Shown: positions 1-64,000 of the stretch, in pieces
Layout: each line of letters begins with the position of its first letter
Position numbering within the stretch: the stretch's first letter is position 1
Assembly (NCBI GenBank): GCA_009859145.1
Contig: VRVR01000012.1
Coordinates: forward strand, 248,001-312,000
Source of the DNA: Andalucia godoyi And28
Lineage: Eukaryota > Protista > Jakobida
Direction: 5' to 3'
DNA: 64,000 bases
Made by a program: the position numbers and the translations under genes
Notes under the pieces: generated by a model
What the model saw: only the letters and a program-made list of their open reading frames with translations
The model's database searches: none
Told to the model about the DNA's origin: nothing

Positions 1-160
1 AATGGAAGAGAATTCCCGCGAACCTTTAACTGTGGCCCTTGAGGAGCCCCCCTCCAACGAACTCGTGTCTCGATTCCTTTGGCCAAAAGCTCCACTGGCC
101 ACGGCCGGTACAGCCGGTTTTTTCATGGTGCGAACTGTGTGCTTGCATTTGTTTAATGAG

Positions 161-477
161 CACGCCTACATTATAATCCTGAACATGCATACCAACGAAT
201 AGACATGCATATTCAATCTTGCATCCGATCAATCTGTGAGCTGCACGCGGGACATGCAAACACTTTGCTTCCGCTGCTCGCGATGCTCGGTCGCCTTATG
301 GAACAAACGTTGCTGGAATTGGTAGTCTTGCAGCGGATTCGACGATGATAGAACAGATGGCTATGGATGTTGTCTTAAAGAGTGTCGAAAATTCGGAGCC
401 TGTGTCACCGGCTGAATTTTGGCCGAGCGTGCGCAAGCACGAATTCCTGTGAAACAAACGTGCTAGTGTCGGCCAGT
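161..477 (+). repeat. Degenerate dispersed repeat, family 1, copy A
   Basis: 338-477 matches the reverse complement of 37900-38040 (about 7 differences in ~125 nt, counted by eye). 161-228 matches the reverse complement of about 38375-38422. Confidence 0.85.
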
Positions 478-1071
478 CTTGCATGGAACCGTATGTGAAT
501 TCAGTTCAGAATGGGTGGTGGACGCGTTCTTCCAAAACAGATATTGTACGCACCTTTTCCAGTCTCGATCCAGACGTGTGCCAGACAGGACGCGGACATC
601 GGGATGACGATGGACTGACGTGGATAAAGTTTTTTTAAAAAGGCGAACGGAAGAATAGCGTAGTCTTTAATGTCTGGGTGCGTGGCCGTAATGTAGGGTA
701 AAGAGTTGGTAATAAGGATAGCTGGTGAGATAAGGTTTGCTTATGTGTGCAGAACGATGGATCATGGATGTGTCAACAACGGCCTGCGAACCGTGATGTT
801 TATAGAAACCGCCAGACCGCCAGTCGATTGCATCCAGTGTGGATCCAATGGTGGCTGCCGAACACATGCACTCGCTAGAAAACTGTTTATCCCAAAGATG
901 ATGTTCCTGAAAGGGGAGATGGCGTGTTCGGTTAGAAAGAATGCAAATACGAAAAAGCGCAGATGTCGGTGAAATGTTATCAAATATAATACAAAATATT
1001 AATAGTCTATCGAAATTTTGCTCGATAGTGAAAATGTGGAATCTGCACTACCGCGCCTCAGCAATGAAATA

Positions 1072-2544
1072 TCATTTCTTGCGCAAAGAAGAAGAGTCTG
1101 CGGAATGATTGCTGATTGAGCGAACGGGGTCGAATGCAGTGCTTCGTCGTCGAATATTGGCATCACCGACTTGCTGTTGTGGCTCTGCATTGTTCGACAC
1201 CCGTACTGCTTTCGGTTGTCGCGCAGCGATCGCATCTTCGTCCGCAATGCTTGCGCTTTGTGGTACTTCCTCGCGTCCTTCTGCGTGGAGTCGCTTCAAC
1301 AGTAATCGAGACGGTGCGCTGCTCACTTTCTGTGCCTCCGACCCCTCTGATCGATGCTCAAAGCGTCTGCACTGAGCGCGAGGAGATCGACTGGGGGTTT
1401 CTGATTTTGAATCCTTTTGGACATTAGATGCCCCTGTGCTACCTTCCACGAATTCAGAATCAGCAGACCGTTGGTGGACAGAAGCGTCTAAGGTCGATTC
1501 CAGGACGTCAACTGCTGACTCGGAATCCGCAGCGACAATGCTCTTCTGCGGATACAGGCACTGTTGTTCGATGCGAAGATGGATACAACGCAAGCATGGG
1601 ATTCCCCCCGAACACCTCTTTCTACGATTTCTGCATGGAATGCATGCAACATGTCTGCGAGCTGGCGTATCCTGCATGGTGTCTCGTGATTTCGGCAAAG
1701 CATTCGGCCCAGTACGTTCTTCCGTAGCATCGGCTGCGACCGGCGCTCTGTATTCCCGATAATTTGAAGTGATTCCAGCAGCTGGATCTAAGTAGTGCTC
1801 CAGCTGTGGGCCATGATGATATGATGGAGAGTATAGGCTGTGATAGAATTGATGTGGCTCATACGTCGCAAGGGGCATATGCTGTTGTGAGAATGCTGTG
1901 ATATTTCTCGGAGACGGTCGGAGTTCCATGTTCATCATGGCCATCTCTCCGCCATTCGGAAAGTTTCGTCGAGGAGAAAAAGGTGCAGTCGGAAGACCGG
2001 GAGGCTGGCCAAAACACTGCGCATTGGAGACTGGTGCGTAGTGCGGAAAAAAAGAATGATGGGCCCACGAAGTTCCCAATCCCGACAGAGCTCCAGGTGT
2101 CGGGACTAGTGCTGGTGCTGATGCTGGTGCTGGTGCTGGAGGTGAGTATGCCGGGTAGGAAGGAGCGGCGCTGCCTCCAGTGCTGGGCGGCCCGAGGAGG
2201 TTTGGCGGCGAATTTAGATGGATGAAAGAACCGCCAGCCATGGTGGCGATTTGCTGCGGACGATTGAACGGAACGATCGACTGATCAGAAACCGCTGGCG
2301 GTGAATAATAGAGCATTCCGGCTCCTCCGTTGAGAGAGAGAACAGCGGGCTGTTGATATGGTGGTAGGTACTGCGGCGGCTGAGAGTATTGTTGCGATGA
2401 CGATTGCAAACCATGGGGAACGGAAGACGATCTTGGTAAATGCGCTGAAGAAGAAGTACTCTCATGCGGAGGAATATGATTTCCTCCGCTTCCTCCTGGT
2501 TGCCAAAGAGGATAGTTACTGTGGTGCGGTCGATCCTTGGACAT
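1072..2544 (-). CDS. Zn(II)2Cys6 binuclear-cluster (GAL4-type) transcription factor
   Basis: CIPCRNRRKRCSGGIPCLRCIHLRIEQQC = C-x2-C-x6-C-x5-C-x2-C-x8-C; Pro/Ser/Gln-rich N-terminal half. Likely ATG at 2544 (MSKDRPHH); the ORF track starts at 2694. Confidence 0.85.
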   Translation of the reverse strand: MSKDRPHHSNYPLWQPGGSGGNHIPPHESTSSSAHLPRSSSVPHGLQSSSQQYSQPPQYLPPYQQPAVLSLNGGAGMLYYSPPAVSDQSIVPFNRPQQIATMAGGSFIHLNSPPNLLGPPSTGGSAAPSYPAYSPPAPAPASAPALVPTPGALSGLGTSWAHHSFFPHYAPVSNAQCFGQPPGLPTAPFSPRRNFPNGGEMAMMNMELRPSPRNITAFSQQHMPLATYEPHQFYHSLYSPSYHHGPQLEHYLDPAAGITSNYREYRAPVAADATEERTGPNALPKSRDTMQDTPARRHVACIPCRNRRKRCSGGIPCLRCIHLRIEQQCLYPQKSIVAADSESAVDVLESTLDASVHQRSADSEFVEGSTGASNVQKDSKSETPSRSPRAQCRRFEHRSEGSEAQKVSSAPSRLLLKRLHAEGREEVPQSASIADEDAIAARQPKAVRVSNNAEPQQQVGDANIRRRSTAFDPVRSISNHSADSSSLRKK

Positions 2545-4156
2545 TTCTGCAGGCCTCGCAACTGCAAAAGAAGGAAGACACAGAGTTCGCGAGAGAATAC
2601 GAAAAGATTTTGGCGGTTGCAAAACAGCGAATGGCGATTGAAAGGGAGTTTCCAGCAAACAGGCTACAGCGCGCGGACAATGAGAATACGACAACGTTGT
2701 TCCTATTTTTTTTTTTCAATTCGAGGAGCCGGAGGATGTTGTTGGAGGCCAGAAATCACAAAACATGGTCCACTCCGGGATGCGACTGGTAGATTCTGGA
2801 GTCGAACCCTCCATATTTAGTGCAACGTCTCGTTCATCGCCCGTGAGGTGCTTGCACTGGTACGATGGCAATCGCGGACAGAGCGGATGAACCCCCAAAG
2901 ACGTCAATGCCGCTCCTAGCAGCGTGCTTCGCGTCGCGGGAAACCAGCGGTGAACAGAGGACGCTGCGAAGAGGTTTCCTCGCATCTTTCCGATGTATTG
3001 TGATGGGTCACCTGCATCCACCCAAGTCAATTGCCGTTGCGCTCCGACAAGCGATTTCGCCTTGTCTTTCCGAACTTCCCCCGGACCCACACAGCCTTAC
3101 TAAACCGTGAAACGTCGACCTCTTTCATTTTGCTGCGGCACATGTCGCCGCTGCAGCGCTACCTTGCACACACGTGCACAAACATGCGACCATCATATCT
3201 CTTTACGCCAAATAAGGAATCTTCTTACTGCGGCGGTCCGCGCAGATTTCTGTTGCATAATCTTTGGGTGAGGGGCTCAGCAGCGTGCACAACAGACGAG
3301 TGACACTCACTGGGCATTCCGTTTAGCAGCACAGTACCAATTTTCGCGGAAAAATAAAATGCGTCGGGGAGCGGCAATGGAGTTTGTTGCACAAAAAGAA
3401 TCAACGCCTTTGAACTGGACTCTGTAAGCCTTAATATTGTGCAAATTTCCCGCGGCTTTTTTTGTGCAACCCCAGACAGAGGAGGCACAACCGGACAGGA
3501 CTGCAAGGCTAGCACAGTGTGCTTCTACACGTCGTTGAAACTTGACAGCTGAGCCTTCTGCTCATAATCATTGGGCCCGATCGCTGGCATGAAAGCTCCG
3601 CACGCAAGCCAGGCAGATCGCAACACGCTTGGGCTGCAACGCCAGGGCAGCACGTCTCCGACATTTTGGGAAACTTCCGCAATCCGATCCGAAGAGAGTT
3701 GCGGGAAATCCAACCCCGCGCCTGTAATGATACCGATCACCACTCAAAGACACGTGACCCGAGCCGTCGAATCTTCGCCAACGTCGGTCAAATCTTGGGT
3801 CGCCCTCAGCTCGCAAAAGACCTGGGCTGGTGGCATGCAGGTCACGGACCACGGTCCCCCAGATGGCGGTCAGAAATGCCATCTGGCATTCGACGCATCT
3901 ATTGGACATGTTTTTACCTTCTTATTTGGCTATTATTATTATTTTAATTTTTTTGTTGGCCAAACGAGCTCCAAGACAGATGTTTATGCAACCATGTAGA
4001 AAAAAGACGCGTCTTTGTTTTCGTACAGTCCGACACACAAACACACACACACACACATACATATACATACACTCACTCACTCACTCACCCCACTCACTCT
4101 TTTCCGTTGTCGGTTTTCTGATTTGGAAAGAAGAGCTATGTGCAACCGGTGCTCGT

Positions 4157-6517
4157 TCAAGTGAGCGGGCGATGGATGTTCCTCTTGCTGCAGGCGCCAT
4201 CTTGAGTGTCGTCGTTATCTTCTTCGTCGTCGTTGTTTTCATCGTCGATTCGGCTTGCAGCCAGCTCGTTCGACAGGAAGCAATCCACGATCTCGGACTC
4301 GAGCTGGTGCTCTGGAGGACCCGATTCGTTTGTCCAGTGAGCGGTTCCCGCTTCATCAGACAAACGTCGACTCTCCCCAAGTCTAACAGAAGTCGTGATG
4401 TCGTTTGAATGTACTGCACAGTCGATTTGCCATTGCAGTGATCGGGCTGCAGTGCGCCACGTTAGCGGGCGGATGGACCATTCCAACACCGCACTCAGAC
4501 TTTCTGCGAGCCCACCACCGTCATCGTTCCTTTTTCGCATGTTCATGCTGGAGTGCTGCACAAGCTGCGAATGGCGGACAAACCGATTGTAACCCCATGA
4601 CTCGCCCGGTGAAAACACAGATACAAACTCTCTGCAAATTCCACCGCAAGCCACTCTATACTGATATTTTGCAGGGATTTCCGGCCCCTCTAGCATTTCT
4701 ACAAATACGGACATCACTGCCATGTCCAAGGACGGAGACAAGGACGCTGCTGCAGAGGACGGGGGGACAGGTGAAATGGATGCGGATGACATTGCGGACG
4801 ACCCGACTGGATAAACCTTCAGGCGAAAGACGGCACCGTGGACTACCAAGACGCTTGAAAACAAGACTGGAGATGTCGCCTCTCCAATGCGTTCCGTATC
4901 ATTTGCATCAAGATGTACTGTCCGTGACATCTGAATGTCGTAAAGAGATGGATCCGAGTGCAGTGGGACGTTCATCACTGCAGCTGCATACGGCGGCTCG
5001 ATTTCATCCAACAATTCTCGAACCAATCCTTCATTTCTTTCACTTTCCAGTGCCACAAGCCTCAGCAACAGCCCAGCCTCGCTCGTCCCCTCCCTCCCGA
5101 TCTTCTGGTCTTCCTCTTCTTGGTGACTGCGCATTGCAAAATTCTGATTTCCATTCGACTCATGATCTGCATCAGTAACAGCAACGGAACTAACACTACC
5201 ACCACCACCATCATCATCACGATGATCATCATCGTCGGCGTTGTCGTTGATGTCGTCCCGTTGTTCATGCCCGTGCTCGCGTGACAACTCCATTTCTTCT
5301 TCTACCGCGCCCCCTCCAAGTTCGTCGTCATCGAGTTCGTGGCAAGGACGGCTAAAAAGCATGCGCGTTTCCGTATCCAGTCTGATGCGGGCGGATTCGA
5401 GCGCTGCTACGGATTCGATTGCAGTTCCGTATCTGCCAACGAGCTTGTCTGCAGTCTGTATGGCCATGTTGTGCTTGGCTCTCTGAATTGCGTCCTGTGC
5501 CTCTCGAACGCATTTTTCGATGCCTTTGACTCTATTATCCAGTCCTAACTGCGCATTTCCTATAGTGTCTGCCACTGAACTTTCAAGAATCTGCACCAAC
5601 CTCCGGATCGCAGCACGTGCATCCTGCGCCGCATGCTGCGTCACCACCTGTGCATGACTGCTTCGGATCGCATGCACCATTTTCGAAGCGCGGTAGGAAG
5701 ATCTCCGCGCGCCTTGTACAGACATTGCTACTCGACTTCTCGCATCCTCCACGACATCTGCCAAATGCATAATGTACGTTCTATTTCCATTCTCCGTTCT
5801 CTCTTTTCGTTCTCTCTCTGTTCCATTTCCAGCAATCGCGTCTTCTCTTCCACTGTTGCTGCTGCTGCCCATTTGTACGTGGCGCTGCTGCTGCTGTGGA
5901 TCCTGCTGATGATTGTGTGGGAACGGAGGAAACAAGCAGCAGTCAGGACACACGGCTCGCTGGCAACACGGATGCGAACAGTAATACAATAACGGTGCAT
6001 TATGCACGGCACATTCCCCTACCGCAATCCTCAGCGGTCCCCAGCCTGACTTTTTTTGTTCGCTATTTCCCAACCGATGCCGTTCACTTCCCCTCCTACC
6101 CTTCCTCTCCACGGCTCCATCTCTATCCCCATGAATACCACTGTCGTCATCGCCCTCAATATCATTGCCACTACTCATGCTTCCCTGTTCATCCCCATCT
6201 TCAACTGCATCTGCATTATCACTCCCATGGCCACGGTCATTCCTCGAGGAAGAGGAAGAGGCCGAGGCCGAGGGTGAGGGTGAGGAGAGGAGAGAAGCAG
6301 CAAGTTCGCGAACAACACGAGCAGGAATCAGGTCAGAAGTGGAGATTCGGGCACGGCAATGTGGACATGTACCACGCGACTCAACCCACTGTGAAATGCA
6401 TCGTCGGCACGCATGATGCTGGCATGCAGGACACTGCACAGCATCCACCGACGGACTGTGTGTGCATATGTAGCAGCGCAAAAGATCAAGAAGCGCACTC
6501 GTACGACTACCCGACAT
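4157..6517 (-). CDS. TRIM37: TRIM37-like E3 ligase (RING, B-box, coiled coil, MATH/TRAF)
   Basis: RING CYIC...CPACQHHACRRC...CPHC; B-box CAVH...YCSHPC...CPDC; coiled coil; MATH motifs VHGAVFRLKVYP, SVFVEM, REFVSVFSPGESWGYNRF. Confidence 0.8.
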   Translation of the reverse strand: MSGSRTSALLDLLRCYICTHSPSVDAVQCPACQHHACRRCISQWVESRGTCPHCRARISTSDLIPARVVRELAASLLSSPSPSASASSSSSRNDRGHGSDNADAVEDGDEQGSMSSGNDIEGDDDSGIHGDRDGAVERKGRRGSERHRLGNSEQKKSGWGPLRIAVGECAVHNAPLLYYCSHPCCQRAVCPDCCLFPPFPHNHQQDPQQQQRHVQMGSSSNSGREDAIAGNGTERERKERTENGNRTYIMHLADVVEDARSRVAMSVQGARRSSYRASKMVHAIRSSHAQVVTQHAAQDARAAIRRLVQILESSVADTIGNAQLGLDNRVKGIEKCVREAQDAIQRAKHNMAIQTADKLVGRYGTAIESVAALESARIRLDTETRMLFSRPCHELDDDELGGGAVEEEMELSREHGHEQRDDINDNADDDDHRDDDGGGGSVSSVAVTDADHESNGNQNFAMRSHQEEEDQKIGREGTSEAGLLLRLVALESERNEGLVRELLDEIEPPYAAAVMNVPLHSDPSLYDIQMSRTVHLDANDTERIGEATSPVLFSSVLVVHGAVFRLKVYPVGSSAMSSASISPVPPSSAAASLSPSLDMAVMSVFVEMLEGPEIPAKYQYRVACGGICREFVSVFSPGESWGYNRFVRHSQLVQHSSMNMRKRNDDGGGLAESLSAVLEWSIRPLTWRTAARSLQWQIDCAVHSNDITTSVRLGESRRLSDEAGTAHWTNESGPPEHQLESEIVDCFLSNELAASRIDDENNDDEEDNDDTQDGACSKRNIHRPLT

Positions 6518-6863
6518 TCTTCTTCTCTACGCTACCTGTTCTTCTCGTTCTTGAACTGTGGAAATTTATCCAATGAACATTTCCGTGTAACAAGTATTAT
6601 TGAATGAGGTTTTTTTTAATTTTTAAATTTCTTGCAAAACCCAAAGAAATACGGGTGATTTTGCAGATTCGGAATGATGGATCATAGATGGGAAGCACTC
6701 ACGTAGACTCGAGTGCATCGTTTCCCGGAAGGTCGAAAGACGTCGACAGTGTAAAGGTTCAAGTCCATTTTTTTGAAGAAGAGAAGAACGTTCGGTCGGG
6801 TCTCTGATTCTTTTTGGAAGGACTCAGAGTGCGAGAGAGGGGAAGAGTGAGCGGGGGGAAACT

Positions 6864-6899
6864 AACAACCTACAACCTACAACCTACAACCTACAATTC
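6864..6899 (+). repeat. Heptamer tandem repeat (ACAACCT)n
   Basis: acaacctacaacctacaacctacaacctacaattc, upstream of the 6974 ATG. Confidence 0.85.
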
Positions 6900-6973
6900 A
6901 CAATTTACAATCTGTAACCAACAACCGTTCACAGGCATTACAGCTACAAGTACAACCACAACTGCAGGGCTGA

Positions 6974-7942
6974 ATGTCGAGAGCAATGGGCAGTGGCAGT
7001 GGCAGTAGCAGTGGCAGTAGCAGTGGCAGTGCATCATCGTCGTCGCCATCGAGGCACTCGGGCGGCAATGCGCGCCATCCAGCGTCGTCATCATCCAGTA
7101 CGACAGGGTCGGATGGAACGGGGATTCTTGGAGCAGTCGTAGGCATGCTGACGGCGAATCCGTGGCTTCTGGTCCTTGCTGGGACTACAGCCGCCGTGGT
7201 GCTTTACCGGTACTTTTTCCCTCCTCCTTCTTCTTCTTCTTCTTCCTCCTCCTCCTCCTCGTCGTCGTCGTCATCATCACCATCATCGCCATCGTCGTCG
7301 GCATCATTGGCGTCATCGTCGTCGACACCGCGCGGGGATTCACACCGCGGTGCAACATCAACACTCTCGGGCGCCGGAGCTCCAAGAGCGTCGTCGTTTA
7401 CGGGGAGTACAGCGGGTGCTCGAATGAAGAAGACGGTTGTTGTTGCAGCAGACGAGTCGCTGCTGGTGCTTCCGGCGATTGTGGCGTTGCTGGAAGCGCG
7501 GCCGCAGCACAGCGTGTTTGTGGTGGTGCGCGCGACCTCGGATGCGCAAGAGACGGCGATGCTCGAGACAGTGCGTCTGCATCTATCGACACACTTGCCG
7601 TCCGCTTCAGTCCGGCTGGCAGCAACAAACTCCGACGATGTTAAACGCGAAAAAGCTGGTGCAACGACGGTCTGGGTGCTGGCGGCGGAAACGGCAGCGG
7701 GCGTGGCTGCCATGGCACGGCAGCTCGAGGCAGACGTCCTGGTGCATGAGGATCTGGCTGTTTTGCGCTCTGTCGCGCAGTTTCTGAGGTGCGTTGTCCT
7801 GTTCGACGCGGTCCAGGACCACGGCCTGATGCAGCAACCTGGAGTCCTGGAGTGGCTGGATGCTACGCCCCAGGCTAGAATCGCACTCCCCGAGAATCTC
7901 GCTGCAGTCATTCTTGCGGACGACGACGACGACCAAGATTAG
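6974..7942 (+). CDS. PEX22-like peroxisomal membrane anchor (plant/protist type)
   Basis: One N-terminal TM (LLVLAGTTAAVVLYRYFF), a poly-Ser linker, then AAETAAGVAAMARQLEADVLVHEDLAVLRSVAQFL, resembling the plant PEX22 C-terminal motif CSTE.GRTSFVRQLEPDWHID....QLARFI. Confidence 0.6.
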   Translation: MSRAMGSGSGSSSGSSSGSASSSSPSRHSGGNARHPASSSSSTTGSDGTGILGAVVGMLTANPWLLVLAGTTAAVVLYRYFFPPPSSSSSSSSSSSSSSSSSPSSPSSSASLASSSSTPRGDSHRGATSTLSGAGAPRASSFTGSTAGARMKKTVVVAADESLLVLPAIVALLEARPQHSVFVVVRATSDAQETAMLETVRLHLSTHLPSASVRLAATNSDDVKREKAGATTVWVLAAETAAGVAAMARQLEADVLVHEDLAVLRSVAQFLRCVVLFDAVQDHGLMQQPGVLEWLDATPQARIALPENLAAVILADDDDDQD

Positions 7943-8115
7943 ACTCTCGACAGTGGGCAGTGGATCGATAGCATTGAATTGCGTTTTGTTTTGTTGTTGC
8001 TGTTGTTGTTATTGTTGTCCGTATCGCGGTAAAAGGATTAACGCAATGCTCGTATTACCCTGCGGCGGGCCGAGTGAGCTTTCCATCTGCAAAGTGAACG
8101 CTTGTATACGTGCAG

Positions 8116-8116
<1 letters not shown>

Positions 8117-8168
<52 letters not shown>
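8117..8168 (+). repeat. Heptamer tandem repeat (CGCATCC/CGCATCT)n
   Basis: atcccgcatcccgcatcccgcatcccgcatctcgcatctcgcatctcgcatctc. Confidence 0.9.
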
Positions 8169-8169
<1 letters not shown>

Positions 8170-8362
8170 TTCCAAGTCACAAGTCCCAACCTCAATCGCC
8201 ACGCTGCTCTGCCGATTGATTTCCGACTTGACTTGAAGGTGCTTCTTGGCGAGTCTTCTCCGCTGCACTCTACTTTGCAACTACTGCTTCTTCCAACGTA
8301 TTTTACTTTCACAGTGAAACTACTGCCGCCTGCATCATTCACGTAATCCCGATTTTCACAGG

Positions 8363-8833
8363 ATGACAAGTGACGGCAATCGAGCACGCCGGGACGTTCA
8401 CACCGTGCAGCTTTTTCTGGACTTTCTTGAGCAAAGTGAGTTCCGCAAGGCTGCAGACCTTTTTGCAGAGGATGCCGTCCAGCTTATCCCGTATGCATGG
8501 GGCTCGCAGGTACCGCGCGAGTTTCGAGGAAGACAAGCCATATTCGAGCTCTACAATGCCCTTCCTTTGCGCTTTGGTCCTGCGAAATTCATAAACCGCG
8601 AAATATGGGCCGGTGCGTCTGTGGGCACGACGAGTGCGAGTGCGAGTGCGTCGGTGGGGACAACCGTGGCATTTGCCAAGTACTCGGGCCGGATTCCAAT
8701 ACTGACAGGCGGAGAGTACGCGAACGACTACTATGGGCTGTGGAGGTTCAACGCAGAGGGTCTTATTGTCGAATACAGCGAAATATGGGACCCGATCCGC
8801 ATCAGCCAGACTTTTGGCTTTCCACTGCCGTAG
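8363..8833 (+). CDS. SnoaL-like / PhzA-PhzB (NTF2-fold) protein
   Basis: AADLFAEDAVQLIPY...GRQAI...Y; GGEYANDYYGLWRFNAEGLIVEYSEIWDP, typical of bacterial SnoaL/PhzA-B proteins. Confidence 0.8.
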   Translation: MTSDGNRARRDVHTVQLFLDFLEQSEFRKAADLFAEDAVQLIPYAWGSQVPREFRGRQAIFELYNALPLRFGPAKFINREIWAGASVGTTSASASASVGTTVAFAKYSGRIPILTGGEYANDYYGLWRFNAEGLIVEYSEIWDPIRISQTFGFPLP

Positions 8834-9571
8834 TAGGTACATCATAATTATCACCAACTGCACAAGGAGATAAAATCGGTTTCTACATTAGTCGACTTTT
8901 CAGAAACATGTTTTTTCTTTGTTTCCCAGTCGTTGCCAACGCCTGCATTGTCTGTGGAGTAACGATTTCAAGAGTGTCAAGTCCTACTGCCTTTAATAAT
9001 TATTTTTTCGGTTTTCTCTCTCTTTTTTTGCTGTTCACGCTTCACAGTCCAGCCGTACTGCATTTCCATCCTCTTTTTCTGCGACTGTCTCGCTTATTTG
9101 GGTACTTTGTCCGGAACGTTCTTCGTACACATCACATTGCATTACATCACGCAAAACGTGCCTCGACAACAGTGACACAGGACCCGCAGGTTGTTGTTGT
9201 TGTTGTTGTTGTTTTATTGTTTTTTAAAATTATATTTGAACTTGTGAATTCACTGTTCGAGGGACAGCTGCACTGCAGAGCGAATGGTACTTTCTCAGTC
9301 AACGCCCCGGGGCCATTATCCGAAACCGTCGCCACTCGCGGACCCAGTGCGACCTCGCAATCGCGTATGTCTCACATTTTTCTCTGTCCTTATTCTCCTT
9401 TGTTCCTCCTTTTAGGTTCAGCTCCGCAGTTTCTTAGTGTGCCGAGATGTTCTGGAATAGCAGTCTTTTCTAATTTGCTCTTTGTTCTTTGGTTTTTGGT
9501 TTTTGGTTGTTTTATGTTCTGGTATCGTGGATGCGCTGCTTTTTTTGAATTTCATTTTGGGAAATTATTTA

Positions 9572-11092
9572 ATGTACGCATCTATGCAGCCACCATCCGT
9601 CACTCCAACTTATAGACCACCGACATCCGCAGCAAACTCGTATGCTGCACGTCATGTTCCTCCTCTCAATCTCTCCTCTTCTCCTTCGTCATCCTCTTCT
9701 CCTCCTCCTCCTCCTTCTTCTTCTTCTTCTTTTTCTGGTGGGCGTGGTGCGGCTGATGGTGCCGGCCCGTCATCAACGGCAAGAATGGGCTCCTTGTCTC
9801 AGTCTGCTCGATCATCTTCGGCTCCTCGCTACTCGACCGCTCGCAATTCCCGGACCTCGCACAGCAGCAACAATAGGAATGGGGACAACGACAGTAACAT
9901 CGGAAATGGAGACAACTCGCACTTTGATCATGCATACAAGTCGAGCGATTCCCATGCGTACTCGCCAACGCATTCCTCATATTCGTCGCATTCCATGGTA
10001 TCCTCTTCGCTGATGATTACTCCACGGACACCGAATGGCAGTGCAGTGAAGACCGAGTCATTTGCGACGCATATGGCACTGAAGCAGGCGGAGCACGATG
10101 AGTTGTTGTTGTCGAACCGGCTTTCTCGTTTGCGGCTGGAGGCTGTGCGCGCGGCAAAGAAGATCGAGGAAACGCGAGTTCGCGCGCAGCAGATCCGAGA
10201 GGCGCGACAAAGGACAGAGGCGCACAGTGCAGCTCGAGTGGCGCGCCAGATGGCTGCGGATGCGATGCGGATGGAAGAGACGCGTGTGCACGTGCGCGAG
10301 AAGCAGAGACGAGCGGCGGCAGTGTCGCGGTCTGTGCATCGACTTGCGGCAGAACGAAGAGCAGTAGCGATGGATGTGAGCGCCGCGACGGCTGCGAACG
10401 TGGCTGCGATGCGTGCTGCAGAGGAACGGAGAGTTCGAGAAGCCAGGGAGCAGAAGGAACGTGTGCGGATACTGGAGCAGCGGCTGAAAGAAAGAAGAGT
10501 GCGGGAGATGGCACAGCGCGAGGCAGAGGCTAGGCGAAAGGTCGAGGAACGCGTAAGAAAGGAACGAGAAGAAAAGGAGAGAAAGGAAAATGCTCTCAGG
10601 GCAATGGCCGAGGAGGAACGCGCACTTATCGAAAAACTGAGGGCCATGCAGGACGAACAGAGACGAGCGTTTCGAGACCTTGAAGATGCTCTCGAAGATG
10701 AACTTGGATATTACGAAGACCAAGATGCATTGGAGAACGACGATCGCGAGGCCTATCATGACCATCAGCTGGGTCATCAACATCTGGAGCAGGAACAAGA
10801 ACAGCAGCACCAGCAACAACAAGAAGAGCAGCAGCAAAGGTCGAGCGGCCACGCAGTGTCGTTTTCGACAAATGACAGTCCGTCACGAAATGAACGAGTG
10901 CCTGCATCACCGGAACCGCAAGTGCAGCCAGAACAAGTACCACTTTCTCGACAAGCGACTGCACCGGAAGCGGCAGCACCACTATCCGCTCCGCAGGAAG
11001 AGGAAGAGTACGAAGACGAGTTTGTGCAGAATGATGATGGCGAGAGTGACGTCGAGAACGCGACCGCTGACGTTGCATCAGCATCAAATTAA
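9572..11092 (+). CDS. Uncharacterised coiled-coil protein (Ser-rich N-terminus, R/E/A-rich coil, acidic tail)
   Basis: LLSNRLSRLRLEAVRAAKKIEETRVRAQQI followed by a long charged heptad region. First ATG is at 9572. Confidence 0.7.
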   Translation: MYASMQPPSVTPTYRPPTSAANSYAARHVPPLNLSSSPSSSSSPPPPPSSSSSFSGGRGAADGAGPSSTARMGSLSQSARSSSAPRYSTARNSRTSHSSNNRNGDNDSNIGNGDNSHFDHAYKSSDSHAYSPTHSSYSSHSMVSSSLMITPRTPNGSAVKTESFATHMALKQAEHDELLLSNRLSRLRLEAVRAAKKIEETRVRAQQIREARQRTEAHSAARVARQMAADAMRMEETRVHVREKQRRAAAVSRSVHRLAAERRAVAMDVSAATAANVAAMRAAEERRVREAREQKERVRILEQRLKERRVREMAQREAEARRKVEERVRKEREEKERKENALRAMAEEERALIEKLRAMQDEQRRAFRDLEDALEDELGYYEDQDALENDDREAYHDHQLGHQHLEQEQEQQHQQQQEEQQQRSSGHAVSFSTNDSPSRNERVPASPEPQVQPEQVPLSRQATAPEAAAPLSAPQEEEEYEDEFVQNDDGESDVENATADVASASN

Positions 11093-11276
11093 CGTGCATG
11101 ATTATTATTATTATTATTATTATCTCTTTTTTCCCTCCTTCAGTTTAAAGTCATTTATTTTGCGAAGCGAAATTCATTAATTTTTATATTAAAAAACGGA
11201 CAAGAATGGCAAGCCTGCCATGTCGTGTTCTGCATGTCTGCGCTAAAAAAGAAAGAATCGTGCCTGTGTCACCCAC

Positions 11277-14200
11277 CTAGTCATTCTCGGGGTGTTCAAG
11301 CCCATATGCAGATGAAGAGGACGACGAAACCGCGGTTTCGGTGGAAATGGAGTGCAGAAGGAGTGGTTCGTGAAGATTTCGACGAGCTACCGGGGCTGCG
11401 CGTCGGTGCAAGCGGTTGTGAATAAGGATCTTATACAGGGGCTTCGAGAGGACAAAAAACAAGATCACAGACATGATAAGTAGACTCAGAATGCGAGCGG
11501 TCGAGATGTTCAATGTTTCATCGTCGATACCTCCAAGAACATTGCCGATGGCCACAAGAGCTGCTAGCGAGAAAATCTCAAGGAAATTATCCAGCGACGA
11601 ATGGTACGGACGCGCAAGCGTGCTGATCAGCAATATGCCCAGATTCACAAGATTGACAGAACGGCGACGGAAATCGTGCACAGGGGACGATGAGAATATG
11701 ACAAACACTGAAATCAGAATGATCTTACGAACAAGTACCACAACTTCAAACAGACAGAACCGAGGCTTGTAAATAGCGACAAAGGGGCTCACAAACGGAG
11801 GACTCGCATCTCCGTGAGAAGGAGAAACTGTGTCGTGAACGATGCTCGCTTCGGAAGTTGAGTTTGAAGTTGAAACGTGTTTGGGACCGCCAATCGGCAT
11901 TTGACGCTTCCAAATATACCAGGCAACCGCCAGCGGCCATACGCACACGATAATCAAAAGAATCACAAAAAGGGGCAAGACTGCACGATATTCTGCGCTC
12001 GTGCAATCAATGGAGGGATCAGTTGCGACAACAAAATGAGAATCCACATGATAGCAGTCCAAAAATGAAAAGGATACGCGGGCAAACGTTTGAAAACTCA
12101 GTGTTGCCAGAACTTGCGCAGTCTTCACAAAGGCATCGATGTTGCAGAGACGGCGGAGGAACGTATTAGAACGGACATGCAGGGGAAACAGAAACAACGG
12201 CAACCGCGTGGCTTTGCACACAGTGATGATCCCAAAGGAGAGAGCGAGAAGGGAAAAAAGGAGTAGCGGAAGTAGAGCATCCGTGACCATAACACCAATC
12301 CCAGAGCGAGGATACGGGCATTGGGACGCCGACGGCGAAAATCCCTGAATCGAAATGAGACCATCCCCCTGAAAAAGTACGTTAGGGAAGAACAGAAGCG
12401 CCAGAGTCTGCATGTAATTTCCAAAAATACGAGTTGTTGCGGAAGCTCCTTGCGACCACACATGCTGCAGGAGTACAAACAACCAAGAGAGAACGAGAGC
12501 ACCGAAAATGACAACGCCATTCGCGCTTTCACAGATCATGCAATCACCGTTCCAGGGACTGCATCCATGATCACAGGCGCTACAGAGCACGGACAGCGGA
12601 TCTCGATGCGCTGCACAAACACCGCCATCCAAACAAGCAGTTGGGCTGCAGGCAAACATGTTCACATGTCCGGCATCCTCATAGACATGCGCCCACCACC
12701 CTTGCTTCCAGACCACAGAGTCTGGAAAGCACTCGGCCTGTGAGATCGATGGACACGTATAGCATCCGCCAAACGTCCCGCTCGCAACGTTGTACTCTTG
12801 TCCGGCGATGCAGTTTCGACAAACGAACTGGTCGTAGACATATCCCGTTCCCGCAGGACAACCAACGATACGGACTGTCACATTGGGGCCGTAGCCGTCC
12901 GGAGACAAGGACGGACGAGTCCTTCCCAGCACGCCAAACAGGGTAACAAATTCGGTAGATGGAAACGCCGTTATCGGCACATGCCCTTCGGCGACACCCG
13001 AAGTATTGAAAAACGCTCCCGTGGGGCTATTGATTGGGCAATCCAAGCAACCGTACAAAATTCCGTCCTGATCGATAATCGCGGTGTGATTGAAGGAATC
13101 CTTGACGACAGTTGACAAGAAAAACGAGGGATCTCCCGGATACACAGACAATGAAGATCCCCATGATTCAATGAATGCCGGGCTGGAAGCTACTATTGTA
13201 CCAAAAGATGCAGAGTTGTTATACTCCAACAAGCCGCTGAACGGTGGATGGCAACCAGCGTTCACTGGAAACAACGAAATATACAAGATAGCTCCGCCAA
13301 ATGTCGCGCGATTCTTTGTAAAGATGCAATCACTGCAAAACACAATCGAGCAGTCAAGGTCCGCAAAATCAAATGATGAATAATCAACGCCAAACACAGC
13401 GCCTCCAAATGCAGAGTTGTCTGTGGCGAGCATCCGTTTCACAAGGAGTTGAGACCCCACAGTGGCAACGGCACCCCCAATATTCGAAGCGACTTGACGA
13501 GAAAACCGTACATCCGATGCATTCAACCCAGCACTTAACCTGCCAAGATAAACACCAGCACCATTCAACGCAGCATTGTTCGCAAAGAACGATTCTGAAA
13601 TGCTAACAGATCCGGACAAGACATAAATGGTTCCGTTGCCGGAAATAGCAATGTTGGAAAAGAAACGACACCTCGTGAAGCTCACCCTCCCGTCGAATAC
13701 GTAAACAGCGCTTCCGCCGACAGCAGAGTGTTTCACATTCAAGAATGAAAATTGGGAATCCACCACTTCGACTGTACCACTTTGAATGAATAAAGCCAGT
13801 CCTCTGGCATCTGCGGTTGCATCTGGGGCAGACAAGTTTGTAAATTTGCATCCTGCAAATGTGTGGTCTCCAGAAGAAACAAGGACCCCAACTGCAGAGT
13901 TTCCAGTCGCAGACGAGAACGAGCAGTTCACGAACGTGCTTATGCCAGAATTGAGGACAATGTGGCCAAACGCAGAGACAGAGTAATTCTGAAAGGAAAT
14001 CGAGTCAAACACGGGATTGCCCCTCTGCACGTAGATATTATCCCCCGTCAGCGCTGAATTCTCAAGAAACAAGGAGTTTCTGATTGTCAAAAACTGGCTG
14101 ATGAAAACCGCTCCGCCTTGTCCACCGGCGGAAACAAAGTTCCTAGAGAAAGTGCAATTCGATATTTCAACAGGGAGTGTCGGGGCCCCGAAAGCGGAAG

Positions 14201-15833
14201 AAGCCGAAACGGCCCCTCCTGAACCTCCTGCCGCAATGACTGCGTTGCCGTGCAAGGTTGAATTGAGAAGATGAAGAGCGGCACTGTTCACAGATATGGC
14301 GCCTCCGCCTCCTGATGATGCATCATTCGCCCTGTTATACTGTAACATGCAAGACGTAATCATTGCGAATGCACCAGTTTGCAGGAAAATTGCACCGCCA
14401 GCGGGGGCACTGTTCCCGCTGAACAAGGAACTTCCAAGGATGCGCAAAGTGGAATAGGGTCCAGACAGGAACGCAGCTCCGCCACCCCAAAACTGAGAAA
14501 CTGACCTGCTGAACGATGAAGGTCCAAAAATGCTGATGACTGACAGAGGCCCGGAGAATCCGGACAGCACAAGCAAGGAACCGCCACCTTGCTGCGTATT
14601 GTTGACAGCGCCATTGCCAACAAAATTTGACGCTCCTCTAATGTAGACAGCCCCAGCTTCGACAGCAATTGCACCGCCTCCGCTCGAAAGATTCGACTCA
14701 AAGAGTGCGTGGGAAGAATCAGAAAAGTCACAGGCTCCGCCTGCAACAGCAATGGCTCCGCCAATTCTACCTGCGTTATTGCCGACAAAAGATATTTCAG
14801 ATGCAGAGAAGGACACAGAACTTCCGGTAAACATGAATATTGCGCCTCCAGACTGTCCCGCCGAATTGTCTGCGAAGAGCAATGGCGACTTAAATTGCAA
14901 CCCTCCTCTCTGGATCCAAATTGCGCCTCCGTTCAGGAAAGTGCAGCTCGACGCTCGCGTGGATGCAAGACTATTACGAAGGAAGGTGACGTTTGCGCTG
15001 ACTACCATTTCTGCAAAGAGTGAATCAACATAGAATGCGCCTCCGAGACACGCTGCATTGTCACGGAAGCTGAGAGTCCCATTCGCAGAAAACACAGAAT
15101 CGAAGCTCGTCGAATTGACATATAGAACACCGCCAACTTGGGCAAAATTTCTTGAAAACGAGTTGTTTCCTGTGAACAAGAGAGAGCACGGCTGGCTTCC
15201 GCAATTCAACGACAAGACACCTCCAAATTGAGCAGAACTGCGCCATCCATTCGATGTAAACGACGAATCCTGCACAAACACCGTTGCTGCAGCGTGTTGA
15301 ACCAAAATGACGCTGCCCGCTGTTTGCTGAACATTGACGTTCAGAAAGTACGCACTCGTATTATCACTTCTCATCGCTACGATGCTGTCGAACTGCTGAA
15401 AATCAAGGAACGACAGCGCAATTCGACGGCCGCGGTTCAAAGCAATGAATGGACCGCTGGACAACGACCCATTCAACACAGGAGATACGCCGTTGTCCAA
15501 AGTGCCTATCAAAAGAGAGAGGTCTGGCAGCGGAACCATTGGACTTGCAATCCCGAAAGCGCCTTGGGAGGACAGCAGTACCATTCGAATTGGATTGTTT
15601 CCAGCCGCACGCAAGCACCGTCCAAGCTGCAAGTCACTAAATGCACACGGATCTGAAACATTTGTGCATGGATTAGATGCATCGTTCGCTCCAAAAGCAG
15701 AAAAGTAAAACGTTGCCGTCGGAGAATACACGATCGAAAACGGATTGAACGGATCGAGAGTCTCTGTCGCTGCTGCACATCCCGTGATATGCAAAAACAA
15801 AAGTATAATATAAACAGCCTTCAGCTCACGCAT
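11277..15833 (-). CDS. Large surface protein: signal peptide, Pmp-like parallel beta-helix repeats, Cys-rich stalk, multi-pass TM C-terminus
   Basis: Signal peptide MRELKAVYIILLFLHITGCAAA; many GGA(I/V/L) and FxxN motifs; Cys-rich CPAGTGY...CRNC...CYTC; about 7 or more hydrophobic helices; cytoplasmic tail. Confidence 0.8.
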   Translation of the reverse strand: MRELKAVYIILLFLHITGCAAATETLDPFNPFSIVYSPTATFYFSAFGANDASNPCTNVSDPCAFSDLQLGRCLRAAGNNPIRMVLLSSQGAFGIASPMVPLPDLSLLIGTLDNGVSPVLNGSLSSGPFIALNRGRRIALSFLDFQQFDSIVAMRSDNTSAYFLNVNVQQTAGSVILVQHAAATVFVQDSSFTSNGWRSSAQFGGVLSLNCGSQPCSLLFTGNNSFSRNFAQVGGVLYVNSTSFDSVFSANGTLSFRDNAACLGGAFYVDSLFAEMVVSANVTFLRNSLASTRASSCTFLNGGAIWIQRGGLQFKSPLLFADNSAGQSGGAIFMFTGSSVSFSASEISFVGNNAGRIGGAIAVAGGACDFSDSSHALFESNLSSGGGAIAVEAGAVYIRGASNFVGNGAVNNTQQGGGSLLVLSGFSGPLSVISIFGPSSFSRSVSQFWGGGAAFLSGPYSTLRILGSSLFSGNSAPAGGAIFLQTGAFAMITSCMLQYNRANDASSGGGGAISVNSAALHLLNSTLHGNAVIAAGGSGGAVSASSAFGAPTLPVEISNCTFSRNFVSAGGQGGAVFISQFLTIRNSLFLENSALTGDNIYVQRGNPVFDSISFQNYSVSAFGHIVLNSGISTFVNCSFSSATGNSAVGVLVSSGDHTFAGCKFTNLSAPDATADARGLALFIQSGTVEVVDSQFSFLNVKHSAVGGSAVYVFDGRVSFTRCRFFSNIAISGNGTIYVLSGSVSISESFFANNAALNGAGVYLGRLSAGLNASDVRFSRQVASNIGGAVATVGSQLLVKRMLATDNSAFGGAVFGVDYSSFDFADLDCSIVFCSDCIFTKNRATFGGAILYISLFPVNAGCHPPFSGLLEYNNSASFGTIVASSPAFIESWGSSLSVYPGDPSFFLSTVVKDSFNHTAIIDQDGILYGCLDCPINSPTGAFFNTSGVAEGHVPITAFPSTEFVTLFGVLGRTRPSLSPDGYGPNVTVRIVGCPAGTGYVYDQFVCRNCIAGQEYNVASGTFGGCYTCPSISQAECFPDSVVWKQGWWAHVYEDAGHVNMFACSPTACLDGGVCAAHRDPLSVLCSACDHGCSPWNGDCMICESANGVVIFGALVLSWLFVLLQHVWSQGASATTRIFGNYMQTLALLFFPNVLFQGDGLISIQGFSPSASQCPYPRSGIGVMVTDALLPLLLFSLLALSFGIITVCKATRLPLFLFPLHVRSNTFLRRLCNIDAFVKTAQVLATLSFQTFARVSFSFLDCYHVDSHFVVATDPSIDCTSAEYRAVLPLFVILLIIVCVWPLAVAWYIWKRQMPIGGPKHVSTSNSTSEASIVHDTVSPSHGDASPPFVSPFVAIYKPRFCLFEVVVLVRKIILISVFVIFSSSPVHDFRRRSVNLVNLGILLISTLARPYHSSLDNFLEIFSLAALVAIGNVLGGIDDETLNISTARILSLLIMSVILFFVLSKPLYKILIHNRLHRRAAPVARRNLHEPLLLHSISTETAVSSSSSSAYGLEHPEND

Positions 15834-16270
15834 CAGAGCCCTTGGGAGCACTCCATGAGCCTGAATTGCGTACCTCCAATGAGACTCGATTTCCATAAAA
15901 TGTGCCAACACTGCTCGCAAACGCCTCTCAAATCATTTTCATTGCAGCCTTTTTTTTTTCTTTTTCTTTTTTGAACATGCAGCTTGGCGTTTCATACGGT
16001 CAAAAACAAAATCGGAATATCATCATCACACTACGACTGCAGCCAGTACTCTCTTTGCGATGCACTGGATCCGACACACGGGAAACACCTGTGGCTTCAT
16101 GTGATGCTTACCTCTTCTTATGAATCTTGTTTTTTCTCTCGTTTTTTCCTCTTGTTGTTTTGCCATTTTTCTTTTTTGCCGTTCTTTTATTGTAGTTTTC
16201 TTTTTCGTTTTCCTTGGCGTTGTACTTTTGTGGATTCGCAGATTTATCCTCGTACTGTTCCTTTTCTTTA

Positions 16271-18676
16271 ATGGAATCGCTGTATTTGAGCGCAGTTCGC
16301 GGCTTGGTGACTGCTGATATTTTCCGAGATGTGGAGCGAACAGTCTATGGGTTTTTGAACCACGAAATCAGTTCTTCGTTTGCCGCTGAGCAGATTTGTT
16401 CGCTCTTGGCACACTGCCCGTTTCTTGCTTATGGCTTTAATGCTTTTCTGCCTGTGGAGTTCCACATTACTCATTCGTATCTTCAAAAAATCGCATCGCA
16501 ACAATCGTTTGACATTGAAAGACGCGCTCTGAAAGAGTCGTCTGCTACGGAAATGGATCTGTCGTCGACGAGTTACTCGATGAAGCGACTGAGGGATGCT
16601 GCGTCTCCTCCTCAGGATCGCTCCTCCGATAAGCTGGCGGACGAGCAGCGTTTGTCGAAAAGGCAGCGTACCGCGAAATATGGTTGGGAGGGTGATGACG
16701 CAAGTCGTTCTGGTGGAGTTGTCGGCAGGCAAGTCGAGATGTTGGCTGCTGCTTCGGCTAAAAAAGCATCTCCTTCGTCCGTAATTGCCTCAGTGCAGAA
16801 GGGTTTCGCTGGGATTCCGTCTATTATGCCCCGGACTGGGCTTATCAAGAGGGTGCAGCTGTCGCATGAAGCGGAATCGCGACCGTTTTCGTTCAAACCC
16901 GTAGATGCTCCAGTTGTTTCAGTGGGAATGGAGGAGCCGACACCGTCGTCTTCTGCTTCGAAGAACGAATCCCCTATGCAGCCACCAGTTGTAGAAAAGA
17001 AGAAGGCAGATGGTGTGCAACAGCAGCAGACCGATGTGGAGAAACCGATTGCTTTAGAACTTCAGAAGGCTCCCATTTCTAGCGCCCTTCCGGAAGACCC
17101 TGCTTCTAAGAAGACTCCCGCAAAGCCCTCTTCGGATGTCCCCGAGCCCACGCTGTCCTTCTTGCCGAAACTCGTGAATTCTCAAGACAGGAAGGTCACG
17201 TCTCCCGCGTCCCCGGAACCGCCGAAAGGGGAGGCATCGAATGGCCTTTCGTTTACGTTTGTTCCTACTACTCCTTCTTCGGAAAGTGAAAAGACCGGAG
17301 CAGAAGTTGCGCCCTTGACGACAGGAAAGGAAAAGGTGCAAGAGAAGCCTGCTGTGGGTGGATTTGTACTGTCTTCTGGCCTTTCCAAGTTCACAAATGG
17401 TAATGATAAGGACTCGACGTTTGTTCCACCTGTTTCGTTGCCGTTCAAGCTTCCCTCTGGTGTGCCTGCTGCATTTTCCAATGTTTCAGACTCTGTGCAG
17501 GACATCAACGTCAATGAAAAAGAGAAGGAAAAGGAAAAAGAAAAAGGCGAGGTCGTCTTTGCAACAACTGAAAAACCGGCTGTGTCACTTTTCGGCATAC
17601 CCGCATTTTCACCGCAGTTTGCGAGTGCTGGTTCTACTGCAAAGGCAGAGGACCCAAAGACAAACACAAGTAGCACTCTTGCACCGAATTTTTCGGCGTT
17701 CTCCAACTTTTCCTCAGTGCCGTCAAGCACCGGTTCCACATCACTGGGGACCGGACCAGCTGCTATCAACACCCCTGCTGCCGTCGCACCTCCTGCGTCA
17801 TCCATCTCTGCAGCGCCTTCTTCATCGGCATCTGCTTCATCGCCGTTTACGTTTGGTGTCAGCCATTCCACTACAGACGCCTCACATGCCAGTGCGCCAG
17901 AGAAGCCAAAGGTTCTTGAATCAGAGCCCGTGAAACCTGCGTTTCCCTCTCTGTTCCCGCCAGCGGCAGGTGCAGTAGTTGGCTCAGAAGGATTGCAACC
18001 GGTCTCCAAGAACATCTTTTCTTTCAGCACAGCCCAACCGGCTTCGCAGTCTGCTCCAGCAGGCTCTGCGTTAAGTACAGGAACTACATCTTTATCAGAG
18101 ACTGCCCCTCTGTTTCCCAATCCATTCGCGTCTGCAACAAGTTCTGCATCTACTGCGCCGTCAAACCCCGTGAGCTTTCCGATTGGCAACACAAGTTTTC
18201 TGAATCCGTTTGCAGCTAACCCGACAGCCGGAAATCCTTTTGTTTCAAGTGGGATCGCAGGCACGCTGGCAGCTTCCGCTGGCTCCAGCAGCGAGCCGAA
18301 GAAGGATGCACCGACTTCCTTCTCCTTTGCGAAGCCTGCGACTTCTGGGAATCCGTTTGGCTTGCCGCCCGTGTCGAGCAACAGTATATTTTCGGCGGCA
18401 CCCGCTTCCGCTTCTGCAGCATCGACGACAACCAGTGGGTTTGCTGCGCCCAGCTCGACCTTTTCTGCTTTGGCCTCCTCGAACGTAGCCCCTGTTTTTT
18501 CGCCCATGGGTTCTTCCAGTGCGTTTGGTGCATTCAATTCTGGAGGATTTGCGAACCCCTTTGCTGCCCCCGCTTCCAATGGGGAAATGCCGAGATCTTC
18601 ATCAACTACCAGCGTGGATTCGACAGGAGTTCCCACGGGCAGAAGACCTGTCAAGCCGAAGAAACGGCTTGCGTAA
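16271..18676 (+). CDS. FG-repeat nucleoporin (Nup153/Nup1-like) with N-terminal PAH (Sin3-like) domain
   Basis: N-terminal ...QICSLLAHCPFLAYGFNAFLPVEFHI resembles PAH1 (...[25 protein letters not shown]). FTFG/FSF/NPF/AFGAF repeats in an S/A/P/T-rich C-terminal half. Basic C-terminus GRRPVKPKKRLA. Confidence 0.7.
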   Translation: MESLYLSAVRGLVTADIFRDVERTVYGFLNHEISSSFAAEQICSLLAHCPFLAYGFNAFLPVEFHITHSYLQKIASQQSFDIERRALKESSATEMDLSSTSYSMKRLRDAASPPQDRSSDKLADEQRLSKRQRTAKYGWEGDDASRSGGVVGRQVEMLAAASAKKASPSSVIASVQKGFAGIPSIMPRTGLIKRVQLSHEAESRPFSFKPVDAPVVSVGMEEPTPSSSASKNESPMQPPVVEKKKADGVQQQQTDVEKPIALELQKAPISSALPEDPASKKTPAKPSSDVPEPTLSFLPKLVNSQDRKVTSPASPEPPKGEASNGLSFTFVPTTPSSESEKTGAEVAPLTTGKEKVQEKPAVGGFVLSSGLSKFTNGNDKDSTFVPPVSLPFKLPSGVPAAFSNVSDSVQDINVNEKEKEKEKEKGEVVFATTEKPAVSLFGIPAFSPQFASAGSTAKAEDPKTNTSSTLAPNFSAFSNFSSVPSSTGSTSLGTGPAAINTPAAVAPPASSISAAPSSSASASSPFTFGVSHSTTDASHASAPEKPKVLESEPVKPAFPSLFPPAAGAVVGSEGLQPVSKNIFSFSTAQPASQSAPAGSALSTGTTSLSETAPLFPNPFASATSSASTAPSNPVSFPIGNTSFLNPFAANPTAGNPFVSSGIAGTLAASAGSSSEPKKDAPTSFSFAKPATSGNPFGLPPVSSNSIFSAAPASASAASTTTSGFAAPSSTFSALASSNVAPVFSPMGSSSAFGAFNSGGFANPFAAPASNGEMPRSSSTTSVDSTGVPTGRRPVKPKKRLA

Positions 18677-19051
18677 AGCTGCATCGCGATTTCCGCGGTT
18701 GTTGCCGTCGTATCTTCTCTCATGCAGGATAATGATCTCGTGAGCTGTCTTTCCGAGTCCGGAGCATGCCTGGTAAAAAGAAAAAACATTTCCGATCATG
18801 AGGTTTCTCTTCTCACAAACGCACGTATATCCTTCGAAACTCGAAGTGAGCATAAATGTCCGGCAACAGGGGGAAAAAACAGTTCTCCAGAGGAGACTTT
18901 CGTTGCAAGCACGAAGAACACTGTTTTAACAAAATACATTTATGAAGTTAATAATGATAATGATAATTATTAATAATTAATAATCAGATATCTTATTTCT
19001 TCCACCACAGTGTGCGAAAGACATTTGAGAGCGAGTAAGAATCCTGCGAAC

Positions 19052-20473
19052 ATGGATCCTATCCTTCCAGATGGCACGCCTCGCAAGAAGATGGCATCGC
19101 CGGGAAAGCCACTGACGCCGGCCAAAAGGGTTTCTAGTGCGCAAGTGGTAGAAGACATGCTAATTATAGCCGAAGATTCAGTATCGTCGACGTACTCCTC
19201 TGCTTCTACTCACGCCACACCCATCCACAATCGTCTAGCATCCGGTGCTAGTGCCTCTTCGTCTTCCTCAACGCCTCTTGCAACCCCTATTTTTTCATCT
19301 TCGACCACTCCTGGGAAAAGGATCCGTCTTTCTCGCACGGATATTCTCGGGCTGCTTAACGAAAAGGATCAATCATCCTCAAGCGGTACTCTCAAAACAC
19401 GCGCACAGTCTCTGGCAAGTGAGTTTGCTGCTATCAAGAACGGAACCCCAACGAAGATCGAGGCAGCTTCGTTCGTACCACCCGTTCCCGTTGTACATTC
19501 CAAGCCGTCGATCGATAGTGAACAGCATCATGAAGCACAACTTCGGTCCGAGAGTCCCAAAAGAGTGTTTGCGGATTCTCTGGAAATCGCTAGGCTCCCG
19601 GAATCTTACAGAATGCTGTACTCGCAGTTTGCGGCGCTGGAGACAGCGTTCATGTTCTTGCACATGCGGAAACAAACAACCTCGCTACCCCGACTGAGAG
19701 AAGCAGTGCAAAGAATCACGAAAAAGGTGTTTGAAGACAAGCACCTTGCTCAGGCCCTGTACCTGTTTCCAGAGTCTTATCGGGTGCAGGTAGGAGTGGA
19801 TTCACAGCTTGTGCTTCTTGCGGACGAAGTGCCCCTGAAACCGGATCGAGTTGACCAGTTCCGAGATCGACTCGTTGCATTTTGGGAGTCGGTGGCGAAG
19901 ACGGATAATGTCGAGGTTCCGGAGATGATACTGCCGCTTGCGCAAGAAAAGAAAGCGTATTCGTACGCGTCTTTCAAGGAAGATGTCCAGGCGATTATTC
20001 CAAAGGTAGAATCTCCCATGATCCGCGCTGCGCTGGAACGAAAATATGGCTCGCCCTCGAAGTTTGTCGAACGGGAGGATCTGAAAGGAATCGCTCCGCA
20101 CATTGTAGAAATGGTTCGAAAAAAGGAAATGGAACGACAGCTTGTCCGAGATTCTGGTTACTTGGAACGCATGCAAAAACGGAAGGACGTCCAAGAGGCA
20201 ATTGCACTGATGGACTGCACTCGGAGCATCATGAAAGCAGAAAAGAAGTCGTCGATGATGCTCGAAGACCTCAAGAAGAAGGTCCATCCAGCAATGAGAA
20301 TACCTGTATCCAAAGAGAGATTGACGGAACTGGTGGAAATGTTGCTAAGAGAGGCGCCAGAGTGGGCGCGCCTCCAGGACATTTCGAGCGGCAAATGTTT
20401 TGTGCTTTCAAAGTCTGCGGATGCCAAGGTCGCCGACATCAAGAACCGGTTGCAAAGTTTGATACCTGAATAG
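19052..20473 (+). CDS. CDT1: DNA replication licensing factor Cdt1
   Basis: LPESYRMLYSQFAALETAFMFLHMRKQ...AVQRITKKVFEDKHLAQALYLFPESY matches the Cdt1 geminin-binding domain; C-terminal winged helix (LLREAPEW); S/T-P sites in the N-terminus. Confidence 0.85.
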   Translation: MDPILPDGTPRKKMASPGKPLTPAKRVSSAQVVEDMLIIAEDSVSSTYSSASTHATPIHNRLASGASASSSSSTPLATPIFSSSTTPGKRIRLSRTDILGLLNEKDQSSSSGTLKTRAQSLASEFAAIKNGTPTKIEAASFVPPVPVVHSKPSIDSEQHHEAQLRSESPKRVFADSLEIARLPESYRMLYSQFAALETAFMFLHMRKQTTSLPRLREAVQRITKKVFEDKHLAQALYLFPESYRVQVGVDSQLVLLADEVPLKPDRVDQFRDRLVAFWESVAKTDNVEVPEMILPLAQEKKAYSYASFKEDVQAIIPKVESPMIRAALERKYGSPSKFVEREDLKGIAPHIVEMVRKKEMERQLVRDSGYLERMQKRKDVQEAIALMDCTRSIMKAEKKSSMMLEDLKKKVHPAMRIPVSKERLTELVEMLLREAPEWARLQDISSGKCFVLSKSADAKVADIKNRLQSLIPE

Positions 20474-21116
20474 CCAACGTCATGGCGGGATGTGTACAGG
20501 TGCTGCATCCCACTGCGAGTTTGGTGGACCATCATTCGAAAATCCTAGATTCTGTTCTCGGAAATCATGCATGGAAAGCGAGCAGGGAAAGCCTAGTCCG
20601 CTCTGTATGCTGCATTTTACACGGATGGCACAGCGCAACTGGGATTCAAGGTGTGCAAAAATCAGAACTTTACAACGCTGTTTTTTCTCCCTCCCCTTCG
20701 GCTGGGTTTACACTCCACATGTATTCTGCGCAGAGCTTATTGTTGATGGTTGTTCCAGACTGGCGGGTGTTTGTTTCTCGAGAGATTGGCAGCACGTAAA
20801 GGAAAAGTTCTGGTTTATTATGATGATATTGTTTGTCCGCCGGCAGGTGGTGCTAGAGCAAAGTTTTTTAATGTGCAGTGTGTCCGGCAAGGATGGACCG
20901 AGACTGGAATGGCGCGCGCAATAGAGCATCGCAACGACATACGAGTTATCGTCTCACTAGCACTCGCGTATTGACCCCCTGTGCGCTCGGGCTTGTGCTA
21001 GGAACTCTGGAAGGTTGGGGGGGGGGGGGGGGGAGGGGGAGCGACAGAAACGGTGGGTGGGTGACAGCAATGATATGTACGTGTACTTAAATCGCTCAAA
21101 GACTTCCGAAAACATT

Positions 21117-22796
21117 CTATCCACTTTCCTCGGGAAGAAGCTGATTGGCAAGAGCTTCGAGCTTCTGCACAACAGAATCGCAGTAACTCCAAATCTCCTG
21201 CACGCGAGAGCGATTTCTCTTGTATTCTCGGTCCTGGACTGCCTTTACGAGTGCCTCCAGACTGCTTCGTTCTTTCTTCTGGAACGTCTCCTCTCTCGCG
21301 TTCAACTTTGACACATGGTTGTCATGGCTGGCGGTGAATGCTGTCGTGAAGACGTCCTTGTCGCTCAGGATCTGTCTCGTTACATCATCATACTCGTTGA
21401 GAACAGCATCGTCATTCTGAGCTTGTTCAAATCGGACAAAGGCCTTCTCGAACTGCTTCTCGGCAAAAATATTCTCGAGATCCTGCAGGCGCAGGAATGA
21501 ACTTTGAACAATCTCTTTCGTCTGATTCGACAAGACTTCCTGATCCTTGATATACTCCAAGTTCACGTTCTCAATTTGCTCCATCAGGATATTCTCCAAG
21601 TCAAGTAGGGACTGCTGAACTGATTTCAACTCATCCCGCATCAAATTAAGAAGATCATCCATTCTTCGCTCGGACGCTTCATCAAGCTCCCCCTCTGCCT
21701 CCATTCGTTGCTGGATGTCCAAAATTTCTCTCATTGCCCTCTTCTCAAGTTTCTCGAACTGCTTCACGATGTCTTTCCCATTGGAGTCGCTCTCCTCTTT
21801 TGCCTGCGCAACCGCAACCTCGTACTCTGTCGTGCATTCGCGCTTCTTCGTCAGCTGCGCAAGCATGTTCGTCTTGATTTCCAGAATCGCAAGAGTCATC
21901 TGCTCCTTGAAGGTGGTAAGCTGTTCTTCATACAATGGCTCGAACGCACGGATTTTCGGATACTCTGGATCCTCGGTAATTAGCGATTCGAGAAGAGATC
22001 CAAGACCAGACACATTCGCTGCGGCAAGTTCAGCATCCTCGGCAGCATTTTTGGCAGCGTCCAGCGCATCTGCATCTGCTTTCCTATCCTTCTCATCAAG
22101 TTCAAACAACAAATCCTCGTGCGCTTCCTTTGCAGCGACCTTCTCGGCAGCATCCACCAGCTTATAGTCAAGGTACTTGATGCCTGGGCAATGTGCAAGA
22201 CAGAATGACCGGTGTTCAGGGTCCTTATCAAGCGGATTACCAGCAATCGTCAACATGCGAAGCTTCTTGTATCGACGAAGATACAGAATTTCCTCAATTT
22301 TCTCAAGATTATTCTTTCCGATCGACAAACATTCCAGCTGCAGCAGCTTCTCCATCCCTTCAAGATGCGAGATCTGGTTGCCATAGAGGGTCAAATCGCA
22401 GAGATTAACTAAAGTGTGCAAATTTTCAATTTTTGCAATGTTGTTAAAAGAAAGATCAAGCCAGCGCAGGTTCACCATGTGTTGCAATCCATCGATTTTG
22501 TGAATATGGTTGTTATCGAGCTGCAGCATCGTTACCCACTTAAATGTCCCAAGATTCTTGATCTCGTGCAAATTACAAAACGAAAACGTGAACTTCTCAA
22601 TCTCTTCGGGTGGAGGTAGGCGATCCACCGGCTTTCCTTTAACGCCACCGCCGACTTGTGCACCTTGTTTTTTTCCGGCAAGAGCATTGTTCTGATCTCC
22701 ACTGTCCGCATTGATGGGGGGCGGAACGTAGACACAGCGTCTCAGCAAATCATCATTAATAACGTTGAAATCTTGCAGGACGGGAATCTTGTCCAT
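21117..22796 (-). CDS. DRC3: Dynein regulatory complex subunit 3 (LRRC48)
   Basis: LRRs LQLDNNHIHKIDGL, LRWLDLSFNNIAKIENL, LYLRRYKKLRMLTIAGNP, followed by a long coiled coil. Confidence 0.85.
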   Translation of the reverse strand: MDKIPVLQDFNVINDDLLRRCVYVPPPINADSGDQNNALAGKKQGAQVGGGVKGKPVDRLPPPEEIEKFTFSFCNLHEIKNLGTFKWVTMLQLDNNHIHKIDGLQHMVNLRWLDLSFNNIAKIENLHTLVNLCDLTLYGNQISHLEGMEKLLQLECLSIGKNNLEKIEEILYLRRYKKLRMLTIAGNPLDKDPEHRSFCLAHCPGIKYLDYKLVDAAEKVAAKEAHEDLLFELDEKDRKADADALDAAKNAAEDAELAAANVSGLGSLLESLITEDPEYPKIRAFEPLYEEQLTTFKEQMTLAILEIKTNMLAQLTKKRECTTEYEVAVAQAKEESDSNGKDIVKQFEKLEKRAMREILDIQQRMEAEGELDEASERRMDDLLNLMRDELKSVQQSLLDLENILMEQIENVNLEYIKDQEVLSNQTKEIVQSSFLRLQDLENIFAEKQFEKAFVRFEQAQNDDAVLNEYDDVTRQILSDKDVFTTAFTASHDNHVSKLNAREETFQKKERSSLEALVKAVQDREYKRNRSRVQEIWSYCDSVVQKLEALANQLLPEESG

Positions 22797-22982
22797 GGTT
22801 TCTGTATGGTCGATTTTCTTTTCCGCGAGGACAGATCAAGGAGAATGAAAATCTTTTTTTATCTTTTTTTGTTGTGACAATGACGATTTCTTCAAAAGGA
22901 AGGAAGTAATATCAGTGTGGGAGAGAAGGAGAGGGAAAAAACGGTTGACTGCTTTGTCTGTCAACGTTGAACACCAAGCAAT

Positions 22983-23290
22983 ACGATTTTCTTACCGTAG
23001 TCAAGTCCAGAATTTCTTCATTCTTCGTCATTTTCTTTCTTTCATTCTATTATTTCCTGCTTGTTTGTGTTTTATAATCGAACCCTCAGGCAGCACCTTT
23101 CGTCAAAGACAAAGACAAAGCATCACATGGCTCCAAAGAGGGATCTTCCCGACAAACTCACACCGGCCATGCCGGAAGATAGCAAGAACCAAGAAACCCG
23201 TTGATTCCTTGTCGGCGGAGGCGGGGAGCAAGAAGAAGCGATGACCCTCTGATGCAGAGCACTCTTCATTGAAGAGGTGGTGCTCGCCCC
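22983..23290 (-). repeat. Dispersed repeat family 2, copy A (~300 nt), ending in a donor-like ACTACG|GTAAG
   Basis: Collinear with 48730-49000 (+): gggcgagcacc..., gagtgctctgc.tcagagggtcatcg.ttcttcttgctc, gggaagatccctctttggagccatg, gaaattctggacttgactacggta.gaaaatcgt. Confidence 0.85.
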
Positions 23291-23559
23291 AAATTGGATC
23301 TGTCTTCGGTGACCGCTTCGCCGATGATCCATAGTGATTCATGTTTTGGCGAGCGGTGTCTGCATATGTCCAAAAGATGAGCGATCGCGCGAAATAAAAG
23401 GATGGTAGTGGCAGTTCAGGATTTTTCATTTAAAAGTGAGCAACACCTACGATATCAGAAGAACGGGTTTTATTTATTATCTGTTTTTTTTCTTTTTAAA
23501 AAAATTCAAATACTTTGGTTCCAAGTTTGGAGCAAGGAAAAAACATCACGACACTGTTG

Positions 23560-25340
<1,781 letters not shown>

Positions 25341-25750
25341 TTCTTTGACAGCCGCAGCAGTATTCAACATGCACCCTTTGAAAATATATAATCTGCGGAA
25401 AAAACAATATCAATATCGAGGGAAAGTGTGAAGACCTATGGAAGTGGAGGAAAGAAACCCAATAAACAAGTGTTCGAGAGCACGAAAAGCAGAAAAGCAG
25501 AACCCGCAACACTGCATACCGAAACAGGCCCAATGTTGCAAAATCGGGAAAGGCCGGTCGGGGCGGGTACCGTCTACGACCAGAGAATGCAGCAAAAACG
25601 GTGGGACACTTCGTGGCTGACCTCGAACTGGTGACGGGGGGAGAACGGGGAAGGATAATCGACGAAACAGACGAACGAAGTTTTAATGAACAGATTGAAA
25701 ATCCTCTTAATTGAGAAGCTACTAATAAAGCTGCAGGCTGCGTTCCGTAA

Positions 25751-26587
25751 CTAGCAGTACATGGAACGAGTATTGATGGTTGCCGAGAACGTCTGCAGCG
25801 CTCCAGGCGCACCCGCCGCAACTGAACTAGTTGGAGTCGGCATGACATTGGTATTTGTATACAGAGACTCCGCGGTCACACTCTGGCCTGCCGTCCCTGA
25901 ATTGCTGTTGTACGGTGAATGGGGAAGCACGAGGCGAGCGGAGCCGTACAGTAAACCATTTGCATTGTTGATTGCGTCCATGAAAATGCTCGAGTGCGGA
26001 CCACTGAGCATAGTCGTGTGCGCAGACGCCTGGGAATGTAGCTGTGATGATCCAGATGTGGGAGCCGTGAAAGCATACTTTTCCATCAACTTGGATTTTT
26101 GAGAGTCTGAAATGGGTGAATGCGAATGCTTGCACCGTGCCCCATCTGGACAAGATCCTCGAAGATGAAAGTGAGGACAGGGAAAGAAATGCAGTTGATG
26201 GGAATACGTGCAATTGTCTCCCTTGTGACAATTCCCGGAAAAGAAGAACTTGCAGGGCTCTCGCGGAACAAATCCTCTACGTTTCGCGGGTGGATCCGCA
26301 ATGGATGATGATGATACTGACGACGGCGACGGTGTTGGTGATGGCAAAGGCACGGCGACTGCATTGGGATGTGTATTTGAAAATGAAGGTAGTAGTCCTG
26401 AGGAAGACGAGCTTGCCACGGGCGTTGGTCGGTGTTTGTACAGCCCGACAGCCTGCTCTTCTCTCTCGAGTTCTGCACGTGCTCGCTTTGGGTTTCTCGT
26501 CGCCGGAAGTTGCTTTCGCAATGCTGCAATGATGTCATCGCTCCTTGCAGTTGTGCGCCGATACAGCAAAGGGAACGATACAGGCAT
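25751..26587 (-). CDS. Tandem CCCH zinc-finger RNA-binding protein
   Basis: CKFFFSGNCHKGDNCTYSH and CPHFHLRGSCPDGARCKHSH. Confidence 0.85.
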   Translation of the reverse strand: MPVSFPLLYRRTTARSDDIIAALRKQLPATRNPKRARAELEREEQAVGLYKHRPTPVASSSSSGLLPSFSNTHPNAVAVPLPSPTPSPSSVSSSSIADPPAKRRGFVPREPCKFFFSGNCHKGDNCTYSHQLHFFPCPHFHLRGSCPDGARCKHSHSPISDSQKSKLMEKYAFTAPTSGSSQLHSQASAHTTMLSGPHSSIFMDAINNANGLLYGSARLVLPHSPYNSNSGTAGQSVTAESLYTNTNVMPTPTSSVAAGAPGALQTFSATINTRSMYC

Positions 26588-26826
26588 ACTGCGTTGTTTT
26601 TGTTTGTTCTTATGACGTAAATCTGTCTTCTGTCTCTGGACTTCGGTGTTCGCTATTCGGAAGTTCCGAGATTTTGCAATTTTACGGAAAAAGACAGAAA
26701 GGGCCTCGGAAAGATCAGAGTGGTTCTACAACAGATATTCAAAGGGCCAAGCAGGCAGGTACAGGACGAGTGAACAACAGCTGGCGATGGTGGACGGAGA
26801 CAGCATGATGATAACAGTCATGGTTT

Positions 26827-27441
26827 TTACTTTCGGAATGCCCGCATTTGCTGGAACATTAAATAGCCCGCGACACCAAACACAGACAGTGCGGCGATCA
26901 AATGCGACACAACTTCAGGCCAGGTAGTACCGTCATCGGCTGGTGCCAAAGCACCGCAGACTGCAGACGATTCGTCCGGCGCTCCTTCTTCCTTTTCAAT
27001 GATTGCCATGGACTTGTGAGAAGGAGCGAGATTGCAAGTGAAGGCATCACTTTGAATGCGAGCAACCACCGCGTTACCTGGGTGGAGTCGCACGGAAACA
27101 TCAAAGTGAAACAGTGCACCTTCTCTGTCCACCGAAGACTCTGTGATATTGAACGGGCCAATGTCAAACATTGTTTTGCGATCTTGCACAAGAGCGTGGC
27201 CAGTGTGATGTCCACGAACGGGTACGTCATGCCCTTGCTCATCGCGACAGTGGACTTCCATAAACACGTGACTGCCTTCCGCATGCGCAGGAAGATCGTT
27301 GATGATCGATCTCACCGTGACCGCACGAGTTGTGTGCTGCGGATTGCGGACTTCAAGATTATACAACCGACTGCGACCGCTGCGATACGTAATGACAAAT
27401 GAAGAACTCTGAAACCGAGGGTCAAGAATCTCAATCGCCAT
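26827..27441 (-). CDS. Beta-sandwich (p53/NDT80/CudA-like fold, inferred) protein with C-terminal TM helix
   Basis: FVITYRSGR...FDIGPFNITESS...FHFDVSV...IQSDAF parallels the C-terminal domain of the 40300 protein; C-terminal hydrophobic LIAALSVFGVAGYLMF followed by basic residues. Confidence 0.5.
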   Translation of the reverse strand: MAIEILDPRFQSSSFVITYRSGRSRLYNLEVRNPQHTTRAVTVRSIINDLPAHAEGSHVFMEVHCRDEQGHDVPVRGHHTGHALVQDRKTMFDIGPFNITESSVDREGALFHFDVSVRLHPGNAVVARIQSDAFTCNLAPSHKSMAIIEKEEGAPDESSAVCGALAPADDGTTWPEVVSHLIAALSVFGVAGYLMFQQMRAFRK

Positions 27442-27640
27442 TTTCTACAATCCAACACAGCTATTTTAGCAGATTTAAGCAAATCTATCTCTCGCTCACC
27501 TCCACACACGCACTCACGCACGGACACACACGGACACACGGACACACGTTACCCTCTCACTCTCTGTCACACGAACGAACGAACAAACGACACCACACAC
27601 ACCAGATTCTGCGCAGGCTTTCAAAAATAGTTTAAAAAAA

Positions 27641-27905
27641 TACAACACCGAAGGTCTCTTCCAGACACACATCGGGCAATCGAGAAAATCAATTCCCCGA
27701 CAGGAGTCGGGGTCCTTGCTGGTTTTACAGCAGGCTGTGAAGGCCGAAGATCTGCGCCTACATTGTACACTAACCCACGGATAAAACATCGCTGATCACC
27801 CATAATCAATGCTGCAACCCAGCATGCACAGCATGATTGGGAAGGGGTAGGTCCCAACACGCCCCTCGGCATGAGCGAGGTTCCCAAGATAGATGCTGCG
27901 TTGCA
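27641..27905 (-). ncRNA. Candidate structured non-coding RNA of unknown family
   Basis: Terminal helix UGCAACGC/GUGUUGUA (G-U pairs only on the minus strand), several internal hairpins, followed directly by a T7 run. Confidence 0.3.
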
Positions 27906-29272
27906 TGGACAATAAAAATAAGAATAAAAATAATGAAATGAGCGTCGCTGTGCGAGAATGCAACGCGACTGCGTATTTATATAGGGATTTCATGATCAAA
28001 ATGGGGCGAAACGAATCGGGCATCGTGTGACGGAGCTGTCAAGATAGCAAACGCATGAGCACGGCGCGTGGTAGTGTTTTGTTTGCGTGCGCTTCAGATT
28101 CCTTCATCATATCGCAATAAGTGGCAACGGTTGTGCCGATTGTACAGATGCAAAGTGGGGAACACGCCGTCACCTTGCGACACCCAGCTGTGCAATACAG
28201 TACACGCAAGCAGAAAATAGCAAAATAACGATCAAGTGCATGCTAAGAAAGCAGGCACGCAATGCAGCAGCGGCCATGCACAAAAGCCATTCAAACAGAA
28301 GAAGACTGTTGCGTTTGTGGAAAATCAAAGTTCGCTGAAGACCTTACTCCATAGAAAGCAACGAACTGGCGAAGAAAAAATCAAAAAGGAAAGTACAGGA
28401 TATGCTTTTGCGAGGGTCGCTGTTTATTCTCTCATTCTGCCTTGTTGCGAGTTGCCCGGTCTCCAGCTCCGCCATCGTCTTCTTGAACGGCAAGACACTC
28501 GTTCTTGCGCAGCTGGTCTTGCATGGTGAAAAATATGCCGTGTGTATTGTCTTCGTTCGGTACGTGCACGCCGTGAGTCTTGTCCGAGTATTTTGCGTCC
28601 TTTGGGCTTCGGTGAATCGGCGCTTGCTGTCCTGTCTTGTCTGTATTCATGGTCTTGTGGGTTTGTGAATAGCGAAAAGAAAACGTCGTGTGTACTTTGT
28701 GGTGATACTAAACATTAATTTAAAAAAGAGAAGGGGCGGAAAAGAAAAAGAAGAATTAAAGATGCTCTTTTAAAAAAACGGTATCGCACATGCTTCAACT
28801 TCAGTGGAAGTGCAAAAGAGGTGCGACCAGAATACCTTCCATTTTCTGTTTCTATGCGTCAGATGGAATATGGTGCCAGCGTAACAAGGTAGGAAGCACA
28901 CCATCTCGTTGATTACCAACGTTCATTTCCATTCATCATACCAAGAAAGAACTTGGAAGGATCAAGGAAAAGAAAAAAGGAGGAATGTAAAACAAAAAAA
29001 TTAGAAAAAGAAAAACAAGGAGAAACAGACAAGATGGAAGACTTCAGAATGCAAAGAGCGAAGGTGGACGAGCGGAGGAGCAAATTCCTTGGCGTGTTTT
29101 CGCTAGCATCAATCAAGCGAATCTCCAAGGAAAACTGGAATGACATGTCAGCGTGTCAGCGGGGCAGGTTGGCTATCTTCTCGAGAGGGAGAAAAGGCAA
29201 TAGAAACTGGCGCAGGGGGACAGTTCGTTTCTGAATTGATCTGTTATTCTATTAGTTTCGGCAGTGGACACC

Positions 29273-30520
29273 ATGTTCCGTCGATTTTTGAGTTCTGCTG
29301 TGCACTCTGGATCTCCGCGCACATTGGGAGAGGTTTCCAATTTTCCCGGCGCAAAGGCACCTTTTACACACGATCTCTCGTTTTTGAAGGGAAATGATCC
29401 GCTGCCTGTTTTCCGAATTCTGAGTGCAAATGGTGAAGTGCTAAACCCAGCTTACGATCCCAAGCTAACCGATGAGCATGCAGTTAAGCTGATGGAAGGC
29501 ATGGTTCGCTTGAATACGCTGGACATGATTCTGTACAATGCGCAACGACAAGGCCGAATTTCGTTCTACATGACCAATACGGGAGAAGAAGCTGTCCAGT
29601 TTGGATCCTCCACTGTGCTGCATCCAGAAGATGAGATATTTGCGCAATATCGCGAGGCTGGAGTCCTGTTGGAGAGAGGCTTCTCTTTGCAAGAATTGAT
29701 GGCACAGTGCTTTGGATCGTACAAGGACAATGGAAAAGGCCGCCAGATGCCGGTCCACTATGGATCAAAGAAACTTCACTTCCAGACCATCTCGTCTCCT
29801 CTTGGAACCCAGATTCCACAAGCGGCAGGGGCTGGGTATGCCATGAAGTTGCTTGGCAAACCGAACGTCGTCATGTGCTACTTTGGAGACGGCGCCGCTT
29901 CTGAAGGTGATTTCCATGCGGCTCTGAATTTTGCTGCAACGCTTGAATGCCCCACTGTGTTTTTCTGCAGAAACAATGGATATGCTATCTCTACCCCAAC
30001 ATCCGATCAGTATCGAGGCGACGGAATTGTGGCCAGAGGACTGGGATATGGAATTCATTCTGTTCGGGTTGATGGAAATGACTTGCTTGCTGTCATCGCG
30101 TGCACGAAAGCTGCACGTGAACTTGCAGTTGAAAAGAAAGCCCCTGTGTTGATCGAAGCGATGACGTACCGTGGAGGCCACCACTCCACGTCGGATGATT
30201 CCACACGCTATCGTTCGGAAGCCGAATTGAACTACTGGAACCGGGAGCAGAATCCGATTGCACGTTTCCGACACTATCTTTTCGGCCGCAAGCTGTGGAC
30301 GGAAGATCGCGAGAAGGAGTTGCAGTTGCAGGTTCGAAAGCAGGTTCTGGCCGAGCTGGACGCTGCAGAAAAAGATCCAAAGCCTGCCATTGAACAACTG
30401 TTTGAAGATGTCTACGAAAGCATGCCGTGGCATCTTCAAGAGCAGAAGCAGGAGATGTTAGCGCATGTTCGCAAGTATGCGAAAGATTACAAACTAGAGG
30501 AATTTGCAAAGAATGTTTAG
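29273..30520 (+). CDS. BCKDHA: Branched-chain 2-oxoacid dehydrogenase E1 alpha, mitochondrial
   Basis: QRQGRISFYMT, GRQMPVHYGS, TPP-binding YFGDGAASEGDFHAALNFA...CRNNGYAISTP, HHSTSDDS; presequence-like MFRRFLSS. Confidence 0.95.
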   Translation: MFRRFLSSAVHSGSPRTLGEVSNFPGAKAPFTHDLSFLKGNDPLPVFRILSANGEVLNPAYDPKLTDEHAVKLMEGMVRLNTLDMILYNAQRQGRISFYMTNTGEEAVQFGSSTVLHPEDEIFAQYREAGVLLERGFSLQELMAQCFGSYKDNGKGRQMPVHYGSKKLHFQTISSPLGTQIPQAAGAGYAMKLLGKPNVVMCYFGDGAASEGDFHAALNFAATLECPTVFFCRNNGYAISTPTSDQYRGDGIVARGLGYGIHSVRVDGNDLLAVIACTKAARELAVEKKAPVLIEAMTYRGGHHSTSDDSTRYRSEAELNYWNREQNPIARFRHYLFGRKLWTEDREKELQLQVRKQVLAELDAAEKDPKPAIEQLFEDVYESMPWHLQEQKQEMLAHVRKYAKDYKLEEFAKNV

Positions 30521-30640
30521 GTTCTCTTGTAGGCTTGTTACTGCGCGCCTCCGGAACACTCCCCATTTACACATGTGAGAATATCGGTAATTAATGTTGT
30601 TGTTTGTTTTTTTAAAAATTAACAAGTACAGTTTCATATG

Positions 30641-33049
30641 TTACATTAGAGAGCAGCACCCCTTCTTGGCAGGAGGCTCAACAGGATCTGTCTGTATATT
30701 AGCATCCGACATCGGCGGTGACAACGTCCGTGAAGAGCAAGATTTTGCTGCGTACAACTTCAAGACTTCTTCTGCGGACATGGGGTTCGAAGACCATACA
30801 GATTGCGCATGCACTGCGTGAACTTCGTGCCGACTGACAATCACACGTTCAGATACGACATCCAACACGTCAATCCACAATGGACCGTCAATCAAGAACT
30901 TTTTTTCGGCGGGAAACTCCACCGCGACAACCTGTTCCAATACTTTCCCCGCCAACATGAAAATCGGATCCGAAGATGACGGATGTGTGAAGAGGAAAAT
31001 CCTCGCAGAAGTCGGTGAAGAATAAGGAGTCGACGGAACTGCCCATATCACAATAAATGCGCTGCTTCCGAAGGGACTGTCGGAATCAGGAGAAAGCGAC
31101 GACACAGGAACGTCACGGACGGCAGGTGAAGAACCCGTCCGCGAAAACCCATCTTGCCCATTCAGAACAAACAACGAAGATTGGTGATGCCGAGAAGGAC
31201 GGATCAGCCCTCGGTTCTTGGAGTAGAATTCCTTGCGCCACTGATGCAACTTAAATGTTGGGCAGGAAGACGTCGGTGCAGCCGAATGTGGCATACCACG
31301 AGTAGATGCTTCTGGAGAATGCGCAGAAGCGATTGGTACGGGTTGCTCGTTGGAAATACGAGATTTGCTCGAGGGTGACTGACCAATGTTGGCGGGGACA
31401 GGAAACATTGGAACAACCGATGGTTGAGCAGCTGGGGAGTGCGATCTCGCACGTTCTCGTGCGGAAACTTCTCCGCTCTCCGATCTGTGCGAATAGTACC
31501 CGAGGTCCTGACGATGATCCGTTGGGCTGGCAGCAGCAGAAACAGACTGCGTGTTACGATAAGGATTAAAAAGTTGCGGTTGATAATCAATGTCATCAAA
31601 GACTGGGCTCTTCGCCCTCTGAGAATCCAAAGGATTCGGGCCACCTGGCGTCGCCGAAGAAGGCGATTTCTCCCTTGGCAGCAGCAAATTTGGGGGAGAA
31701 GTCCGCTTTTTGGCACGGCTGATGGTCGCAGACGATAACTTTCTCGGTCGGGCAGATTCCACAACTTCTACAGGGCTCGGCTGAGAGGAATCCAACAGTA
31801 TTATGTTCGGAAGCGGCGGAAGAGGCGGAAGAGAACTGTTATCATCATCGGCATCTCCCGTTGGCGTCCGAACTAGTCGACTTCTTGAAGAAAATATGAC
31901 CGCTTCGCCGTCTGTGCGAAACTTTAGAGACTGTCTTCTCGGAGTTGACACCGAGCCAGGTTGGGAACGGTCCGACAGAGGAGAGTGCGATTCCATCGTA
32001 CTCAGGCTAGCCAAGTTTGCAAGTCTTGGAATCACAGGACGAGAAATCTGTGAAGCACTGGAATCACTGATTCCGCTTGGACTTGCTACCAAAGACTGAT
32101 TCGTGGGAAGCGACGGACGTTCTGTGTCGGTGCTGGCAGTCGTCGAGTCAGATGCAGAACCCAACGGAGCAAACGAAGCAGGAGATGATGACACCTCCGT
32201 CTCCTTTCTCCAAATGGGCTGCAAAAACAAAGCTTCAATGAGAGCTTCGTCTTCATCTTCGTCAAACGAATCGTCATAAGATTCGTCCGATACGCAAGAC
32301 GACGAATCGACCGTCGAATTTAGGTCCAGCACCGCGGTAGAGCGTCTCGATTCGGATGACGGCGGAACATCTTGCCCTCGGATCACTGCAGAAGAGGGTG
32401 GAGAAAGTGAAAGTGACGGATATTGTGATGATGCGGGCGACATGCGGCACTCCAAGGGAGCAACCTCAATGACATGCACCTGCGTTTTGTCCGGAAGGGA
32501 GTCGGCATCATTAGATGGTGACATGGGTCTCAAAAGGCACTCATTCTCCGGTACCAGAAGTTCGTCTATGAACAATTCGTCCTGTAGATCCCTGGGCAAC
32601 AGTTCAGAACGCGATGGTAATTCGGAGACGTCGTCCGGACGATCAGGGTCCAGTATCACGCAATCTGTGCGGACCGACGAGCCCTCCACAGTTGAGCTGT
32701 CCACAGCGGAATCAAGACTACATCCTTTGATGTCCTCGTCACTAATTGGATCGAAAGGCGATTGGATATCGAGCAGCAGTCGATCGTCCGGAACTGCGGC
32801 AGGAGCTTCTGCATCGGAATCCGCGAAGAGCATCTTTGGAAAAATATCTACAAACTTCATATCGTTGATGATCGCCTGCTGGTCTGAAAAGCGCTCAATC
32901 CTGTTTCCACCAGGAGTGACATAAATTAATCCTTCTTCTAGCTCGGTAAAAGACCGGAATCTGCGTTGCGAGCCAGCCAAATCTCTCAGCAAAACTCCAG
33001 TTTCCGGGAACCGTCCAGCAAGTAAGACTTCGTCATCCTCAGCGTCCAT
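30641..33049 (-). CDS. Hypothetical Ser/Pro-rich protein with C-terminal CaaX motif
   Basis: Open ~800-codon ORF; globular-looking N- and C-terminal segments; ends KKGCCSLM. Confidence 0.65.
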   Translation of the reverse strand: MDAEDDEVLLAGRFPETGVLLRDLAGSQRRFRSFTELEEGLIYVTPGGNRIERFSDQQAIINDMKFVDIFPKMLFADSDAEAPAAVPDDRLLLDIQSPFDPISDEDIKGCSLDSAVDSSTVEGSSVRTDCVILDPDRPDDVSELPSRSELLPRDLQDELFIDELLVPENECLLRPMSPSNDADSLPDKTQVHVIEVAPLECRMSPASSQYPSLSLSPPSSAVIRGQDVPPSSESRRSTAVLDLNSTVDSSSCVSDESYDDSFDEDEDEALIEALFLQPIWRKETEVSSSPASFAPLGSASDSTTASTDTERPSLPTNQSLVASPSGISDSSASQISRPVIPRLANLASLSTMESHSPLSDRSQPGSVSTPRRQSLKFRTDGEAVIFSSRSRLVRTPTGDADDDNSSLPPLPPLPNIILLDSSQPSPVEVVESARPRKLSSATISRAKKRTSPPNLLLPREKSPSSATPGGPNPLDSQRAKSPVFDDIDYQPQLFNPYRNTQSVSAAASPTDHRQDLGYYSHRSESGEVSARERARSHSPAAQPSVVPMFPVPANIGQSPSSKSRISNEQPVPIASAHSPEASTRGMPHSAAPTSSCPTFKLHQWRKEFYSKNRGLIRPSRHHQSSLFVLNGQDGFSRTGSSPAVRDVPVSSLSPDSDSPFGSSAFIVIWAVPSTPYSSPTSARIFLFTHPSSSDPIFMLAGKVLEQVVAVEFPAEKKFLIDGPLWIDVLDVVSERVIVSRHEVHAVHAQSVWSSNPMSAEEVLKLYAAKSCSSRTLSPPMSDANIQTDPVEPPAKKGCCSLM

Positions 33050-33469
33050 TCGAGTTTCCTGCAAAATGACGACAGAATGATTTCCAGGTCCAAGGAGACA
33101 GCCAAACTATCAACGACTATTTTGATAAACGAAACCAAAGGAATATGAAAATGAGAAAGAAAAAGAAAAACTCAATGTCTCCAACTCCTGCAACGATTCG
33201 CAGCTTCTTTTCTTTTTTTTTTTTTTCTTTCTTTGAGTGCTCCCGACAACGGAATTTTCTAAAGAACAAGCGTCAAGTTGACGCATCATGATTTTTTCCG
33301 AAACGGCAAAAACTCATTGATTGCCAAAACTCACCACCATTCGCCACTCTCACCAACAACAACCTGCAGAGCCAGGACTCTCTCCGGAGACAAAACATCC
33401 CTGATGCAAAACGGTCAAAACAGGTCGTTGCTTCCTAGATCCGAAAACAAAGTCACCATCGTCACGCAC

Positions 33470-34504
33470 ATGTCTCAAAAAACAGTTCTGGTCACTGGCG
33501 GGTCGGGCTTTATTGGATCCCATGTTGCTCTCGAATGCTCTTTGAAGAATTACCGCGTTGTGCTTGTGGATGAGAAGCAGCCACAGGTTTTTGAGTATTC
33601 GGCGTGGGACAATGTTCAGTTCGTGCAATGCAACATCTTGGACAAACAGGGATTGATGGAAGTGTTCCGCAGAGAAAGACCGGATGTCGTCGTGCATATG
33701 GCTGCGAAAATAGAAGTCGAAGAATCGCAGCGTGAACCTGCGAAATATTACGACCATAATGTGAATGGAACTCGTGTTCTTCTCGAGTGCATGCGTGAAA
33801 ACCAAGTGTCAAATATTGTGTTTTCATCCACTGCCGCAGTTTATGGAAATGTGCAACTTAGCACCGCGATTCCTGAAGAATATGCGGATGCAGTCATTCC
33901 AGTATCTGTTTATGGCAAGACGAAACGCTTCTGCGAGTTCATGATTTCGGATTATGTGAACGCGTATGGTTTCAAGGCAATCGTATTTCGGTATTTCAAC
34001 GCTGCTGGTGCGTCCCCAGCAAGAAATCTCGGTGAAAATCGAGAGCATGAAACTCATCTTATTCCGGTTGTCTTGGACAGATTGTTGAAGGGAAAACCGG
34101 TATTTATCTTTGGCAATCAATACGACACTCGCGATGGAACGTGTGTTCGTGATTATGTTCACGTTGCAGATCTTGCCAGAGCACATCGCATGGGAATCGA
34201 CATTCTACTTCAGCAAGAAGGTTCATTTTTCAAGACCATGAACCTTGGGTCTTCTGCCGGGATGACTGTCAAGGAAGTGCTAGACGAATGCATCCGTGTG
34301 AGTTCGGTTGCAGATCCGGTGATCAACATCTCCGGGCCTCGAGCAGGCGATGTAGGAGTTCTTGTTGCGGATTCTTCAGAAGCGAAGCGTTTCTTGGGAT
34401 GGGAAGCCGTGAAAACCGTGAAGGACATTGTTGAGGACACATGGATGTGGCTTGAAATTCTCGAGCGATGGCGGAAGCAATACGGCGTGTCTGTACATCA
34501 GTAA
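33470..34504 (+). CDS. galE: UDP-glucose 4-epimerase (GalE family, bacterial-type signature)
   Basis: LVTGGSGFIGSH, SSTAAVYG, YGKTK, RYFNAAGA, ETHLIP, DGTCVRDYVHVADLARAH. Confidence 0.85.
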   Translation: MSQKTVLVTGGSGFIGSHVALECSLKNYRVVLVDEKQPQVFEYSAWDNVQFVQCNILDKQGLMEVFRRERPDVVVHMAAKIEVEESQREPAKYYDHNVNGTRVLLECMRENQVSNIVFSSTAAVYGNVQLSTAIPEEYADAVIPVSVYGKTKRFCEFMISDYVNAYGFKAIVFRYFNAAGASPARNLGENREHETHLIPVVLDRLLKGKPVFIFGNQYDTRDGTCVRDYVHVADLARAHRMGIDILLQQEGSFFKTMNLGSSAGMTVKEVLDECIRVSSVADPVINISGPRAGDVGVLVADSSEAKRFLGWEAVKTVKDIVEDTWMWLEILERWRKQYGVSVHQ

Positions 34505-34524
34505 ATAGAATGTACATACTGCGT

Positions 34525-36156
34525 TCATATTCCAGTGCGGGATTCCTCCATCTCCGCAGCTGGTAAGTGCGCAGTGCGAGAATTCATGCGTATTATGGTT
34601 TTCAGCTCTCCGAGGCCAGTCAGACGGTCTCGAAAAGACACTCCTTCAAATCCATTTTCATCAAGGGTTGCCAAAATCGCTCCTCTCGTTCGAAAGTACT
34701 CGGTAGCTTCATGCGCGTCTACGGCAAGGACCGTAGAATGCGGCTCCAAAAGAAGAACCGCTTCTTCAATGCGCGATAACACAGCTTCGAATGCAAACGC
34801 TTCGTCGGATGTTCTTAGCCTGTGTCGTGGCCTCAGGATTGGTCGTCTGAGTACCTGTTGCTCTTGGGGCGGGATTTCCACCGTCATGTTGTACTGCAGG
34901 TCATCGAACACCGGTTGCCATCCTTTCACAAACTTGACACAAGCGTGGCCGTCAACAAAAAATGCTTTGAACAGCCCGAAGTAGTCGTACAACGAGATAT
35001 CAGCAGATCGCGCAGGGGGGGCGTACTGCATGGCCAACACGGGATCTCTTGCAAAAGGCAAGTGAATAAAAACGCAACCAGTGTTACGGATAACTACTGA
35101 GGAAGGCATATCTGACAGAGCATGAACAAGCTGCTCCTCGAAGTCTGGAGGGACACGCCAGAGCTTGGATGAGATAAAGAATTCGTAAGCTATTTGGACA
35201 ACGGAAAGCAGAGGTAGTGCTGCGCTTGGTGATGTAATTTTGGCGCTGAGTGAGAGAAACGTAAAAACATCGGCAGCCTGAATCGTCCTGCAGGTTTCCC
35301 CTGGTGCATCGACAATACTGTGTTCTTGAAGCGCAGGGCTTCTGGCGAGCGCAATCATTGGCTGAAACAGAGATTGCCCGAAGCCCTTGGAAAAAGACGG
35401 GACGGTGAGTGATAATGTTGACACTCCCGGTGCTACATTGACAAAATAGAGAGTTTCCGAAATGTTCCTCAAGCCAACCGCAGGGAGATTTTTTTTCAAT
35501 ACCCACTTTTCCTCTATCAACTTCTCCAGCACCGGCTTGACCGAGTATACTCGAATGTTAGGCCTATTGTGTCTTTTGCCAACCTCGATAAGAAGTGCAG
35601 AAAAAGTCCATGTTGGGCTGAACGAGATAACTTTGAACAAATCAGAGTCGGTAATCGTAAACGGATCTTGAAAATAGTATGAGTTTCTAGATGCATCATG
35701 ATGCATTTCCAGATTCTCTGGTGCAGTCCGAAACGCTTTCTGAAGTACTGGCAATAAGTCAACAATCCGAATCACATTCCCAATGCGAGAATATTCTGGA
35801 AATTTGGCTATCTCCTGCATAAGATTCAGCGTGGGAACTGCATTCTTTGGACCCTCGGCGCGAAGACTGACAAGCAAAGAGCGCAGTGTACTGGGGCTCA
35901 ATGACGGTATACGAACTGAAACAGGCACCGCCGTCGAAGCCTGCGATGCCGTGGGAACAGACGACGCAGAAAGTGGGGGCAGTGCCGAAGAAGACGACCA
36001 GGCACCCTGAGATGGATCACTGGTAAGCCCGCCCGGCACGAGTGCAGTTGGCCGATTTTCCATCAAACCGGGCTTCGCGAACTGCCCAGGACTCGCGACT
36101 GCATTCGCGGAAGCCGCAGACGACGGCAGTCCTCCTGTATTGTTCTGACCATTCAT
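34525..36156 (-). CDS. Hypothetical protein
   Basis: Long ORF with low-complexity N-terminus and globular composition; likely ATG at 36156; no family recognised. Confidence 0.65.
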   Translation of the reverse strand: MNGQNNTGGLPSSAASANAVASPGQFAKPGLMENRPTALVPGGLTSDPSQGAWSSSSALPPLSASSVPTASQASTAVPVSVRIPSLSPSTLRSLLVSLRAEGPKNAVPTLNLMQEIAKFPEYSRIGNVIRIVDLLPVLQKAFRTAPENLEMHHDASRNSYYFQDPFTITDSDLFKVISFSPTWTFSALLIEVGKRHNRPNIRVYSVKPVLEKLIEEKWVLKKNLPAVGLRNISETLYFVNVAPGVSTLSLTVPSFSKGFGQSLFQPMIALARSPALQEHSIVDAPGETCRTIQAADVFTFLSLSAKITSPSAALPLLSVVQIAYEFFISSKLWRVPPDFEEQLVHALSDMPSSVVIRNTGCVFIHLPFARDPVLAMQYAPPARSADISLYDYFGLFKAFFVDGHACVKFVKGWQPVFDDLQYNMTVEIPPQEQQVLRRPILRPRHRLRTSDEAFAFEAVLSRIEEAVLLLEPHSTVLAVDAHEATEYFRTRGAILATLDENGFEGVSFRDRLTGLGELKTIIRMNSRTAHLPAAEMEESRTGI

Positions 36157-36446
36157 GCCACCACAGGAGACAGTGCACTGTCGGTACTCTCCTTGCCGCA
36201 AGACGATTTTGCCATGCAGCATATAAAATTAGGGCCGCTCTTGGCATTGACAATTAGCAGCGAGCTCTTGCAGTGTCCACTTGAGGGGTGAAGGCGGGTT
36301 GATGCTGAAAAAAAATCGACAAAACGAGAGGTTTCGCCTCGCCGAAAAGAAATGCATATCACGACTCAGAAAGACGAAACGAGAAGGAAGCAGCGCCGTT
36401 TCGACCATTCATCATATAGAAGAAATACGCGGTTGAAATTTGAGGA

Positions 36447-36788
36447 ATGGTGTTGTCGCTGAAACTTCTTGTCCGACTGCCTGAGGATTCGTTGAACGTT
36501 AACTTTGGGCTGTTTCTGTCGCGCGTTGTTCCGTACCTAGTTCGGAACGGCAAGTCTGGAGCTGTGCAAGTGGAAAAGGTTTCCAGACCATTTGAGAGAT
36601 ATCCTGGTGTCGTTTACCAGTGGGAAACGTTGACGGGTGCCTGTTCTGAACCGCAATTTGTGGATGTCGCCAAGATATCTCCTCAAGAGTCTTACCGTTT
36701 GTTTAAGGACATGCTGGCAGAAAAGCAGGTGTGGGATGTTGAAAATGAAAGTGTTCCTCTAGCACCAGAAGAACACGACAAAAAATAA
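36447..36788 (+). CDS. Small hypothetical protein (113 aa)
   Basis: ATG-initiated ORF filling the gap between divergent and convergent genes; protein-like composition; no family recognised. Confidence 0.5.
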   Translation: MVLSLKLLVRLPEDSLNVNFGLFLSRVVPYLVRNGKSGAVQVEKVSRPFERYPGVVYQWETLTGACSEPQFVDVAKISPQESYRLFKDMLAEKQVWDVENESVPLAPEEHDKK

Positions 36789-36861
36789 TGTCGGTTTCGA
36801 TTTATGGCGATCACCTTTTGCAAAGAGGAAGTTGTTCGACAAGCTTGAACGGAACGGGAGA

Positions 36862-36937
36862 GAATCACCCTTTTCCTTGTCAGAAAGCGAGGGAGGTCTG
36901 TGCCCTTTTCTCTCGCAATCGTCATGAGAATGGATTC
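36862..36937 (-). promoter_or_regulatory. Eukaryotic SECIS element in the 3' UTR of the DsbA gene
   Basis: Minus strand gaatccattctc-AUGAC-GAUUGCGAG-AGAAAA-GGGCACAGACCUCC-CUCGCUUUC-UGAC-aaggaaaagggugauuc: AUGAN/NGAN core, 9-bp helix II (with two U.U), unpaired A run, apical ministem. Confidence 0.8.
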
Positions 36938-37087
36938 AATGTCTTATCGAACGAAGAATTCCTTCTTTTTTTCCCTTTCTTTCTTTCCTTCCTTTTTTCC
37001 CTTTCTTTTCCAGGAAAGTCAATAATAATAAGAAGAATAAGAATAATCTCACAGAAAGAAGCATAGTGACAGGCAGCGCATGGTTTG

Positions 37088-37738
37088 CTATTGGTCATCC
37101 TCGATTTGCTCAAAAACGCTCAGAAACACACGTTCTGGCTGCGCTCCACTTAACATGTATTTTTCATTAAACACAAATGAAGGGACACCAGAAACCCTGT
37201 ACCTCATTTTAGACATCTTATCCAATTCAAAAACATGCACCTTGAGCCCATCATCTGCAAGAGCCGCCAGAACAGCGTCCGCGGAAATTCCTATTTCTGC
37301 GCCACACTTCACCAATACATCTTCGGTGGATATATCTTCTCCACGACCAAAATAAGCTTGGAATAAACGTTCTTGAAGCTCATTCTGTTTCGAAATGGAG
37401 TGGTTCCTCAAGACATATTCAGAAAGCTGGTGCGCACGAACAGTGGACGGGATCCTGGGACAAAAGTTGAACATAACTCCGGCTGCCTTTCCAGCGTCAA
37501 TCAGCCGAGACTCTATCTTTTTCCAAGCAGACAGATCAGACCCGAATTTGTTTCGGATGTAAGTATCGCGGTCCGTCCCATCGGAAGGCATTTGAGGGTT
37601 GAGCATGAACGGCATCCACCGAACTTCAAGTGTGAACCGATCGGAAACCAGCTTCAGTGCATTCTCGAGATGTCGCTTCCCAACCCAGCACCAAGGTCAG
37701 GCGATGTCACTGATGACCGTAACAGAGACTTTAATCAT
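37088..37738 (-). CDS. FrnE/DsbA-family thiol-disulfide oxidoreductase selenoprotein (UxxC; Sec TGA at 37699-37697); 216 aa
   Basis: ATG 37738: MIKVSVTVISDIA-TGA-PWCWVGKRHLENAL...RWMPFMLNP...VSGVPSFVFNEKYMLSGAQP. TGA aligns to the first Cys of the FrnE CPWC motif; true stop is TAG; SECIS lies downstream. Confidence 0.9.
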
Positions 37739-37899
37739 CGCCAATAAGATGAGATATGTTGAATAAGGGGAAAAAACAAAGGGAAAAAAAGATGAAGACG
37801 AAGAATCACGAGTGTGCCCAGCAAGTTGGGTGCCGCTGGATAATAACACGTCATTGTCGTGTGAACGGAAGGAAGTATACATAACCAGACACGGTCGAC

Positions 37900-38422
37900 A
37901 CTGGCCGACACTAGCACCGTTTGTTTCACAGGGAATTCGTGCTTACGCACGCTCGGCCAAAATTCAGCCGGTGACACAGGCTCCGCATTTTCGACACTCT
38001 TTAACGCAGCATCCATAGCCATCTATTCTGTCATTCGTTGATTTCACTTTTTTGGTTTCGCTCTTTTATTCAAATATTTCAAATAAGGGTGTGAGTGCGC
38101 TGAGATGACGCATTCGCCTACGCCTACGCGGCTCGATACAGGGCCTCCTAGGTCCCGCAGACCTCCTAAGAGACCACCTCTTCCTCTCGTGTCTCCAGAG
38201 GACACGAAAGTGCCTGCTGCCAGGGCCGTCAGAATCAAAAAATGCACGCTTCTCAGGAACAACGTGGCACGCTGAGAAAGTGGCTCACCGATTGATCGAG
38301 ATTGGGAACGGAGCGCGGAACATTTATCTGAAGAGCGCCGTGAGGCGTGTTGGGGCCCTATCCCCTTCTCGGCAACCGGATGCAAGACTGAAATATGCAT
38401 GTTCGGTGCATAATGTAGGTGG
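37900..38422 (-). repeat. Degenerate dispersed repeat, family 1, copy B
   Basis: Two collinear blocks homologous to 161-228 and 338-477, in inverted orientation. Confidence 0.8.
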
Positions 38423-38647
38423 GTTCCTCAATTGATACTTCATTCCGTTTTCCCTTTTCCGCATTGCTATTATTTTTTCATTATGATTTTTTTTCGCAAT
38501 CTTTTTTTTCGTGTCCTTCTAAACTGAGAAAAGGTCTCTCTCATCCAATCTGCAATTTGTTCATGACTCGTGCAAAAGGCATGAGTTATCTTGTGACGGA
38601 GGTTATTGTTTTTGAGAGGGACATAGACACGTAGACAGAGTTGATCC

Positions 38648-39922
38648 ATGATTTTTCATGGATTAAAGAAGAAGGAAAATGCGTCAGTTCCAAAGGGGCT
38701 GTATATGTTTGAAAGTGCGGAATTGGCAGTCGCCGAACGGTGGTCGCATGCAAAGAAACCGAAGCTGCAAAGCACTGAGAATTCTCGAGAGCCAGCGAAA
38801 TCAGAATGGACGGATACAGCACTTCCACTTTCCAATCTTTGCCTTGGGAAGGAATCATCGTTTCGAAGGCCCTGGAAAATCCCATCGCTTATTGGCCTGT
38901 TTCCGTTCTACCGTTTTTCCATATCCGCCGGTATTCCCACGACGGTAGCCCCGGATGATCACGAGCAACGTCTTTTTCATGAGAAGAAGCTGTACAAACT
39001 GCTGTTTGAGGTGTCTGAAAGGTTGGTCCGAGATCATGTGTCACAGGTGGTGAGGAAGTGTGTTGATGAGTGTCGGCAACCGAAAGTCCATCCTGGTTGT
39101 CTATCTTCTTTGACAAACTTGTCTGAATCTTCGTTTCTGTCGAATTTGCTGAGCTTTTCTCGCCTTTTGTGTCCGGAGCTTTCAATCGAGTTTACGATTC
39201 ATGCGAAACGTGATGTGGAGTTCGCGTTCGGTCGCGGCGACCCCGCTTGCATCGTGGTTGAAACGAATGCTTCAGCCGAAATCTGCAAACGTGATTTTGC
39301 AACTGTGAAGTCTTGCAATTGGTTAAATGATGAGATGGTCAACGGATTCATGAACGCCCTTGCAGTCACCTTCTCACCTCATAGATTCATGTATTTTAAT
39401 ACGTTTTTCGGTGCGAAATTGCTGGACAAAGGAAAATATGACTATTCAAACGTGGCATCTTGGACGAGGAGACTTTCTCGAAAGGTGCATCGTACAGATA
39501 TTGATAATGTTTTTCAGTTGAGACGTCTTTTTGTCCCTTTGCATGAAGCTGATCGGGCCCATTGGACGTTGGCCGTCATTGATCTGGAGAAAGAAAAGTT
39601 CGTCTACATGGATTCTCTTGCATCATCCCGGTTTCCTCGAATGCTTGTTGCCCTAAGGCAATGGCTGAAGGATGAGTATTCCTCAAAGTCCCCGGGCCGT
39701 GTCTTCTCGAATGCTATCGAGTCCTGGCCGATGACCAGGTTGATCGAACGCCCCATCCAGCACAACGCTTACGATTGTGGAGCGTTCACTTGCTATATGG
39801 CGCTTGTCATGTCTGGTGATTCTGATTTGTCTGTAATTGCTCAAAAATGGATGTCAGATTTTCGTGTTTTTATTGCTGCGTGCATATTGTCTGTTGGCGT
39901 CACGCGAAGAGGCAACAGGTGA
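38648..39922 (+). CDS. Ulp1/SENP-family SUMO protease (peptidase C48)
   Basis: WLNDEMVN, FNTFF, FVPLH...HWTLAVID (His), YMDSL (Asp), QHNAYDCGAF (Gln/Cys). Confidence 0.9.
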   Translation: MIFHGLKKKENASVPKGLYMFESAELAVAERWSHAKKPKLQSTENSREPAKSEWTDTALPLSNLCLGKESSFRRPWKIPSLIGLFPFYRFSISAGIPTTVAPDDHEQRLFHEKKLYKLLFEVSERLVRDHVSQVVRKCVDECRQPKVHPGCLSSLTNLSESSFLSNLLSFSRLLCPELSIEFTIHAKRDVEFAFGRGDPACIVVETNASAEICKRDFATVKSCNWLNDEMVNGFMNALAVTFSPHRFMYFNTFFGAKLLDKGKYDYSNVASWTRRLSRKVHRTDIDNVFQLRRLFVPLHEADRAHWTLAVIDLEKEKFVYMDSLASSRFPRMLVALRQWLKDEYSSKSPGRVFSNAIESWPMTRLIERPIQHNAYDCGAFTCYMALVMSGDSDLSVIAQKWMSDFRVFIAACILSVGVTRRGNR

Positions 39923-40299
39923 GGCAATCGCGTTCTTTCCGCTGATCCAACAGTGCTGTAATCGGGCACTTCTCCCAATTTGGCGCGATTTTTGCAACAG
40001 GGAGGGGAGGCCCTCGCGCCGCAAAAGAAGGGAGTTATTTTGTTTGGACATGATTGACAAACAGGTTCAAGTTTTTTTGCCACTGTCTGGTTCCAGTAAC
40101 GACACTTCAAGACTCCCCTTGTGTGTGTGTGTGCGTGTATGGTTTTGTGTGATCTGGTTTGATCAACGGAGGCACGTCTCCTTGATTTCTTGAATACACA
40201 GCAACTGGAACTTGAGTGTGGCTTCATTTCGAATTTTATAAAATCTATTCGTTTTTTTGTGTGTGTGTTTTTTTGAGGGTCAGTTTAATAATACTACGG

Positions 40300-42561
40300 A
40301 TGGATCTCAAGGAGCTTCTTGCTAAATGCAACGCCACTTCTGTTGAACGGGCTTTGGATGCAGAAGATTTAAAGAGGTGTACAAATAACCTGGAGGACAT
40401 TCCTGTTCGTGAGCTGGAAAGACGATTGAGTGCTGCGGTCCACTCTTGGCCACAGGTGCATAGAGTTCGCAAGCCTTCTTCGGAGCTGGAAGACGAACAG
40501 CATTTTGCATATTACACAGACCGTGATCGTCCTGGCATGTCTGACTCAACTACATCAAACGAAAGTTCCACAGAGGGACACAGCTCTCCAGGCGACAGTC
40601 GGATTACTCCACCACCCTCTGATTCATCCTCTTCGTCTCACATACATTCGGGCATTCAATCGACACCGCCAGGAGCAACTCAATTGTCGGAGACCCAAAG
40701 CCAAAGTCATCTGCATTCACAGGCCCAGCTCCTACTACAGCCACAGTTGCAGCAGCAGCAACAACAACTGCAGCGTATCACCAACGCAGGGGACACAGAG
40801 TCAGAGAAACCAGTGAAAATTCGAAAACCAATTTCCAGCCCTGCCGTTCCTGTTCCGATGAATTCCGCCATAATTGGCGTTGCACCGTCGCCTTCTCCGC
40901 TACTACCGTCTGGACAGTTTTCTTCCAAACTTGTCCCAGTTCTTGGACCTGTTGGACAGTCCGGAAATATGGCGGCTCTGGATTCCAAAGCAAGTCTAGC
41001 ACAAGTGCCGATCCAGGACATTGTGGATGCACTACATGCACTCTGTGCGCAATCTCCAGACACGGCAGTGCCCATTGAGAACATTGTGGTTTGTTTGAGA
41101 GACAGAATGAGGCGCATTCCAGGCACTGTGAATCGGGAGTCGCTACTTCGAACCCTGTTTGAAGCAGAACAAATCGGAAAGACTCGAGAAGCAGCCTCCC
41201 GTTTTTGGGCGAATCCGAAATCACTCGCCGCTCAGGCTTCCCCGCTGATCCCTATTTCTCGCTCAGCAAATGGAAACGGTCCCTGGAGGCTTTCCGAAGG
41301 AGGTTCGGCCGGAAACCTCTCCGGTTCTTCGGGATCCCACTGTAAGCCGGACAGTTCCGACCAAGTATCAAGCCTGGAACGGCTTTCCGTCCAATCTTTG
41401 CCAGGAACTTCAAGTTATCCCACCTCCATTTCATCTTCTCAATTGCTGCGTTCCGATCAAAGCAAACCCACTTCGTCAAGTACCGCCAACATGAGTACCC
41501 CCACCACCACCAGCTTTCCAGGGTCAAGCTTTGGAGGCGTGCTACAATCTGAACACACGTGGTCTGTTCCTGGGCTGCCGCTTCTGAAACATTTCGTCGT
41601 CCTGTCCAAGACGGGGCGGATATCGTATCATCCTTGGAGAGCGTCAGCTTCACAGTCGAATCCCGAGGACTCGGAATGGTACAAGACTTCGGTGTACACC
41701 CTCAGTGCACGAATCGAATTTTCGGCTTCTCCGTTTTCAGTGATTCCTGGTGCATCCCCGGGTTCAGTGCTCGCAGCCGACGTGTTTCTCGTTCACGCAC
41801 ATGACTTCACCATTGTGGACGACGGTTTGTCTTTCCACAAGGAGGGCCCTTTTGTTTTTGTGCAAAGAAGTCCAGAAATCTTTACTGGCGAACTGGGGCC
41901 GCTTTCCCCTGCCAAATTTTCGTTTCGGCATAATTACAAAGATGGAGAGCATCCACGATTTCGTCTTTGCCTTCAGTTCAAGGCACAGGGGCTGGTAAAT
42001 GGTGGAGACGTCCAGCCTGCAGAATGGACCTGTTTTTCGCCTCCTTTCCTGGTAAAGAGTAAGAAACCCAAGCGAGATTCGTCGGGTTCTGGAGACTCGC
42101 CTGTTCTCTCCGGTGCACAGTTTTCCGTTGCTGCAGTTTCCGGTGTTCCGCATTTGAAAATGCCTGTTGCCAGAGTCAACGGCGGAGAGCAAAAAAGACC
42201 AACTGACGACGGTGAAGAAGGTGCAGAAGATCCACCAGAGGATCGTGAGGATGACGAGGAAGGCATCAGCGAAAAGGGACTAGCCCTGACAAAGGTTGTG
42301 CAACCGGAGGCAAAGCGACCACGATCCTCTCTTATCCTTCCAAAAAATGGTTCTTTTTCTGGACCATCTTCGCTAGGAGACCCTGGAACGTCAAACTTCT
42401 TTGGATTTGGAAACGTCCAAATCCCAGTCCCAATGAACGAAACCTCCTCTTCGGGCTTCGTTACTCCCGGACAAACCCAGTCGCAGGCGCAGCAAACTCA
42501 AGGCTTTGTTAGATTCGAAGGTCGACGAAACTCCGGAATGCGAGACGCGCCGACTACATAA
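40300..42561 (+). CDS. Putative transcription factor with C-terminal p53/NDT80/CudA-like Ig-fold domain
   Basis: Q/S/P-rich regions, a helical module, then ELGPLSPAKFSFRHN...FRLCLQF...FSPPFLVKSKKPKR (strand pattern plus S.PF.V.S motif plus basic NLS). Confidence 0.6.
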   Translation: MDLKELLAKCNATSVERALDAEDLKRCTNNLEDIPVRELERRLSAAVHSWPQVHRVRKPSSELEDEQHFAYYTDRDRPGMSDSTTSNESSTEGHSSPGDSRITPPPSDSSSSSHIHSGIQSTPPGATQLSETQSQSHLHSQAQLLLQPQLQQQQQQLQRITNAGDTESEKPVKIRKPISSPAVPVPMNSAIIGVAPSPSPLLPSGQFSSKLVPVLGPVGQSGNMAALDSKASLAQVPIQDIVDALHALCAQSPDTAVPIENIVVCLRDRMRRIPGTVNRESLLRTLFEAEQIGKTREAASRFWANPKSLAAQASPLIPISRSANGNGPWRLSEGGSAGNLSGSSGSHCKPDSSDQVSSLERLSVQSLPGTSSYPTSISSSQLLRSDQSKPTSSSTANMSTPTTTSFPGSSFGGVLQSEHTWSVPGLPLLKHFVVLSKTGRISYHPWRASASQSNPEDSEWYKTSVYTLSARIEFSASPFSVIPGASPGSVLAADVFLVHAHDFTIVDDGLSFHKEGPFVFVQRSPEIFTGELGPLSPAKFSFRHNYKDGEHPRFRLCLQFKAQGLVNGGDVQPAEWTCFSPPFLVKSKKPKRDSSGSGDSPVLSGAQFSVAAVSGVPHLKMPVARVNGGEQKRPTDDGEEGAEDPPEDREDDEEGISEKGLALTKVVQPEAKRPRSSLILPKNGSFSGPSSLGDPGTSNFFGFGNVQIPVPMNETSSSGFVTPGQTQSQAQQTQGFVRFEGRRNSGMRDAPTT

Positions 42562-42822
42562 CCCACATTTTCGATCCTCGGAACGATGTGATCCCATGTC
42601 TTGCAGTTTGCTACTTCTGACGTACGCTTCATGGATATGATTGAGCTGCGAGCTTGCAAAAGGTAACGATTATTTTGTAAATTTCATTTTATTACCAACT
42701 GCCGTCATCTGACATTCCTTGATGCACAGCGTCTTGATTTCAGAGACATGCTTCCTCTAACACAACAAAAAAAGTGTCAGATCTTCATAACAAAATAAAA
42801 AAGGAAGAGGAAAAAATTCACA

Positions 42823-42894
42823 AGGGCTGAGGCGGAATTGAACCACCGACCTCTTGATCTGCAGTCAAATGCTCTACCACTGAGCTACCAGCCC
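42823..42894 (-). tRNA. tRNA-Cys (GCA)
   Basis: GGGCTGGTAGCTCAGTGGTAGAGCATTTGACTGCAGATCAAGAGGTCGGTGGTTCAATTCCGCCTCAGCCCT; cloverleaf, anticodon GCA, discriminator U. Confidence 0.95.
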
Positions 42895-45640
42895 GAAATT
42901 GTCTCTCATCACGATCCCTTTTTTCAAATAACAACCATGATGCACTCGTATTACAGCAGCGCAGATGAGAGGATGAGATGTATCCAAAGGGGAAGTCGAG
43001 TGGACACACAAAACGTCTAAATAGTGGTCAACTCGTACCAGGAGACGTAACAATCATTCTTCTCGCTGAATTTCTTTCTCAAGTCCAGATGGACACGCGA
43101 CAGCGTCCAGCTGAACGGCGGGTGTCTGATTCACCTCGGTATGTCCCAGATGGCGATGTCCTCCGGCTATTCCAGCACCGAGGATACAAAAACCAAAATC
43201 GCATGCAAAAGAATGCCCACTGGAAGCGCGTAGTCAATCAGTCCTCTCGGAACGCAGAACCAAAAAGAAAACACTAACGAAAGCAGAACAGCTGAGGAGA
43301 AGCAAAAAAAACGAGAGGAAAAAAACAGAAGCAAGAAAAAACCTTTAAAAACGGATAAACAACCAAGGCAGATGCACTGAATCAGAAACGAGCGAAAGTA
43401 CAGTCAAATACATCCAAAGATACTGAGAAATGAAGATCGACGAACCTGTCAAAACGTCTCCAGATAGAGAGGAGATAATGCCACTGTGCGCTTTCAGGAA
43501 GAAAAATTCGTCTTCAGAAAATCTTCCAGTCGCATCATCACACAGAATGTGCAAAAGAATCTTTCAGATGGAAAATGAGAAATCGACACCGCACACCCAG
43601 AAAAGAAAATGAATAATTCACGAAAGCGGAACACAAACGTTGTACAGTTGGGCATACTGAAAAAAGTCGCAAGATTATCAACACCATAACTGCAACGAGA
43701 TAAGCTCAGCAGCGAAAAGTCGCAAAATTCATGCCGTGACGAAAGAAAACGTTTAATGATATTGAAATTTCGGCATCTTGAGTGTTCTAAACGACTATAA
43801 GAAGCCAGTTTCCAAAACAAATGCAGAATGGTATCACTAATCTGCATCCGGTTCCTCTCTTCGGGCAAGTGTATGCACAAAAAGCCAGATACGCCGAACA
43901 ACTATTCGATTTCCCCGTTTTGTGCACTTGCCTTTTAAAACAGGAAAAAAAAGCGATCCACTGCCGATCCGGATGGTGGAACTGCAGCATGCACATCATC
44001 AGGGTTGGCTATGGGATCCGAGCCTTGTGATCACTGACATTTCCTTGGTTCGGGGAAAACGAAGATGGTTCACAAGGCACGAACACATTCCAGGGAAATA
44101 CATCATCTGGGATCGCATGCATGTGCACTCAATGTGAAAGCGTTTATGCAGTGGCATTTGACTGATGGCCGGCTAATGGTCAAGAAGATCGCACTGTGTT
44201 TCGCAGAAAAGTAATTCTGGATTGTTGGCTGTTTGGTTGCCGGCATTACCGCTGTTCGTGCACAGGGTGTTGTGGAGTTTCAACGAGGATCTATGGATAT
44301 TCGCTTGTTTTCCTGATGCGGAAAAGGTGTGGCAGATGTAAAAGCTTCACGTTTTCTCATTCCGAACCTCCAACTGTTTTAGGATAAGCTGGACAGTCTC
44401 CTGCGAGAATGCCGAGATGAGATTGCAGCTTCCAGACAAATCAGTTCCTCTCTATGTGAGCTTCGTCATTCACTCACCGTACAACAAGCGTCATCGCTCA
44501 ATGCATCCAGTTGTGCGAACTTGTTTGATGCTACCCCTTCAATGCAGCGCATTTGATATGATGCGACCGATTGGCACTCGCCAGCTGACTGCTGTCTTCT
44601 TGCCTTCTTGCGGATTTCTGTGACTGGTTAGTCGACCTTCTTTCGCAGTTGCTTTTTGTGCTGCAACTGACTTCCTCTGCGCAAGCGGCTTATTTCCGCA
44701 TTGCACTTTAGCACGTTGTTAAGTAACAGTGTTTCAGCGGACTGCTGTCATCAGCAGAAGAGTACGATATCACAGTGATTCCTTCTTGACACGTAATGTG
44801 TGACGTACGTACTTTGAGACGAGCGGAATCCCGTACTGCATGATATTGTATGAAGTTACAGAGGAACAGTACTTCGACTTCAAATTAAAGGAGTTGTGTG
44901 TTTATTTGTTTATTTGTTCAATTGTCTGTTTTGTTTTTTCTCTGTAATACATCTCAACGACAGAAACCATCCTTTTTTATCCCTGGCTGTGTTTTTTTAA
45001 TTTATATGTTACAATATCTTTCGCTTGTTTCGGAAATTTGGATTCTGCTGTTTTATGTGGACTGCAAACCGCAGCACCACTGGGTCGTTGCACCTGCTGA
45101 AGCACGAAGGCTGTTGTTTTTTTAACCAGCGGGACTCACTGACGAGAAAGGTGGTTTCTGTTGGTATCTCGCGAGGTTCTTTTTGACGTGCTTTTGGTCT
45201 TTCGATGTTGCCAGAACTTGCTTTATCTCATTTATTTGAGTGCACAATCGTCTTCCAAATCCCTCTCCCCGAATGCGGGATTGCTTTTATTTTGTCTTCC
45301 TGGCTGCAGTGCTTCTCCAAGGCAACTCGAGCATGATGATCGTGGAACGCAGGGTCGCAGAGTTTTGCCTGTGCGCCAAACAAAGCCTCTTAAAGCTCTT
45401 TTTGCCTTCGTCCTCATGGATGGATCCGGTTCTCTTGCAAACCTCGCAGTACGCAGTAACCTCTCTTGGATTTTTTTTGTTAGCCAAACAGCTGCACTCT
45501 GTCCAGTGGAGCCTTTGCCGACTCATCGATCAGAAATTGCTTTTTCTTTTCTTCTAGGCGCAGTCGTAGACTACTGGTTTTGTTGGTCTTTTTGGGTGTT
45601 ATGCATGTTACTGAGTTGTTGACAGTGCTGCTGTCATGAC

Positions 45641-45713
45641 GGGCGTATAGTTCAGTTGGTAGAATATATCCTTCGCAAGGATGAGGTCCCGGGTTCGATT
45701 CCCGGTGCGTCCA
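45641..45713 (+). tRNA. tRNA-Ala (CGC)
   Basis: Cloverleaf, anticodon CGC, G3:U70 alanine identity pair, discriminator A, T-run terminator downstream. Confidence 0.95.
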
Positions 45714-45893
45714 AATTTTTTTTGCATTTTTTCCCCTCGCAAGATTCCCGTCCTTCTGCACATTTGAAACTGGTCTTTGTGTTCATCAACTTTCGTTTTT
45801 CTGATCAAATAGGATTGCGCATGTCTGTGATCAGCCATTTGATCCTTTGCCTATTTCTGTATCGGAGTGAATTATATGTTGTGAATTCTTGAG

Positions 45894-47150
45894 ATGTCTT
45901 TTCAGAAAGTATGCAAAGTTTCAAAGCTCAAAATCGGAGCTATGAAAGCATTCGAGATTGTCGGGTCTGCTGGCAAAGCCATAGAAGTTTTACTGCATCG
46001 CCAATCCGAACACGTCTTTCTAGCGGTTAGTAACTGGTGTCCACACAAGCAGGCGTCTCTCGCAAAAGGGGACATTGAAGATATCCCAGATTTTGGCCTC
46101 TGTGTAAAGTGTCCGAAGCACAGGAAGAAATTCTCTGGCGGCCTGTGTTTTCGATTGTCCGATGGTGCTTCGTATGTTGCCGCACCGTGCGAATTGTATC
46201 GAGACACATATGCCATTCCCACCTTTTCTGTTCGATTACAGAACGAACATGTGTGGGTTTCACCGAATCCTGCCGCGCCACCTCTTAAAGTTGCCAATTC
46301 TTCATCCGACCCATCTGTGCCTCTAGAGGGCTTGCCGACTTCTCCGCTTACCAGCGACCCCGAGTCGTTTATAGAATCTTCCGTACATTTGCTGAGGAGG
46401 GTAAATCATAATACAGTTGCCATTTCTGTGACTGTTCCCACGGATTATATTTCCAGTGGTCTGTGCGCCGCACTGCACGCTGAGCCGCCCGCTTGGCATG
46501 TTTCTGTCCGTCTGCCAGAGTTTCCACACATTGTCAGGGATTACACGCCCACCTCGACGTGGAAGCAATGTTTGTCCGACAGAACTATTGATTTGCTTAT
46601 CAAGAAGTATCAAGAAGGCGAATTTACATCTGTGTTGGAGAGGCATGCGAAGGAGGGTACCACACTTCTCGTTTCTCCTCCGCAAGTCACGGTTCATACC
46701 CTTTTGCAGCGGAAGCTTCTACTCCTTGGCGGCGGAACTGGAATTGTTCCGTTGTATCAAATTGTGAGGAGGGTTCTCTCAGACGACAATTTCCAAGACC
46801 ATGCGGTATCAGTCATTGTTTCCCAACGGACTCGAGAAGATCTTCTTTTGTGGGATGAGCTGCTCGATCTACAACAAAAACATTCCGGCAGATTGCGAAT
46901 ATTTGCGTGCTTGTCCGACACCACCAGAAATTCATCTTCGGATGAGCTGCTTCAGAACGGAGTGTCATTCCATTCCGGACGGATTTCGTCGCAATTAATC
47001 TCATGGAGCATGGAATTTTTGGACGTCTCTCAGGATGACGGTGCGCAGGCAGTGAAATGCGTCATTTGCGGTCCAAGTGGGTTTTTGGATCATGCGGAAT
47101 CCCTCGTGTCCGCAGTGGGAATCAGCGATCCTCTGATTCTTGATGCATAA
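45894..47150 (+). CDS. Rieske [2Fe-2S] domain fused to FAD/NAD(P)H cytochrome-b5-reductase-like (FNR) module
   Basis: CPH...GDIEDI...CPKH Rieske ligands; RDYTP (RxYT/S FAD motif), GEFTSVL, GGGTGIVP, CGPSGF. Confidence 0.85.
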   Translation: MSFQKVCKVSKLKIGAMKAFEIVGSAGKAIEVLLHRQSEHVFLAVSNWCPHKQASLAKGDIEDIPDFGLCVKCPKHRKKFSGGLCFRLSDGASYVAAPCELYRDTYAIPTFSVRLQNEHVWVSPNPAAPPLKVANSSSDPSVPLEGLPTSPLTSDPESFIESSVHLLRRVNHNTVAISVTVPTDYISSGLCAALHAEPPAWHVSVRLPEFPHIVRDYTPTSTWKQCLSDRTIDLLIKKYQEGEFTSVLERHAKEGTTLLVSPPQVTVHTLLQRKLLLLGGGTGIVPLYQIVRRVLSDDNFQDHAVSVIVSQRTREDLLLWDELLDLQQKHSGRLRIFACLSDTTRNSSSDELLQNGVSFHSGRISSQLISWSMEFLDVSQDDGAQAVKCVICGPSGFLDHAESLVSAVGISDPLILDA

Positions 47151-47158
47151 CGCCTTTT

Positions 47159-47198
47159 GAATGAAGAAATTCTGGACTTAACGACGGCAAGAACATCG
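47159..47198 (+). repeat. Dispersed repeat family 2, 40-nt terminal fragment (copy C)
   Basis: gaatgaagaaattctggacttaacgacggcaagaacatcg has 4 mismatches in 40 nt versus copy A. Confidence 0.75.
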
Positions 47199-47488
47199 CG
47201 TCCGCCTGGAGTTAGGTAAACAAACTTCCGGCATGATGTTGTTTGATGTCCAATACACAAAAGGCTATTCGTTCGAAATTTCCGCTGTACAGGCTTTTCT
47301 TCCGCGCATTTGCACCCAACTATGCATGAGAGAACCCGTGCCCGACAACCCGCCTGTGTTCCTTCGTTTCCCCCCCCGTCTTTCTTGTTTCTTTTCTCTC
47401 TTGTGCCTTCACTCTTTTTTTTATATTAAAGCTGCGGCCAACTGTCGTTTCCACCTAAACATCCGTCTGAGCATTATTATTTTTCACA

Positions 47489-48376
47489 ATGACCGCTGTT
47501 CCTCAAAAGAAGAAGGTTACGTGGTCCAACATGGGAGTTGGTGCAGTAATGCAAGTGTTCGAGGTTGCGACTCTTGGCCAACCCTTTGAAGTTCTCAAAA
47601 CGCATTTGGCAGCCAACCGCGGAGACTCTCTTGCTCAGGCGTTCTCGAAATCGTGGAACCGTGGAGGAATCTTCGGTTTCTATCAAGGACTCTTTCCGTG
47701 GGCAATGATCGAAGCATCCACCAAGGGAGCAGTTTTGATGTTTGCGCAAGCCGAGATGGAATGGTGGGCTCGCCGTGCCGGTGCTTCTTCAGCCTGGGCG
47801 TCTGCAATTGGTGGAATGGGAGGTGGAGTTGTACAAGCGTATTCAACTATGGGCTTCTGCACGTTCATGAAGACTGTGGAAGTCACCCGTCATAAAGGAG
47901 GCGCAGATGGCCACAAGACGACGTTCCAAGTCGCGCGCGAAGTTATTGCCCGTGATGGACTTCTCGCAATGAATCGTGGTGTGACTGCTGTTGCAGTTCG
48001 CCAGATGACGAATTGGGGATCTCGTTTTGGAATTTCAAAGGCAGTCGAATCAATGTTCAAGGGAAAGGACTCGAAGAGGGAATTGTCGGCAGTAGAGAGA
48101 CTCTCGGCATCCGTGGTTGGTGGAACACTCTCTTGCTGGAACCAGCCCATTGAAGTTATCCGGGTTGAAATGCAGAGCGCGTCAAAAGGTACCGAAGCCA
48201 GAAAGTTGAACATCATGTCCGCCGCAAAGGTGATCTACCAGGATAAGGGCTTCCTGGGTTTCTACCGCGGAATCACTCCCCGTGTGTGTTTGGGAGTGTG
48301 GCAGACGGTGTGCATGGTTTTTGCTGCAGATACAATCAAGGAACTGCTTGGAGCTCGCGGAGCCGCCGGTCATTAG
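47489..48376 (+). CDS. YHM2: Mitochondrial carrier, Yhm2-like (citrate/2-oxoglutarate)
   Basis: TLGQPFEVLKTHLAANR, GFYQGLFPWAMIEASTKGAVL, AVRQMTNWGSRFG, WNQPIEVIRVEMQS. Confidence 0.85.
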   Translation: MTAVPQKKKVTWSNMGVGAVMQVFEVATLGQPFEVLKTHLAANRGDSLAQAFSKSWNRGGIFGFYQGLFPWAMIEASTKGAVLMFAQAEMEWWARRAGASSAWASAIGGMGGGVVQAYSTMGFCTFMKTVEVTRHKGGADGHKTTFQVAREVIARDGLLAMNRGVTAVAVRQMTNWGSRFGISKAVESMFKGKDSKRELSAVERLSASVVGGTLSCWNQPIEVIRVEMQSASKGTEARKLNIMSAAKVIYQDKGFLGFYRGITPRVCLGVWQTVCMVFAADTIKELLGARGAAGH

Positions 48377-48387
48377 TGTTATCTCCT

Positions 48388-48432
48388 TCACTCACACACA
48401 CACACACACACACACACTCTCTCTCTCTCTCT
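48388..48432 (+). repeat. Compound (CA)n(CT)n microsatellite
   Basis: cactcacacacacacacacacacacacactctctctctctctctc. Confidence 0.9.
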
Positions 48433-48729
48433 CCTTTCCATTCATTGTCGAATCTCGAAAGCCGAAACAGAAATTAGAAGTAAGAACGATGCCTCTCTAT
48501 TTTAAGTAAATCCCTTCTCATTTCGCTCGTATGTTCTGTCGATAATCCTTTTTCTTTTGCGAATCCCTGTCGGCGAGGCATCGTCGCGCTTGAGAACCGA
48601 TTGCAGTCTGCAACGTGCAGACCTCAAACCTTCCATCCGCTCGCCAAAGCACGAATCATTATTGGTCATCGGTTAAGCTGTCACCGATGACAGGATCTCC
48701 AGCCACATGTTTTTTAAATTATTAAATCG

Positions 48730-49000
48730 GGGGCGAGCACCAACTCCTCAATGCAGAGTGCTCTGCGTCAGAGGGTCATCGTTTCTTCTTGCTCTCCGCC
48801 TCCGACGAGAGGGGATCAACGGATCTCTTGGTTCTCAGTGTTTGTTGGGAAGATCCCTCTTTGGAGCCATGAGATGTTTTGTCTCTGATGAAAGGTGCTG
48901 CTCGGGGGCTCGAATAAACATGTAAAAAAACAGAGAGGAAATAGAAAGAAAAGGTGAAGAATGAGAGAAATTCTGGACTTGACTACGGTAGGAAAATCGT
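48730..49000 (+). repeat. Dispersed repeat family 2, copy B
   Basis: Collinear with 23290-22983; carries an internal ~23-nt deletion; ends ACTACG|GTAGGAAAATCGT. Confidence 0.85.
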
Positions 49001-49180
49001 CAGAGCTTCCAAAAAACCTGAAAAAACCCCGCTTTCCCTCCGATTTTCAAATTCGTGGGGCACTGCTTATTGTAAAATTATATTTTTTTTTGAGCGTTTT
49101 TTTTTGTTGCTGCACCATGGATGATTTGATTTTTATTGTTTCTAGCCCCAGCCTCTTCCGATCCAAGACGTAGCCTTTCG

Positions 49181-50782
49181 ATGAATACTCCACCAAGAAC
49201 ACCATCCTATGATGATCGCTTCATGGGCCGCATTGACAACGCGTCCTTTCATGCCCCCTTGAGTCCACAGTCTTTGTATGTTCGACCTTCTCCCACTACC
49301 CCAACAACTCCTGCTACCCCGACTGCTCGGGTTTCGCAGCAACCGACAGTCCCAGGTGCAAACAATGAAAATGATCATTACGAAGCATTGCTGAGGACTA
49401 CTGTGTTGAATGCTGCAGACGGTGTATTTTCTTATACCCCGGCTAATCTGGTGGCCTCGCCGTTCCGTGAGCGCTCCTCTGGCGGAGACGCCAGTTCGTC
49501 GTCGCGACTTCTAGCTAGACCATCGCAATTATCTCCTTCTCGTCGCATACCAACGCATCCTGCTAAAGTTTTGGATGCCCCGGCGCTCGCGGATGATTTT
49601 TATCTGTCCCTGATTGACTGGGGCGCAACAAACGTTCTTGCGGTTGGGCTCAATAGCGAAGTTTACCTATGGAATGCTTCGAATGCCAAGGTTACCAAAC
49701 TGTTTAAGGATTCTCAGCCGGTATGTTCCGTAGTGTGGTCACCTTGCGGAAACTACCTTGCGTTTTCTGACAATGATGGACACGTGTCCATTGTCGATGT
49801 TGCCACGCAATCGCGAGTTCACAAATTTAAAGAGCATTCTGGCCGTGTCGGGTGCATGTCCTGGCATGGTACTGTCCTGGCTACTGGCTCAAGAGATTGC
49901 ACTGTCAAAGTAGTGGATACCAGAATGCGGCAGTTGGTTCGCTCGTGGGCTAATCATCAGCAAGAAGTATGTGGCCTTGCTTGGTCCCACTGTGGACGAT
50001 ATCTTGCATGCGGTGGTAATGATAACAAGTTGATGGTCTGGGCTGCAAATCATGATTCCACAACCCCGCTCCACCTCTTTACAGACCACACGTCTGCTGT
50101 TCGTGGCCTGGCATGGTCTCCTCATTCGCACGGCCTTTTAGCCTCAGGCGGCGGATCGCAAGACAGATGCATCCGGATTTGGAACGTGAAGCATGCATCA
50201 TCTTCGTCATTGCAAGGACACGTTGACACGGGTTCTCAAGTGTGCGCATTGGCTTGGGCTCATAATGTCGACGAAATTGTGTCGACGCATGGATTTTCGC
50301 AGTATTCCGTCAATCTGTGGAAAGTGAATTCATCACCGTTCGGTTCTGCAAACGCTTCCTCTTTTGGCACCATTTCAATGCCAGTAGGATCTCCTGTACG
50401 TTCCCCACTGAATCAGTCTCCGTCAGGCTCGCCTTCTCATTGGCCCGTTCGGCCCCAGCCCATCTCCGTTCCAGAAAGCCGTGCGTTCACTGCATCGTTG
50501 GATTCTTCCTCTCGGTCTTTGCAATCGCAGGAAATACTGACTCCGATCGCAAGCATTTTTGGTCATACTACCCGTGTTCTGTATTTGACAATGTCTCCAG
50601 ACGGCGAAACAATTTGCACTGGCGCTGGTGACGAAACTCTCCGGTTCTGGAATGTATTCCCTCCGAAAAAGAAGGCCCACCCAGCATCTCCGTATGCAAA
50701 GCTGTATTCTCCACTCTCTTCAGGCGGACCCTACGGTAGCCCCCGGTCGCCGTTGTGGATGCCTTCAACGGAGTTTCGCTGA
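49181..50782 (+). CDS. Cdc20/Fizzy-family APC/C activator, Cdh1(FZR)-like WD40
   Basis: KVLDAPALADDFYLSLIDWG, GGNDNKL, LLASGGGSQDRCIRIWN, DTGSQVC, GHTTRVLYLTMSPDGETICTGAGDETLRFWNVF. Confidence 0.9.
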   Translation: MNTPPRTPSYDDRFMGRIDNASFHAPLSPQSLYVRPSPTTPTTPATPTARVSQQPTVPGANNENDHYEALLRTTVLNAADGVFSYTPANLVASPFRERSSGGDASSSSRLLARPSQLSPSRRIPTHPAKVLDAPALADDFYLSLIDWGATNVLAVGLNSEVYLWNASNAKVTKLFKDSQPVCSVVWSPCGNYLAFSDNDGHVSIVDVATQSRVHKFKEHSGRVGCMSWHGTVLATGSRDCTVKVVDTRMRQLVRSWANHQQEVCGLAWSHCGRYLACGGNDNKLMVWAANHDSTTPLHLFTDHTSAVRGLAWSPHSHGLLASGGGSQDRCIRIWNVKHASSSSLQGHVDTGSQVCALAWAHNVDEIVSTHGFSQYSVNLWKVNSSPFGSANASSFGTISMPVGSPVRSPLNQSPSGSPSHWPVRPQPISVPESRAFTASLDSSSRSLQSQEILTPIASIFGHTTRVLYLTMSPDGETICTGAGDETLRFWNVFPPKKKAHPASPYAKLYSPLSSGGPYGSPRSPLWMPSTEFR

Positions 50783-50939
50783 CCACTGTACTGTATTAGT
50801 TTCCCAGTCCGTTATCTGGACTTTTCTAGTCCTCTTCCAGTGACAGTCAACATCCACGACCAGAAAACATCATCAAGAAAAAATTTCTTCCGTTGATGGT
50901 GAGAATGCAATCTTTTTAACGCACAATTCGAGCTTCTCC

Positions 50940-51893
50940 ATGTCGTCGTTTGGTGTGGAACTGTTGTTTGGCGCTGTTATCCACTTCGCAGGATACCACT
51001 GCGGCCTTCGTGTCGTCCTTCAAAGTCAGGAAAAATACTACAATATCGCTGAAGTCCGTGTCAGGTACATCGTCAAGGAAATTTTGACCAGATCTCCCCT
51101 ACTGGAGAAGGGCAAATGCCGTACGTTTATTCATCTCGATCACAAGCAATGTCCCTGGTCTGCCGAAGCTGCCGCGTCCTTGGCGCAGCCGTTGGTCGTT
51201 TGCCGTGGAACTCGAACTGAGCTTCCTGTAAACGTTTGGATCCCTTCATTTGTCCCGTCTTCGACTGGGAACGTTTCTGCGTTGTCATCCGGATTTGCGA
51301 AACACTCAGATGTTCTGTTCATTGACCATGCCATCATTGTTACCGTCATTGGATCTGACGGCCAATGCCAAAGTGTTTCTCGCAGACTCGCGGTTGTTGG
51401 ACGATTACCAAATCCTCGGACTTTAACCCTCCCTCTCAAGGACAATCAAATCAAGCGGGACTTTCTGAATGGATTGGTCAACGTGGAGGTGGCAGTCGAT
51501 AAGTTTGTTCACTCCAGTACAGAGCCCGTCTTCGTTTGCCTCTCCGTCAGGAACGAGAGTGCGAAAACGATATCCAAAATTCGATGTGCGTTTGAAAAAC
51601 AGATATTTGAAATTGGGTCTTCCGAGCCCCTCTTCGAAAAACGCTTGAAACACACCGTTCAATCCTTTAAATCCGCTGATTTTTCGATCGTTCCTAATAG
51701 CTGTAGGACTATTACGTTTCCCGTTGTGCCTTGGATTGGCATGGAAACGATTCTCGGAAAGCTTGCGATCGTTTGCTGGGTCCTCCGCATAACTCTTGTC
51801 GTCCGCTGCGGTTCCGATTTGAAGATTCGCGTACCGCTTTTGTTTTCTGCAGATCAGCAGCGACCGCAATTTGATGGGAAGTCTGAAGAATAA
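50940..51893 (+). CDS. Arrestin-fold protein
   Basis: PVNVWIPSFVPSST, VFVCLSVRNESAKTISKIRCAF, CWVLRITLVVRCGSDLKIRVPL: arrestin N/C-domain pattern. Confidence 0.7.
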   Translation: MSSFGVELLFGAVIHFAGYHCGLRVVLQSQEKYYNIAEVRVRYIVKEILTRSPLLEKGKCRTFIHLDHKQCPWSAEAAASLAQPLVVCRGTRTELPVNVWIPSFVPSSTGNVSALSSGFAKHSDVLFIDHAIIVTVIGSDGQCQSVSRRLAVVGRLPNPRTLTLPLKDNQIKRDFLNGLVNVEVAVDKFVHSSTEPVFVCLSVRNESAKTISKIRCAFEKQIFEIGSSEPLFEKRLKHTVQSFKSADFSIVPNSCRTITFPVVPWIGMETILGKLAIVCWVLRITLVVRCGSDLKIRVPLLFSADQQRPQFDGKSEE

Positions 51894-52036
51894 TGAAGAG
51901 GGGGGAAAAACAAAACAAAACAAAACAAAACACAAAAAATCCAGGGAAAAAGGAAAAAAAAAAGGCAGACAAAACAAAGTCTCATAAATGTCTGATTTTC
52001 ATTGTAGTGTATCTGTTTTCGTTTCCATGACAAAAT

Positions 52037-55000
52037 CTATACGAGCTTCTCGACAAAGTTTGCTAGCGCAGCGGGCAGCTTGCGATCGACAGTTTCTTTC
52101 CATTCTTTGAGAGAAGCACCATCCCAAACGTTCTCAGAGTGCAACGTTTCGAATGCAGCCGCAACAAAGAACTCATCGCCAACGCCGTCATAGTAATCCA
52201 AGGCAGCGTTCATAGAAGAAACCTTTCGTTCCTTTGATTCTGCAATTCCGTTCTGGAGAAAGAGCTTCCACTTTGTAACCAGAGACTTCACAGCAGCGGC
52301 ATCTGCTGACGCATGGAGAACAGCGGTAACAATCAGGTTCCCGAGACGAACAGAGTGACGACCCACCAAGGCTTCTAGAGAATCTGCTTGTGCAGTGCCT
52401 GAGCGCAGCTGCGAATAGAAGAACATACCGAGATCAAGCTTCAATGCTTGTCCCTTGAGAGAGCCAGCAAATGCAGACAAAGTGTCGGCATGTCTGTTTG
52501 AAGTGTTGAAAAGTTCCAGCGCTCCGCCATTCTCGATGAAACTCTCCTGAATCTCCAAAAACTGCCCTGCAGTCGCTTTCTCTGATAGCTCATGGTACAG
52601 AGGTTGAAGGAACTTCGCAACACCCTCGTGCCAATCAATCAGTGCATCTTCATCAGATTCCGTGACGACATTCTTCAAAGTTCTGAAAATCTGATCAACA
52701 GATACTGAAATAGGACTCAAGACCAGTGGAGCAAACATGGAGGCCAGAATAGACCACAATTTCGGAATATCACATTCAAGATCCTTTTCAAGAACATCCA
52801 CCACCGTCAGCTGCAAACCATCGCATACGTCGTCAACAGAATAGACACCGGTCTTGAAGCACTCCAGGAAAAGTGCGGTCCATTTCTGTTGGAGGTCCAG
52901 TTTTGCGTCAAATACTCTCAACAAAAAGTCAAGAATAACATATTTTTGGAACGATTCCTTGCGGACCTCGAGAAGAGAATTGATTGCTTCTTCAAGATCT
53001 CCGTTCACGGCATATTCGTCCATTGTACCCATCAGACGCTTTCGACAAACATCGTCAGCAATTTGAGGTTGAGGAACAGCAGCAATTGATGGGATAGGGG
53101 GTTGAGGAACATCTTGGATTCTCGGTTGCCCGACATTCGAAGTATCCCCTCGAGAGCCCCACGCTGCTTTGTTCGGAGCCAATTTAACGTCATCACTTGG
53201 AGGATTGGGGAGTCGGGCAGTGCTACGATCGCTTCCTCGATCGCCACGCCTCAAACCGGCAGAGGGCGACGCCATACTTCCGCCACGACCACCCCTTCCC
53301 ATCATGCCTGTTGTCACAGGATTCGGTCCACCTCTCCTGTAACCTCCGCGACCAGCAGGGCCTTCCGCCAGAATAGTCTTCTCCATCTGTTCGCGCCGGA
53401 CATCCTTCTCAACCTCGCTCTTTGACTTTTGCTTAGCCTTCTTCGACTTCCAACCTCCTTTGACGAGATCAACAACATCTTTGAGCATAAATCGAATTCT
53501 CGATGGATAGATGTCCTTTAAATCAGACAGGGTCTTCATCCTATCGAGAGCATACGCAAAAATACCGGCGTCCTCTAGCTCTAACTTTTGTCCAGCAACG
53601 GTGAGTAATTCGCAGACTTGTTCAATTTCGTGCGGTTCGGGGTTGACCAAGATGGGGGGATTCTTTTCTTGGATCCTCACTCCCAAAAGCATTCTCAGCA
53701 CCAACTGGAAATACTTCTGAATCAAAACGCTTTGGTTGTACAGCTCACCAATAAAGTGAACAGTTCCACTCATCTTCTTTCGGATGATCACATCCTTTTC
53801 GTCTCTTTCCTCTCCTGTCAAACCCTCAAGAACAGAAAAGTCGACCCCCTTCATAAAGTGTTCTCGGCATGCATTGAGGATCATCTCTTTGAAGTGTTTC
53901 TCAAACGGAATAGACTCCAAGCGACTCGCAGCCTCGGGAGAAGTCAAAGCTTCATTTGGAATCGCAGGGAGAAGTTTGGTCCAGTGGTTCTTGCAAAGTT
54001 CTGAGCAGAGTTTCGAGTACATCTCGCAAAAGAATCGTTCCCAAACGGCCTTTTCAAAAATCGTTTCGGTGAATCTGCGGATAATGTCAACCACAGAGGA
54101 CTCAAACTGCAGCACAATGAGCAACATTTCCTGCACCAGTTCCGCGCGAAGCTTGCCGTAATTGTCTTGGGTCATCTTGTTCAGTACGACCTTTGCCTTC
54201 CTATCGGTTGCTTCTTCGGCATCCTTCGCAACAGCATCATGCACCCAGCGATTCTCTGTTCGGTGAGAAAATTCGATGGGAGCGGCTGGAATGGGTAAAG
54301 GTGCAAGGTCGCTCTTTGAGCTTCGCTTATCGCGTCCGGGCTTTGTTTTGCGACTATCACGAACGATTCCTCCCTTGCTAGTCATATTTGTCTTTGACTG
54401 AGATCTCGGAAGTTGCTGAGAATCCTTTTCTCGGATGATGGATGTGTTCATGCCAGACGGAGCAGAAGCTTCGCCACGGAAACGGAATTTGAGCAATTCT
54501 TCTTTTGAATACCTCTTCTTACCAAAGGCATCCTCCTCCTCTTGCTCTTCTGAAAACCCGCTGTCATTTCCATCGTCATCACCATGATCATCATCGTCGT
54601 CGTTTTCACCACCCTCACTGTCGCCATCTTCTTCATTGTTGCTGCTCGCATCCAAATCATTACCGGTGGATGTTACAGAAACAGAAGACACGGACGATTC
54701 CGACCTCTTGATTTCAGCAGAGGCTGCGACAAGAGAAATCTGATCCACAGCCGGAGGTGTTGGTAACGGAGCAATCGGCGGTACGTTATCGGAAGCACTT
54801 GCATCCGAATCTTGGGTTTGAGGTGCTGAGATCTCTGCATTGCTTGCTGGTTCAGCGACCGTCGTCGTTTCTTCGCAAACATTCCCCGCAGCCGATGCTT
54901 CTGGGAGTGAAATAGTAGCAGTATCAGCAGCAGAAGATGAAGTCGAAGAAGACGGAACAACAGAAGGAGCGACAGCCGAACTTTCAGACAGCGTAGACAC

Positions 55001-55639
55001 AGCTTCTGTTCCAGAAGAAACAACGGTTGCGGTTCCCGAATCGGATGGTTTGATTGGATATTCAGAAAATTTGGCACTGAGATAGCTGATTTCTTCTTCT
55101 GTGGGTGCTCGGAAGCCTTTCACGTTCTTATCAAAAACCATACCCGTATCTGGCTTCCATAGAAGATTCTTAAAGGGATCCGCAGCAGGGGCAGGTTTCG
55201 CCGGCGCTGCAGGAGCAGGAGCAGGAGAGACAGTGCCCGCAGTGGCAACAGCGGGTACGGCAGCAGCAGGAGCGACAACGAATTGCTGTTGAGGACCAAC
55301 AAGAGATGTCTGCATTATGTGTGGATGGCCACTTGTCGGAACATAGTTCATTTGTGGAGCCATAGTAGGAATCAAGGACGACTGGCCCCGTGGAGCTGGA
55401 GGGGGATAGAACCCTGGGGCGAAACCCCGGGGAGCTGGTTGCGTGCGGCCGGCCACCCCGGCATATCCACCTGGCATCATCACGTTTGGAGCATTGTGTA
55501 CTGGGACATGAGGAAAAGATCCAGCAGCCGGCGGCTGCGAAGACTGTGCTGGAACAGAATGGGTCCGAGGTGGAATGTTGGGATACGCCTGGCTGGGAGA
55601 GTCGCCAGCTTGGCCAGGTGGAATCTGTTGGCCTGACAT
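52037..55639 (-). CDS. EIF4G: Translation initiation factor eIF4G
   Basis: eIF4E-binding YSKEELL (YxxxxL-phi); MIF4G KVVLNKMT...IFEKAVWERFFCEMYSKLC...GTVHFIGELY...SRIRFMLKDVVDL; MA3 and C-terminal HEAT region. Confidence 0.92.
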   Translation of the reverse strand: MSGQQIPPGQAGDSPSQAYPNIPPRTHSVPAQSSQPPAAGSFPHVPVHNAPNVMMPGGYAGVAGRTQPAPRGFAPGFYPPPAPRGQSSLIPTMAPQMNYVPTSGHPHIMQTSLVGPQQQFVVAPAAAVPAVATAGTVSPAPAPAAPAKPAPAADPFKNLLWKPDTGMVFDKNVKGFRAPTEEEISYLSAKFSEYPIKPSDSGTATVVSSGTEAVSTLSESSAVAPSVVPSSSTSSSAADTATISLPEASAAGNVCEETTTVAEPASNAEISAPQTQDSDASASDNVPPIAPLPTPPAVDQISLVAASAEIKRSESSVSSVSVTSTGNDLDASSNNEEDGDSEGGENDDDDDHGDDDGNDSGFSEEQEEEDAFGKKRYSKEELLKFRFRGEASAPSGMNTSIIREKDSQQLPRSQSKTNMTSKGGIVRDSRKTKPGRDKRSSKSDLAPLPIPAAPIEFSHRTENRWVHDAVAKDAEEATDRKAKVVLNKMTQDNYGKLRAELVQEMLLIVLQFESSVVDIIRRFTETIFEKAVWERFFCEMYSKLCSELCKNHWTKLLPAIPNEALTSPEAASRLESIPFEKHFKEMILNACREHFMKGVDFSVLEGLTGEERDEKDVIIRKKMSGTVHFIGELYNQSVLIQKYFQLVLRMLLGVRIQEKNPPILVNPEPHEIEQVCELLTVAGQKLELEDAGIFAYALDRMKTLSDLKDIYPSRIRFMLKDVVDLVKGGWKSKKAKQKSKSEVEKDVRREQMEKTILAEGPAGRGGYRRGGPNPVTTGMMGRGGRGGSMASPSAGLRRGDRGSDRSTARLPNPPSDDVKLAPNKAAWGSRGDTSNVGQPRIQDVPQPPIPSIAAVPQPQIADDVCRKRLMGTMDEYAVNGDLEEAINSLLEVRKESFQKYVILDFLLRVFDAKLDLQQKWTALFLECFKTGVYSVDDVCDGLQLTVVDVLEKDLECDIPKLWSILASMFAPLVLSPISVSVDQIFRTLKNVVTESDEDALIDWHEGVAKFLQPLYHELSEKATAGQFLEIQESFIENGGALELFNTSNRHADTLSAFAGSLKGQALKLDLGMFFYSQLRSGTAQADSLEALVGRHSVRLGNLIVTAVLHASADAAAVKSLVTKWKLFLQNGIAESKERKVSSMNAALDYYDGVGDEFFVAAAFETLHSENVWDGASLKEWKETVDRKLPAALANFVEKLV

Positions 55640-56306
55640 GGCAACAGAGAAGCGTAGTCTTGAGAAAACAATGCAGAAAAGAGACTTGAGACGCCTCTAC
55701 TGCAAAATAATTCAACAAGAAAACAAAAACGGAAAACAAAAACAGAAAACAAGTACAGAAAACAAATACAACAAAAGAAGAAGAGGAGAGAATGGAAAGA
55801 AGATAAGAAAAATGGGGGAGAATCGGTAGCTTTTTTGTTTCAAACTTCAAAGAGCGACACTGGAACGGAGACCCAGTCTTCGGGCTCTGTGGAACCCACT
55901 CCAGCGAATTTTTTTTTTCATTGTTGTTTTGTTGTTAGCATCAAGGGATGCAAAAAAAAAAAATAATAAAAATAATAATAATAAATAAATAATAATGGCC
56001 AATTGACAACAGTTTCGACTTCCCGCGATGCTTTCTGCGATTTACAGGCCTGCACTTCTGCCTGACTTTTTTGTCTGAGTGTCCGAGTGTCCGAGTGTCG
56101 ACTCTTGCCTTCTCACTCTATTATACGTCTCGCAAAAGCCTGATTACGCATTCCGCATATCGCACCAGATATCTTTATTATCCACTCAACTGTCTTTTTT
56201 GTCGGGACTTTTTCGTCTTTCTCATTCTTTCTCATTCTGCTTCCTCGCTTTCTTCTTTCTTTTGTGTTTCGAAAGACTTTTTGTAGGCTGACGTGTTAGA
56301 GGAGAG

Positions 56307-57224
56307 ATGGTGTCGTCAACGGGATTGTATTCAAACTGGATATCTGGAGACCTTTTCATGGTGATCTTGGCTCACGGATCGTGCTCCATTGCTCTGCTGC
56401 TTCTCAACAAGCATTTGTCAGAAGCAAGCTCGCAATGCGTGTCGCTGATAATTCTCATGCAGAATCTTATCGCAGCCTTCCTCCAGCCGTCCTTCCTTTT
56501 GCAAATCAGAAAGTCATTTTCGCTTGCTTCGACGTTCAAGATTCTTGTTTCGGCTGTCGGCATCGTTTGCTGTTTGTATATGAACATGCTTTCGCTTGCC
56601 GAGTCGTCAATCCCACTCGTTACTCTGTTCAGATTTGCGACACCATCGATTTCGCTGTTTTTTGAGTCGGTCATCTCACAGAAATTCCCAAACCGTGGCA
56701 AGATTTTCTACACGATCATTATCTTCACCGGAGGCATGATTGTAGTCGCCTCGGAAATCCACGATTTCTTTGGCGTTGGTACCTTGTACTGTCTGCTGAA
56801 CACAGTTGCGAACAGTCTACTGGGAATCTGGGAAAATCGTATGATGAAATCCGAGCGCCACTCTGGATCGGCCGAACTGATCGGCTACTTCCGCAATTTG
56901 CTTTCCATGCCGTTCCTGCTGCTTCTAGCCATTCAGTGTTCCGACGTCAGAATCTACATGACCTTCGCGTCTCTCACTCCAGTTTCTTGGTTCATTCTTT
57001 TGTTGACAGGCATTCTTGCTTTCTCGTACACCGGAATCACGTTCCGGGTCCATGAAAAAACAACACCGACGTTCCTTACCGCTGCCAATTGTTTGTACAA
57101 GGTACTCTCCGCGCTAATCGGCGCGTTGCTTTGGAACGGTTTTTCATCCTGGAGTTCTTGGATTGGGTTCATGATTTCCGCTTTCGGAGCCTTCAAGTTT
57201 CTCGCAGTGGACACCGCAAAGTGA
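56307..57224 (+). CDS. Nucleotide-sugar transporter (TPT/GDP-sugar family)
   Basis: About 9-10 TM helices; LLLLNKHL, IPLVTLFRFATP, TTPTFLTAANCLYKVLSAL. Confidence 0.75.
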   Translation: MVSSTGLYSNWISGDLFMVILAHGSCSIALLLLNKHLSEASSQCVSLIILMQNLIAAFLQPSFLLQIRKSFSLASTFKILVSAVGIVCCLYMNMLSLAESSIPLVTLFRFATPSISLFFESVISQKFPNRGKIFYTIIIFTGGMIVVASEIHDFFGVGTLYCLLNTVANSLLGIWENRMMKSERHSGSAELIGYFRNLLSMPFLLLLAIQCSDVRIYMTFASLTPVSWFILLLTGILAFSYTGITFRVHEKTTPTFLTAANCLYKVLSALIGALLWNGFSSWSSWIGFMISAFGAFKFLAVDTAK

Positions 57225-57265
57225 TGTCTCTGACCACTGTTTTATTATTGATTTTAATTTGATCC

Positions 57266-58738
57266 TTACAATAGGGTGCGTCTTCTCAACAGCTCAGGAA
57301 CCCGGCCTTCCTCTAAAAGTCCGCGAGCGTGGAGGAATAGTAAGTGATCGCACTTTCGGACTTCGTCCTTCAGAATTTCGGAGAGCTCCCCTACATCTTG
57401 CCCTCTACTTTGCATCCACATGAGTTTGGTGTGCAGACAAGGAATAATGCTTAGATTATCTTTAGAGCACATTATTCGGAACCAAAGGTCGTCAACGAAC
57501 GCATTCGAGTCCTCGAACTCTCCTTCTTCAGCCAGCATTTCTGCGCATGTAATTGTATCAACCATTTGCATTCTGATCCGATCGTTCTGGAGGATTTTTC
57601 TTGATTTCCGCAGAGCAGACCCAGCAGCCCTCGCATTTTTGAGGATTTGCGCTTCCAGGCAGCGGGCTTCCTTTCCGTAAACAGTGTCTTCCGAATAAAA
57701 ACGAATTACTGATGAAATGGTTGCCAAAGCTTGCTCAGTGAACCCTTGATACATATCTATCCTGCTCTTCTCTAAATGCCACCGCATGTCCGAAGAATCG
57801 AGCGATTCGAGCATCATGGTGGATCTTCTTAAGTACCCTCTCAATGACAAATCTTTGCAATCCTCGAGATCCGCATCCGTACGTGTTGATATGACACCGA
57901 GCAGCCTGCACGCGTCTTTCAACAGTTCCGGGTTGTTATTTTCGTGACCCAAGGAAACGCACTGGCGGAGCACCAGAGTTGCTTCATTCAGATATCCAAA
58001 GTCGATCAGCAACAGCGCAATTGAGTATTCAGCATCTCCGCTTTCGGTTGCTGGACAGTTGTCGAATGCGCGATGCAGCAGCTTGAACGCATTCAACACA
58101 TCCTTCTCTTTGGAACACAGTATGCTCCGAATGAAATCCCTTCTGTGATCCTGATCATCTTGTGGACGATCCAGAATGGGTTTCAGATGGGGAATGTGTT
58201 CCGACACTGATTCAGAAGTGAGACTTTTGTACAAAACGGAAAGCCACGGAAGCGTCCGCCACGAAGACGGTTTTCCCAGCGCAGGGACGGTCAACCCATC
58301 CGCAACGAAGCTCGCATACTCTGCATATACGGTGGAAACCGTTCCAAACATTGCAAGCTCCGAGAAACAGAATAGTCGTCGGCAGTGGCGTCCAAACACA
58401 GACTCCTTCTGAATTGTCTGCAACAGACTTTCGCAAACAACAAACAAATCGAGAAACACGTCAATGTTGTGTGCATAATGTTTGGAATGATCAACAAAGA
58501 CAGTTCTAAACTCATCATCATCGGGAAGCTGATTCAACAACCCTCGAAAAGAATAATTCTCCAGAGGCATGTCAGCGACAAAGAACAATCGTAGCAATTT
58601 CCTTGTCCACAACGCCGGTCTTGCTGCTTTGGGAGCAATGTCGGGGGCCATTCCAAGTTCCACACGGCTCCAAACTGCGATTGCTATTCCCAAGCAAACA
58701 TCAACAGGGTCAATCTCCAGCGATTCTGTATTTGACAT
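57266..58738 (-). CDS. APC5: Anaphase-promoting complex subunit 5-like
   Basis: ESVFGRHCRRLF and LLHRAFD...YSIALLLIDFGYLNEATLVLRQCVSLGHENNNPELL resemble Apc5 motifs; TPR-like C-terminus. Confidence 0.65.
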   Translation of the reverse strand: MSNTESLEIDPVDVCLGIAIAVWSRVELGMAPDIAPKAARPALWTRKLLRLFFVADMPLENYSFRGLLNQLPDDDEFRTVFVDHSKHYAHNIDVFLDLFVVCESLLQTIQKESVFGRHCRRLFCFSELAMFGTVSTVYAEYASFVADGLTVPALGKPSSWRTLPWLSVLYKSLTSESVSEHIPHLKPILDRPQDDQDHRRDFIRSILCSKEKDVLNAFKLLHRAFDNCPATESGDAEYSIALLLIDFGYLNEATLVLRQCVSLGHENNNPELLKDACRLLGVISTRTDADLEDCKDLSLRGYLRRSTMMLESLDSSDMRWHLEKSRIDMYQGFTEQALATISSVIRFYSEDTVYGKEARCLEAQILKNARAAGSALRKSRKILQNDRIRMQMVDTITCAEMLAEEGEFEDSNAFVDDLWFRIMCSKDNLSIIPCLHTKLMWMQSRGQDVGELSEILKDEVRKCDHLLFLHARGLLEEGRVPELLRRRTLL

Positions 58739-59133
58739 TGGCGCATGGGAACGCAACAGTGGTAGAAGGTCGAAAAACTCTAACAATATGAGAGAAAGAA
58801 ACAGTGAAGCAAATCAGGGAGCAATTGTTCTTCGGGGGCGTCCATCGCGCGGCGGGAATGAATTGGATTTCTATTTCGAGGTACAGCCGCGAAGTTTGCT
58901 GGGTCAATCGAGAATTCAAACTGTGCGCAGACTGGGCTGGGGCCGCGCAGGGCAGAGACTGGAGGGAAGCCGTGCAACAGCTGCTGCTTGTTCTTTTTTT
59001 GCATGTGCCAACAACATGATCAGATGACATAACACCGATGTAAATCCAATTCATTTTACAGGTACACGAGCGCAATCCCGATGCTGTGTAAAAAAGAACT
59101 CGCGTCGTAATGTACATCAATAAACTTTCTTTT

Positions 59134-59988
59134 CTAATCGAATTCTTCACCAGTGCTCCATCTGGAAATCCTACTCACTTTGAATATGCGGGAAGCGGGC
59201 CTTGGTTCAGAAACAGACTGTGCAAACACACTAGGAGTAGGGGACGGCAAATCCGATGCGGCTGCGACGGTCGCAGTGGTTGTCCCCCTTTCACCGCTGG
59301 ATTGAGGAAAAGGGGAGGACGGTTCAGATATTGATTTGGGAGGGGAACTGACCCCCTCTTGAGGAGGGCGATCCAAAGGAGGACTCGGAGTTGGAGACGG
59401 GGTTGGCTCAACTTGAGGAGACGACGATCCCAGCCCCAAAAAGCCAAGGAACGAGCTGGAGGATGCCGCTTTTGGTTCGGGCCCTTCAACGCTTGGTGAC
59501 GAAAATATTCTTTGATACCAAGCAGCCTTTGATCCTGGCATGATGCTTGCTCTTTCATGTTCCTTTCCAAGCTGCTCTGCTCTCATTGGATGCAATCTTA
59601 TTACTTGTTCTTCCAGCGTCCGTACTCTTTCAATGAGCTGGAAAAGCCTATCTTCTATCTCCTGCTGCCTTCTCGACTCCTTTTGCTGGCTCTTTATGTA
59701 CTCGTATGTCACAATGCTTCCGGCTACCCCAAATATGAACACTTCTCCTATAAATTCCGCGCCATTGCTAATGGCCTTGGCCTCATCCAACGGACGCACA
59801 GTCTCTGGGCCAAAGCCATACGTAAACCGCATAATACGGCGCTCAATTCGATGGTTTGTTTGCGCTATTCCGATGCAAAGCTTACGGAACCATTCGCGAT
59901 TCGCCGCCTCGGTTTTGATCCTTGTCGCAACAGGCTTTGTCACCTGGCGAAGAAGCAGCAAAAACAGCTTTCCAACAGGGATCGCCAT
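59134..59988 (-). CDS. OPA3: OPA3-like mitochondrial protein
   Basis: KLFLLLLRQVTKPVATRIK...RPLDEAKAISNGAEFIGEVFIFGVAGSIVTYEY. Confidence 0.9.
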   Translation of the reverse strand: MAIPVGKLFLLLLRQVTKPVATRIKTEAANREWFRKLCIGIAQTNHRIERRIMRFTYGFGPETVRPLDEAKAISNGAEFIGEVFIFGVAGSIVTYEYIKSQQKESRRQQEIEDRLFQLIERVRTLEEQVIRLHPMRAEQLGKEHERASIMPGSKAAWYQRIFSSPSVEGPEPKAASSSSFLGFLGLGSSSPQVEPTPSPTPSPPLDRPPQEGVSSPPKSISEPSSPFPQSSGERGTTTATVAAASDLPSPTPSVFAQSVSEPRPASRIFKVSRISRWSTGEEFD

Positions 59989-60030
<42 letters not shown>

Positions 60031-60049
60031 CACACACAGACACACACAA
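59989..60049 (+). repeat. (AT)n(AC)n microsatellite immediately upstream of the OPA3 ATG
   Basis: tatatatatatatatatatatatacacacacacacagacacacacagacacaca. Confidence 0.9.
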
Positions 60050-60316
60050 AATTAAGAAATTGTCTTCCGGGAAAGACAAACAAGCATTATAAAACAAGCA
60101 CAATTTGGTCGCTTGCTTCACAGGATAAAGCATCGGAACAGGCAAAAACAAAACCAAAAACGACAGCCCAAAAAACCGAAAACTGTCCACTTCATTTTCA
60201 TTTTCACGTGCATGTGCTAACGTACAAGCGCTTCAGGGACTGCACAAAAAATGAAAAAAGCTTCCCGTTTCCTAATTGCTGCTTCTCCTTTCATCATCAT
60301 CGTCGTCATCTCCATT

Positions 60317-60443
60317 CCTTTTTCCTTTTTCCTTTTTCCTTTTTCCTTTTTCCTTTTTCCTTTTCCTTTTTCCTTTTCCTTTTTCCTTTTCCTTTTTCCC
60401 TTTTCCCTTTTCCCTTTTTCCCTTTTTCCCTTTTTCCCTTTTT
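60317..60443 (+). repeat. Polypyrimidine minisatellite (TTTTTCC / TTTTCC / TTTTCCC units)
   Basis: About 125 nt made only of T and C, with drifting unit length. Confidence 0.9.
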
Positions 60444-60983
60444 ACGTAGTTAAAAATCTTAATCTTAACCGTTTTGATTCAGCTACGGAATCTCTTTTTT
60501 GGAAAGAGCTACGTGCTTGTGAACAAGTTTTTTCTCTTCTTCTTTTCTTTTTTTGAGACAGTTCTCTCCCTCCCTCCCTCTCTCCCTCTCTCTTTCGTCT
60601 CACACTCTCTGCTTCTGGTTTCGCTGCTTTGTGGTGTCTTTCTTCTTCTTCCTGTCCAACTCGCGATGGTAATTGTGTCATTTGATCCCATCGCTGCTTT
60701 CTTCTCAATGCTCTTCTCTCGCCTGGACTAGTTACTTCCCTATCTCTAATTTTTTTCTTCAACGGTCTGATCGATTCTGACCGATTTGCGAAACTCCATT
60801 AGCGTTCTTCACAACATTCATTTGGTTTTTTTGTTGTTGCAGTTGTTGCCGTGCTCTCTCTTGCTGTATTCCCTCGATTCTCGCTTCTTCTTGTTGTCCT
60901 TTCTCTTTTCCCTGTATTATTCTGCTCTCTGTCGAAGCCGTCGTTTTAATAATAATAATAATAATAGTTTGCTGTAGATTAAG

Positions 60984-61871
60984 ATGACGGATGCTGAAGT
61001 TGTTGCGTTCTTAGACGATGTCCCGATCGAAGTGAAAGACTTCATCGCTGGAACAGTTGCTGGTTCTGCCCAGGTCATATCAGGCCATCCATTCGACACG
61101 ATCAAAGTTCGCATGCAAACATCTGCTGCCGGTTCTACATCAGCTATGCGCATTGTGAGGGATGTGATTGGAAAGGAAGGCGTGCGGAGTTTCTTCCGAG
61201 GCATGGGGCCTCCGTTGGCAGGTGTTGGCGCTGTAAACGCGGTGCTGTTTGTCGCGTACGGTAAAGCCCGTGATTGGATGGAGCCGGACCGAGATGTCGA
61301 CCTTTCGATCTCGGAGACCATGGTTGCAGGAGCGTTTGCAGGGTTTGTAAACTGCTCTGTGATCTGTCCAATCGAGCTCGTGAAATCTCGATTGCAGGTT
61401 GCCGGGACAAAATTTGCTGGTCCATTGCAGTGCGGAAAGCTCATTCTCCGAAATGAAGGAGTAAAAGGGCTTTTTCGTGGGATGTCAGCGACTATTTACC
61501 GCGAAGTCCCTGCGTATGCCGGCTATTTCGGTGCATATGAAGTTGCCAAGAGAACGTTGATTGGTGACAAGGAATCAAATTCGCCTCTGGAATTGTTTAT
61601 TTCTGGCGGATTCGGCGGTGTCGGCTGCTGGCTCTTTTCCTATCCGCAAGATGTTATCAAAACGGTTCTGCAGGTGTCTGACAAGCCGTATAAGAAGACC
61701 TTTTTTGACGGCGGTTTCTGGAGCTGCGCGCGTGAGATCGCTGTTCAAGAGGGCTGGAAGGGATTTTTCAAGGGATTCTCCCCAACCATGATCCGCGCTT
61801 TCTGGGCCAATGCGGCAACATTCTTTGCGTATGAAATGACGATGAAAGCTCTCACTGGAACATATTTCTAG
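60984..61871 (+). CDS. Mitochondrial carrier, carnitine/acylcarnitine or basic amino-acid clade (SLC25A20/29/45-like)
   Basis: Three PxD/ExxK/R motifs (HPFDTIKVRMQ, CPIELVKSRLQ, YPQDVIKTVLQ); FRGMGPPLAGV; REVPAYAGYF; RAFWANAATF. Confidence 0.88.
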   Translation: MTDAEVVAFLDDVPIEVKDFIAGTVAGSAQVISGHPFDTIKVRMQTSAAGSTSAMRIVRDVIGKEGVRSFFRGMGPPLAGVGAVNAVLFVAYGKARDWMEPDRDVDLSISETMVAGAFAGFVNCSVICPIELVKSRLQVAGTKFAGPLQCGKLILRNEGVKGLFRGMSATIYREVPAYAGYFGAYEVAKRTLIGDKESNSPLELFISGGFGGVGCWLFSYPQDVIKTVLQVSDKPYKKTFFDGGFWSCAREIAVQEGWKGFFKGFSPTMIRAFWANAATFFAYEMTMKALTGTYF

Positions 61872-62176
61872 AACATATTTACCGTATTGCGATTTTCTTC
61901 ATTTTCTTCTTCTTTTCTTTTTTTTGTTTGTGTGTACTTTTCTGTTTACCAAGTTGCGTCTCTTTAAAACTAAGGAAGAAGAAAAAAAAAACTGCACTGT
62001 CCAGTCTTTCGCGAATCTGTTATCTGCTGTAACAAATGCAGCCCGCCAATCGAAGCAAAAGACAATATTTTTCCCGGCAAAAATTCGATGGGAGTTCGGT
62101 TATGCATTGTTATTCTTGTCATGTTGGAGATGGAAGAAAAAGAAAAAAAGAAGGATCGCATGTCTTGAATGAAAGC

Positions 62177-63841
62177 ATGTCAAAGAATCCGTACAGCAAG
62201 GCAACTTCAAAAGCCGGACCTGCTTCTCTGACCTTTTTGCCGTCTTCTTTCAAGTTGTTTTCAGACTTGTCTCTGCTTGCAGACTTCTTTCTCGGCTCGA
62301 TTCATGCAAATTCCGCACTGACCTGCGATGCCCGTTTTTGGCCTGCAATCACAGCATGCATGCTGCAGAATTTTTCAAGTCTGCTGCCCAATGGTGAATA
62401 TTGCGTTTTCGGCAGCCCAAACCACCTTTCCGGAGTCTCTGCGCGCGTAGTTCCCTTGGCATCGCTGTCTGCTTCAGTGAAACTCTCAGAAATCGACCCA
62501 AATTCAACAATACGGCTGGCAATTTTCATCGATCCTTTTCCGTCTTCAAAGCAGCCCATTCCTGCGCACATTTGCGCACTCATGAAATCCATGGTGCAAG
62601 CGAGAGTTGTTGTCCTGACGAAGCATTCTGTGTCGCTTCTCAAGACCTGTTGCAGCTCTGCAGGCATTTGTAATGTCTTTCAATCTTCTGCAGAGGGAAA
62701 ATGCACTTGCTTCAAGGGTTCTTTTCCTTTGTCGTCGCAACGCTTGTTTCCGGAAACGTATGCCCCTGTCATCGAAATCCTGTCTTCAGTGGGTGTTAAC
62801 CGCCGCAGTGCGTTCGTTTGTCCCTCTTACTCGCTTGCGAAGATTTCTCCGTGGTGGTCGCTACCGCCAGCGAATTGCGATATCTTGGTCGGCGGATGGC
62901 ATTCGAGAGGACATCTATGGGAGGTTGCGATGGGTGTGCGATGTACGGCTTCGTCGCTGGCTGCACCTTATTCCTCTGCAAAGCGCAGTGTAGTCGTTTC
63001 CACCACCACCGAAATTAATAGGAAAAGCGTTTGTGTGTCTCTTCCGCCGGCTTTAGCGGGCAGCGAGCGGTCGTCGGCGTCTGCAGGTATGCATACAGTT
63101 CCGTCTATTCTTCAGCCAAATAATGACGATTTCGTCTTCAGTCAACCCTTGCTTTGCGAAGGAAATTTTAAATTGTTCGAGGTATTCATGGGCCAGGATT
63201 TCGAGCGAGCAGCAGATCGTTGTCATGACAGCCTTGTGATTTCCATCAATTCCGATCTGGACCTATCAGATGCTGAATTGGAAACTTCTGCCCAAAATCA
63301 TGTTTCCGTTTCGAAGTCCAACCACGAGTGTCCAGAATCTTCTTCATCCAGCATCGTTGTTCCGAACCTGAAGATGTCCAAAGGGACGCGCAAACGAAAT
63401 CTTGTGTCATCCTCCTCCGTTCTATCCAATTCTTCGTCACCACATTCGTCGTCGTTGGAGTCTCCTCCAAAAAAACAGAGACCTCTTCAATCGTCGAATC
63501 GTAATGTCACCGCCAATTCGACCGTGCAAAAGAACGCACAAAGGTTTGTAGATGATGTATCTGACACGTCATCATCATTGTTGGATAACACGTCGAATAT
63601 TGCAGACTCGAGCCAGTTGGACCAGTCTATTTCGTCGTTCGTTGATAATGCGACACAGGAAGTGAGTGCAGACATGAGAGCGTTTTACGCGAAGTCCCTC
63701 ATGAGCCCACCTGTCCGTCAAGTCCTTGTGCATCCAAGCAAACGGAAGCAGTTCGACAGAGAGCACGGAGTTGCTCGCCGAGCCGCTTCGCATCAGTTAA
63801 TTGACAGTCCCTCTTCATTTGCGTCATCTCCAAGAATTTAG
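62177..63841 (+). CDS. Hypothetical protein (globular N-terminal two-thirds, Ser-rich tail with basic motifs)
   Basis: Long ORF; ATG at 62177; NLS-like KGTRKR and PPKKQR; no family recognised. Confidence 0.65.
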   Translation: MSKNPYSKATSKAGPASLTFLPSSFKLFSDLSLLADFFLGSIHANSALTCDARFWPAITACMLQNFSSLLPNGEYCVFGSPNHLSGVSARVVPLASLSASVKLSEIDPNSTIRLAIFIDPFPSSKQPIPAHICALMKSMVQARVVVLTKHSVSLLKTCCSSAGICNVFQSSAEGKCTCFKGSFPLSSQRLFPETYAPVIEILSSVGVNRRSAFVCPSYSLAKISPWWSLPPANCDILVGGWHSRGHLWEVAMGVRCTASSLAAPYSSAKRSVVVSTTTEINRKSVCVSLPPALAGSERSSASAGMHTVPSILQPNNDDFVFSQPLLCEGNFKLFEVFMGQDFERAADRCHDSLVISINSDLDLSDAELETSAQNHVSVSKSNHECPESSSSSIVVPNLKMSKGTRKRNLVSSSSVLSNSSSPHSSSLESPPKKQRPLQSSNRNVTANSTVQKNAQRFVDDVSDTSSSLLDNTSNIADSSQLDQSISSFVDNATQEVSADMRAFYAKSLMSPPVRQVLVHPSKRKQFDREHGVARRAASHQLIDSPSSFASSPRI

Positions 63842-64000
63842 GTTTTTGTGGCCTCCTCACCTTTTTGCGCGATTCGCAGCAATTCTTTTCCTTGAATCGC
63901 GATTCATCATGTATTTATTTTTCGTACAGGATTTCCGAGAAAGCAGAGTCAGGAAGTGCATGCGAGACGCACTCGTGCGTCGACAGAGTCCGGCAGTTTT

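Follow-up and report, generated by a model that had tools for sequence, protein, structure and literature searches.

A 64-kb stretch of contig VRVR01000012.1 of the jakobid Andalucia godoyi (hereafter the window; its position 1 is record position 248,001) carries what is very likely a functional nuclear gene for a selenocysteine (Sec)-encoding enzyme of the DsbA/FrnE type, in which the catalytic cysteine has very probably been replaced by selenocysteine at an in-frame TGA. The gene lies at approximately 285,088-285,738 of the record on the complement strand, and the features of its coding region, in window coordinates and as predicted from the sequence and its homologues, are the following.

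37088..37738, minus strand: predicted complete coding sequence of a Sec-containing DsbA/FrnE-like oxidoreductase, with the ATG at 37738-37736, 216 codons and the TAG at 37090-37088.
37697..37699, minus strand: in-frame TGA at codon 14, the proposed selenocysteine codon, opposite the first Cys of CPWC.
37688..37699, minus strand: redox motif U-P-W-C (TGA CCT TGG TGC), located by alignment to FrnE and homologues.

Read on the minus strand from 37738 to 37088, the locus forms a single 216-codon reading frame whose sole interruption is the TGA at codon 14 (37699..37697). The initial annotation had described two open reading frames that are in truth one frame joined by a single TGA, and both pieces were found in the list of minus-strand open reading frames exactly so: a 61-aa piece at 37697..37882 ending ...VTVISDIA, and a 175-aa piece at 37088..37615 starting MPFML, which share the same frame (37882-37615 = 267 = 89x3). 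Translation of 37741..37088 on the minus strand gives A-MIKVSVTVISDIA*PWCWVGKRHLENALK...EQIEDDQ*, containing one internal stop, in agreement with the single TGA that had been claimed, and the translation can also be written as MIKVSVTVISDIA*PWCWVGKRHLENALKLVSDRFTLEVRWMPFML...EQIEDDQ*, with PWCWVGKRHLENALKLVSDRFTLEVRWMPFML following directly after the TGA.

With codon 14 translated as Cys, the protein matched the Pfam DSBA profile (PF01323) with E=1.4e-27, its 97 bits exceeding the cut-off of 25.6, and the match takes in residues 6-206 of the protein and positions 2-187 of the 191 in the profile; a match that continues through the TGA in this way cannot be chance. By this full-length profile match the product is a member of the DSBA-like thioredoxin domain family, in the FrnE/DsbA-oxidoreductase subgroup. 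The best match among solved structures was FrnE of Deinococcus radiodurans (PDB 5CNW and 5CP1; E=1.5e-26, residues 3-212); SCO1869 (3GL5) also matched, with E=1.7e-17, and the nearly full-length matches to PF01323 and FrnE bear out the earlier observation that family-like sequence continues downstream of the TGA.

The FrnE motif SDIACPWCYIGKRRFE aligns with SDIA-U-PWCWVGKRHLE of the A. godoyi protein, and the TGA stands opposite the nucleophilic Cys that opens the CPWC motif of FrnE and of every Cys-form homologue, bacterial or eukaryotic, where the initial annotation had placed it. Across an 11-sequence alignment, the P, W and C of U-P-W-C are invariant, with the TGA at the first motif position, and so are V185 and P186 of the GVP loop, G184 being nearly so. 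By homology, the U-P-W-C motif would sit at the start of the active-site helix, after the first beta strand, and P186 would be the cis-proline facing the active site. FrnE differs from the A. godoyi protein in having Cys at the position of the predicted Sec and in its length, its 260 residues including a C-terminal extension that the 216-residue A. godoyi protein lacks; some bacterial homologues (P0003 among them) have a Cys-containing tail, ...SCAVDDPNC, which is absent from the A. godoyi protein. The best full-length database matches are DsbA/FrnE proteins of the bacterial type at ~41% identity, while the labelled eukaryotic Cys-forms are 31-38% identical to the A. godoyi protein.

Because the homology is collinear and ungapped across the TGA, the stop finds no explanation in an intron, in keeping with the initial annotation, which had needed no intron signals, and an intron taking out the TGA would necessarily take out the active site too. 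No ATG occurs in the 27 codons that separate the TGA from Met42, and this stretch (PWCWVGKRHLENAL...) is, in the alignment, the best-conserved region of the family; translation must therefore enter from upstream and cross the TGA. If instead the downstream open reading frame alone were translated from Met42 (MPFML..., 175 aa), with the upstream piece serving as 5' UTR, the product would be the one that plain ORF and gene callers give, and many relatives in protein libraries have been called likewise. However, such a product would be without the N-terminal strand and the entire redox motif, while the 41 upstream codons are conserved as protein in all homologues and the Pfam profile matches from its position 2, so that we consider a start at Met42 highly improbable.

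The TGA occurs at the homologous codon in four other homologues, 33-48% identical, of which one comes from JGI metagenome 3300042922 (L001) and three from Logan assemblies (L083, from SRR13727538, L084 and L085), bringing the total to five independent assemblies with A. godoyi included. L001 reads MAAKKIPVSISIVSDIV-TGA-PWCPVGYLRLQRAL..., L083 begins c-TGA-CCA-TGG-TGT in frame with its called ORF, L084 reads ...LSVLVISDTI-TGA-PWCLVGQVRLE with the TGA at 238-240, and L085 reads ...VVSDNI-TGA-PWCFVGKRNLE with the TGA at 425-427. The codons flanking the TGA differ synonymously among the homologues (AGT/AGC, GAC/GAT, CCT/CCA/CCC/CCG and TGC/TGT), which indicates that purifying selection acts through the TGA. 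Were the TGA an error of sequencing or assembly at a true TGC or TGT codon, the same error would have to recur at the homologous codon in five assemblies from different projects; taken with the synonymous flanks and the divergence of the sequences, this excludes both a faulty assembly and a nonsense mutation private to A. godoyi, and we give a miscalled base practically no credence.

The same comparison bears on the possibility that the locus is a pseudogene or has suffered a recent nonsense mutation at the active-site codon, since an in-frame stop so early (codon 14) would ordinarily leave no protein and since a copy of the public assembly has no gene on record for this stretch. Against this, the four homologues share the TGA at such low identity with frames that are otherwise intact, all 216 codons of the A. 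godoyi gene are intact with the family residues kept, including the GVP cis-Pro loop, a SECIS-like element lies downstream, and the TGA is kept across a clade with 85-88% bootstrap support, which makes decay of the gene very unlikely.

The organisms behind the homologues can be narrowed in part. L084 adjoins a FAM91 gene and is therefore eukaryotic, and L001 and L084 likely come from relatives of A. godoyi, because the L084 sequencing run and the L001 sample series also hold BCKDHA sequences that are 74% and 75% identical, respectively, to the BCKDHA of the A. godoyi window.

29273-30520: BCKDH E1-alpha (BCKDHA), a gene on record.

These homologues also bear on where translation starts. An upstream in-frame ATG is present at 37882, and the stretch between it and the proposed start is a pyrimidine tract without homology; a long pyrimidine tract (37745-37800 in the minus-strand reading) lies just upstream of the start codon. 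In L001, a stop lies a few codons upstream of its start, favouring a short N-terminus. Given the tract without homology and this stop, a longer N-terminus beginning at the ATG at 37882 appears unlikely, although less firmly so in view of L084 and L085, the frames of which are open upstream of the start.

Word-indexed protein searches returned bacterial-type Cys-forms only, at <=41% identity, besides two short fragments (P0039 and P0241), for which their contigs, L001 and L083 with the in-frame TGA, supply the explanation. A metagenome DNA scan that demanded a Cys codon at the Sec position likewise gave bacterial Cys-forms alone. When 1.84 billion representative proteins were searched exhaustively with a profile, 7,148 relatives were returned. 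Approximately half of the 30 top relatives fetched (P0359-P0411) start right after the UxxC site, for example with MGKRNLE... or MGQVRLERAL..., and both of the shortened calls that were checked on DNA (L084 and L085) are cut at an in-frame TGA. It therefore seems that gene calling in metagenomes systematically cuts Sec-DsbA genes short.

Decoding of UGA as selenocysteine in a eukaryotic gene would call for a SECIS element in the 3' UTR, and the initial annotation had stated that one follows the gene. The unconstrained minimum free energy (MFE) fold and a fold-based filter both gave a form-2 SECIS-like element there, on which Rfam was silent.

36867..36935, minus strand: candidate form-2 SECIS in the 3' UTR, from the unconstrained MFE fold of 36936..36866, starting 163 nt after the stop.
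36961..37010, minus strand: all-purine tract of 50 nt that separates the stop codon from the SECIS within the 3' UTR, a low-complexity spacer to which we assign no role.

In this fold, helix I pairs 36935-36927 with 36876-36867 through AUCC/GGGU and UUCU/GGAA, and the core consists of AUGA (36925-36922) in an internal loop opposite UGAC, with the 3' GA at 36881-36880. Helix II comprises ~9 bp with two U-U mismatches, and an unpaired AAAA (36909-36906), 12 nt after the AUGA, is followed by a 3-bp mini-stem and a 7-nt loop. The element is the sole candidate that the fold-based filter returned in the 299-nt 3' UTR. The SECIS-like element of L001 has its AUGA 51 nt beyond the stop, a spacing of 12 nt from there to GAAA, as in A. 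godoyi, a 4-bp mini-stem and a 3' GA, and that of L084 has AUGA ~120 nt after the stop, an 11-bp helix II closing on the 3' GA and a larger, branched apex.

A loose SECIS descriptor matched six sites on both strands of the window, as compared with 4.5 +/- 1.9 in dinucleotide shuffles (128 kb), and its expected chance rate is ~0.01 per 300-nt UTR on the correct strand. SECIS-like elements in three UTRs, two found by the descriptor and the third by folding, are well beyond chance. Two further minus-strand matches of the descriptor were rejected as chance, the total of six being within the shuffle expectation: one at 37167, inside the coding sequence, and one at 36415, ~670 nt downstream, the AA of which lies inside a perfect CGAAACG/CGTTTCG helix.

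By its MFE, the A. godoyi SECIS region does not stand out from shuffled sequence (z = -0.45), and the support for the element therefore lies in its motif and architecture, not in its stability. Run on the entire window, Rfam reported no SECIS at its gathering threshold, nor did it report one at E<=10 on short stretches of A. godoyi (the 300-nt UTR), L001 and L084, where it gave only chance matches to purine tracts; the tract at 36961..37010 is the cause of such weak spurious matches. Animal sequences predominate in the eukaryotic SECIS seed of Rfam. In L083, the contig of which ends 331 nt after the stop, no SECIS was detected even with relaxed cores and spacing, and MAFFT did not align the elements of A. 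godoyi and L001 in register.

Two observations concern the DNA around the 3' UTR. A 113-aa ORF on the plus strand (36447-36788), without a Pfam match, converges on the DsbA gene and, if real, would leave ~300 nt for the DsbA 3' UTR, with the SECIS in the middle of the gap. Homopurine and homopyrimidine tracts such as those at 36961-37010 and 37745-37800 may typify the intergenic DNA of this genome.

Bacterial SECIS elements take a different position, as a hairpin within the coding sequence just after the UGA. Folds of the 70 nt from the UGA in A. godoyi, L001 and L083 gave no conserved hairpin (z = +0.21, -1.41 and -0.84, respectively), so the SECIS is not of the bacterial type.

The UGA might also be decoded in another way, either by near-cognate read-through with Trp, Cys or Arg or by insertion of Cys via the Sec pathway under scarce selenium, and the failure of Rfam to recognise the SECIS would be in keeping with this. 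Nevertheless, the 3' UTRs of three clade members hold SECIS-like elements, the position is that of the catalytic nucleophile, where exchange of Sec and Cys is the rule in known selenoproteins (PMC2874816), and the Sec trait is present in other Discoba, the kinetoplastids and Naegleria (PMC4561486). We therefore regard decoding as an amino acid other than selenocysteine as improbable. A change of the genetic code had been discounted from the start on the grounds that other genes use TGA as an ordinary stop, and this use is seen in the Ulp1-type protease and the CDC20 homologue of the window.

38648-39922: Ulp1-type protease, which ends in TGA, its Pfam domain stopping just before.
49136-50782: CDC20 homologue, which ends in TGA, its Pfam domain stopping just before.

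Several neighbouring genes end in TGA straight after their domains in this way, from which it follows that TGA is a normal stop in this genome.

The neighbourhood is plainly eukaryotic, with genes for the Ulp1 protease, a NAD-dependent epimerase-family protein, CDC20, CDT1, an eIF4G-like MIF4G/MA3 protein, MBOAT, an APC5-like protein and CCCH zinc fingers. The gene-dense window fits the compact, intron-poor genome of A. godoyi, which measures ~20 Mb (accession VRVR00000000; PMC7050145). The tRNA genes within the 64-kb window are two, and neither is a tRNA-Sec.

42823-42894, minus strand: tRNA-Cys(GCA).
45641-45713, plus strand: tRNA-Ala(CGC).

Three other ORFs of the window have features worth recording. 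An ORF of 1547 aa on the minus strand (11277-15920) has no Pfam match at E<=1e-4, contains many motifs of the GGA[IVL] type (GGAIFM, GGAIAV, GGAIFL, GGAISV and GGAVFI) that recall polymorphic-membrane-protein or autotransporter-like repeats, and has several hydrophobic, possibly membrane-spanning segments in its C-terminal region; it may encode a large surface protein. In an ORF on the plus strand (45894-47150), a Rieske [2Fe-2S] domain at the N-terminus is joined to oxidoreductase domains that bind FAD and NAD, which is uncommon within a single chain. The start of an ORF at ~59990-60045 on the minus strand reads VCLCVSVCVCVYIYIYIY, which derives from (TG)n/(TA)n microsatellite DNA, and the true start of this gene is probably a downstream Met.

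The initial annotation had expected automated annotation to truncate the gene, which appears not to hold for the A. godoyi record: the copy of the public assembly lists no gene there, and neither the 175-aa product nor the Ulp1 neighbour appears in it, so the DsbA gene appears to be unannotated rather than truncated. Across 21 kb (window 19273-40520) the copy lists BCKDHA alone as a gene, though the DNA is densely coding, and the public A. godoyi assembly appears to be sparsely annotated as a whole. The genome paper and its supplements (PMC7050145) make no mention of a selenoprotein, SECIS or DsbA.

We placed the protein among its relatives with a neighbour-joining tree (BLOSUM62 distances, 100 bootstraps), in which the A. 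godoyi protein forms a clade with L001 and L083 at 88% bootstrap support, or at 85% with L084 added. This Sec clade stands apart from the labelled bacteria, with the deeper branches of the tree unresolved. A test of bacterial origin by phylogeny had been suggested beforehand, and in this tree the clade is not nested in the labelled bacteria. That a Sec-DsbA was recently acquired from bacteria by horizontal transfer, or that the contig is contaminated with bacterial DNA, would agree with the best full-length matches being bacterial-type DsbA/FrnE proteins, closer than the labelled eukaryotic Cys-forms. On the other hand, the gene is surrounded by eukaryotic genes on a 406-kb contig (406,542 bp), which excludes contamination, the bacterial SECIS site just after the UGA is without a conserved hairpin while a eukaryote-type SECIS lies in the 3' UTR, and the Sec clade does not fall within the labelled bacteria of the tree, as far as its branches resolve. 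Taken together, these points leave a recent bacterial source with little probability.

A wider and more doubtful reading, which we put forward only tentatively, is that the gene and its clade would give a first indication of UGA being read as selenocysteine in jakobids, that an early ancestor of the eukaryotes already had a Sec-containing FrnE-type DsbA, which many times over was lost or turned into the Cys form, and that protists have a SECIS variant missed by current curated RNA models. The separation of the four-member Sec clade from the labelled bacteria would fit such an early ancestor, as would the presence of Sec-DsbA in both green algae and chordates.

Returning to the gene as a functional Sec-encoding one, we propose that translation of the mRNA begins at the ATG at 37738 and that the ribosome, on reaching the UGA at codon 14, would insert selenocysteine instead of terminating, directed by the form-2 SECIS stem-loop in the 3' UTR. 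By analogy with known eukaryotic selenoprotein synthesis, SBP2 would bind the AUGA/GA kink-turn and recruit eEFSec and Sec-tRNA(Sec) to UGA-14. The predicted product is a 216-residue thiol-disulfide oxidoreductase of the DsbA/FrnE type, and at its U-P-W-C centre a selenolate would replace the nucleophilic N-terminal Cys of CxxC and could form a selenenylsulfide with Cys17. Its N-terminus leads straight into the first beta strand with no detectable signal peptide, for which reason the protein is probably cytosolic, like FrnE. The reading frame, the homology through the TGA, the conservation of the TGA and the SECIS-like structures are shown here, and the insertion of selenocysteine and the machinery for it, as well as the location and substrates of the enzyme, are inferred.

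Sec-DsbA has already been described in marine bacteria, Micromonas, Ciona intestinalis, C. savignyi and Branchiostoma floridae (PMC2874816), and it occurs in Micromonas pusilla and many other algae (PMC2874816; PMC7539508). Like the A. godoyi protein, the eukaryotic forms have a DSBA-like thioredoxin domain with Sec in place of the first Cys of CxxC near the N-terminus, and a SECIS in the 3' UTR, which is of form 2 in both Ciona species. Such eukaryotic genes are routinely mis-annotated, the part with Sec being taken for UTR (PMC2874816; PMC7539508), and this happened to the Sec exon of the Ciona and Branchiostoma genes (PMC2874816). In contrast to the algal and chordate forms, the A. godoyi protein belongs to a jakobid (Discoba); in the tree, it forms a clade of its own with its three closest relatives. 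Bacterial Sec-DsbA-like proteins have been recorded in the Sargasso Sea/GOS metagenomes and an Olavius symbiont (cited in PMC2874816); they are members of this superfamily too, with Sec likewise at the first position of UxxC, but carry their SECIS hairpin in the coding sequence just after the UGA, whereas the A. godoyi gene has no conserved hairpin there and its signal lies in the 3' UTR. A literature search of incomplete coverage returned no selenoprotein report for Andalucia, Reclinomonas or other jakobids, and the Sec-DsbA of A. godoyi is apparently the first to be recorded for this group.

The kind of selenoprotein is thus already known, and the gene implies no new mechanism. Its recognition corrects the annotation of a phylogenetically important protist, from whose public record a real gene is missing, and the same error of gene calling, with a start placed just after UxxC, affects many relatives in metagenome protein libraries. 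For the jakobids, the gene would serve as a marker of the Sec-decoding trait, and it contributes one more record to the patchy picture of where protists use selenium and to the question of the age of eukaryotic Sec-DsbA.
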